NCBI GenBank assembly: GCA_016839605.1
Contig: JAEOTX010000180.1
Span: forward strand, 1 to 34,772
Source of the DNA: Candidatus Thorarchaeota archaeon
Lineage (GTDB): Archaea > Asgardarchaeota > Thorarchaeia > Thorarchaeales > Thorarchaeaceae
Direction: 5' to 3'
Length of the DNA: 34,772 bases
In this document: one piece after another, positions 1 through 34,772 of the stretch
How the letters are laid out: every line of letters begins with the position of its first letter
Numbering within the stretch: the stretch's first letter is position 1
The notes under the pieces: generated by a model
The model's input: only the letters and a program-made list of their open reading frames with translations
What the model was told of the DNA's origin: nothing
Database searches by the model: none
Translations under genes and position numbers: made by a program

Positions 1-458
1 TCTAGTAGCTTCATAGCAGGGACTGGAGAGAAATAGTGCATACCTACGAATTTGTCAGCACGGCTGGTGGCATTTGCTAGTTCGTCGATGCTTAGAGAAG
101 ATGTGTTTGTGGCTAAGATGCAGTGTGCTGGTGCAACTGCGTCTATCTTAGCAAAAACTTCCTTCTTGACTTCCATATTCTCAAAAATGGCCTCGATGAC
201 AAGATCTGCATCCTTCACAGCTGCTTCAGTGTCTGTGGTTCCGCTTAGTCTTGACATGAGACCCTCAGCATCAGTGATAGACATCTTGCCTTTATCTATG
301 CCAGTCATGACATCGGTTCGAAGTCGTTCCATGCCTTTGTCCACAAGGTCCTGGTTGATGTCGACCATTGTGACCTCATACCCATTCCAAGCGGACACAT
401 ATGCAATTCCAGCGCCCATTAGGCCTGAGCCAATAATTGCGATCTTCTTGACGTCCAT
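1..458 (-). CDS. 3-hydroxyacyl-CoA dehydrogenase family protein (3' end runs off the window; absent from ORF track)
   Basis: Manual translation from ATG 458: MDVKKIAIIGSGLMGAGIAYVSAWNGYEVTMVDI...ADLVIEAIFENMEVKKEVF...ILATNTSSLSI...FVGMHYFSPVPAMKLLE. Rossmann GxGxxG, NTSS and GMHxFxP motifs present; GAGGTG SD upstream. Confidence 0.95.
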   Translation of the reverse strand, partial: MDVKKIAIIGSGLMGAGIAYVSAWNGYEVTMVDINQDLVDKGMERLRTDVMTGIDKGKMSITDAEGLMSRLSGTTDTEAAVKDADLVIEAIFENMEVKKEVFAKIDAVAPAHCILATNTSSLSIDELANATSRADKFVGMHYFSPVPAMKLL

Positions 459-469
459 TTCAGACACCT

Positions 470-829
470 CTACATCGCACCCATCATGGCTGCAAGAATC
501 AAGTTGGCTAAGAAGTCGCTCTCATGAGCATTGCCAATGACCTCGAGGCTGCCATCCTTCATGGTGTCCTTGAAAGGCACCTCACCAGTGAAGATGCCAA
601 GCAGGATTGAAGATTGGGCCTTGTATATCACATCTGGACTTGGGTAAATGCCCTCATGAAGGGTCATAGCCTCCTTCGTGACCACCATGTACTGGTCGCC
701 CTCTTCGGTGTGCACTTGAAGGATTTTGCCGTCATAAGGACCAATCCAATCTGCAACCATTTTCTTGAGGTCTTCCTTCTCGTTAGTCTTTGATGCGAGG
801 AACTTGAAGAACTCCTGTAATTGTGACAT
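470..829 (-). CDS. SCP2 sterol/lipid-binding domain protein
   Basis: Likely start ATG 829 (MSQLQEFF), with GGAGG in the end of the upstream gene. C-terminal PDVIYKAQSSILLGIFTGEVPFKDTMKDGSLEVIGN matches the SCP2 pattern. Confidence 0.75.
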   Translation of the reverse strand: MSQLQEFFKFLASKTNEKEDLKKMVADWIGPYDGKILQVHTEEGDQYMVVTKEAMTLHEGIYPSPDVIYKAQSSILLGIFTGEVPFKDTMKDGSLEVIGNAHESDFLANLILAAMMGAM

Positions 830-833
830 CTTC

Positions 834-1361
834 TCATTCCTCCTTAGCAATCCAGTCATTGACTGCTTCTTGCATTGCAGAGTCAATACTGACTGTCCAG
901 ATATTCCCTTTCTTCTTCTTCACAGCGCCAAGAAACTCGTCATAGTGTTCGCCATCCATTGTGACGACAACTCGTCCTTTCCGATCCTCCAGGAACGCCT
1001 GATGGTACATCTTCTTTCCACTCCAATACTCGTGTTTGATATCGCCTTCCTTTAACCGAGGATAGAAGGGCCACTCTCCAGTAGGATGAGGTCGAAACTT
1101 CTTCGCTCCGGATTTCCATTTCTTGACTTTGTCCCCAGTGGCTTCCTTGAACCCAGGTCTGAAAGGCCATTGCGATACATAGCGGAATCCCTTCTCACCA
1201 TCCACCTCACCTTTGGACCATCTGCCAGTATAGACTCGTGCACCCCTGTTATCACAGAATTGTTCCATAACAACTTCAATGAAACCTTCAGGAGTCAATC
1301 CAGCTTCTTCAGCTAGTTTCTTCATGTTCTCTAGGGTATCTCCCTCAAAATCGACTTCCAT
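834..1361 (-). CDS. Hypothetical protein, possible RHH-like segments at both ends
   Basis: 175-aa ORF packed in an operon with 4-bp gaps on both sides. N-terminal MEVDFEGDTLENMKKLAEEAGLTPEGFIEVVMEQF and C-terminal RVVVTMDGEHYDEF...SIDSAMQEAVNDW have a strand-helix-helix pattern. Confidence 0.7.
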   Translation of the reverse strand: MEVDFEGDTLENMKKLAEEAGLTPEGFIEVVMEQFCDNRGARVYTGRWSKGEVDGEKGFRYVSQWPFRPGFKEATGDKVKKWKSGAKKFRPHPTGEWPFYPRLKEGDIKHEYWSGKKMYHQAFLEDRKGRVVVTMDGEHYDEFLGAVKKKKGNIWTVSIDSAMQEAVNDWIAKEE

Positions 1362-1365
1362 GATA

Positions 1366-2130
1366 TCACCCCTTCTTCTTAAACGCTAGACGTTTCCATG
1401 GGAGACCCCAGCGCTCCTCGTACATTAAACCCTCGAGTGGTGGTCTGCTGGGTCCAAGTGCACGGGGCGATACTCGCGTCCCTATACAGAACGCCGTCAA
1501 GGGCAGCCATGTTGGTGGAATTCCAAGTCTGTCGCGAATGAGCATAGAATGACGAGGGTCGGAGCAGACCAATGCTTCATACCCACAGCCGTATCCAAGT
1601 TCAGTTGCAGTTAACCACATGTTCTGAATAGCCATGCCTGCAACCACTGACCCAAACAGGTCGTTGGGATATTGATACCCCGCATCATGCCACATTTCGC
1701 TGGCACACACAATTATTACTGCATCACTCTTCTCAGGATACCTGAAAAGTTCCCCATCTCGAAGTCTTGCATAGACAGCAGCCCGATAAGGATCATTAAT
1801 GAACCAGTTCCTTCCGCTTGTCAACTCAAAGGGGGCCCCACCAAAGGCCGTTTGAGCCATCTCTTGCGCTATATCAGCAAGGAACTCTTTCATATCTTGG
1901 TCGTCTCTTATTACTACGAAACGAACCATGAGCATGTTCTCGGGACTTGGTGCATGTCTGGCAGATTCAAGAATCATCTCTAAATGCTCGTCGGGTATTT
2001 TCTCGCCAGTGAATTCACGTATAGAACGTCTGTCACGGATGAGCTTCAAGGACTGCAATTCCTGAGCAACCTTGGCATCATCCTTGGCTTCACCAGCGGC
2101 ATCCGACTTGCCTTCAGCATCTGTTGCCAT
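1366..2130 (-). CDS. Nitroreductase family protein
   Basis: RRSIREF, ARHAPSPEN and AIQNMWLTATELGYGCG motifs; GAGGTGA SD. Confidence 0.92.
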   Translation of the reverse strand: MATDAEGKSDAAGEAKDDAKVAQELQSLKLIRDRRSIREFTGEKIPDEHLEMILESARHAPSPENMLMVRFVVIRDDQDMKEFLADIAQEMAQTAFGGAPFELTSGRNWFINDPYRAAVYARLRDGELFRYPEKSDAVIIVCASEMWHDAGYQYPNDLFGSVVAGMAIQNMWLTATELGYGCGYEALVCSDPRHSMLIRDRLGIPPTWLPLTAFCIGTRVSPRALGPSRPPLEGLMYEERWGLPWKRLAFKKKG

Positions 2131-2422
2131 AGATTCACCTCATGTTATATGATAAATGCGGACCTCGGTGACAATGGGCGGCATAAATGTATTAGCTTTC
2201 ATTAACGAAACCAGTTTGTACTTGGTTGCTGAATCTATTGACGAATGATACATCGTGACGTGTCGAGGCTATGCGTAGATATACTACCAAGTCATGTCTG
2301 GGGCATATCCTGAATACTAACCCAGTATTGGCTTGGATATACAAGATAACTTATGTCAGCTACCATTTCAGATGCCTAGAGCATACTCAACTCTCCCGGT
2401 TAATCGTGTGCTCTATTCTTTC

Positions 2423-2452
2423 TTGAGCGGGAGCGGACGCGCTCCTTCTCAA
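2423..2452 (-). terminator. Stem-loop just downstream of the DRTGG gene (terminator or 3' stabiliser)
   Basis: TTGAG-C-GGGAGCG-GACG-CGCTCCT-T-CTCAA inverted repeat about 22 nt past the stop at 2475. Confidence 0.5.
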
Positions 2453-2474
2453 AATCCTGTTGTTTCAGAGAGAG

Positions 2475-3539
2475 TCATGAGTCAAATCCTGTAAGGTCGA
2501 TAGCCTCACCAACAATCTTCTGAACAATGGCAATCTTCTCTTTGTTCTCTGGAGAGACCATTCCTACCAACCTGTCTACTAGCTGCCCTGTAGTATAGGT
2601 GTCGTGAGCGGTCATCATGATAGGAATGCCAAGCTCCTTTGCTCTGGACAGAGTGCGAATATCGGGCCCCATTCCACCAGTGAGTATCAGAAGATTCGTA
2701 TCAGTTTCAAGTGCGGCTAAGCATATATCAGACCGGTCTCCACTTGTGATGACAGCTTTGTCTTTCGCTCTTCTGAACCACTTGAGAGCATTCTCTGGTG
2801 CCATACTTCCTACTAGGAAGCGATCAATAAGAAGATCTAACTTATCATTTCCCGCAATCATCTGGCCTTCAAGCGCTCTCAAGATGTCTCTGACCGTGGG
2901 ACTGAACAGCTCTCTTCTTTGATAGATGACTCCTAGAAACTTCATGCAGTTCTCTTCCAGGAAGGGCTTGATTTTCTTCTCGACAGTCTTCTTGAGCATA
3001 GGAGCTACCATGTTGAGGATAACACCAATTTCACTAATGCCATGCTGAGTGAATAGGTCTCTCTGGAGAAACACAGCATCAATCGCGGCCACATCTGGAA
3101 AATTGACCAAGACGATGACTGAAGCACTAAGCTCCTTCGCAATCTGGGGAGCTGAAAGGTCTACATGCAGGAGATTCCAAGGTGCTTTTGCGCTCTCTAT
3201 GACCATGTAATCCATTCCAGACGCACCCTTGCTATAGCACTCATTGATTTTCTTGAGAAGCTTATCATGCCCAACTCGTAGCAATTCATCGTAGCTTGAC
3301 TTTGTCCGGATAATAGGGCAGACACAGGACACGTCAACTTCAAGCCCCAGAACCTCCTTCATTATAGCTGCATCTTCATCGACATCTATGTCCTCGGAGC
3401 TATACTCAAAGCTCTTACTTCCTACTGGCTTGAAATAACCGACCTTGTGCCCTTCTTTCCGTAGCTTCCCTACAAGAGCTAGAGCTACCATGGTCTTACC
3501 TGTCATAGTTTCGCCACTAATCACGATATTCTTCGTCAT
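2475..3539 (-). CDS. Phosphotransacetylase-N-terminal-like protein (BioD-like AAA + DRTGG domain)
   Basis: GETMTGKT P-loop, GYFKPVG, ITSGDRSDI and LILTGG motifs. ATG 3539 lies immediately after the acd stop, with a GGAGGAG SD. Confidence 0.9.
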   Translation of the reverse strand: MTKNIVISGETMTGKTMVALALVGKLRKEGHKVGYFKPVGSKSFEYSSEDIDVDEDAAIMKEVLGLEVDVSCVCPIIRTKSSYDELLRVGHDKLLKKINECYSKGASGMDYMVIESAKAPWNLLHVDLSAPQIAKELSASVIVLVNFPDVAAIDAVFLQRDLFTQHGISEIGVILNMVAPMLKKTVEKKIKPFLEENCMKFLGVIYQRRELFSPTVRDILRALEGQMIAGNDKLDLLIDRFLVGSMAPENALKWFRRAKDKAVITSGDRSDICLAALETDTNLLILTGGMGPDIRTLSRAKELGIPIMMTAHDTYTTGQLVDRLVGMVSPENKEKIAIVQKIVGEAIDLTGFDS

Positions 3540-3540
3540 A

Positions 3541-5664
3541 TCATTCTCCTCCAATCGTAATCTTCACATCCACTGCAATTACACCATTACCCTTCTCGTA
3601 AGCGAATGCGGGATTGATGTCAAGCTCGACAATTTCCTTGAAGTCGCAAACAAGCTGAGAGATTCGCAGAATTGTATCTGCTATTGCATCAATATCACTT
3701 GGCTCCTCGCCTCTCACTCCCTGAAGCAATGTCCCCATTTTTGTCTCAGCAATCAAATCAGATGCATCACTGCGAGTCATTGGTGCAAGTCTAAATGAAA
3801 CATCTTTTAGATAATTGACAAAGATTCCACCTGCTCCAAACATGATTAGCGGACCGAATTGAATATCCCGGGAACACCCGATAATCAGCTCTTTGCCCTT
3901 CATCGCCATTTCTTGGACATCAACACCATAAACTACTGCTCTGGGTACATGTGTCCTAACATTATCCAAAATCTGAAGAAAGGCATTTTTGACCTCTTCT
4001 TCGGATTTCAAACCAATCATAAGTCCACCAATGTCGCTCTTGTGAACGATGTCAGGGCTTGCTATCTTCATAACCACTGGGAAGCCAATTTCAGCAGCAA
4101 TCGCTTGAGCTTCCTCAGCACTTGTAGCAAGTTGCGTTCTTGCCACACGAATACCATACGCTTCAGCAATCACATGCGCTTCGCTGCCGAGCATCACTCT
4201 TCTATGATCATTACGAACGTGCTTGATTATCTCTTTCACCCGCTTCTTATCCACTTTGAACTTCGGAGGTGTTTCATCTTTCAAGCTGTCTCTCACAACT
4301 GTATATCGATAGAGCTCGGCAATTGCATTCACTGCACGTTCTGGAAAGTCAAATACAGGGATTCCACCTTCATTCAGAACAATACGCGGATAAGTCATTG
4401 AATTACCGCCCATAAAGACAGCTAGAAGGGGTTTGGTTGGATACTTCTTTTTGGATTCAACAATTACCTGTGCAGTTTCAGTTTCTTTTGTCATAGCTTG
4501 GGGAGTAAGTAAGACAAGAACAGCATCAACATTTTCATCTTGTAAGGTTGCGTCCACGCAAAGAGCATAATCCTGAGGCTGGGCGGTCCCAAGTGCATCG
4601 ACTGGATTATATACAGAAGCTGCAGAGGGGAGTCCTTTCTTCATCGTTTCAATGGTGGATGGCGAGAATTTTGCCATTGCTAGGCCACTCATTTCAACGG
4701 CATCAGTAGTAATGATTCCAGGACCTCCTGCATTTGTAACGATTGCAACCCGATTTCCGCCCGGCAAGTGACAGTCATCAAACACATTTGCTACATCAAA
4801 CAACTCGGACATACTATCTGCCCGTATCACACCACACTGCTTGAAGGCAACGGAATATGCTGTATCGCTCCCGGCAAGTGAACCGGTATGAGATGAAGCG
4901 GCTCGTGCACCAGCTGTGCTCACTCCTGATTTGACCACATAGATGGGCTTGTGAGGCGCGATTTTTCTACAGGCTTCCATGAACTTCTTGCCATCCACCA
5001 CTGATTCGATGTAGAGCAATATGAAATTCGAGTCAGGGTCTCGGCCAAACGACTCTACGAAATCAGTCTCGTCCAGCTGAGCTTTGTTTCCAAGACTTAC
5101 GAATTTGGAGAATCCAATCTTCTCCATCAGACTCCAGTCAAGAATGCCAGTCATCAACGCGCCAGACTGAGAGGCAAAAGCCACACTTCCCTTCTCCGGA
5201 GTACCAGCGGCAAATGATGCATTGTAAGGAGCAAATGTGTTCACTATTCCAAGACAGTTGGGTCCCTGTACAATCATGTCATATTTCTCAGCAATCTCGA
5301 CTATCTTCTTTTCAGCTTCTTGGCCTTCATGTCCAATCTCCTTGAAACCCGCGGTGATAATGACGAGAGCGGTAACGCCCTTCTGCCCGCATTCCTCTAT
5401 GACAGGAAGGACATACTTTGCAGGGATTACTATAACTGCTACATCGATCTCTCCCGCTACTTCGGATACTGACCTGAATGCTTTCAGGCCTAGAATCTCC
5501 CCACCCTTAGGATTGATTGGGTATACTCGACCCTCAAAGCCGCTATCGATGAGGTTGCGGACCACATCGTTTCCTAGTTTTCCCTTGGTAGAAGATGCGC
5601 CAATCACGGCTATCGACTTTGGATTGAATAATACATCAATACCCTTCTGTCTGTCCAAGTTCAA
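3541..5664 (-). CDS. acdAB: Acetate--CoA ligase (ADP-forming), fused alpha/beta
   Basis: SIAVIGAS CoA-binding fold, GPNCLG, SQSGA, SHTGSLAG (phospho-His), NAGGPG, and ATP-grasp KIASPDIVHKSDIGG and ELDINP. Start is TTG at 5664 or 5658 (uncertain). Confidence 0.95.
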   Translation of the reverse strand: MNLDRQKGIDVLFNPKSIAVIGASSTKGKLGNDVVRNLIDSGFEGRVYPINPKGGEILGLKAFRSVSEVAGEIDVAVIVIPAKYVLPVIEECGQKGVTALVIITAGFKEIGHEGQEAEKKIVEIAEKYDMIVQGPNCLGIVNTFAPYNASFAAGTPEKGSVAFASQSGALMTGILDWSLMEKIGFSKFVSLGNKAQLDETDFVESFGRDPDSNFILLYIESVVDGKKFMEACRKIAPHKPIYVVKSGVSTAGARAASSHTGSLAGSDTAYSVAFKQCGVIRADSMSELFDVANVFDDCHLPGGNRVAIVTNAGGPGIITTDAVEMSGLAMAKFSPSTIETMKKGLPSAASVYNPVDALGTAQPQDYALCVDATLQDENVDAVLVLLTPQAMTKETETAQVIVESKKKYPTKPLLAVFMGGNSMTYPRIVLNEGGIPVFDFPERAVNAIAELYRYTVVRDSLKDETPPKFKVDKKRVKEIIKHVRNDHRRVMLGSEAHVIAEAYGIRVARTQLATSAEEAQAIAAEIGFPVVMKIASPDIVHKSDIGGLMIGLKSEEEVKNAFLQILDNVRTHVPRAVVYGVDVQEMAMKGKELIIGCSRDIQFGPLIMFGAGGIFVNYLKDVSFRLAPMTRSDASDLIAETKMGTLLQGVRGEEPSDIDAIADTILRISQLVCDFKEIVELDINPAFAYEKGNGVIAVDVKITIGGE

Positions 5665-5814
5665 GCACGACCAGGTCAAATCAATGCAGGGGTCTCCGAG
5701 GCAATGATGGTATGATATACCTTCTGCCCTTGATGAAATCTGGATATTCGAGTGAAAGAAATAGGAGATTTCGGTTTCGTATATGGGACCCTGTATTACT
5801 TACAATCATATTCG

Positions 5815-5848
5815 TGTGTTACACAGGTTTCACACAGGTGTTACCCAC
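5815..5848 (+). promoter_or_regulatory. Three tandem 11-bp repeats abutting the RHH start codon (putative RHH operator array)
   Basis: GTGTTACACAG (5816-26), GTTTCACACAG (5827-37), GTGTTACCCAC (5838-48), then ATG 5849. Includes palindrome TGTGT-T-ACACA (5815-25) and an AGGTG SD. Confidence 0.6.
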
Positions 5849-5989
5849 ATGAAGCTTGTAACTTTGCATATTCCCGAAACATACGTTGAGGGTCTCGAGA
5901 AATTGGTAGATAGTAATCTCTATCCAAATCGTTCTGAAGCGATTAGAATCGCTATTCGTGATCTTCTGAAGCGGGAGCTTTGGGAGTAA
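5849..5989 (+). CDS. Ribbon-helix-helix regulator, CdrS-like (copy 1), 46 aa
   Basis: MKLVTLHIPETYVEGLEKLVDSNLYPNRSEAIRIAIRDLLKRELWE. The VTLxIP...PNRSEAIR signature matches archaeal CdrS/CopG-type RHH proteins. Confidence 0.9.
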   Translation: MKLVTLHIPETYVEGLEKLVDSNLYPNRSEAIRIAIRDLLKRELWE

Positions 5990-6008
5990 ATAGGAGTGAA
6001 GGAAAGAA

Positions 6009-6149
6009 ATGAAGCTAATCACGCTTCACGTCCCGGAGCAGTATATAGAAGGTCTTGAGAAACTGGTTGACAACAAGCTTTATCCCAACAGATCTGAAGC
6101 CATTCGAATTGCTATACGAGACCTCTTGAAGAGAGAGCTCTGGGGCTAG
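6009..6149 (+). CDS. Ribbon-helix-helix regulator, CdrS-like (copy 2), 46 aa; absent from ORF track
   Basis: MKLITLHVPEQYIEGLEKLVDNKLYPNRSEAIRIAIRDLLKRELWG, 39/46 identical to copy 1; purine-rich GGAGTGAAGG leader. Confidence 0.9.
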   Translation: MKLITLHVPEQYIEGLEKLVDNKLYPNRSEAIRIAIRDLLKRELWG

Positions 6150-6202
6150 AGGCAAAACCTGAATTAAGAGATAGCGAAGGCTTGTATGCAAATCCATCCT
6201 AG

Positions 6203-6242
6203 GCATCCGAGATTGATTGAAAAGGGCTTTTTCTTCGGATGC
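6203..6242 (+). terminator. Hairpin after the RHH pair
   Basis: GCATCCGA (6203-10) pairs with TCGGATGC (6235-42), with an inner GAAAAG/CTTTTTC stem. Confidence 0.5.
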
Positions 6243-6383
6243 TTTGTCGACTCTTAGTCGCAGCTATAGAACGCTGTATAAACAAAACTTAATATTGCCT
6301 CATATAATATAATCATTGCAGGTAGGGTTCTGCTTGACCTTCGACTCGGAGTACGCTTAAACATCGAACTAGGAGCTTCATGA

Positions 6384-7358
6384 ATGGGACCTGATTCAAC
6401 CTCCGTAGCTGGACCTATGAACGGGAGCACTCGCTTGGTTAAAGGATGCCCGTGTTTCAAGGAGTTTGGAAAAGAGAAGGTCTGTCTAAACAACGATGAC
6501 ATTATTCCAATCGTTTCGATTGCAGTTGACCCCATGTTCCTAGGTGATACCGCAACAGTTGAAGACCTTGCGAATCTTAAGAGCGACAACGAGAGCATGT
6601 GCTACCTTCTAATCTTTCTTGATGCCGAGGGTGAAAAGACGTATTGTATAAGTCAGGGGCAGAAAATTCGCATCAACGAACAGGATGTGAAAGCGTCCGA
6701 GATTCTTGCTGCACTACAGTTTGTGACCACAGCTGAACAGGCAAGTGATGGCATTGTCTGCTCTTCATGTCTGTACAAGTATCTTGTCACACTTGGAGAC
6801 ACTTTTGATGATGTCTTGACGGAAACTGAAAGGTCAGAGCTGATCTCCGCCTACGTCAGGGATATCACAGCTCAGATGGCTATTGAACTGATAGGATCCA
6901 AAGAAATTACAGATCCAGAGGTTATAGACGAACTCGTCAGCAGCAGCATCAGCCAGCTATTGACAATGAGAATCACCTGGGCATCCGTATTGCACGACCT
7001 CAAAGCAGAGAGCGAAGACAACAAACAACTCATTGAGCTCATAAGCCGCTATAGACAGCTGGCTCGATTTGAAACGATATTTCTCTTTCAAGTTTCTACT
7101 TTGAGAGAGTCTGATGACAAACAGGTATCTATGGGACTATTGAGATTCATGATAGATGTTGCAGAACGCATCATCAGGGTCATTGGGATTATCAGAGAGT
7201 CTAGCCATAGCCTGTCTGATACTAGTGTCGTACCCGATTACATACAGGCGCTTTTGGATGACCAAGTCGAAAATCGAAATCGCACAGAGAAGTGGTTCAC
7301 AAACCTTGTGAAATTGCTTAATACGATTGAGATACGCACCGCACAAAAATCCTCATAA
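6384..7358 (+). CDS. Hypothetical Cys-rich protein, paralogue A
   Basis: 324-aa ORF with AGGAG SD; motifs GCPC, KVC, MCY, YCISQG and CSSCLYKY; helical C-terminal half. Confidence 0.85.
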   Translation: MGPDSTSVAGPMNGSTRLVKGCPCFKEFGKEKVCLNNDDIIPIVSIAVDPMFLGDTATVEDLANLKSDNESMCYLLIFLDAEGEKTYCISQGQKIRINEQDVKASEILAALQFVTTAEQASDGIVCSSCLYKYLVTLGDTFDDVLTETERSELISAYVRDITAQMAIELIGSKEITDPEVIDELVSSSISQLLTMRITWASVLHDLKAESEDNKQLIELISRYRQLARFETIFLFQVSTLRESDDKQVSMGLLRFMIDVAERIIRVIGIIRESSHSLSDTSVVPDYIQALLDDQVENRNRTEKWFTNLVKLLNTIEIRTAQKSS

Positions 7359-7377
7359 ACATGCGCGTCACTGAGAA

Positions 7378-8400
7378 ATGAGGTTAAGTGATAGACCTGC
7401 CCGCTACAGAATGGATATGGAGCCCGATGGAGTGACTGTAGGACTGAATGATGGCCAAAGCCAGAGTCAGATCAAGCTGGTTAGAGGATGCCCTTGCTAC
7501 AAAGTATTCGGAGACGAGAAGCTATGTGTCAATGATGACAGGGTTCTCGAAGTCGAAGCCATCGAGATAGATCCTGCACTCTTTTCTTTCCATAAGACCC
7601 GAGATAGTATGAAAGCTGAAGAAGCCATGGATGACAACGTGTGCTACACATCCATATTCGTCAACCATCCTGACAACAGAGTCTTCTGCATATCACAAGG
7701 ATGGGTCCTGAGAATCCATGGACGGGATGTTCCAGGTGATGATTTGGAAGATGCACTGCAGTTCCTATCGACCAAAGACCTTTCCGCAAGTGCAGAGATT
7801 TGCAGCGAATGCTTGTACAAATTTCTGTTGACCCTCTCAGACAAGTTTGCAGACACTATGTCGAAGAAGGAAAAGACTGACGAAGTGAAACGCTACGTGG
7901 ACAAATTCTCACTCATGATTGCTGTCAAGGCGAGTCAGACAGACAAGATGATGGAACCGATAGGCACTGAGGACGATATAGAGGAAGGTGTCGATCACTT
8001 CGAATTCCTCAGAAAATACCTTGTACAACTCCTTGAACAACAGCATAGCTGGACTGAGCTGTTGAGCGAATTCACAGATGAAGAAGAGATATGGCTACGA
8101 CAGATTGTGGAGGAGAGAGTGCGCCTAGCAAGACTGGAATATCAGTTCTACAGCCAAACCTTGCAGATAAGAGACATATACGACTTCAATATGCTCATTA
8201 AGATGCTGCAGTTCATTCTCAAGACTTCTAACGACATTCTGGATCTAAATGAACAAATCCATGCAGAAATCCGATCCAGACCGTTCTGTGAGAAAGCTGA
8301 ATCAGACACCAGATTGGAAAATCTAGCAGCCTACGGTGAAAAGAGTAGAACAGTGGAGCATAATTTCGGCAACATCCTTCAAATCCTCAGCAAGCTATGA
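7378..8400 (+). CDS. Hypothetical Cys-rich protein, paralogue B (true start may be ATG 7411 or 7417)
   Basis: Motifs GCPC, KLC, VCY, FCISQG and CSECLYKF align with paralogue A; MEPDG aligns with MGPDS. Confidence 0.85.
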   Translation: MRLSDRPARYRMDMEPDGVTVGLNDGQSQSQIKLVRGCPCYKVFGDEKLCVNDDRVLEVEAIEIDPALFSFHKTRDSMKAEEAMDDNVCYTSIFVNHPDNRVFCISQGWVLRIHGRDVPGDDLEDALQFLSTKDLSASAEICSECLYKFLLTLSDKFADTMSKKEKTDEVKRYVDKFSLMIAVKASQTDKMMEPIGTEDDIEEGVDHFEFLRKYLVQLLEQQHSWTELLSEFTDEEEIWLRQIVEERVRLARLEYQFYSQTLQIRDIYDFNMLIKMLQFILKTSNDILDLNEQIHAEIRSRPFCEKAESDTRLENLAAYGEKSRTVEHNFGNILQILSKL

Positions 8401-8488
8401 TTCGACTTCCTTCTACATTATGATTTGAGCAGGTCGATTTTGATATCTCAATCTAACCTCAGGTTCTTACTGGTCTCTGCAAGTGTTG

Positions 8489-9061
8489 TTAGGTAGTAAA
8501 ACGATTGTCGGATAGTATTGTTTCTATGAGAGATAACGCTGTGGGATTCGCTTCCTTTTCATTCCATTCCGATGCAAATTCACGGTATACTGCCAATTCT
8601 CTTAGGACAGGCGTTGATGTGTCCTCAAGTTCACCTGTCATGATTTCAGGCCCCGTACCCAAGCCGGGGCAGATTTCTTTCATCGCGCTTAAGCCCCAAG
8701 TAGTTGTACCGTCCTTCTCATGAAATACAAAAGGGAATGATTTGCACACACCCGGCCTAATTTGATGAATCATGCATAAATCATCTGAGAGGAAGACACA
8801 CTCATTGGTTTCCAATTTCCTGATTGCTACATAGGCGGCACCGTGTTCAGTGTGCACAGCAGGAATATCTCTCATACCGATTGGGGCATCGTCAGTCTCT
8901 GGCAGCACATAGAAGTCTAGAGCTCGAAGCATCTCAGATGCTGAGAGACCCAAGAATAGCGATAGGCGTACAATGTCATGACCGGTGACCGTCACTAGAA
9001 GCCCATCCGCCCCGCAGCAAGCACCGCATTTTGTGCATTCAAAATGGACATCAGATTCCAG
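8489..9061 (-). CDS. YkgJ family cysteine-cluster (CxxCxxCC) protein, probable CTG start
   Basis: The frame is open 22 codons upstream of the ORF-track start, adding LESDVHFECTKCGACC. It also has CVFL...CMIHQIRPGVCKSFPF...CPG. GAGGTGA SD lies 6 nt before CTG 9061. Confidence 0.9.
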   Translation of the reverse strand: MESDVHFECTKCGACCGADGLLVTVTGHDIVRLSLFLGLSASEMLRALDFYVLPETDDAPIGMRDIPAVHTEHGAAYVAIRKLETNECVFLSDDLCMIHQIRPGVCKSFPFVFHEKDGTTTWGLSAMKEICPGLGTGPEIMTGELEDTSTPVLRELAVYREFASEWNEKEANPTALSLIETILSDNRFTT

Positions 9062-9122
9062 ACTCTGTCACCTCTCCATGCTCTATCAATTTCGCCTCCT
9101 AACGGCAATCAATAATCGACAA

Positions 9123-10286
9123 TCACTTAATCGTGGTGAGAAAAGCGGATAGCGCATCGAGTCCTTGCTCCAATGTGTCTTGAGATGCGGCATATGAAAA
9201 CCGAAGGTGATTATCATAATCTCCGAACACTGCCCCAGGAGTCGTGCAAATGCCAGCTTTTACGAGAAGCAATTCAGCGAGTGTGCTACTGCTGAGCCCA
9301 AAGGAGCTGAAATCGGGAAATACATAAAATGCACCTTGAGGTATTTCACACTCCACACCATCCATCTCACGGAACCGTTCTACAACATAATTGCGGCGGG
9401 CTTCATACGCAGTTTTCATCTCCTCAATATGACGCTGATCACTCTCAAGAGCAACAGCACCAGCGTATTGCACAAAGGATGAAGCACAAGACGTTGTATT
9501 TTGCTGAATTCGAACCATATTGCCAATGGTTTCCTGATTCCCAATTGCATAGCCAAGCCTCCAGCCAGTCATCGCGTGGGACTTGGAGAAGCCATTGATC
9601 ACAAGCGTACGTTCCATTGCTGGATCAACCTCAAGCATGGACGGCTGCTTAATACCATCATAGACAAGTGACTCGTATATCTCGTCGCTGAAAATGACAA
9701 AATCGTGGTCGACAGCAAGGTCAAATACGAGCCTCATATGATCTTTAGTAAGCACTCCTCCGCTGGGATTATTTGGGCTATTGATCACAATCGCTGATAC
9801 TGTCTTATTCACATATCCCTTGAGGATTTCCTCATCAATATCATACCCAGGCTTGGTTTCCACGTCTTTTGGTTTGCCTCCCGCAATACGTATCAGCACT
9901 CGATATGTTGGCCAAGCAGGTGATAGGAGTAAGACATCGTCACCAGCATCCAGCGTGCTCAGGAATCCTTTGAACAGAGCCATCTTCGCTCCAGGAGTCA
10001 CAATCACATCCGTACGTCCGTTGAACTCAATGCCTCTTTTTGCATAATGATGTTGGATTGCATCTCTCAGTTGAGGAATCCCTCTGGATGATGTGTATCG
10101 GGTCAGGCCCTTCTCCAGAGCGGTTCTCGCAGCTTCGACAATGTATGCTGGAGTGGGAAAATCAGGCTGTCCCACCTCAAAGTGGAAGATGTGTTTCCCT
10201 TCAGCTTCCAGCTTTGTCGCTAGCTCAAACATCTTCAAAGTCCCTGAAGCAGGGATTCTCTCCATGTGATGACTTGTCCAGTCCAT
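9123..10286 (-). CDS. PLP-dependent aminotransferase class I/II (aspartate aminotransferase-like)
   Basis: GQPDF, NSPNNPSG, SDEIY, GFSKSHAMTGWRLG and GAFY motifs. Confidence 0.95.
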   Translation of the reverse strand: MDWTSHHMERIPASGTLKMFELATKLEAEGKHIFHFEVGQPDFPTPAYIVEAARTALEKGLTRYTSSRGIPQLRDAIQHHYAKRGIEFNGRTDVIVTPGAKMALFKGFLSTLDAGDDVLLLSPAWPTYRVLIRIAGGKPKDVETKPGYDIDEEILKGYVNKTVSAIVINSPNNPSGGVLTKDHMRLVFDLAVDHDFVIFSDEIYESLVYDGIKQPSMLEVDPAMERTLVINGFSKSHAMTGWRLGYAIGNQETIGNMVRIQQNTTSCASSFVQYAGAVALESDQRHIEEMKTAYEARRNYVVERFREMDGVECEIPQGAFYVFPDFSSFGLSSSTLAELLLVKAGICTTPGAVFGDYDNHLRFSYAASQDTLEQGLDALSAFLTTIK

Positions 10287-10383
10287 ACTTCATGCCTCAC
10301 CAAGCATCTGCACGACTCTTAACGGAGTGTGTCCAGAGAAATGCGCCCAGGCTTCTGGAACTAATATCATTTCCGGCGCGATA

Positions 10384-11211
10384 TTATTGCTCCATAAGAT
10401 TGGCAAGAACCTGTTTTTGGTGTTTGGTCCCTCGTACTTCGATTCTATCTAGAAGAGCTTCACCCAGCCCGAGGTCAGCGGCACGTTTGAGATAGTCCAC
10501 CTTCATTGGATCCACGCCTAATAGTCCTGAACAGTATGAATCCACGGCAACGGGATCCGTACCAACAACAACACCGCCAACCTTCTTCATCTGTCCAGTG
10601 AGTCTCTTCCCAATCACAACCTCAGCCAAGTCCATGACAGTCAAGCTCGGTCGAAATGCTACAAGAAGATCAAGCAAGACATCTTCTAATCGCCCATGAT
10701 ATTTCTGCTTCTCGACCTCTGGCAAAAGACCAAAGAGGTTCTTGATGCCGCCCCAGACTTTGCCTTCCGCTGGTCTGTATTTGAGAGTCGCGATATTGAC
10801 AAGAAAGAGGGGAGGTTTCAACACCTGAGGCATTGCATGAGTGTTGGTGAAATAATGTCCTGGCATTTTCATTTGTTCACGAGAGTCATTTGATAGGTTG
10901 AGAAGCCTAATCTTATCGCTAGCAAGAGCAGAGTAGCCGAGCTCTGAATATGCGTCCTCAACGGACCTGTAAGGATTATCGCTCTCAACGAGCATTATCT
11001 CGGAATATCTCTCAAATAGACTCACTAGTGCCCGAGCGATTTCAAAAGAAGAATTTCCTGGGATCTTGGGGTCAAGAATTGAGGGCTTTATTACAACACG
11101 ACTACCATCTCCAACCAATGGGAGTGGTTGTGTAAGTTTAGATAAAGCAGTTGAAAGCGCGTCGCGGGGAGTTTTCTTTACAGCAATTGCCACCTCTGTA
11201 AAAGAGCCCAT
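10384..11211 (-). CDS. DUF362 domain protein
   Basis: RVVIKP, KNLFGLLP and DPVAVD...GVDP..V.YL..A...GLG motifs. Confidence 0.85.
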   Translation of the reverse strand: MGSFTEVAIAVKKTPRDALSTALSKLTQPLPLVGDGSRVVIKPSILDPKIPGNSSFEIARALVSLFERYSEIMLVESDNPYRSVEDAYSELGYSALASDKIRLLNLSNDSREQMKMPGHYFTNTHAMPQVLKPPLFLVNIATLKYRPAEGKVWGGIKNLFGLLPEVEKQKYHGRLEDVLLDLLVAFRPSLTVMDLAEVVIGKRLTGQMKKVGGVVVGTDPVAVDSYCSGLLGVDPMKVDYLKRAADLGLGEALLDRIEVRGTKHQKQVLANLMEQ

Positions 11212-11267
11212 AAGAACAAATCACAGTCCAAGGCTTTAAGTGAGTCTATCAATAAGCCTGCAAGAAA

Positions 11268-12029
11268 ATGAGTCTTAGACCCGAACAGCTTGAGAGATAC
11301 TCCAGGTCTCTCAGGTTGTATGACTTCAATGAGAAAGATCAGGTGAAACTATCGGAAACTACAGTGTCCATGGTCGGTGCAGGAGGCATTGGTAGTCCTG
11401 TTCTAAGATTGCTAGCGTCTCTAGGATTTGGTAGGATACGGATTATTGATGGAGACAAAGTGGAGTTATCAAACATTCAGCGTCAAAACATCTACAACAC
11501 TGCCGACATTGGAAAGAAGAAAGCTGAGTGTGCAGCAGCGAACCTTTCTCTCATGAACCCTGAAGTGAAATTCATCCCTATAGTGCAACGGATAGACGAC
11601 AAGAATGCCCAGGAGGTTCTGAAGGGTTCGGATCTTATAGTTGATGGGTTAGACTCCTTCAGTGCAAGGCATTCTGTCAATCGCGTTAGTGTGAAATTTC
11701 AAATACCGTATATCTTTGCGGGAGCTGTTGAATATTTCGCGAATCTCTCTAGCTTTATACCGGGAAAAACGGGGTGTTTAAGCTGTGTCATGGGAGCGGC
11801 GAAAGATAACCCAGATAGCACTGCAGCTAAAATTGGTGTTTCGCCTGAACTTCTTTCAGTAGTAGCAGGAATCGAGGCAAGAGAGGCATTACTTGTGACT
11901 CTCAAACGCAAAGCGAATCTTGCAGGAAAGCTCATGACGATAGACATTAACACCCTGAGCTTTGACATCTTTGATATTGCCCGTTCTGATACGTGCAATA
12001 TCTGTGGGGAATCAGGTCCCAAAGAATAA
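11268..12029 (+). CDS. HesA/MoeB/ThiF family E1-like adenylyltransferase
   Basis: ERYSR, GAGGIG, DGDKVELSNIQRQ, and CLSC and CNIC zinc motifs. Confidence 0.93.
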   Translation: MSLRPEQLERYSRSLRLYDFNEKDQVKLSETTVSMVGAGGIGSPVLRLLASLGFGRIRIIDGDKVELSNIQRQNIYNTADIGKKKAECAAANLSLMNPEVKFIPIVQRIDDKNAQEVLKGSDLIVDGLDSFSARHSVNRVSVKFQIPYIFAGAVEYFANLSSFIPGKTGCLSCVMGAAKDNPDSTAAKIGVSPELLSVVAGIEAREALLVTLKRKANLAGKLMTIDINTLSFDIFDIARSDTCNICGESGPKE

Positions 12030-12956
12030 ACGCCTAGCTCGTCTTCGGCGTTCTTCCTCAGTCTCATCAGTTTCTGGAGGAGGAGGGGGAGGAGGAGCCT
12101 TTGCACCAGTCGATGATGTGTCTGATTCATCAGAGGCTGCGCCACTCTCATCATCCTCCGAGGTTTTCGCATCTTCATCATTTTCGTCTTCAGGAAGAGG
12201 CGGCTCGTCATACGGGCTCCACAATTCGCGTTTGGGTACAGTCGCTGGAGAAGGAGGCTCATCAACCGCTGGTGGAGACTCAAGAACTTCTAAGACATCA
12301 TCATAGGTTTCGACTCCTGAATCTTCAACTTCCGGAGACATAGCTTCTTCGGTCTCAACTTCAACTGGACCGAGTGATTCCTCGGCCAAAACAGCCCTCA
12401 TGACTTCTTCCGGAGTGGAGGGTATTGGTTTTGTGTCGTCAGTTGCATCATCTGTTATTTCGGGTGCGCTCAAGGGAAAATCTGAGAGGAAATCGCGTTT
12501 AAGCCCCTCAAACATGAGATTCTCTGCGGAAACTGATTCTTTGTCACTCTCAGGAGTTACAATCTCATCTATTGAAACTGGTTCTACTGGTGGCACTTCA
12601 GGTTCACTCGCATCATCTGCAGGAACAAATGTGGGTTCCTCCGCATCGATGTCAGGAAAGGAGTCAGGTATGATCTCCGGCTCAACGTCTGGAATAGGTT
12701 CCTCGAAGTGCGGTGTCTCTTCGATCTCACGTGGTTCATCAACCTCAGGATCGTCTGATCCATACTTCATTCCTAATTCCTTGCCTAGACAGGACTCGCA
12801 TCGCTTTGCCGCAGCAATCAATCCCTCTGCCAGAAAATCGTCAATGGACTTTGCATCTTTTGGATGCTTTCGCGCCCACCTCAGAAACGAATCCACCATT
12901 CTAAGTGCATCACGCACTCCCATCCAGTAATTATCATCTCTTTCTTCTGAGGTCAC
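12012..12956 (-). CDS. Hypothetical protein: small helical N-domain, long acidic/Pro-rich disordered region, poly-Pro and basic C-terminal motif
   Basis: 314 aa. N-terminus YWMGVRDALRMVDSFLRW...CESC; C-terminus APPPPPPPETDETEEERRRRARRLFFGT. Confidence 0.8.
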   Translation of the reverse strand: MTSEERDDNYWMGVRDALRMVDSFLRWARKHPKDAKSIDDFLAEGLIAAAKRCESCLGKELGMKYGSDDPEVDEPREIEETPHFEEPIPDVEPEIIPDSFPDIDAEEPTFVPADDASEPEVPPVEPVSIDEIVTPESDKESVSAENLMFEGLKRDFLSDFPLSAPEITDDATDDTKPIPSTPEEVMRAVLAEESLGPVEVETEEAMSPEVEDSGVETYDDVLEVLESPPAVDEPPSPATVPKRELWSPYDEPPLPEDENDEDAKTSEDDESGAASDESDTSSTGAKAPPPPPPPETDETEEERRRRARRLFFGT

Positions 12957-13036
12957 TTATGCCACCACTTGAATCAGGTGTCAATACGGAATAAAGGCTT
13001 TGTATCATACAGCAGTTACATACCGCTGCCTTATTC

Positions 13037-13492
13037 CTACGATGAGAGGGTTAGAATCTCATCCATCAGCTCATCAAGAAGATTGTGAATCTCGTTCCTT
13101 TTGAAATCTTCAATGTCTGAGCCCACGCAGATGACACGAGTTGGAATACCTTCACCAAGATTCTCTCGGACTTCATTCCTGTACACAGTTTCAATTTCTG
13201 GATCAGCATCTTTTAGAACGATAATGACACCTGTAGCACCTTTGTACGTAAGCGATAGAAGAATATCAAGTGCAGAGTGTTTCGGTGACATGAAAAGCGT
13301 TTGGACATCTGAGTCCTCTCGTTCTATCTTTGCCGCGCCAATTCGAATGCCATCGACAGACATCATCTGTTCGTTGAACACACTAAGAACCTGTTCTAGT
13401 AGGCGGTCGTCTGGACCAACCACTGTTACCTTGAAGAGATAGCGTGACTTCTGCTTCTCAGGTTCTTTGGGTTTCTTCTTCTTTGGTGACAT
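13037..13492 (-). CDS. Degenerate small GTPase-fold (Rab-like) protein lacking G1/G3/G4 motifs
   Basis: YLFKVTVVG (beta1), TYKGATGVIIVL (compare Rab YYRGAxGxIxV) and IPTRVICVG; GKT, DxxG and NKxD are absent. Confidence 0.7.
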   Translation of the reverse strand: MSPKKKKPKEPEKQKSRYLFKVTVVGPDDRLLEQVLSVFNEQMMSVDGIRIGAAKIEREDSDVQTLFMSPKHSALDILLSLTYKGATGVIIVLKDADPEIETVYRNEVRENLGEGIPTRVICVGSDIEDFKRNEIHNLLDELMDEILTLSS

Positions 13493-13649
13493 TCCAATAC
13501 ACCTCTTCGTTGCTGAGTGTCTGGCGCGACTAGAAACTCACTGATTTGTCAGACACTTGGTTGATATGTGTTGTGTGGCTTTCGAATCAAGAAAAAGTCG
13601 CATAGATTCTTAAGTCCAAAAAGAAGGATTGCCTATTGAGGCGGTATCT

Positions 13650-13997
13650 GTGACATCCATATCAGAGGTTTTCGAAGCTTTAAGACCTGTCCAAGATCCA
13701 GAGCATCCCATAAGCATCACAGATCCTAGAATGGCCATTGTCAAAGAAGAATACATCACAGTCACAGAAGATGCAATTCAAGTTCAATTCAAACCAACTG
13801 TACCGCATTGTCCAATGGGCGGGCTGATTGGCATCTTGATTCGCCATCGCCTTGAGGAGGTCTACCCAACTAGCGGGATTAGAGTCATGTTGCTTCCCGG
13901 TTCACACTCAAGAGAACATGAAGTCAACTCAATGATTACAGACAATGCGAAGTATTCTGGTATTGTTGCGCAATTGAAGGAACGCGGATTAATCTGA
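13650..13997 (+). CDS. DUF59/MIP18 family Fe-S assembly protein, CIA2/FAM96-like
   Basis: DPEHP, FKPTVPHCPMGGLIGILIR and PGSH..E..VN motifs; GTG 13650 with GAGGCGG SD. Confidence 0.85.
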   Translation: MTSISEVFEALRPVQDPEHPISITDPRMAIVKEEYITVTEDAIQVQFKPTVPHCPMGGLIGILIRHRLEEVYPTSGIRVMLLPGSHSREHEVNSMITDNAKYSGIVAQLKERGLI

Positions 13998-14031
13998 GAT
14001 TGCCGCTCATTTGTCTGTGTGGGATTGAAAA

Positions 14032-14415
14032 TTGCGAGGTTCAGAACGACTCATCTTTCTGGGAGTATTGATGGCGATTATTGGGTTCCTCATTATTGCG
14101 ATGTCTAGTTCAAGTACTGAAGCTGGTTTCTTCTTCATCTTCCCGTTCTTTATCATTGGTGATTTTTCAGGACCGTTAATGATCATAATCGCAGCATCTA
14201 TCGCAGTGATGTTCCTGCTATTCTTTTTCTTGCCTCTGAGAAATCTATCACATGAATTGATGGATAGCCGTCAGAATGAAGTGCCAGAATATGTGAGAAT
14301 CGTTTCTCAATGCGAATACTGCCGCAGACCAATACCGGAAGGATCTACATTCTGTCCCTCATGCGGAAATCCTCTCAGAGAAGACTCATCAGATAGATAT
14401 GAGCCGACGTACTAA
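14032..14415 (+). CDS. Membrane protein with C-terminal double zinc ribbon
   Basis: Hydrophobic N-terminal segments (GFFFIFPFFIIG), then CEYC...CPSCG. Confidence 0.8.
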   Translation: MRGSERLIFLGVLMAIIGFLIIAMSSSSTEAGFFFIFPFFIIGDFSGPLMIIIAASIAVMFLLFFFLPLRNLSHELMDSRQNEVPEYVRIVSQCEYCRRPIPEGSTFCPSCGNPLREDSSDRYEPTY

Positions 14416-14439
14416 TGGTGATTAGATGGAGGTCTTTCT

Positions 14440-14913
14440 GTGATGACTAGGAGGGTGATAAGAGTAGTCAGCAGGGAAGATGTACCTCTTGTAATCACAA
14501 TTGAAAGAAGTAGCTTCCCACGACCATGGGATGAGGATATCTTTCGAATCTTGGGATCATGGCGGGGGCAAGTTCGGACACAAAGAAGAAAAACTGTATT
14601 CATGTACGTAATTGAGGATGATGACGAATTAGCAGGTTACATCGTGTGGGAAGAGGACGTGGAATCGGCTGAGGGCCATCTTCTCAATATAGCAATACGA
14701 CAGCAAAGCAGGCGTATGGGGATGGGGCGAGAACTCCTAGATTACGCCCTAGAAACTATGCGTGAACACAAGATGGCATCATGTCGATTAGAAGTTAGAG
14801 AAAGCAACACACCTGCTCATGCATTATACCTTGAAGCAGGTATGTCCATTCTACACCGTGACAGTGCATACTATGAGGATGAAGATGCTCTAGTCTTCAC
14901 CATTATGCTTTAG
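14440..14913 (+). CDS. rimI: RimI/Ard1-type GNAT N-acetyltransferase
   Basis: IERSSFPRPW, HLLNIA, RRMGMG, LEVRESN and YYEDEDA motifs; GGAGGT SD. Confidence 0.9.
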   Translation: MMTRRVIRVVSREDVPLVITIERSSFPRPWDEDIFRILGSWRGQVRTQRRKTVFMYVIEDDDELAGYIVWEEDVESAEGHLLNIAIRQQSRRMGMGRELLDYALETMREHKMASCRLEVRESNTPAHALYLEAGMSILHRDSAYYEDEDALVFTIML

Positions 14914-17900
14914 CCAAGTCCTTTCGTTTCTTCGTGAGCATAGGCCCAAGGTAGTCGTGATATAAGCGAAGATACGATTCGTCTCGCGACACCACAGCCA
15001 GAGGAGTGTCAGATATTTCAGATCCGCCAACTAGGAGCTCTGATTTATCAATTAGAGCCAATGTTGTTGGTGTCTTAGTTTGCCAGACACTCCACCCTTC
15101 TAGGGCACGCAGAGTTAAATCCGGCTCTTCGGTTTCAGGAATAACAAGTATCTTTCGACGTGGGCCCTTAGCTTTTGCCAATTTCCTCAGGTTCAAGCAC
15201 TCTAGGTCGAGTACAGATAGCACGACCGACTTCTCAGCTCGGGAAACCATGTCAAGCATGTGGGCGCAGATCTCATCGGTTCCAGTAAGATACCATGTCT
15301 TATCGCTGGATACAGAAGACAGCTCTTCCCGAGCGCTCTTAGCCGCTTCAATTGTTTCAATGGTCTGATTTGCCAGTTCAGAAATGACGCCTATAGCAGC
15401 CTCTACGCTTCCCTTGAACGAGCCAAGATCCTTTTTCTGTTCTGTGCTCCATTGCCTGAGCATCTTGTCAACATGCTCGCTTAGGTTATTGAATGCATCA
15501 TTTCGTGTCTGGCGGTTGGCGGATAGTCCATCCGTGGCATCGTTCATTGCCTTTGCTGCAGCTCCTGCAATCTCTGCATTCTTAGCAGTAAATTCATTCT
15601 GGGTCCTTTCAGTCAAACGTGCAGACTCGCTCCTCACGTGTGTCTTCAATTCAATGCCCATAGATTCTAGCTTGCGAGAAGCGTACTGATTGGATACTAT
15701 TGCGCCCTGCTTAGCCTCTTCGAGTGCACTTTCAAGGTTCTTGGTTGCCTGAGCAATCATTCCATCAATAAGCGTCCTTGAGGTACTCGAAATAGACTTG
15801 GATGCTTCTGTGAAATCTGAGATATCTGTTTCAAGAGCTACTTCCACTTCGGTACCGTGTTGCCGAATTTGCTTAGTTGTATCGGTGGCTGAAGCTGTAA
15901 CTAATTCTGTCAAGGTCTTTGGAAGGTCAGACAATGGTTCTGCTGCTTTTGTTAGAACATCCATCGCTTCATCACTAAATTTCACAGTCTGTGCTTTGAG
16001 GTCAGATTCTGTCTTCTTGAAGATGCTCCGCCTTTTGGTTTCGAGTTCCTTCAAGTTCTTCTCGCCCCGCTCAATCACTTTGACAGCAGTTGCATCTGCG
16101 GCTTTAGCTAATTTCCCGCCAAGTGTGGACATCTCATTGTCAAGCTTGTTTGCCAGTTGCTCCAAGGAAAATGTCAGATTTCCTGCGGATGTTTCAATTG
16201 TTTCTGAAGCTCCCGTGAAAACGAGAGCAACCTCGCTCCTTCGCTCCTCGATTGCCGCGAGTGCTTCCTCTCGAATGGCCCTGGCAGATTCAAGTCGCGA
16301 AGTTTCCTTATCAGAAAGAGAGTTTTGGAACACCTCAACATTGGCGTTTGAGGTTTTCACAAGTTTCGATGCTAATGCATCCATCTTATTGCTGGTACTC
16401 GCCAACAACAGGTTGCCAGACTCATGCTGACTTTCTGTGTAGGAGTTAATTATCGTGCGAATTTCACCCGTATTCTTTGTTAGGCCATCTTGAGTGGACT
16501 CATTGATACTTGCTACACGTTCAGCTATGCTATCTCGTGCACCTGTAACGGTTGCACTGAATTCCTTGGATACTTGAAGTAGGTTCTCCCCAAATTGGCG
16601 AATGGTGCCTGATTCAATTTCATTGAGCGCGTCCTCCGTGCTCTTGACAGCCTCCTCAATTCGATTAAGAGTATCTGCCATTGACTCCGAGATATCGGTA
16701 CGCTTCTCCACAGAAAGCTCGTCGAGCGCCCGTTTTATAGTATCAGCAGCTCCGACAAGCTCATCAATCCTACCTCCTAATTCTGAAGAAAACTCTTCTT
16801 GAAGCAGCTGTGAATCTTCCTGCAGAGACGACATTTCTGTTTTCAATATGCCCTTGAACTCTGTATGGGCAGAGGCGATGAGGTCTCTCGCTTCAGAAGT
16901 CTGACTGGAGAGAAATCCATTAAAGGTGGCTTCCAAGCCTTTGATGAGATTAGTGAACTGCTGCGTTAAATCATCAAGATGAGTGTGGAACTCCTCTCGA
17001 ATTCCCAATGCATGTTGATCAATCCGCACTACTTGACCCTTCAAGGCTTTGTCAATTTCTCTCTGCACCTTGTTGGCATGACTTGTAAGAGCACCAACAC
17101 CCTGAACAAGTCGTTCATCAAGCTTCTCGTTGAGATTCTTGTATAGTGATTTTGCATCCTGTATCTGTGACCGTGTGGTTGAGGCATATCCTGCACCAAT
17201 TTCTGAGAGACGTTGACCAAAGTCAGCTTCAAAGTCATGAGTTGCCTTCTTCGCTGCAGTTAGAGCTGACTCGTGCTTTGTTGAAGAAGTGGACATCACA
17301 GTGCTGAATGCCGATTTGAGTCGACTATCAATAGACTCTACCAGAGTATCCATTTCAGATACTTCTGTGTCGAGTGTTTTACTGACATCCGTCACAATTC
17401 TAGAGAGTTTCGTATCGACATTCTTCATTGTCTTGGTAGACCAGCGTTCAATACTTGATTGCAGCTCTAGATTGGCAGCATCGAGGCTCTTCTCTTGTGA
17501 CTTCAACTGCCTCTTTAGCAGGTCTAAGGTTGATGTCCGACAGCTGTTTAGATGGGATTCGAATTGTGAGATGCCCTCCATTGACATATCTTTGAGGGTC
17601 TGATACTCGGTGGCGAATTGAGCTTGTGTCTTCTCAAGATTACCAGTCACAGCAGCTTTCACATTGTCTAGATAATCGACTTCAGTGGCACTAACCCTAT
17701 CGAGCTGAAGCCGCAATGATTGCATTCCAACCTCACCAAATGTTGCAACTTCTTCTTTCCATGCTCCAATACTAGCTTTTGCTGATTCGCATAACTCAAG
17801 TGCTGCCTCTATACGGGATCTAACTGCCTCTGATTCCTCGGCGATTCCCGTACGACCTTTGACACCAATTTCTTTCAACGATTCATCTGCTGCAAGGAAT

Positions 17901-18808
17901 GCTGCGCTAAGATGTGAATCCATGCTAGAGATAGTTTCATCAAGAGCTTTTGTTGCTGCGCCTATAGACGAGATGGAATCATCCGATGCAGCGGTGGATT
18001 TCATCAGAATCTCTGCTGTCATCACGTCTACAGCGGCTCCCAGTAAGTTTTTCGAAGCTGCTAGTGCTTGCGATACTGACTCTCTCAGTGTTTGGGTTAA
18101 CGATAGAAGCTCTTTCTCCAGGGTTTTCATTGCGGTGGTAGAAGCCTTGCGTTCATCGGTGAGCCATTTTTTGAAGCTACGAGAGATACTATTTGCTGTT
18201 TGATTAAGCTGTTTTTGGCTCTTATCAAGCTCTAATTGGAGAGTCGATAGTCGTGTGCCAAGCCCATCATCAATGGAGAGGTCAAACGACTTCGTCGCAT
18301 CTTCAATACTCGTGGTGAACTCAGCGAGAGTGGCTGTTGCAACTGATGTTATGACTTCGACCTGTGACTGAACAGCTGCAATCATATCAGTTTCATATGA
18401 CTGGAATGCCACTTTCCCATCATCCATGGTGTTCTTGTGGGAATCGGAAACCGCATTTATTGATTCGTCAATTCTCTCAAGATGTCCTTCGAACAACTTT
18501 TGGAATTTCTCTGAATTGGACTTCAAATCATCTCGCACTGAAGACAATGATCCCTCCAATGCAAAGATGGTTGGTGATAGGCGAAAAATGGGGACAACAC
18601 CTTCGATTCGAGTCACTAATCCCTTCTTCTCCAATCGTACCAATGCCCTTTCGACTTTGTCGAGGGCTTCGCCTGAAGCCATAGAAATCCCTCCAGCTGT
18701 CATGTTGCCACCAACAAACACTGGAAGGATAGCCTTGGCCTCGATATTCGTAATTCCCAAACTTCTTTTTAATACTGGAATGCTTTCAGCTAATACATTT
18801 CCACTCAA
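14903..18808 (-). CDS. TrmB-family protein with N-terminal wHTH, ~1100-aa helical/coiled-coil insert and C-terminal TrmB effector-like domain
   Basis: N-terminus LGITNIEAKAILP...MTAGGIS...KVERALVRLEKKGLV. C-terminus WYLTGTDEICAHMLDMVSRAEKSVVL...LALIDKSELLVG. The middle is Pro-poor and rich in Ala/Ser/Glu/Leu. Start TTG 18808 (or GTG 18820). Confidence 0.8.
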   Translation of the reverse strand: MSGNVLAESIPVLKRSLGITNIEAKAILPVFVGGNMTAGGISMASGEALDKVERALVRLEKKGLVTRIEGVVPIFRLSPTIFALEGSLSSVRDDLKSNSEKFQKLFEGHLERIDESINAVSDSHKNTMDDGKVAFQSYETDMIAAVQSQVEVITSVATATLAEFTTSIEDATKSFDLSIDDGLGTRLSTLQLELDKSQKQLNQTANSISRSFKKWLTDERKASTTAMKTLEKELLSLTQTLRESVSQALAASKNLLGAAVDVMTAEILMKSTAASDDSISSIGAATKALDETISSMDSHLSAAFLAADESLKEIGVKGRTGIAEESEAVRSRIEAALELCESAKASIGAWKEEVATFGEVGMQSLRLQLDRVSATEVDYLDNVKAAVTGNLEKTQAQFATEYQTLKDMSMEGISQFESHLNSCRTSTLDLLKRQLKSQEKSLDAANLELQSSIERWSTKTMKNVDTKLSRIVTDVSKTLDTEVSEMDTLVESIDSRLKSAFSTVMSTSSTKHESALTAAKKATHDFEADFGQRLSEIGAGYASTTRSQIQDAKSLYKNLNEKLDERLVQGVGALTSHANKVQREIDKALKGQVVRIDQHALGIREEFHTHLDDLTQQFTNLIKGLEATFNGFLSSQTSEARDLIASAHTEFKGILKTEMSSLQEDSQLLQEEFSSELGGRIDELVGAADTIKRALDELSVEKRTDISESMADTLNRIEEAVKSTEDALNEIESGTIRQFGENLLQVSKEFSATVTGARDSIAERVASINESTQDGLTKNTGEIRTIINSYTESQHESGNLLLASTSNKMDALASKLVKTSNANVEVFQNSLSDKETSRLESARAIREEALAAIEERRSEVALVFTGASETIETSAGNLTFSLEQLANKLDNEMSTLGGKLAKAADATAVKVIERGEKNLKELETKRRSIFKKTESDLKAQTVKFSDEAMDVLTKAAEPLSDLPKTLTELVTASATDTTKQIRQHGTEVEVALETDISDFTEASKSISSTSRTLIDGMIAQATKNLESALEEAKQGAIVSNQYASRKLESMGIELKTHVRSESARLTERTQNEFTAKNAEIAGAAAKAMNDATDGLSANRQTRNDAFNNLSEHVDKMLRQWSTEQKKDLGSFKGSVEAAIGVISELANQTIETIEAAKSAREELSSVSSDKTWYLTGTDEICAHMLDMVSRAEKSVVLSVLDLECLNLRKLAKAKGPRRKILVIPETEEPDLTLRALEGWSVWQTKTPTTLALIDKSELLVGGSEISDTPLAVVSRDESYLRLYHDYLGPMLTKKRKDLAKA

Positions 18809-18852
18809 GATGAATCCCACCGCTTGTGATTCAGGAAGGAGTCCATGTTGGA

Positions 18853-19668
18853 CTACTTCGGTTTCTTACGCCGTTTGGATTTGGAAATTCCTTCAAAGAG
18901 AGCAACCAAATCCGTCACTTCAAAAGGAGACTCTCCTCCATTCGAAATGACTTCAGCCTCAACGCGCCCAGATCCATTGGCGAGGTCTATGTACAAATCC
19001 TCAAATCTATTGAGAATGCTATCATCCAGCAACGACCTCTCTTTTGAGGGCTTGGCACCATCAAGCTCTATGGTCAAGAGCCACCAATTTGTTGCCATAT
19101 TAGATACAGAGGCATTGATGCCGTAATGCTTTGATAATAGCTCCGCATACATTCTGAAGACCTGGTAAGTATCTACTTCATGATGACGAGGATTAACTAT
19201 GACAATCCCTCTAGCAAAATCAAAATGGAAAATTATATCATCCCCGGCAATAAGCTTGATGTTGTCCTCTTGGACAACTGAGGTCTTTTTCCAGATCTTC
19301 TTGAATCGAGAGAGAAAGTGTTTGATTGAGCTGACTCTCAGTGTCGAAAGAAAGTCCTTCGTCTGAAGACGTCGGTCAATCATCCCTCTACCTTTCCTCT
19401 CAAGAATGAAACGTTTTATTTGCTCCAAGTATTGACTGTAGCAGAAGCCCGGCAGATCCTCTGGCTCAACACCAATCTCAATTAGCATGTTGAGGAAGTT
19501 GCGGTTCTTGCAGGCTGGTCTAACCGTGCAACCCAAGCGATCTTCCTGACATTCACGACATCGCTCTTCATATAGCTCAATAAACTCCTTTGCCAATTGA
19601 TTATCAGCAGGGAGGTCCAAAAGCTCCATTCGTGTCGCAAGATCATCAGCATGTTTCTTCAGTTTCAT
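18853..19668 (-). CDS. Hypothetical protein with N-terminal Cys cluster
   Basis: 271 aa; CRECQEDRLGCTVRPAC...FCY; directly upstream of and co-oriented with the TrmB-coil gene. Confidence 0.8.
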   Translation of the reverse strand: MKLKKHADDLATRMELLDLPADNQLAKEFIELYEERCRECQEDRLGCTVRPACKNRNFLNMLIEIGVEPEDLPGFCYSQYLEQIKRFILERKGRGMIDRRLQTKDFLSTLRVSSIKHFLSRFKKIWKKTSVVQEDNIKLIAGDDIIFHFDFARGIVIVNPRHHEVDTYQVFRMYAELLSKHYGINASVSNMATNWWLLTIELDGAKPSKERSLLDDSILNRFEDLYIDLANGSGRVEAEVISNGGESPFEVTDLVALFEGISKSKRRKKPK

Positions 19669-19857
19669 TACTTAGTTCAACTCTGATTGGGTTCAGACTT
19701 CTAATAGACCTGAGGGAGTCTGATCAACCTCGACCATTTCAAGTGTAGCACGTAAGGCTCCAGATGCGAATGCGCGTTTCAGTTTGATAAGTTTATGGCA
19801 GGCGATATGCTTCTCAACCGAATTTCGGGTATGTTTTTCCGATGAAAATAGAGGGAT

Positions 19858-20760
19858 TTAGCTGCTCTTGGCCATTTCCTTTAGCTTGCTTGCCCAACTT
19901 CGAATCTCAGTATTCAAATTCGCTATATCATTTTCATTGAGTGTAGCTGTAGGCGGATATGACTTCAGCTCTCGTGCTTTCTTTCCAAATTGGAATAGAA
20001 CTGGAGTGTGACCTGAAATCATCGTTGTCAAAGTATCACGAGTTTCTTCCAACACTCGAGCCATTTCACGGGCCTCAGTCTGAGGAGATACTTGTTTCAG
20101 AAGGCTTTTCATAATATCATCAATTGTAGACTTGCTGACCTTCTTTGGAGGAGCTTCCTTTTCTTCCTCTGCTTTCTCCTTAACGGTCTTCTTTGGCGTC
20201 TTCTTGGCAGGCTTCTCTTCGGCTTCGGCTGGAGCAGATGCAGGGAGACTGGTCAGGGTTTCGAGTGCATCTTCAATCTTGTCAATAGCCAGATTGTACT
20301 TACGCTCTATGTCATCGAGCTGGCGGACTATTATTCCGACTATTTCTTTCGTTTCTGTCAGAGATCCTGAAACCTCCTGAACCGTGTCCTCAAGGCCTGA
20401 GAGTCCAGCGACGTATTGTTGTAGGTCATCCATTTTCTTGGAGATGACGTCACCATCAAAAGAACTAACCATCTCTTCGATTTGCTTCCCCACATCAGCA
20501 GCTGTACTAGAGCTGCTCATTTCGTTATTGAGATCTGATAATCCGACAAGGATATCATCCACTTTCTTAAAGAGAACTTCCATCTCCTTTGAGTCTCGAA
20601 CCTCAACAATGTCGGAAGCCATTGACTCTACTTTCTTGTCAATTCCTTTCACTGAAGAAAGTGCTTCTAATTCCTTCTTAACGGAGGCGAGATCGTCTGT
20701 GACTTTATCGATCTTCTTTTCAATTGCTTCAAGAGCTGCGTCGGATTTGTCGCGTGGCAT
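19858..20760 (-). CDS. Hypothetical coiled-coil protein with Lys/Glu linker and small C-terminal helical domain
   Basis: 300 aa; heptad pattern IEKKIDKVTDDLASVKKELEAL; PAKKTPKK linker. Confidence 0.8.
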   Translation of the reverse strand: MPRDKSDAALEAIEKKIDKVTDDLASVKKELEALSSVKGIDKKVESMASDIVEVRDSKEMEVLFKKVDDILVGLSDLNNEMSSSSTAADVGKQIEEMVSSFDGDVISKKMDDLQQYVAGLSGLEDTVQEVSGSLTETKEIVGIIVRQLDDIERKYNLAIDKIEDALETLTSLPASAPAEAEEKPAKKTPKKTVKEKAEEEKEAPPKKVSKSTIDDIMKSLLKQVSPQTEAREMARVLEETRDTLTTMISGHTPVLFQFGKKARELKSYPPTATLNENDIANLNTEIRSWASKLKEMAKSS

Positions 20761-20857
20761 GAAAGCACCCCAACCTAGTTTCTGGTTATGTGGTGGAGCA
20801 CAGCCGCAGCATATTTAGATTTTCGGGATGCATGCGGACTCTTGTATTGACAGTTGC

Positions 20858-21682
20858 CTATAGCTTACTTGCACGCACAACTGGTATTCCAAGGTTTTCC
20901 AGAATCGGAAAAAGCACCGCTTTGTTCTCCGCGTTGGTCCCCTTCCAGTCAATTATCGCTTGTTCTATCTTCTGCGCACTACGTTTCAACATCTGCGAAA
21001 CAACATCAGCAGTTATTTCCGTAAGTGCGTACTTTGGAGCCATATGTCCGATGATAATGCCTTTTTCAAGAACAAGTTTGTTGAATTTGCTGGCATAATG
21101 GGTACCACCAAATCCAATTGATGCTGTACCTGTTAACGGTTCCTTAATGCAATCCATCACAGCTGCGGCAACAGCGCGGGCTCCTTCTTCGTGTTCCCAA
21201 AACTGCTCATTACTTCCAAGCTCCACAAAAACAACCGGGGTGTTCATAGATGTGGGTCCATGATGTGTGACTTCCAGTGTAACGTCAAATTCACCAAGAT
21301 TTCGCTCAACTTTTTGTCTCTGAAGGCTCTTCAGGGCAACGGAAACAAGAGATGGTGCTGAAACAGAAAGCTGTTTTGGATTTCCTCCGAAATCAGCCTG
21401 AGAACCGAAATTGCCTGTGCTATGGACGAGTAGAGCAGGCTTGCCTGATGCAGCTCTGTGGCGGGAGCAATAGATAAAGACCTCCGCATCGAAATGCTGT
21501 TCCAAGTATCCAGAATGGATCATGTCATGATTGATTGTGATTAGTATTGTAGATGCATCGAGTCGATACACAGGATTTCCTTCAAAGATTTCATCGGTCT
21601 TTTCGAATCCGTGTTCATCACGAAGAGATTTTCCAATGGTCTGACTAGCGATGTCTTCCGTAGAAGTCACAAGAATCCTCAT
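20858..21682 (-). CDS. dtdA: D-aminoacyl-tRNA deacylase (archaeal DTD2/GEK1 type)
   Basis: SRH, VHSTGN, LEVTHHGPT, FVELGS, GFGGTHYA, GHMAPKY and IDWKG motifs. Confidence 0.95.
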   Translation of the reverse strand: MRILVTSTEDIASQTIGKSLRDEHGFEKTDEIFEGNPVYRLDASTILITINHDMIHSGYLEQHFDAEVFIYCSRHRAASGKPALLVHSTGNFGSQADFGGNPKQLSVSAPSLVSVALKSLQRQKVERNLGEFDVTLEVTHHGPTSMNTPVVFVELGSNEQFWEHEEGARAVAAAVMDCIKEPLTGTASIGFGGTHYASKFNKLVLEKGIIIGHMAPKYALTEITADVVSQMLKRSAQKIEQAIIDWKGTNAENKAVLFPILENLGIPVVRASKL

Positions 21683-21697
21683 GTAATCACCAAGAGC

Positions 21698-22933
21698 TTA
21701 AGCGACATTTGTCTTATCGAGAAGTGGCTCAAGAGAGATCTCCATCTGAAGCCTTACTTTTTCTTCGAAAGACTCCAGTATCTCGGATTCAATTCTCACT
21801 TTGAAATCCTTTGCTCGAGCAATCTCACGTTTAATGTCGTCTCTGATTCTCAGCATATCGCTGCGATGATAATCAAGGTTCTTTTCAGCTTCATTCAGTG
21901 CCTCTTGGAGCTTAGCGCTTTTGGCATAAACATCAGAATCAGCAAACGCATGACGTTTCTCTTCCAATTCCTTTGCTTTCCCTTGAAGCTCATCTAGAGA
22001 GCCATTGCTAATTGCTTGGACTTCCTCGATTGCCCTTCGGGCCAGTCGATCTTTCATGGGAAGCTTGCCCCTCTCAATTGCCTCTCTAAGCCCAGTCAAG
22101 CCCTCCAACAAGCCAGGATATCCAATTGGCTCTTCCACGATGGCATCATAGGGGTTCTCAAAGTAGTCGTTCAACGCCTTCTGTCCTGTAGCACTCACTC
22201 GCACTCCTGTATCATGTTGGAAGAATTTCTTCACCTGTTTCTTAAGAGGGTTCAATTTCATTCTGAGCAGACCTGCTACATGGTCTGCCTCAGAATCAAT
22301 GTTCAGCAAATCTGCGACATTCGAGGTTTCAATGAATTCATTGTAGGCGTTCTGTGCTTCATCTAATTCGCTCCTTGCTGTTTCAATCTTCGTTCGAGTG
22401 GTACGGATCTGTTCCTCGTAGACCTCTTTACTGAAGCCAAGGTCTTGGAGAGTCTGAATTCTACCTCCGATGCGCTCTAAATCCTTGAGCCAGCTGAACT
22501 CGTAGAGGAGTTTCTGAATCTTGTTCATCTCCGACATGAGCTCCTTCATGCTGACATCCAACTGCTTGATAGTGCTCTTGTGCTTCTTATCCATCCGTCT
22601 AATCCAACGAGCACCAGCACCCCAGAGTTCTTGAATGAAACTTCGAATCTCGTCTTGAAGAGCCTCAGTACTTTCATACGTGATATCCTTGCCGACGTAG
22701 AAGTCATTGGTAATATCTTCGACCTTCATTGCGAATCTCGTCGCAATTCCTATGGAGTCATGGTCGTCATCTTCTCCGGGCTCTTTCAGGTTCCGTGACA
22801 TTTCCTGAATATCCTTCAGCGACCTCTCTGCAACCCTGTAGCTCTTCTCGGCCTTCTTCGTGAAATCTTTGGACCTCTTGGCCAAGCGCTTGCGATACCA
22901 TTTCTGTAACTGCTCGATTGTGAGGGTTGTCAT
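21698..22933 (-). CDS. Hypothetical helical/coiled-coil protein
   Basis: 411-aa charged helical ORF; AGGTGG SD; no recognisable motif. Confidence 0.8.
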   Translation of the reverse strand: MTTLTIEQLQKWYRKRLAKRSKDFTKKAEKSYRVAERSLKDIQEMSRNLKEPGEDDDHDSIGIATRFAMKVEDITNDFYVGKDITYESTEALQDEIRSFIQELWGAGARWIRRMDKKHKSTIKQLDVSMKELMSEMNKIQKLLYEFSWLKDLERIGGRIQTLQDLGFSKEVYEEQIRTTRTKIETARSELDEAQNAYNEFIETSNVADLLNIDSEADHVAGLLRMKLNPLKKQVKKFFQHDTGVRVSATGQKALNDYFENPYDAIVEEPIGYPGLLEGLTGLREAIERGKLPMKDRLARRAIEEVQAISNGSLDELQGKAKELEEKRHAFADSDVYAKSAKLQEALNEAEKNLDYHRSDMLRIRDDIKREIARAKDFKVRIESEILESFEEKVRLQMEISLEPLLDKTNVA

Positions 22934-23075
22934 TAGAAGTCCACCTGAGATTCGACAGGGTTTTCCGAGTGCACTTTATCAACTTTGTGACCTGAGCGTT
23001 GAGGCATAAATGACGGATGGTAGAGCTTTTAACTTCAAGAAACTCGGAGAAACCAGCATAGGAACGTGGTCGGTC

Positions 23076-23879
23076 ATGTCCGAGATCTTTGAAACCGGTA
23101 ACCGACGTCCAAGGCTCGACATCAGTTATGCTGTCGAATGTGCGTCATGAGGCGTGGGTCGCATCGGTTTCTACATTAGACGCCTCGGACTGATAGATCC
23201 CACCGGAAAGGAACGACTGCTGCTCAAGAATCCTGCGGACTATAAAGGCGGAATCTGGGCGTCGTATGTCGTGGATGGGACAGTTGCTGTCGTTGAGTCG
23301 ATTGAAGCCGAAACCATCTCTGTGGCGGAACGCAGACAGGAAAAGGGTAGCCTCAGTCTGATGTTGAACCACACGCCTCAAGAATTTGAGGAACCTGTGG
23401 TCACCTTCACGCTAGACATGTGGAGCTACAACAAACCAGTCTTATTGCTCCAGCATACGACAACGAACGTCAGTTCTAGCTACGTCCAAGACCTGAAGGC
23501 CTACAGTATCTTTGACTTCGACATTGGAGGTCCGATGAGCTACAAGGACGATAAGGGCACATTTGACGATGAGAACGGACTCGTCATAGCCTATGACGAA
23601 AGCCAGCTCTCTGTGGCTATGTCCTCACGGCCAAAACCAGATGGGTGGGAGATATCATCTCCACTGAAGCTCAAAGTAGAATCAGATAATCGCGACCTGA
23701 AGAACAACCCCGAATTGGGGCCGATGGACATTGCCACCGCTCTGCAATGCAACTTAGGCGATTTACAGCCGGGTGATAGCAGAACGGTAGAAATTGTCCT
23801 CGCCTCCGCGCACGGCCTAGACGAGGTAAGAAGCCTCATTGATGCGTCATGGGGCTTTTTCAAGAAGAAAATCCGATGA
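23076..23879 (+). CDS. Candidate selenoprotein (Sec25 in CxxU), 267 aa, unknown beta-rich family
   Basis: ATG 23076 gives MSEIFETGNRRPRLDISYAVECAS-TGA(23148-50)-G, in frame with ORF 23154..23879. A SECIS-like hairpin overlaps the stop codon. Confidence 0.85.
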
Positions 23880-23920
23880 AATCTACACCTAAAGCAATGC
23901 GGTGTCGATTGAGGCCGGGT
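23871..23920 (+). promoter_or_regulatory. Eukaryote-like type II SECIS element
   Basis: Helix I ATCCG/CGGGT. Core A-TGAA (23876-80) / TGAG (23910-13). Helix II ATCTACACC/GGTGTCGAT (8 of 9 paired). Apical AAA (23891-93) plus mini-stem GC-AAT-GC. Confidence 0.85.
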
Positions 23921-23940
23921 AGCAACCCGTGGAACGCAGC

Positions 23941-23990
23941 AGAAAAAAAGGAATGAGATGGGGTCACTCGTGAAGTGATCCCACTTCTCA
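23941..23990 (-). terminator. Hairpin plus T-tract terminator for the minus-strand wHTH gene
   Basis: TGGGGTCACT/AGTGATCCCA stem with outer TGAGA/TCTCA, followed on the minus strand by CCTTTTTTTCT. Confidence 0.65.
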
Positions 23991-23996
23991 CTCACA

Positions 23997-24380
23997 TTAC
24001 TGTTCTTCAAGGAAGTTAGCCAGCATCACAGCGGTTGCCGTGAGCTTTGCCAGCTGTCCTCTGTTTTCCATATCACCACCAGATAACAAACCCATGTCCA
24101 TTAAGGAACGGAGGTTCCATTTCACAGTACTATAGGCTACTGAAGTCCTGCGAGATACTAGGTCTGCTAACGCCGTCACTGTCAGATCATAATGCCTTAA
24201 CAGCTGTGCACTCACTCTCAGAACATGTTTCTGAGTCTCACTCATTCTCATATCTGCTAGAGATAGGAATGATGCAGCGAGGCTCTCAAAAGAAGGCTTG
24301 GCGAAAGGTTTGTGACTCTCTTGGAATACCTGGTTGGCACTAGAGAATACATTCACCTCTTTGGCGAATTTGGCACTCAC
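23997..24380 (-). CDS. Winged helix-turn-helix protein (start uncertain)
   Basis: MSETQKHVL...TVTALADLVSRRTSVAYSTVKWNLRSLMDMGLL...AKLT. Confidence 0.8.
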   Translation of the reverse strand: MSAKFAKEVNVFSSANQVFQESHKPFAKPSFESLAASFLSLADMRMSETQKHVLRVSAQLLRHYDLTVTALADLVSRRTSVAYSTVKWNLRSLMDMGLLSGGDMENRGQLAKLTATAVMLANFLEEQ

Positions 24381-24531
24381 CTCTAGCCTGTAAGACCCGA
24401 CATCGATGGGCGGTGGTCGTTGATTCTACACCCATTTCGTTTTTCACCTCGTATTAAGGGTCAAATTCACGCTCTAGATATTCACACTTAAGCGTTTGTA
24501 GTAACCCGTTTTTGAGTAAAGAATGAGGAAG

Positions 24532-25053
24532 TCATCGCATTTCTTCTGGAATATCCAGTCCGAGAGAACCCAGTTTTGCAAATCCCTGACTATACAGACT
24601 CATGTGATGGCGAATATCTTCCTCAATTTCAGCTAGAGAGGATAGAAAGGGCACGATCTCTTCTAAGTCGCTTTTCTTGTATTCATCCATCATCGTGTGA
24701 ATAACATCACTCATTCCAAGCATTGCCCCTTGGATGACCTCGCTCAGGTCGATCATCGATTGAACAACTTCTCGTGCATCAGGGTCGGGCATATAGGGCA
24801 TGAAGTCTTCTAGTGCCACACTGGTTTCTATTGTCTTTTCAACACGACCAGGTATAATCTCATCATACATCGAATGCATCCAGCCAAGACGTTCCTCAGA
24901 TGTAAGTCCTCTGAGATTATCTAGGGAGAAATAACCTGTCCAAGGACCGAATTCGGAACTCTCATACTGAATCCAGTTGTCAAAGGCACCTAGAACTCTG
25001 TGCCAACCTTCCGCGGTTTCGGACATTTGTTCATCCCGCAAGTCTGTCATCAA
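24532..25053 (-). CDS. Hypothetical acidic helical protein (start may be ATG 25026)
   Basis: 173-aa ORF with normal protein composition; no motif recognised. Confidence 0.75.
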   Translation of the reverse strand: MMTDLRDEQMSETAEGWHRVLGAFDNWIQYESSEFGPWTGYFSLDNLRGLTSEERLGWMHSMYDEIIPGRVEKTIETSVALEDFMPYMPDPDAREVVQSMIDLSEVIQGAMLGMSDVIHTMMDEYKKSDLEEIVPFLSSLAEIEEDIRHHMSLYSQGFAKLGSLGLDIPEEMR

Positions 25054-25091
25054 CGGAGGTTATAAACTAGCGTGAGCTACTCAGTGATGTC

Positions 25092-25763
25092 ATGCCAGAG
25101 ATAGCCATTTTCGATTTGATGAAGATACTGCGTGAATCCAAAGAAGACAATTGCTTGAATGAAGTCGAGAACAGACTAGGTGATGTTCTGAGGGCAGTGG
25201 GAGCTCGCAAACTTGAATCTGGCATGTGGGAGATTGAGAGATCCCTGCGAATCGACCTTGCGCTCCGCGCGGTTTCAATAGGAGCAGAGATAGAACGTGT
25301 TGTCAATCTAATGACATGGAAGGACTTCGAAGGTTTTGTTGCGAATATACTGGCTGAGAACGATTACAGATGCGTAGAGAGTTTTAGAAAACGCGGCACC
25401 TCTGAAACGAAAGGAATGGAGATTGACGTCATTGGTCATAAAGGAATTGACATCATTGCGGTTGATGCCAAAATGTGGGGCAGCAGGACAGGGAAGTCCT
25501 CCGCATTGAAAACTGCCGCTGAGAAACAGAAGGAAAGAACGAAGAGGCTTTGCGAGATGTTGCCGCGCTTGTCAGAGAAAATGGGCGGTGTAGCCAGTGG
25601 TCGGTATACATTAACGCCACTCTTGGTAACTTGGATGGTGGAAGAGGTCATTATCCATGATGGAGTTCCGATAGTCCCTGTGTTCAATCTGAATTCGTTT
25701 CTTCAGGATATCGCTGTATATGAAGATATGATTGCTACTTCAACATGTGTCTATGAGGGATAA
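25092..25763 (+). CDS. PD-(D/E)XK restriction-endonuclease-like (Mrr-type) protein
   Basis: WKDFEGFVANIL, EIDVIG and VDAKMW motifs. Confidence 0.85.
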   Translation: MPEIAIFDLMKILRESKEDNCLNEVENRLGDVLRAVGARKLESGMWEIERSLRIDLALRAVSIGAEIERVVNLMTWKDFEGFVANILAENDYRCVESFRKRGTSETKGMEIDVIGHKGIDIIAVDAKMWGSRTGKSSALKTAAEKQKERTKRLCEMLPRLSEKMGGVASGRYTLTPLLVTWMVEEVIIHDGVPIVPVFNLNSFLQDIAVYEDMIATSTCVYEG

Positions 25764-25768
25764 AGAAC

Positions 25769-26536
25769 TCAAACGCTCCAACATTGATAATTCTCAGAAT
25801 AAGATAGCTGCACTTTGTTCAGTGGATCAGCGGCAAATGCATCATTCAGCCTATCAATCGCACCTGCATCATATAGCTCAGACCAGTCAATCTCTAATCG
25901 ATTGAGATAGATGTCTGAAGGAACGCCGATATCACAGATGAAAAGGGTACCGACTTCTTGAGGCGTAGCTGCCAACAGCCCAATCTTGACAAATGCAATT
26001 GTTAGCGTAGCCATCGGTTGAATACCACTGTCACTCACACCAGTTGTGACATCAAGACCAGATGGAGCATCCAACGATATGATTCGCCTGTGAGTCTTCA
26101 TTGAATCGAACACTTGTGATGTTAAGTCGTCTTCCCTCCTTTTATAGCCATAACCAATGTAGGCATCTATGACCGTGACGTCTTCTGGTAGGCTATTTGG
26201 CATATCTTCCTCAAGCTCCACGCCTATTGATTGAAATCTCTCTAGTTGAGCCATAGGAACTGATTGAAGAGAAGGAAATCCTTTCGGGATGATAACCGTG
26301 ACATCGTAGTTCCAATTGAACAGACGCCTCGCAGCTACCAATCCTCCGCCACCGTTATTGCCAGAACCAGCTACTATGTAGAATTCTGGAGTTTGATGAT
26401 CTCTGAGAGCAACTGCGAGCCTGGCGAGAGAAAGCCCTGCATGCTCCATCATTAGTTCAATAGGAACCTTCAGTTCGCTGACCATAATACGGTCAACCTC
26501 AATCATCTGTTCTCCTGATATGCCTGGCAACCACAT
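25769..26536 (-). CDS. nnrE: NAD(P)H-hydrate epimerase (stand-alone YjeF N-terminal domain)
   Basis: LMMEHAG, GSGNNGGGGLVAAR, IDAYIGYG, SLDAPSG and DIGVP motifs. Confidence 0.92.
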   Translation of the reverse strand: MWLPGISGEQMIEVDRIMVSELKVPIELMMEHAGLSLARLAVALRDHQTPEFYIVAGSGNNGGGGLVAARRLFNWNYDVTVIIPKGFPSLQSVPMAQLERFQSIGVELEEDMPNSLPEDVTVIDAYIGYGYKRREDDLTSQVFDSMKTHRRIISLDAPSGLDVTTGVSDSGIQPMATLTIAFVKIGLLAATPQEVGTLFICDIGVPSDIYLNRLEIDWSELYDAGAIDRLNDAFAADPLNKVQLSYSENYQCWSV

Positions 26537-26649
26537 GATGGATGGTTTCGTTTTTCAACACTTAGCCTTTGCCAAAACTCGGATAGGTTCATCTTTTTAT
26601 TGCTATACCGTGTCACGCCAAACGGGTTCTCAAGAAGGAGTGAATCACC

Positions 26650-27540
26650 ATGGCTCTTTTCGGGGTTATCTATCACGAGAATGTAAACAATTGGGCTACT
26701 TCAGGTCTCATCGAGGCTATAAAAGCAAAGGGACACGATGCTAAACCATTTCGACTTCCAGACGTCGCCGCAGAGCTACCCCATAGGTTTACACATCTTG
26801 AGAACGAGGACATCTCTAGCATGGATGGAGTGATGGTGAGAACCGTTGGATTTGGAAATGGTGACCAAATCACATTCAGAATCAGCTTGCTTGAGCACTT
26901 TGAGGATGCAGGCATCTATGTGATGAATCCAGCCTATTCGTTTAGGAGAGCCAAGGATAAGTACGCGACATTAACTGCACTTCACAAAGCAGGAATTCGT
27001 GTGCCGAGAACGTTCATTGGAGAGAACCTAGAGGCAGCTATAGACTTTGCAGATGAAGTTGGAGATGTCGTCATCAAGCCGTTAATCGGTGCAAGAGGGC
27101 TTGGATCAATTCGGGCTCAGAATAAGGAATTGAATTATCGCGCAATGAAATTCATCCATCAACTAGGACAAGTGCTCTACGTGCAAGAGATGATACCCAA
27201 GCCAGATCGTGACATACGCGCGTTCGTAATAGGAAACCAACTAGTTGGAGCAATGTACAGATATCTCCCAGAGGGTCACGATGATGAATGGAGGACCAAC
27301 GTTCATGGTGGGGGACGCGCAGAAATTGCAGAACTCGACACAGAATATACAGAGTGTGCAATCAAGACTGCGGAAACATTGAAGCTCGACTACACAGGAG
27401 TAGACATCCTCGAATCGCCTGATGGCCCGTGTGTTATAGAAGCAAACGCTGCTCCCTCATGGAGTGCCTTATCTCGAGTCACGGGAAGAAATATCGCTGA
27501 ACTCATAATTGACAAGCTGATTGAACAGGCTCGGGTCTAG
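26650..27540 (+). CDS. RimK-family ATP-grasp alpha-L-glutamate ligase (MptN/CofF-like possible)
   Basis: DKYAT, VVIKPLIGARGLG, YVQE, DIRAFVIG, WRTNVHGGG, GVDI and IEAN motifs. Confidence 0.92.
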   Translation: MALFGVIYHENVNNWATSGLIEAIKAKGHDAKPFRLPDVAAELPHRFTHLENEDISSMDGVMVRTVGFGNGDQITFRISLLEHFEDAGIYVMNPAYSFRRAKDKYATLTALHKAGIRVPRTFIGENLEAAIDFADEVGDVVIKPLIGARGLGSIRAQNKELNYRAMKFIHQLGQVLYVQEMIPKPDRDIRAFVIGNQLVGAMYRYLPEGHDDEWRTNVHGGGRAEIAELDTEYTECAIKTAETLKLDYTGVDILESPDGPCVIEANAAPSWSALSRVTGRNIAELIIDKLIEQARV

Positions 27541-27558
27541 GGTGAGTTGAGGAGAGAA

Positions 27559-28317
27559 TTATTCCTCCGACGCGATGGGTTTGAGAGCTGCTTCAATTTC
27601 ATCTAATTTCAGAGGTTTGAAGATTCGTTCCTTGACATCGATCTTGCCAATCTCTACTCTTCGGGCCCGCTCCTCTGGTTTCAGTGATGCTATTTCACCA
27701 CTCTTCATGAGTCCCTTGAGGGCCAGTTCAGTAGCTTTAGCTAGATTCAGCTTTTCGTATTCTTCTTCCTTTAGTTTCTCCAGAAAGAATTCACGAACAT
27801 CATCAGATTCCCTTCCAATAGCTGCAGCCTTCCAACCCCAAAAGGAGCCTGAAGGATCTGTGGTATAGAGCTGAGGACCATCGTGGTCGACTCCCCCAAC
27901 TAGAAGCGACACACCAAAGGGGCGTACACCACCATATTGGGTATGCATCTGTTTTGTGTCACAAATGTTGACGACAAGTGACTGGATCGAGATGGGTTCA
28001 TCATAGCTTAGACGGTTAATCTGAGCCTGTACTCTCGCCTGGTCGATTAGCTTCCTGGCATCAGCATGCAATCCAGCAATAGCTGTACCCACATGGTCGT
28101 CGATAAGCAGGATTTTCTTGAGTGTATCAAGATCAACAAGTATGTGCGGAGAGCGCTTCTCTCCGGCTAGCACTACACCATCCTCAGCCTTAACTCCGAC
28201 AGCCAGAGGCCCGTGACGGACAGCCTCAGTTGCATATTCGACCTGATATAGACGGCCTTCGGGGCTAAATACCGTAATTGCGCGGTCATAACCCATACTC
28301 TGTGTGGGACCAAACAT
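27559..28317 (-). CDS. psmA: Proteasome subunit alpha
   Basis: MFGPTQSMGYDRAITVFSPEGRLYQVEYA, GGVRPFGVSLL and TDPSG motifs; start ATG 28317. Confidence 0.97.
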   Translation of the reverse strand: MFGPTQSMGYDRAITVFSPEGRLYQVEYATEAVRHGPLAVGVKAEDGVVLAGEKRSPHILVDLDTLKKILLIDDHVGTAIAGLHADARKLIDQARVQAQINRLSYDEPISIQSLVVNICDTKQMHTQYGGVRPFGVSLLVGGVDHDGPQLYTTDPSGSFWGWKAAAIGRESDDVREFFLEKLKEEEYEKLNLAKATELALKGLMKSGEIASLKPEERARRVEIGKIDVKERIFKPLKLDEIEAALKPIASEE

Positions 28318-28434
28318 GCTATGATAACACTCCAATTATGTAAGACCCAACTCGACGGGGGTCAAATTAGAATCACTTGAGAGGCGTTTAAAAGCTTGTC
28401 TGTGTGTTTGTTCTTGGAGACCCTTGTATGAGGC

Positions 28435-29127
28435 TTATCTCCACTCAAGTCGTACATCAATTCCAGCAGGCACGTTGTCCTTCACGCTCTCAATCTCAGA
28501 AATATCCGGGACCTTGAGGTGCGCCTTTTCAGATGGTCTAACACCTGCAGAAGCTACGTAGTTTTGGATTACATACTCACCTTGAAATCCCATGCCTTCA
28601 AGAACCAGCATTATTGTAGAGATGTCCGAAGGCGAGAGGAGACTCCTCGTGAAAGTAGTCCGAGGCCAGAATGCCACTTCTGAGGATAACAGGAGTTTCA
28701 TTGATTCCACTATCTGATTCCATGGATTAGTCGAGGTTCTACTGATGCGGAGATAGGTCTCAGATGGTGCTTTTATGTCAAACCAGACTGAGTCCAGAAA
28801 AGGAAGACATTTCTCGAGAACGGAGGGGACCGAGCCCTGCGTGTTCAGATTCACATGCAAACCAGTGGATTTGAGAGCTCTAAGCAAATCAGGCAGATCT
28901 CCATGAATCGTTGGCTCGCCGCCTGTTATGCAAAACCCATCCACAAGATTTCCAGTTGATCTCTCAACTATGTCTTGAATAGCCATCTCGGTTCCAGATA
29001 TGCGCGGAATGATCTCAGCGTTTTGACAATATGGACAATCAAAGTTACAACCACCAGTGAAAATGACCGTGACTGGTATCCCTGGGACATCCACCAGGCT
29101 AATGTCGATAATTGACGCTATTCGCAT
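28435..29127 (-). CDS. Radical SAM anaerobic ribonucleoside-triphosphate reductase activating protein-like
   Basis: MRIASIIDISLVDVPG...GCNFDCPYCQN (CxxxCxxC), ITGGEPT and DIKAP motifs; start ATG 29127. Confidence 0.88.
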   Translation of the reverse strand: MRIASIIDISLVDVPGIPVTVIFTGGCNFDCPYCQNAEIIPRISGTEMAIQDIVERSTGNLVDGFCITGGEPTIHGDLPDLLRALKSTGLHVNLNTQGSVPSVLEKCLPFLDSVWFDIKAPSETYLRISRTSTNPWNQIVESMKLLLSSEVAFWPRTTFTRSLLSPSDISTIMLVLEGMGFQGEYVIQNYVASAGVRPSEKAHLKVPDISEIESVKDNVPAGIDVRLEWR

Positions 29128-29417
29128 GAAAAATGTCCAGCCTCTGCAGTGGAATTGCGAATGACGGATATAACTTCCCCTATAGACGAGTGAGTATTCA
29201 GGAGAGAATACATGCTCTTTTCTTGTTAGCACACACCGATTCCATGCTCTGTGATGCCATGCTATGAGTATGCATGGCACCTAAGAACATGTATTCAACA
29301 CCGTCTCATTTCTAGTGAGACTATTCGAATTAGAGCAAAATAGCTCGAAATCTCGAAGGATGTTACTATAACCTTTAAGAAGAACTATTAGGTCATCATA
29401 AGCGGGGACTGTGTGCA

Positions 29418-29687
29418 ATGGCGAGTCAGAGTATCAGACGAGATGCAATAATCCAGAGCACTCTTTTTCACATTCAACTGAAACAGTGCCAGTATATCGA
29501 TGACTTTCCCGAAGCAGTTGCAGATGTGTTTGAGAAGAATGTCTATCGAGGCAGACTGAAGAAGTATCAGGATTTAAAGAGGAAGCTGTACCGAATCAGC
29601 ACTAGTTTCTTTGATGTCAACAAGGGTATTAAGAAGAAAGACTTCTTCGAGTCACTCTACAACAGAATAAAGCGTCGAGTCAACTAG
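29418..29687 (+). CDS. Small basic hypothetical protein
   Basis: 89-aa ORF filling the gap; GCGGGG SD-like sequence and upstream TTTAAG. Confidence 0.65.
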   Translation: MASQSIRRDAIIQSTLFHIQLKQCQYIDDFPEAVADVFEKNVYRGRLKKYQDLKRKLYRISTSFFDVNKGIKKKDFFESLYNRIKRRVN

Positions 29688-29703
29688 ATTCGTACTGTTT
29701 GAA

Positions 29704-31494
29704 CTAAGCATCAAGTTCATGCAATGAAAGGATGAACTTCGCACCATGGCTAGGTTTGCCCTTCACGCGATCTTGGACTTCAATTGTTCCACCGTATTTT
29801 CGAGCCATTTGTGCTACTAGAGTCAGACCTACGCCACCAGAATGCTTTCGCTTGTCAAATATCGTCTTCTTCCTCGCACTGCTTATGCCAGGACCGTCAT
29901 CAGACACAGATAGTTTGTACACCCCCTCATCCCTGCTTCCGCCGACCCATATCCGTGGCTTCTCTTTTGGATTGTGCCGCGCTGCGTTCTCAAGTAGATT
30001 CCATAAGAGCTCTCCAAGCAAAGTATCAGCTCGCACATAAATCGGTGCTTCAATATCCTCAAGAAAGACCGTAGCGCCATGCACTCGCGCCAGAGTGTTG
30101 ATCTTCTCATCCAGAACACTAGTGAGTTCGATTTTGGATGTTGGAAGTCTGCGAAATTCTCCAGCGCGCTTCACTTTTGTAATGAGCCTATTGCATCGTT
30201 CCACGGCATCCAGAATATCGTTTTGGGCATCAACAAGATAGGAACGCGGTAGGTCAACGTCGAGAAGCCCAGAAGCCGTGATAATCACTTGGAGTTGGTT
30301 TGCAACGTCATGAGTGAGTAAATCAAGATAGAATTGGATTGTATCCTCCGCTTCCTTCTGAGCAGATATTTCAGTAATAACTGCAAAAGTGCCATCGAAG
30401 ATATCATCATCTCCTGTTAGTGGCGTGGCTGAAACGATGGTGGGGACTGTTTCTCCATCCTTCCGTACCCACTCAAGCTCATAACGAGCGGGTTTTCCAG
30501 CTCGCCGCTCTTCAATCACACCTTTAACCCATTCCGGATCACGGTCTTTAGCGAATTTGACCCACTGGTGACCAAATAGCTCAGCTTGCGTTCTACCTAA
30601 CATATCGCAAAAGGCCTCATTGGCATACACGAGCTTGCCCTCTTCATCGTCTATGGCTAGTCCATCATTCATGGTTTCAACAAGAACTCGATACCTCTCT
30701 TCAGTCTCCGCTAGAGCTTCCTGTTCTCTACGTCTATCAGTTACGTCCATGAGATGAACTAGTGTCTTTGTGGATCCATCAGGAGCTGTGACGAGTGAGA
30801 CTCGCATTTCAGCTGCCAATGAGTCTCCATTCTTTGAAAGAATTTCAAAGGGGTATGTTTCAGGAACCTCCTTACCCTTTCTTCGCTCAGCGTATCTCTT
30901 CGCTACGAGAGATGCCACTTCCTTCGCCATAAATTTGCGGAAGTCATGACCAATGATGTCCTCTTTTACTCCTCCAAAGATTTTTGCTCCTTGAGCATTT
31001 ACATATTCAATCTTGAACTTGTCTCCAACTAGCGCTATCGCATCATGAGTATTGTCAATCATGGCTCTCAAAATTTCATCATTGAAAGGAAAGCTGGGAG
31101 ATAGACGCCCTGTTATGCTTACATCATTGGCATAGATTCTTAGTCTTTGAGCTATTCCTTTGCCAATCGTCTGAAGACGAAGCTCAGCTTCAATTGTCAT
31201 ACCATCTAATCGCTGAAGTGGCAATGTCAAAGTAATGAGTTTGTCACCTTTCTTCAATTTCTTGATTGCACTCTTGAAGCGATTGTTGTGGTCTGGAGCG
31301 ATTAGCGATTTTAAGGACATAGTTTTGAGCTGACTCTTGCTATCTACTCCAAGAAGACGCATAGCATAATCATTCATGTAAACAAGTTTGAGGTCCATTT
31401 TCGACTCTAATACAGCAAATGGGAAGTCCTCTGCGATTTTTCTGAACTCGCGTATACCAGCAGAGCCAGACGATTTCTTCGCACCTTTGCTCAT
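29704..31494 (-). CDS. PAS-domain sensor histidine kinase (three PAS domains, cytoplasmic)
   Basis: Three PAS-like repeats (YMND, YVNA, YANE); H-box LLTHDVANQL; N-box NLLENAARH; DDGPGI; GVGL. Confidence 0.92.
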   Translation of the reverse strand: MSKGAKKSSGSAGIREFRKIAEDFPFAVLESKMDLKLVYMNDYAMRLLGVDSKSQLKTMSLKSLIAPDHNNRFKSAIKKLKKGDKLITLTLPLQRLDGMTIEAELRLQTIGKGIAQRLRIYANDVSITGRLSPSFPFNDEILRAMIDNTHDAIALVGDKFKIEYVNAQGAKIFGGVKEDIIGHDFRKFMAKEVASLVAKRYAERRKGKEVPETYPFEILSKNGDSLAAEMRVSLVTAPDGSTKTLVHLMDVTDRRREQEALAETEERYRVLVETMNDGLAIDDEEGKLVYANEAFCDMLGRTQAELFGHQWVKFAKDRDPEWVKGVIEERRAGKPARYELEWVRKDGETVPTIVSATPLTGDDDIFDGTFAVITEISAQKEAEDTIQFYLDLLTHDVANQLQVIITASGLLDVDLPRSYLVDAQNDILDAVERCNRLITKVKRAGEFRRLPTSKIELTSVLDEKINTLARVHGATVFLEDIEAPIYVRADTLLGELLWNLLENAARHNPKEKPRIWVGGSRDEGVYKLSVSDDGPGISSARKKTIFDKRKHSGGVGLTLVAQMARKYGGTIEVQDRVKGKPSHGAKFILSLHELDA

Positions 31495-31620
31495 TGGAAC
31501 CTAGTCTCCAGTAGTCTTTGACCGGTTATCCCTATTTGGGATATGAATTAAAGGATATTGTATTATAAGGGATGCTCAGCTGTAGCGAATGCATTCCAGG
31601 ATCACGCTAGAATCTTTTCG

Positions 31621-32961
31621 CTATTTATCAGGAGTCTTTTGTTTCCCGTATCCTATGAGGTCATCAAATTTCAGGACAAATCGATTCAACCAAGGGAAAT
31701 ATCTGACAACCCAAAGGACTGCGCGATGAAGCAACCCATCACGCTTGTTGTATGGACAGGACCGTATGCAATTTGAACAATCACTCCCATTCTCAATCCA
31801 ATAACCATAGCAAGTTTCAGGATTGACATACCATTTTTCAGCGCCAGGATTGTTCGATTTAGTAGTACCGCTCCACTCTCGGCGTTTTCCAACACGGATT
31901 GATTTTGAGGGACAGTGATGCGCGCATTTCTCACATACTTCACAGAATCTCACAACTGCATCACAGAAACCATAGTCAGGAGAATCATGCAGAAGAGGCA
32001 TATCCGTAAGCACTTTCGCGATTCTCACACGTGGTCCAAATTCCTTTGTGATTAGCAGTCCGTGACGCCCATACTGTCCAAGTCCAGCGTCTATGGCGAG
32101 AGGAACACTTAGTGCGATATCATTTCCACAGGGAATTGCACTATAACCGAGTCGTCTAATGAAAGCCGTAAGCTCAATCTCAGCAAAGGCCATCTTCGAA
32201 TAGCCTACTGCAGTACTTGTTGCACTGGCGAATGCTGGTGACTTAGAGATGCCTTCATAGTCCATTTCTATAGCCATCACTATTGCGTGACTGAAACGTT
32301 CAGGAATATCGTATGGCTCCCCGCTTCGGTTCACACTATATAGCCAATTGCGGTCTAGAGATGCTATGCCAACCAGAGATGCTCCAAAGATCTTAGCCGC
32401 TTTCTTGACCTCTGTAGTGAGTGTTTCGGAATCTTCTTCTACGCGAGTTTGTGAATCAGGACTTTTCTGAGCATCTCCAAGAAGAGGGCCAATTACAGCT
32501 GCTCTACCATCATATAGCTGCCAACCAGCTTCAGCTCGTTCATATTCAAAACGTCCATACCCTGGAATGTTTCTAGAAATCATTGCTTCCCCACCGTAGA
32601 AAGCATGCTTGCCATAGTACTCAAAATCTGGGTCATTGAAGACTCGAGCAAATATCATGTCGCGTTCAGGAAACTGCTTGAGTTCATCATCTGTCAGGTA
32701 TGGTCGCGCGCTTTCATTCTGATTAGATGACATTCGTTGTTTCTTGCGTTGAGCTGGCTTTTCAATCACAGTGCTGGTGATAGCGCCGAATGGACATGCC
32801 CTAATACAGTTTAGGCAGTTAGTGCAATCACTAGTGATTCTGGGAATTTTCGCACCCTTATCGAAGATGATAGGCGGATCATCTCCGTGGACTCGAGCAC
32901 ATGCCGCGATGCATTCTCTGTGACACTCATCTGACTTGCATAGCTGCTTGTCTATGTACAT
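31621..32961 (-). CDS. Reductive dehalogenase (RdhA-type cobalamin/2x[4Fe-4S]) with extra N-terminal ferredoxin domain and no Tat leader
   Basis: AIVMAIEMDY, FIRRLGYSA, AIDAGLGQYGRHGLLITKEFGPRVRIAKVLTDMPL, FCEVCEKCAHHCP, KWYVNPETC and CSNCIRSCPYNK motifs. N-terminus CKSDECHRECIAAC...CTNCLNCIRACP. Confidence 0.88.
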   Translation of the reverse strand: MYIDKQLCKSDECHRECIAACARVHGDDPPIIFDKGAKIPRITSDCTNCLNCIRACPFGAITSTVIEKPAQRKKQRMSSNQNESARPYLTDDELKQFPERDMIFARVFNDPDFEYYGKHAFYGGEAMISRNIPGYGRFEYERAEAGWQLYDGRAAVIGPLLGDAQKSPDSQTRVEEDSETLTTEVKKAAKIFGASLVGIASLDRNWLYSVNRSGEPYDIPERFSHAIVMAIEMDYEGISKSPAFASATSTAVGYSKMAFAEIELTAFIRRLGYSAIPCGNDIALSVPLAIDAGLGQYGRHGLLITKEFGPRVRIAKVLTDMPLLHDSPDYGFCDAVVRFCEVCEKCAHHCPSKSIRVGKRREWSGTTKSNNPGAEKWYVNPETCYGYWIENGSDCSNCIRSCPYNKRDGLLHRAVLWVVRYFPWLNRFVLKFDDLIGYGKQKTPDK

Positions 32962-33007
32962 CGATTCAAGCTCCCAGTTTCATTGAGTATCGATTCAGCA
33001 TCATTAA

Positions 33008-33037
33008 ACAGTTACTATGTACACCATAGTCTGTAAC
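33008..33037. promoter_or_regulatory. Inverted repeat in the divergent rdh/mtrH promoter
   Basis: ACTATG-TACAC-CATAGT (33014-30), flanked by ACAG/CTGT and GTTAC/GTAAC, next to a TTAAA box. Confidence 0.4.
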
Positions 33038-33101
33038 CAAAGATTCATGGGTAGCTTGGACTACCTGGAGCTAACGTGCAACACAACGGGAGTCAAGAAT
33101 T

Positions 33102-34007
33102 TTGTACAACTACAAAGTCGAGCAAAAAACGTTGAAGATAGGAACTACCAAAATAGGGGGAACTCCAGGACTTGTTCCAACAGTGATGGTGGGCTCAATC
33201 TTCTACTCAAAAGACAAGCTGGTTCGGGATGCCAATAATGGAGATATTGACAAGGCAAGTACAGAAGCAATGCTAGCTCAGCTTACTGACATATCAGAGA
33301 GAACTGGACTACCAAGTGTTCTTGATGTAGTCGCATCTACTCCCGAGGCAATGGAGAAGTATCTTCGATACTTAGCAGACATGACTGAAATGCCTCTGTT
33401 AATTGATGGTTCCGGTTCACTGGAGGTAAACATTGCTGGACTTGAAGTTGCGAAGGATGCTGGCCTTCTAGATAGAGTTGCGCTCAATTCTCTCACACCT
33501 GATGATGATGATGAAATCTACACTAAAATCGCAGAGGTCGGCCTTAGGAATGCGGTCATTTTGACATTCTCTAATGAATCAATGACATCGGCGTCAAAGA
33601 GAGCAGAACTCGCAGAGGCTTTGCACGCCGAGGCGAAGACGGTGGGTGTCGACAATATCATGTTTGACACTGGTGTCGTAGATCTACCAACCCTGGGACT
33701 AGCATGTAGGGCACTCATGATGGTAAAGGACAAATTTGGCCTTCCTGTTGGATGTGGTGCACATAACGCAGTAGCGATGTGGAACGGACTTGTACCTAAA
33801 TTTGGAAAGGGTGCAAAGACCCCAGCTTTCGTGGGGTCGAACCTAATGCCAATCGCCTTGGGAGCCGACTTCGTACTTTATGGACCAATAAAGCACGCTC
33901 CAGTTGTATTCCCATCTGTTGCTATGATTGACGTAGCATTATCTGGGAGTTTGATAGAGGAACGCATTAGACCTGAACGCCCACATCCAAGATACCTGAT
34001 AGGATAG
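33102..34007 (+). CDS. mtrH: Tetrahydromethanopterin S-methyltransferase subunit H family (pterin:corrinoid methyltransferase)
   Basis: EQKTLKIG.TKIGGTPG..PTVMVGSIFY, PLLID, GLPVGCGAHNA and GADFVLYGPI motifs. Confidence 0.9.
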   Translation: MYNYKVEQKTLKIGTTKIGGTPGLVPTVMVGSIFYSKDKLVRDANNGDIDKASTEAMLAQLTDISERTGLPSVLDVVASTPEAMEKYLRYLADMTEMPLLIDGSGSLEVNIAGLEVAKDAGLLDRVALNSLTPDDDDEIYTKIAEVGLRNAVILTFSNESMTSASKRAELAEALHAEAKTVGVDNIMFDTGVVDLPTLGLACRALMMVKDKFGLPVGCGAHNAVAMWNGLVPKFGKGAKTPAFVGSNLMPIALGADFVLYGPIKHAPVVFPSVAMIDVALSGSLIEERIRPERPHPRYLIG

Positions 34008-34016
34008 GGAATTCCT

Positions 34017-34772
34017 GTGTCAAGGAAGCTTGTTGTATTCGAGCCATCAGGACTTCGAATTGCAGTGGATGAATCAAACACGATTCTGGATGCTGCACGC
34101 AGGCTAGGATTGCATATTTCATCAGAGTGTGCTGGAAGAGGTATATGTGGCAAATGCTTCGTGAGAATGGAACCTGCTCCACCAGAATCCGAAGCAGACA
34201 TTGCTCATATATCAGAGTCGGAAAGAGCACGTGGTCTTCGACTTGCGTGTGAACACAATGTGCATGAGGACACAAGAGTTGTGATACCGCAAGCTGTTCA
34301 AGCAAAGATACTCGTAGATGGTACAACCGTTTCAATGGAATGGGATATCGATGACGGTCTTACTGATCAGAAAGGAATCGCTATTGACTTAGGTACTACA
34401 ACAATTGTAGCCTACCTGATTGATATGGAGAGCGGGATCCAAGTTGGACAATCAGCATCTCTGAATCCTCAGGTCATTTATGGCGAAGATGTCATGTCGC
34501 GAATAGCTTATGCGCAAAGAGAGGAGGATGGCGCGAAGACTCTCAAGGATGTTGTCTTGCAGAGGCTGGATGAACTCATTATAGATCTGACATCATCATC
34601 GGATACGGACATTCGAGATATCACACGATTGTCAATTGTTGGCAATCCTGCAATGCATCACTTGTTATTGGGATTGGATACTGCATCTCTGGGAAGGTCA
34701 CCATTTGAACCAGTAATACGAGATGCTCTATTTACAAACGGAGAAGTCCTAGGACTCAAATCCGGTCCTGAA
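34017..34772 (+). CDS. ASKHA-domain corrinoid reductive activator (RACo/RamA-like) with N-terminal [2Fe-2S]; partial; absent from ORF track
   Basis: From GTG 34017: MSRKLVVFEPSG...ILDAARRLG...ECAGRGICGKC...RLAC...IAIDLGTTTIVAYL...LNPQVIYGEDVMSRI...VGNPAMHHLLLG. Confidence 0.92.
   Translation, partial: MSRKLVVFEPSGLRIAVDESNTILDAARRLGLHISSECAGRGICGKCFVRMEPAPPESEADIAHISESERARGLRLACEHNVHEDTRVVIPQAVQAKILVDGTTVSMEWDIDDGLTDQKGIAIDLGTTTIVAYLIDMESGIQVGQSASLNPQVIYGEDVMSRIAYAQREEDGAKTLKDVVLQRLDELIIDLTSSSDTDIRDITRLSIVGNPAMHHLLLGLDTASLGRSPFEPVIRDALFTNGEVLGLKSGPE

Follow-up and report, generated by a model that had tools for sequence, protein, structure and literature searches.

A predicted beta-supersandwich protein of Asgard archaea is almost certainly a new selenoprotein family

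A survey of 409 Asgard genomes, conducted as a search from known families, recorded seven selenoprotein families (Huang et al. 2024, PMC11227280), and those described in Asgard archaea are SelD, FrhA/VhuU, HdrA, FrhD/VhuD, Prx-like, AhpF-N-like and DsbA-like proteins (Huang 2024, PMC11227280; Mariotti 2016, PMC4989117). Their SECIS elements are recognized by a GA_GA core, an upper stem, apical adenines and a location near the 3′ end (PMC11227280). In Loki VhuU.1, the stop codon doubles as the AUGA of the SECIS element, a closeness suggested to keep that stop from being recoded (PMC4989117). A 2026 review lists 119 prokaryotic families, 11 of them in archaea, where the named ones also occur in bacteria or methanogens; among the catalogued selenoproteins, CxxU motifs are mostly redox-linked (PMC13188914).

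We compare with these systems a gene on a 34,772-nucleotide stretch of DNA (the window; source contig C117) from a Candidatus Thorarchaeota archaeon, whose assembled genome comprises 3.08 Mb and is 80% complete. Standard gene calling reports a 241-aa ORF from GTG 23154. An earlier note, made from the sequence alone, had proposed that this ORF is the truncated form of a selenoprotein, and its reading of the frame is exact: ATG 23076 lies in frame upstream of the called start and opens a frame of 267 codons, in which the sole internal stop is TGA 23148-50, at codon 25 within C-A-S-U, and which terminates at TGA 23877-79. The distance from the putative selenocysteine (Sec) codon to the SECIS element is 726 nt. 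The features of the locus are collected in Table 1. No signal peptide or membrane segment is apparent in the 267-aa protein, whose closest named homologues are mostly from Thorarchaeota, and public database entries of its homologues begin at many different starts, with lengths of 143-241 aa (WP_287588354.1 is an example of a truncated entry). A promoter and terminator scan of the locus, using a bacterial model, was uninformative.

Table 1. Coordinates of the gene, its motifs, its SECIS element and its conserved neighbours in the window
Feature	Position	Strand	Remarks
Coding sequence, 267 aa, putative Sec at codon 25	23076..23879	+	predicted stand-alone beta-supersandwich and C-terminal helix
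Codons 1-24, omitted by gene callers	23076..23147	+	third-position entropy, synonymous excess, DSSP strands
CxxU motif, Cys22 (TGT 23139-41) to putative Sec25 (TGA 23148-50)	23139..23150	+	turn between predicted strands 13-22 and 29-40
Acidic DxDxGG...DD motif, residues 147-159	23514..23552	+	common to secreted non-Sec relatives
Eukaryote-type (type II) SECIS	23876..23913	+	AUGA core overlapping stop codon, helix II, AAA bulge, mini-stem, GA
Small conserved hairpin 3′ of the SECIS core	23916..23929	+	GGG, NAGCA-type loop, CCC
411-aa protein, faint VPS28 hit	21698-22933	-	conserved neighbour in 27-30 Thorarchaeia loci
Small winged-helix-like/helix-turn-helix-like protein	23997-24380	-	conserved neighbour in 27-30 Thorarchaeia loci
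173-aa protein, no Pfam match	24532-25053	-	conserved neighbour in 27-30 Thorarchaeia loci

By comparative measures, the codons that precede this TGA evolve as coding sequence. The entropies by codon position are 0.76, 0.43 and 1.47 bits for codons 1-24, compared with 0.77, 0.48 and 1.33 bits for codons 26-50, and the DNA farther upstream is flat at 1.6-1.7; in close pairs, codons 1-24 carry 30 synonymous versus 12 non-synonymous changes. The earlier note had allowed that homologues might show no conservation upstream of the TGA, or that the TGA might be an assembly error, and neither is the case. Homologues are conserved on the upstream side, and the TGA was present in 30 of 30 Thorarchaeia matches covering the N-terminus (one each) in a first search and in 60 of 61 full-length Thorarchaeia copies in a wider one, the exception being a copy with cysteine (CSSC, genome G373). 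Misassembly is excluded, since 60 Thorarchaeia genomes share the TGA and a contig of a separate RNA library, made from sediment in 2025, reads across it without a single mismatch; the contigs of this library cover parts of the gene and cannot prove transcription or strand. Position 22 is Cys in 28 of 29 Thorarchaeia loci.

Beyond the Thorarchaeia, aligned position 25 is always TGA or Cys, in every clade, which is the pattern that the earlier note had looked for in homologues; it forms an invariant column in alignments A2 and A5, and no reactive residue other than Sec/Cys25 is invariant in the family. The proteins range over 254-323 aa and differ in their other cysteines. The aligned position lies in a CxxU motif in Borrarchaeum, Sigynarchaeum and family f28, whereas most Lokiarchaeia members of family f9 have lost Cys22 and read xxxU. 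A CxxC motif occurs in the family of Promethearchaeum syntrophicum (QEE16515.1) and Lokiarchaeum ossiferum (UYP48442.1), and a CxxCxxC motif in a few proteins without the C-terminal arm. A long C-terminal arm occurs in 28 members, among them every one that lacks Cys22, and in all 28 it terminates in a conserved Cys. Two apparent departures dissolved on inspection. A seeming vWA fusion in G179 comes from a run of N that hides the stop; its relatives end at 254 aa, followed by a separate downstream gene. A seeming replacement of Sec by Arg at three Lokiarchaeia loci is instead a frame-breaking insert after an intact TGA. In one further copy (G020:C8:20150-20515), an internal stretch of about residues 82-216 is deleted in frame, and no SECIS element was found where the gene seems to end, which may reflect decay or misassembly.

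The SECIS element combines AUGA (23876-79), helix II (23881-89 with 23901-09), apical AAA (23891-93), a GC/GC mini-stem and GA (23911-12), and thus has the makeup of the eukaryote-like Asgard elements. Its AUGA is formed with the gene's own stop codon, an arrangement repeated in nearly all of 26 Thorarchaeia loci. Of the hairpin that the earlier note had drawn, the AUGA/GA core, the AAA and the mini-stem stand, the 9-bp helix II becomes eight pairs and one U-C mismatch, and helix I (23871-75 with 23916-20) falls away, being 63% paired versus 62% in shuffled controls and so without comparative support; its 3′ bases belong instead to the conserved hairpin at 23916-29. Helix II itself covaries across the 26 loci: each of the eight pairs has double-sided changes, pairing holds in 92% of cells, and the covariation score of 0.58 was reached by none of 500 shuffles, against 0.10-0.19 for slid controls. 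A strict SECIS pattern has only seven matches in the whole 3.08-Mb genome, one of which follows a [NiFe] hydrogenase large-subunit gene. This rarity, together with the covariation of helix II across 26 homologues, places the element beyond chance. Hairpins like the one just 3′ of the core also follow other SECIS elements of the source genome. No Rfam SECIS model matched at E<=10, and the folding energy of the region was not significant (RNAfold z-score -1.3), as is expected for a non-canonical SECIS core.

The element also follows the TGA allele, as the earlier note had anticipated. A loose SECIS pattern was found at 61 of 64 TGA loci, at none of 8 Cys loci and in 6% of random windows, figures that form a contrast and not a p-value, the pattern having been loosened after the data were seen and kin not being independent. 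In the Thorarchaeia Cys copy of G373, the SECIS is decayed. The position of the element varies between lineages. A typical Loki SECIS lies mostly 11-32 nt past the stop in the f9 Lokiarchaeia, and at two Sigynarchaeum loci the sole core is of a non-canonical ACGA type. In Sigynarchaeum-type homologues (L035-L037, L129, L130), the element is mostly contained in the final codons; its 5′ half falls within the last 15 codons of the coding sequence, and the stop codon sits in the 3′ strand of helix II.

The source genome encodes the machinery for selenocysteine, the lack of which would have counted against the earlier note. Genes for tRNA-Sec, EF-Sec, SecS and PSTK are clustered on contig C181, where the PSTK-like match (E 4e-36) is below the cut-off yet lies beside secS, and SelD has its own in-frame TGA. 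ARAGORN found only 13 tRNA genes in this genome (G000), a low count that probably reflects incompleteness or introns at unusual positions. G373, which is 89% complete, gave no match for SecS, PSTK or EF-Sec, with a TGA-bearing selD still present.

More than 200 of the 400 Asgard genomes searched contain the 267-aa family, usually as a single copy. A profile search gave matches in 70 of 85 Thorarchaeia genomes, a few of them weak and paralogous. Two Lokiarchaeia families had matches in 123 of 135 and 10 of 14 genomes, the family that holds Sigynarchaeum in three of four and Borrarchaeum in five of five, and in these families the counts of SecS are nearly equal to those of the 267-aa protein. 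SecS-negative families had no strong match except in one 66% complete genome, whose copy bears the TGA. Two SecS-positive families, f13 (0/3) and f7 (0/5), had no match, and f24 gave weak paralogous hits only. Since f7 and f13 carry SecS and not this gene, a role in the core Sec machinery is disfavoured.

With its in-frame UGA conserved on both sides, its Cys homologues, its SECIS element and a genome that encodes the Sec machinery, the gene has the features of an Asgard-type selenoprotein gene. It resembles the known ones in its 3′ AUGA_GA type II SECIS, in the overlap of stop codon and AUGA, in its occurrence across the same three Sec-using classes and in having Cys homologues without SECIS. 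It differs from them in encoding an unrelated protein. The 267-aa protein matched no Pfam family at E<=0.1, NCBIfam 20.0 returned no selenoprotein model among 41 family members, and an ESM Atlas query with a natural homologue (P0090) returned unnamed Asgard clusters only. None of the 119 prokaryotic and 7 Asgard catalogued families has a name or model that matches it, a few table rows without a model being compared by name only; a search of the openly accessible literature on accessions and on new Asgard selenoproteins found nothing. The earlier note was thus right that the protein is not SelD, HdrA, VhuD/U, Fdh or Prx and that annotation truncates it, and the published Asgard lists do not contain it. 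Its omission from the Asgard surveys follows from their having searched from known families. On this comparative evidence, the 267-aa protein is almost certainly a new selenoprotein family that uses a known recoding system. A second candidate unlisted selenoprotein of about 72 aa (L116) lies elsewhere in the source genome (G000:C233, about 4219-4599, minus strand), with an N-terminal hydrophobic anchor, a Thr-rich linker, a Cys 3-4 residues before the TGA and a short Pro-rich tail. A canonical SECIS follows about 65 nt downstream, and TGA and SECIS are kept in the four of four genomes in which it was found (homologues L117-L119).

In most f9 Lokiarchaeia homologues (L030, L046-L070, L083-L112), none of the codons ATG, GTG and TTG occurs ahead of the TGA. 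Instead, a GGAGG is followed 9-10 nt on by ATA (sometimes ATT or ATC), and an in-frame stop often lies two to three codons upstream of it. This spacing and the upstream stop make it likely that these homologues initiate at AUA. In one Lokiarchaeia genus, 5 of 30 loci read (L083-L087, in G273, G264, G235, G242 and G239) carry a frame-breaking insert of about 28-32 nt that starts one base after the TGA and can adopt a bulge-helix-bulge fold (CTTG/CAAG helix, 3-nt bulges). Cutting these inserts at canonical sites restores the frame of the sister genes in five of five, and the insert is a candidate tRNA-type mRNA intron.

The protein is predicted to be a single-copy, stand-alone beta-supersandwich shared by Thor-, Loki- and Sifarchaeia. 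With Sec modelled as Cys, AlphaFold2 returns a galactose-mutarotase-like supersandwich with one long C-terminal helix (pLDDT 91, pTM 0.90), the C-terminal end being modelled at low confidence (pLDDT about 63). In this model, DSSP places two strands of the sandwich within codons 1-24, at residues 3-5 and 13-22. Structurally, the model comes closest to the N-domains of glucodextranase and glucoamylase (1lf6, 1ulv; Z 23.3, rmsd 2.4 A over 227 residues). As a group, the glucoamylase, glucodextranase and GH94 phosphorylase N-domains score Z 20-23 and the mutarotases Z 14-16, at 8-16% identity, and the model of the L. ossiferum homologue matches the same folds at Z 18-20. In the predicted models, the supersandwich spans the whole domain. 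The earlier note had expected a beta-rich protein without a thioredoxin fold, which the model bears out: it is nearly all beta and is matched end to end by the supersandwich. Thioredoxin-fold CxxU proteins of the SelW/Rdx type share with it a CxxU at the end of a beta-strand but differ in fold and size, with no homology detected. The GH15/GH94 N-domains match over the whole length, but the 267-aa protein lacks their catalytic (alpha/alpha)6 barrel, its frame ending at 267 aa with the SECIS placed at the stop, and its first hairpin bears the CxxU/CxxC. In four of five genomes searched, the source genome among them, no detached GH15 barrel turned up.

Sequence homology reaches a different set of proteins. 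The distant relatives are N-domains of secreted or surface proteins, both archaeal and bacterial, in which they are joined to transglutaminase, PKD or Ig-like domains, and they match residues of about 105-260, including DxD...DD, with an hhalign probability of 98.7, without reaching the CxxU hairpin. Many of them have signal-peptide-like N-termini and extra domains, whereas the 267-aa family is single-domain and has neither. Since these secreted non-Sec relatives share it, the DxDxGG...DD motif is a feature of the scaffold, and since the match stops short of the CxxU hairpin, the scaffold appears borrowed. This fold is absent from the selenoprotein catalogues consulted.

The genomic neighbours of the gene differ between classes and indicate no pathway. 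In Thorarchaeia, the gene is flanked by the divergent 411-aa gene and the convergent small helix-turn-helix-like gene. About 30 Lokiarchaeia loci (L030, L039-L042, L044-L070) have a gene for a Roadblock/LC7-Ras GTPase fusion as the next gene upstream, in the same orientation, and in the CxxC clade such a fusion lies within 60 nt upstream. The order in Borrarchaeum (L032, L033) is a divergent NifB-like radical SAM gene, the 267-aa gene, a GcvH-like gene and a convergent secS.

Taken together, the conserved TGA/Cys column, the covarying SECIS and the Sec machinery support the earlier note's central claim, and we hold it very probable that UGA25 is read as selenocysteine, directed by the downstream SECIS. 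The terminal UGA, located inside the SECIS core, would be too close to be recoded and would end translation. If UGA25 were a true stop, the protein would start downstream and the 24-codon upstream frame would be regulatory or a relic. The databases do call the gene from downstream starts, and many of the Lokiarchaeia copies without a standard start before the TGA have an in-frame ATG seven codons after it. However, those called starts are scattered, coding constraint acts on the upstream codons, which supply strands of the predicted fold, intact Cys homologues exist, and the SECIS tracks the TGA allele; we give a true stop hardly any credence.

For the role of Sec25, we lean, with little more than even confidence, toward a selenol/thiol oxidoreductase or redox switch acting in the cytoplasm. 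The attacking nucleophile would be Sec25, which lies on an exposed hairpin turn and would cycle through a selenenyl-sulfide. The resolving cysteine would be Cys22 in Thorarchaeia, Borrarchaeum and Sigynarchaeum, and the C-terminal Cys on the helical arm in Lokiarchaeia without Cys22; its presence in all f9 members that lack Cys22 is what a resolving role would predict. The sandwich, in this view taken over from glycoside-hydrolase-like N-domains, may provide a substrate- or partner-binding surface. This redox reading is favoured by position 25 being the sole invariant reactive residue, the conserved acids being shared with secreted relatives that lack Sec, and by the mostly redox-linked character of catalogued CxxU motifs (PMC13188914). 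A different use of the same residues, as metal or Fe-S ligands in a knuckle on the beta-hairpin turn (a sensor, chaperone or structural site), is the main alternative, though rather unlikely. The motif does sit on a hairpin turn, followed by Gly in Thorarchaeia, its Cys homologues resemble metal-binding knuckles just as well, hypD lies divergently upstream in one lineage, and several clades reach three S/Se ligands (CxxC or CxxU with the C-terminal Cys, or CxxCxxC without the arm). Most f9 members, however, have only Sec and the C-terminal Cys, and Thorarchaeia only CxxU, two ligands being too few for a monomeric site; there is no conserved His or further Cys. A Zn homodimer prediction on a natural Cys copy (L031) scored 0.15 and speaks neither for nor against such a site. 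The near-confinement of strong matches to SecS-bearing families would also suit an accessory of selenium metabolism, for instance a protein that carries, stores or senses selenium in connection with the Sec pathway and whose synthesis is tuned by Sec supply. The Borrarchaeum gene lies one gene from secS, with the GcvH-like carrier between, and one CxxCxxC copy follows a DsrE-like gene. But the secS linkage is restricted to one genus, the co-distribution could simply reflect common descent, some Sec-using genomes carry Cys versions, and the SecS-positive f7, f13 and f24 offer nothing beyond weak paralogous hits in the last, all of which make such a role improbable. Mutarotases carry an invariant His/Glu pair, and the fold resemblance alone could suggest a carbohydrate-binding or mutarotase-like enzyme, or a detached glycoside hydrolase N-domain, with Sec as a regulatory or catalytic addition; three members also score faintly on TIGR01577. 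Against the resemblance stand the low identity, the missing barrel, the lack of an invariant His or Glu column in the A2 and A5 alignments (at the sequence level only) and the lack of a conserved sugar-metabolism gene alongside, and we consider this highly improbable.

The protein probably represents an ancient selenoprotein family of Thor-, Loki- and Sifarchaeia, as widespread as SecS and the first on a glycoside-hydrolase-like beta-supersandwich, with a selenium chemistry of its own (redox or metal), and with AUA initiation and, in some species, a tRNA-type intron as a further level of control. If so, it would be an Asgard-specific family, and its function is testable, since two Asgard archaea in culture have Cys orthologues, DSAG12_02345 in P. 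syntrophicum and NEF87_004727 in L. ossiferum. The family would show that a survey that starts from known families can overlook major members of the Asgard selenoproteome and that public entries are truncated. The family also supplies a natural set of eukaryote-type SECIS variants, which overlap the stop codon, lie inside the coding end or fall in the 3′ UTR, and which bear on how Asgard archaea read SECIS elements without SBP2.

Follow-up and report, generated by a model that had tools for sequence, protein, structure and literature searches.

The overlap of a stop codon with the AUGA motif of a SECIS element has already been published for the Lokiarchaeia (Mariotti 2016, PMC4989117; Huang 2024, PMC11227280). 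UGA stops of Loki genes often coincide with this motif (Huang 2024, PMC11227280), and in Loki VhuU.1 the AUGA is reported to supply the UGA stop (PMC4989117, PMC11227280). Moreover, a minimal-distance argument, according to which a UGA too near to the SECIS cannot be recoded, was published for the same group (PMC4989117). Asgard elements of type I are defined by a 5′-GA...[G/A]A-3′ core, usually AUGA_GA, by an upper stem of 7–15 bp with at most two mismatches and by a loop of 8–20 nt with unpaired adenines near its start (Huang et al. 2024). Eukaryotic SECIS elements consist of two helices and an internal loop, are bound by SBP2 and are located deep in the 3′UTR, away from the stop codon. SBP2 is not known in Asgard archaea (PMC11227280). 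In k-junctions, a third helix is positioned on the non-bulged strand directly opposite the bulge (PMC10573300).

Here we describe an element in a 34,772-nucleotide stretch of Candidatus Thorarchaeota DNA (contig JAEOTX010000180.1), referred to as the window. We propose, with a probability of roughly 0.78, that positions 23873–23929 constitute a functional Asgard-type, eukaryote-like SECIS, which carries the stop codon in a kink-turn core and possesses a third arm, and that the terminal UGA is read as stop. The features are as follows.

23076–23879, + strand: deduced selenoprotein gene, 267 codons plus stop (MSEIFETGNRRPRLD...ECAS-U-G...KKKIR)
23148–23150, + strand: in-frame TGA assigned to Sec, U25 of the CxxU motif C22-A-S-U25, counted from ATG 23076
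23871–23875, + strand: AUCCG, helix I 5′ strand of the initial annotation with 23916–23920 as proposed partner; unsupported as a functional helix
23873–23874, + strand: putative 5′ strand of the C stem (CC) within the Ile and Arg codons; presumed partner GG 23913–23914
23875–23877, + strand: putative kink-turn bulge G-A-U as read from the sequence, composed of the final two Arg-codon bases and the initial base of the stop
23877–23879, + strand: UGA stop; U would be bulge position L3, G and A the 5′ half of the tandem sheared G·A pairs (with A23912 and G23911)
23880–23889, + strand: helix II 5′ strand, pairs with 23901–23910; ten pairs, one U·C mismatch at 23884/23906
23890–23900, + strand: apical loop UAAAGCAAUGC, 11 nt, with AAA 23891–23893 unpaired
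23901–23910, + strand: helix II 3′ strand, partner of 23880–23889
23911–23914, + strand: 3′ core GA and C-stem GG; GA 23911–23912 in 60/64 orthologues, the following G in 64/64
23916–23929, + strand: hairpin 2 (CGGGU-AGCA-ACCCG), conserved third arm, termed a competing hairpin in the initial annotation

The element fits the published type I description. It combines AUGA (23876–23879) and GA (23911–23912) with an upper stem of ten pairs including one mismatch and an 11-nt loop, and is placed at the 3′ end of a gene with a Sec UGA (Sec/Cys pair at position 25) in a genome containing tRNA-Sec and SepSecS. Like lokiSECIS and other type I elements, it displays the AUGA...GA core, an upper stem within 7–15 bp and a loop within 8–20 nt that opens with adenines, and its position adjoins or overlaps the 3′ end of the coding region. 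Unlike in lokiSECIS, where the overlap of stop and core is occasional, this overlap is invariant across the Thorarchaeal family. A further difference from the published type I and type II models is a covarying third hairpin, which together with a helix I built from codons gives a three-way junction. No hairpin, junction or lower stem is mentioned in the supplements of Huang 2024.

The kink-turn-like core (5′ AUGA, 3′ GA), the unpaired loop adenines and the 3′ location acting at a distance (728 nt here) are shared with eukaryotic type I elements, whereas the third arm is present only in the Thorarchaeal element. The Rfam models of eukaryotic SECIS did not match the element, and lokiSECIS is likewise unmatched by Rfam models (Mariotti 2016, PMC4989117). 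Euryarchaeal elements (Methanococcus/Methanopyrus) also reside at the 3′ end of archaeal selenoprotein mRNAs, and those of VhuD carry AUGA...GA too. Unlike them, the region 23871–23929 contains neither a GAA_A bulge nor a G-C run in the upper stem, a 10-bp A-U-rich helix. Finally, the architecture deduced from the sequence differs from the k-junctions that the Lilley laboratory describes besides standard kink-turns of the Kt-7 type (PMC5061560, PMC10573300) in that a C stem of 2–3 bp would intervene before the third helix: hairpin 2 begins 4 nt past the 3′ GA, after the C-stem bases.

The carrier gene and its Sec codon

The hidden selenoprotein gene extends on the + strand from ATG 23076 to TGA 23877–23879 when the ORF is read through the in-frame TGA. 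Gene callers shorten it to a 241-residue ORF starting with GTG 23154, downstream of the Sec TGA. TGA is found as codon 25 in 75 of 76 orthologues, the exception being L017 with TGT (Cys). The 24 N-terminal residues are conserved in 75 orthologues, 73 of which have Sec at residue 25, and the orthologues fall into 20 clusters at 60% protein identity. An AF2 model of the protein (pLDDT 90.7) places residues 1–25 as strands within the fold, suggesting that the predicted structure needs them.

The protein did not match any Pfam family, and the gene family is restricted to Thorarchaeota. It is absent from the published Asgard selenoprotein lists that were compared (SelD, FrhA, HdrA, FrhD, PrxL, AhpF-N, DsbA-like). 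Contigs of RNA libraries from three studies bridge UGA25 with the codon unchanged. In the metatranscriptomes of four studies, contigs represent parts of the gene; none extends to the SECIS, and they may include DNA carry-over. L017 retains a SECIS-like 3′ end despite its Cys codon; conservation of the element may thus in part reflect a different function, or L017 has acquired Cys recently.

The genome encodes a tRNA-Sec adjoining SepSecS. Among same-family genomes having SepSecS, the RNA motif was found in 18 of 19, the own genome counted. One genome, G020, has the motif and lacks SepSecS; inspection of its motif locus revealed no Sec motif there.

The stop codon in the SECIS core

The initial annotation had placed the terminal UGA in the AUGA core (A23876 plus TGA), and comparison of the orthologues fully agrees with this assignment. 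Every one of the 78 orthologues has a TGA stop, with A as the preceding base in 75 and G in three, so that [A/G]UGA is present throughout. In the genome background, determined from the stops of long ORFs, TGA accounts for 39% and [AG]TGA for 23%. The arrangement therefore occurs far more often than expected by chance, and the sequence comparison supports strong selection on it. The coordinates given for the 3′ end were all correct: ATC CGA (Ile-Arg) occupies 23871–23876, and TGA 23877–23879 ends the ORF. The annotation had further drawn attention to the 3′ core UGA (23910–23912), which is indeed in frame, 33 nt later. It is not conserved: a U precedes the 3′ GA in only 25 of 64 orthologues, and this second in-frame UGA is incidental.

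Across the family, 94% of the helix II cells are paired, and compensatory changes were found in 8 of 8 counted pairs. The family loop consensus opens with GUAAAGC in 40 of 64 orthologues. Conservation of the Sec site, the TGA stops without exception and the covariation of helix II together argue that 23873–23929 is a real Asgard eukaryote-like SECIS containing the stop codon in its core.

This support comes from the orthologues and not from thermodynamics, because the fold energy of the window sequence was ordinary compared to shuffled sequences (z = 0.01) and an Rfam scan of the whole window at gathering threshold detected neither SECIS nor any other family. Thermodynamics alone can neither support nor reject the element.

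The core is compatible with the kink-turn sequence rule: a 3-nt bulge G-A-U is followed by G·A and A·G, and C-G occupies the −1 position. The C stem comprises only 2 bp here, and a three-dimensional kink is not readable from sequence. The −1 pair, C23874-G23913, is C-G in 64 of 64 orthologues and hence invariant. For the −2 pair, the wobble position of codon −2 compared with column 66 gave the most Watson-Crick matches among 39 wobble sites and was the only one showing all four pair types. The proposed register of the C stem is thus based on one invariant pair, which cannot covary, and one pair with partial covariation. In this register, the core and the hairpin at 23916–23929 would be able to coexist.

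Hairpin 2, helix I and the last codons

About 90% of the hairpin 2 cells are paired among the orthologues, and four of five pairs exhibit compensatory changes. The loop is nAGCA in most of them. The last codons of most orthologues find their pairing partner downstream of hairpin 2, resulting in a closed three-way junction. This helix I comprises 10–12 bp, with the final five or six codons (F-x-K-K-I) as one strand and a UCUUCU tract past hairpin 2 as the other; 73% of its cells are paired, and all ten of its pairs show compensatory changes. Unconstrained MFE folds of most orthologues also yielded the three-way junction.

Involvement of the last codons is reflected in their usage. Arg(−1) is encoded by CGA in 49 of 52 cases and by CGG in the other three, and no other Arg codon occurs. 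AAG encodes Lys(−4) in 41 of 42 cases, TTC encodes Phe(−6) in 52 of 56; the normalised codon entropy at six of eight conserved residues listed farther upstream was 0.84–0.99. The last codons are thus subject to synonymous-site constraint. RNA pairing has as large a part as protein function in shaping the C-terminal tail F-x-K-K-I-R-stop.

An upstream competitor was considered as well, in which codon −14 (CUC, unusually fixed) would pair with the invariant 3′ GAG. This idea was dropped because covariation of the flanking wobble base was no better than at other wobble sites.

The same RNA design is shared by Thorarchaeal SelD and by a small membrane ORF. A model comprising core, helix II and hairpin 2 retrieved only one further site in the genome, 64 nt past the small ORF, which carries a conserved in-frame TGA. 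A second candidate selenoprotein family would thereby carry this RNA. In Thorarchaeal SelD, the stop is TGA in 17 of 17 genes and the bulge equivalent is C-A/G-U. At the equivalent place, SelD possesses a hairpin with an nGCrA loop and compensatory changes in three of four pairs; the C233 element also has such a hairpin at that position.

The window's own clade lacks helix I, leaving a SECIS composed of a 2-bp C stem, helix II and hairpin 2. Such an element might be less active or depend on a protein. We searched this clade for a substitute lower helix and did not find a convincing one. UCCG:UGGA pairing exists in the window sequence only, CCG:CGG in four relatives and nothing comparable in L006, L007 and L053, while GCUU:AAGC and poly-U/poly-A pairings are unconserved.

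The absence of an enclosing helix in the window clade would also fit a SECIS limited to kink-turn and helix II, with hairpin 2 as a separate 3′-end element acting in mRNA stability, in 3′-end formation or as a site for an unrelated protein. The published Asgard models of both types manage without such an arm, and the conserved GC-containing loop (nAGCA; nGCrA in SelD) resembles a recognition site. However, the covarying helix I encloses hairpin 2 in most orthologues as well as in SelD and the small-ORF elements, so that hairpin and core belong to one folded domain. Moreover, it trails the C stem by 1–4 nt in three unrelated gene families, and a covariance model requiring hairpin 2 hits selenoprotein 3′ ends only. 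We therefore regard a separate element as unlikely, and hairpin 2 most probably is a conserved third arm of the SECIS RNA.

The initial annotation had assigned the 5′ strand of hairpin 2's stem a different role. It built helix I from AUCCG 23871–23875 and CGGGU 23916–23920 and viewed the perfect pairing of CGGGU with ACCCG 23925–23929 (loop AGCA) as an exclusive alternative fold, which might limit refolding and so tune Sec insertion. Both pairings can in fact form in the window, and the competition was reproduced by the folding ensemble of the nearest-neighbour model, with base-pair probabilities of about 0.3 for helix I and 0.53–0.59 for the hairpin. The bases of AUCCG:CGGGU are conserved, U20-G72 and C25-G70 are pairable in most orthologues, and some lower stem might be needed in the window clade, which is devoid of the long helix I.

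Comparative data point in the other direction. Pairing of AUCCG with CGGGU amounts to 55% over three pairs and 80% over the other two, via conserved bases only, and a compensatory change was seen in a single sequence at one of the five pairs. Column 21 is unpaired with column 71 in 38 of 64 orthologues. Where hairpin bases change (G to A, columns 70/71), the compensating substitutions occur in the hairpin itself instead of the proposed 5′ partner. In SelD and the C233 element, the hairpin occurs at the same position although their own 5′ strands cannot pair with it. Furthermore, AUCCG:CGGGU would exclude hairpin 2 and is made unnecessary by the kink-turn register with its invariant C-G. As the kink-turn core does not require CGGGU, hairpin 2 appears to be its partner rather than a competitor, and the orthologue comparison provided no evidence that it tunes SECIS refolding. 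Coding sequence does contribute to the structure, as the annotation had anticipated. A functional AUCCG:CGGGU switch is accordingly quite improbable, more so than a separate 3′-end element.

That the region is not a SECIS at all, TGA 23148 being a true stop or the lesion of a pseudogene and the 3′ structure a terminator or some unrelated conserved RNA, would agree with the missing Rfam match, the ordinary fold energy and gene callers beginning the protein past the TGA, but can practically be dismissed, since about 75 genomes share the conserved 24 codons ahead of the TGA, which encode part of a confidently predicted fold, a Cys variant exists, AUGA/GA, AAA loop and stem length fit the published description, the element co-occurs with Sec machinery and the same RNA follows SelD, a known selenoprotein.

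Proposed mechanism and implications

In the SECIS model favoured here, 23873–23929 would direct Sec insertion at UGA 23148–23150, located 728 nt upstream. C23873-C23874 would pair with G23913-G23914, leaving G-A-U 23875–23877 as a bulge, and the tandem pairs G23878·A23912 and A23879·G23911 would lead into helix II with its AAA-bearing loop. The stop codon would thereby provide the last base of the bulge and, in the 5′ half of the core, the two purines. The hairpin at 23916–23929 would follow the C stem after one nucleotide, and helix I would close the three-way junction in most orthologues. The clade of the window has lost helix I and kept kink-turn, helix II and hairpin 2.

UGA25 would be decoded while the SECIS is folded. 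A ribosome that has arrived at the terminal UGA should contain helix I, the C stem and the core as well as the 5′ strand of helix II in single-stranded form. It is mechanically sound to infer that the SECIS would have to be unfolded by the ribosome before this UGA can occupy the A site, an explanation published earlier for Lokiarchaeia (PMC4989117). The argument depends on the location of the UGA within the core itself. A folded element would then no longer be available to recruit EFSec-Sec-tRNA, so the release factor would read the terminal UGA.

A stop codon that doubles as part of the SECIS core is known from Lokiarchaeia; the 78 orthologues and 17 SelD genes add a very clean example. Recurring in three unrelated selenoprotein genes, the covarying third arm and the codon-built helix I have no counterpart in the published Asgard SECIS models that were compared. 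The third arm provides a defined structure with which the missing archaeal SECIS-binding activity can be sought, and offers a better search model for hidden selenoproteins.

More tentatively, the Thorarchaeal SECIS might represent a distinct structural class, in which a kink-turn is followed by a 2–3 bp stem and a three-way junction, a hairpin with a GC-containing loop (nAGCA/nGCrA) forms one arm, and the last codons and the UGA stop are built into the closing helix and the core. The third arm could then be a docking site for an archaeal SECIS-binding factor, EFSec or L7Ae. We consider such a class possible but rather doubtful. If it existed, the history of the SECIS from archaea to eukaryotes would gain a step missed by the published type I/II models, and the fixed position of the stop in the core would couple termination to SECIS unfolding.

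With a carrier family outside the published catalogues that were compared and a second candidate family sharing its RNA, the Thorarchaeal selenoproteome appears to be under-counted.

A selenoprotein gene that terminates within its SECIS core

The host genome (3.08 Mb, 80% complete) encodes SepSecS (372 bits) with a tRNA-Sec (57 bits, exceeding the Rfam cut-off) immediately beside it, and a SelD with an in-frame TGA; the organism is a Sec user. When TGA 23148–50 is read as Sec, the frame that ends at TGA 23877–79 (plus strand) is open upstream of the annotated GTG 23154 as far as ATG 23076. The protein then starts with MSEIFETGNRRPRLDISYAVECAS-U-G... and contains a CxxU motif, in which residue 25 is Sec. 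All database homologues were truncated gene calls of at most 241 residues, and the closest relatives of the gene came without exception from Thorarchaeota/Promethearchaeota MAGs. At the DNA level 78 orthologous loci were recovered. The codon aligned to U25 was TGA in 75 of the 76 orthologues covering the site and TGT (Cys) in one (L017), and Sec occupied residue 25 in 73/75. The 24 residues N-terminal of Sec were strongly conserved, with M1, G8, P12, R13, D15 and C22 invariant, and in a confident AlphaFold model calculated from 31 full-length sequences (pLDDT 90.7) residues 3–5 and 13–22 formed strands of the fold. RNA-library contigs from three studies span the TGA with the codon unchanged, a hint that the region upstream of it is transcribed. 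Judged from its sequence, this appears to be a real selenoprotein gene.

A Pfam search with the selenoprotein gave no match. The predicted fold is a stand-alone beta-supersandwich with the CxxU motif on the first hairpin, resembling aldose epimerase and the N-terminal domains of GH94 cellobiose phosphorylases and of GH116 and GH15 enzymes (query-normalised TM 0.54–0.66 among the better matches). The motifs DFDIGGPxSYKDD and GPxDIAxxLQWN are invariant. A carbohydrate-linked redox role is our guess.

The 3′ end of the ORF reads ...AAG AAG AAA ATC CGA TGA, in which A23876 and TGA 23877–79 constitute AUGA. The initial annotation had located a SECIS with the UGA stop in its AUGA core here, with coordinates that are exact in the window sequence. 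This assignment was borne out by the orthologues, by the covarying helices described below and by the type I sequence features. The stop was TGA in 78/78 orthologues, preceded by CGA (62), CAA (10), CGG (3), CCA (2) or AGA (1) as last sense codon. The base 5′ of the stop was A in 75 and G in 3; since A or G always precedes TGA, the stop lies in one of the two known variants of the SECIS core, AUGA or GUGA. In long ORFs of the same genome TGA makes up 39% of stops and [AG]TGA 23%. Clustering at 60% protein identity gave 20 groups of orthologues, and TGA fixation is far from chance even at one count per cluster. Arg(−1) was encoded by CGA or CGG only, of six Arg codons, Lys(−4) by AAG in 41/42 and Phe(−6) by TTC in 52/56, while six of the eight conserved residues listed further upstream showed near-even synonymous codon use. 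The KKIR tail lies beyond the last helix of the AlphaFold model, at lower confidence, and its conservation would be driven by the RNA. The terminal UGA is located inside the core and has been selected to remain UGA.

Synonymous constraint was also seen well upstream, at 23823–23837 (Leu(−14): CTC in 47/53; Glu(−18): GAG in 45/50). Pairing of CUC(−14) with the invariant 3′ GAG did not rise above background when tested.

Secondary structure of the 3′ element

The element comprises the following parts.

23880–89 with 23901–10, plus strand: helix II, the upper stem above the core, ten pairs with one U·C mismatch
UAAAGCAAUGC, plus strand: apical loop of 11 nt, enclosed by helix II
23911–12, plus strand: 3′ core GA
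23916–20, plus strand: CGGGU strand, which can pair with ACCCG 23925–29 or with AUCCG 23871–75

The region folded no more stably than shuffled sequence (z = 0.01) and an Rfam scan matched no family, so that the case must rest on comparison with relatives. In 64 distinct 3′ ends, RNAalifold recovered helix II with compensatory changes at 8/8 pairs; in a naive MAFFT alignment it was 94% paired.

The initial annotation had paired CGGGU with AUCCG as helix I and regarded the hairpin at 23916–29 (hairpin 2) as a competitor that might tune Sec insertion. Neither proposal held. Only one AUCCG:CGGGU pair showed a compensatory change, and in a single sequence; otherwise this helix paired only at invariant bases. 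Hairpin 2 was about 90% paired with compensatory changes in 4/5 pairs, and changed bases were compensated inside the hairpin (variants include CAGAG/CUCUG, CUGGG/CCCAG, AAGGG/CCCUU and CGGGU/ACCCG, with a conserved nAGCA loop). In most orthologues helix I is instead formed by the F-x-K-K-I codons and a UCUUCU... tract directly 3′ of hairpin 2. It was 73% paired with 10/10 pairs compensatory in a model-fitted alignment, and 64% paired with 7/10 compensatory in the naive one. Unconstrained MFE folds of single orthologues mostly gave the same three-way junction. Covariation in orthologues was thus found for helix II, hairpin 2 and the codon-built helix I and was missing from the helix I first drawn. 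The earlier interpretation was half right: the SECIS, the stop in its core and the likely discrimination mechanism hold.

In the window and in its relatives L003–L008, L052–L054 and L121 the 3′ strand of helix I has been lost. An A-run (T-run on the minus strand) follows hairpin 2, and a search of this clade found no conserved replacement for helix I. Going by sequence, the element of this clade appears to retain only the core, a 2-bp C stem, helix II and hairpin 2. In the nearest-neighbour ensemble of the window AUCCG:CGGGU had a probability of about 0.3 compared with 0.53–0.59 for hairpin 2; this pairing is conceivable only in the window's clade, and nothing requires it. The sole Cys orthologue (L017:2007–2889; TGT at residue 24, own numbering) keeps A-TGA, helix II, GA and hairpin 2 without helix I. 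Either it changed from Sec to Cys only recently or the RNA serves another role.

C23874, before the bulge, and G23913, after the 3′ GA, were C-G in 64/64 sequences. The next pair, between the wobble base of the penultimate codon and alignment column 66, occurs as CG, GC, UA and AU. Among 39 wobble sites tested, this one had the most Watson-Crick matches to column 66 and was the only one with all four pair types. The layout would be that of a textbook kink-turn: C stem CC/GG, bulge G-A-U, tandem G·A/A·G, then helix II. As invariant pairs cannot prove pairing, we infer this register; the stop codon would then provide the last bulge base and both purines of the core. A single nucleotide separates the C stem from hairpin 2, which can stack beneath that stem. 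In the kink-turn register the core would do without the CGGGU strand and would not compete with hairpin 2. The same layout is explicit in Thorarchaeal SelD.

Probable discrimination of the two UGAs, and class membership

When the UGA stop occupies the A site, the ribosome or mRNA channel would enclose helix I, the C stem, the core and the 5′ strand of helix II. The SECIS could not exist for this ribosome and the release factor would win, whereas UGA25, 728 nt upstream, would be read with the element folded. Ribosome geometry makes this mechanism likely. The same explanation was given for Lokiarchaeota by Mariotti et al. (PMC4989117), who noted many selenoprotein genes ending in UGA near the SECIS, the need for a minimal distance, and an AUGA that doubles as stop codon in Loki VhuU.1. 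Huang et al. (PMC11227280) reported that Loki UGA stops often overlap AUGA. The stop/core overlap and its rationale are therefore already known. For a UGA to lie within the core is more restrictive than distance to the SECIS alone.

All sequence features of the type I eSECIS-like model (PMC11227280), a published Asgard SECIS class, are present, and to the extent that sequence can show it the element belongs to this class. Rfam's models of eukaryotic SECIS do not match it; it also lacks the GAA_A bulge of euryarchaeal SECIS and falls outside the k-junction definition. It represents a variant form of an established type of RNA. Published Asgard selenoprotein families comprise SelD, FrhA, HdrA, FrhD, PrxL, AhpF-N and DsbA-like (PMC11227280, PMC13188914); the carrier family is absent from those in both papers, and the supplements of Huang et al. 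mention no hairpin, junction or lower stem. Within the literature covered, the carrier family appears to be new, as do an overlap that is invariant across a family, a helix I and C stem made from the last codons, and a covarying third arm shared by three gene families.

Recurrence of the design in other genes

A covariance model of core, helix II and hairpin 2 (R1) matched two sites only in the own genome, the studied element (63 bits) and C233:4248–4313 (minus strand, 54 bits). The latter lies 64 nt 3′ of the TAG stop of an unannotated 72-codon ORF (C233:4372–4590, minus strand). Its membrane-anchored product consists of a signal-anchor helix, a Thr-rich linker and NCTVG-U-PPPLLVALPPNP with an in-frame TGA (Sec context NCTVG-U-PPPLL). 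ORF and TGA are conserved in the relatives' loci L124 and L127; after the carrier family, this is a candidate for a second new family of selenoproteins. In relatives the same RNA follows a related set (..NRT-U-E..YEYID..). The AUGA of all these genes is separate from the stop, which indicates that the overlap is fixed per gene family and not demanded by mechanism. Small membrane-anchored ORFs at L125 and L126 (genomes G017 and G021), approx. 60–70 nt 5′ of R1 matches, read ...PPDNRT-U-EDYEYID... and ...DSDNRT-U-ELYEYIDH.... Their in-frame TGA is conserved and their SECIS is of the same type; they may represent a third candidate family. R1 matches were found in 19/24 other genomes of the same taxonomic family and in 0/16 outside it, and in 18/19 same-family genomes with full SepSecS (own genome included).

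In the own-genome SelD (C192:23092–24099, plus strand, element to ~24175; Sec TGA 23107, stop TGA 24097) the stop codon once more supplies the UGA of the AUGA core. This type II SECIS has a UCC/GGA C stem, a second hairpin CCGUCGCGAGCGG and a codon-built helix I, GAGACUGG/CCAGUCUC. This arrangement recurs in 17/17 Thorarchaeal SelD genes from the same taxonomic family, all of which end in ...UUCCC[A/G/C] UGA, with A or G before TGA in 16. For these orthologues RNAalifold gave the UCC/GGA C stem, a C-A/G-U bulge, helix II, a 4-bp hairpin 2 (loop nGCrA, 3/4 pairs compensatory) and a 7-bp helix I built from codons (GAGACCG/CGGUCUC, three pairs compensatory). The three-way junction with the stop in its core is thus a lineage habit and not a one-gene oddity.

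Between the convergent genes of the window, 23943–23990 contains the A-run and a hairpin, GGGGUCACU...AGUGAUCCC, that the window's clade has retained; the two combined resemble a terminator for the minus-strand gene 23997–24380. The divergent upstream neighbour (21698–22933, minus strand) encodes a 411-residue coiled-coil protein with a weak match to VPS28 (ESCRT-I; E = 0.0034, below the Pfam cut-off), which is in line with expectation for an Asgard genome.
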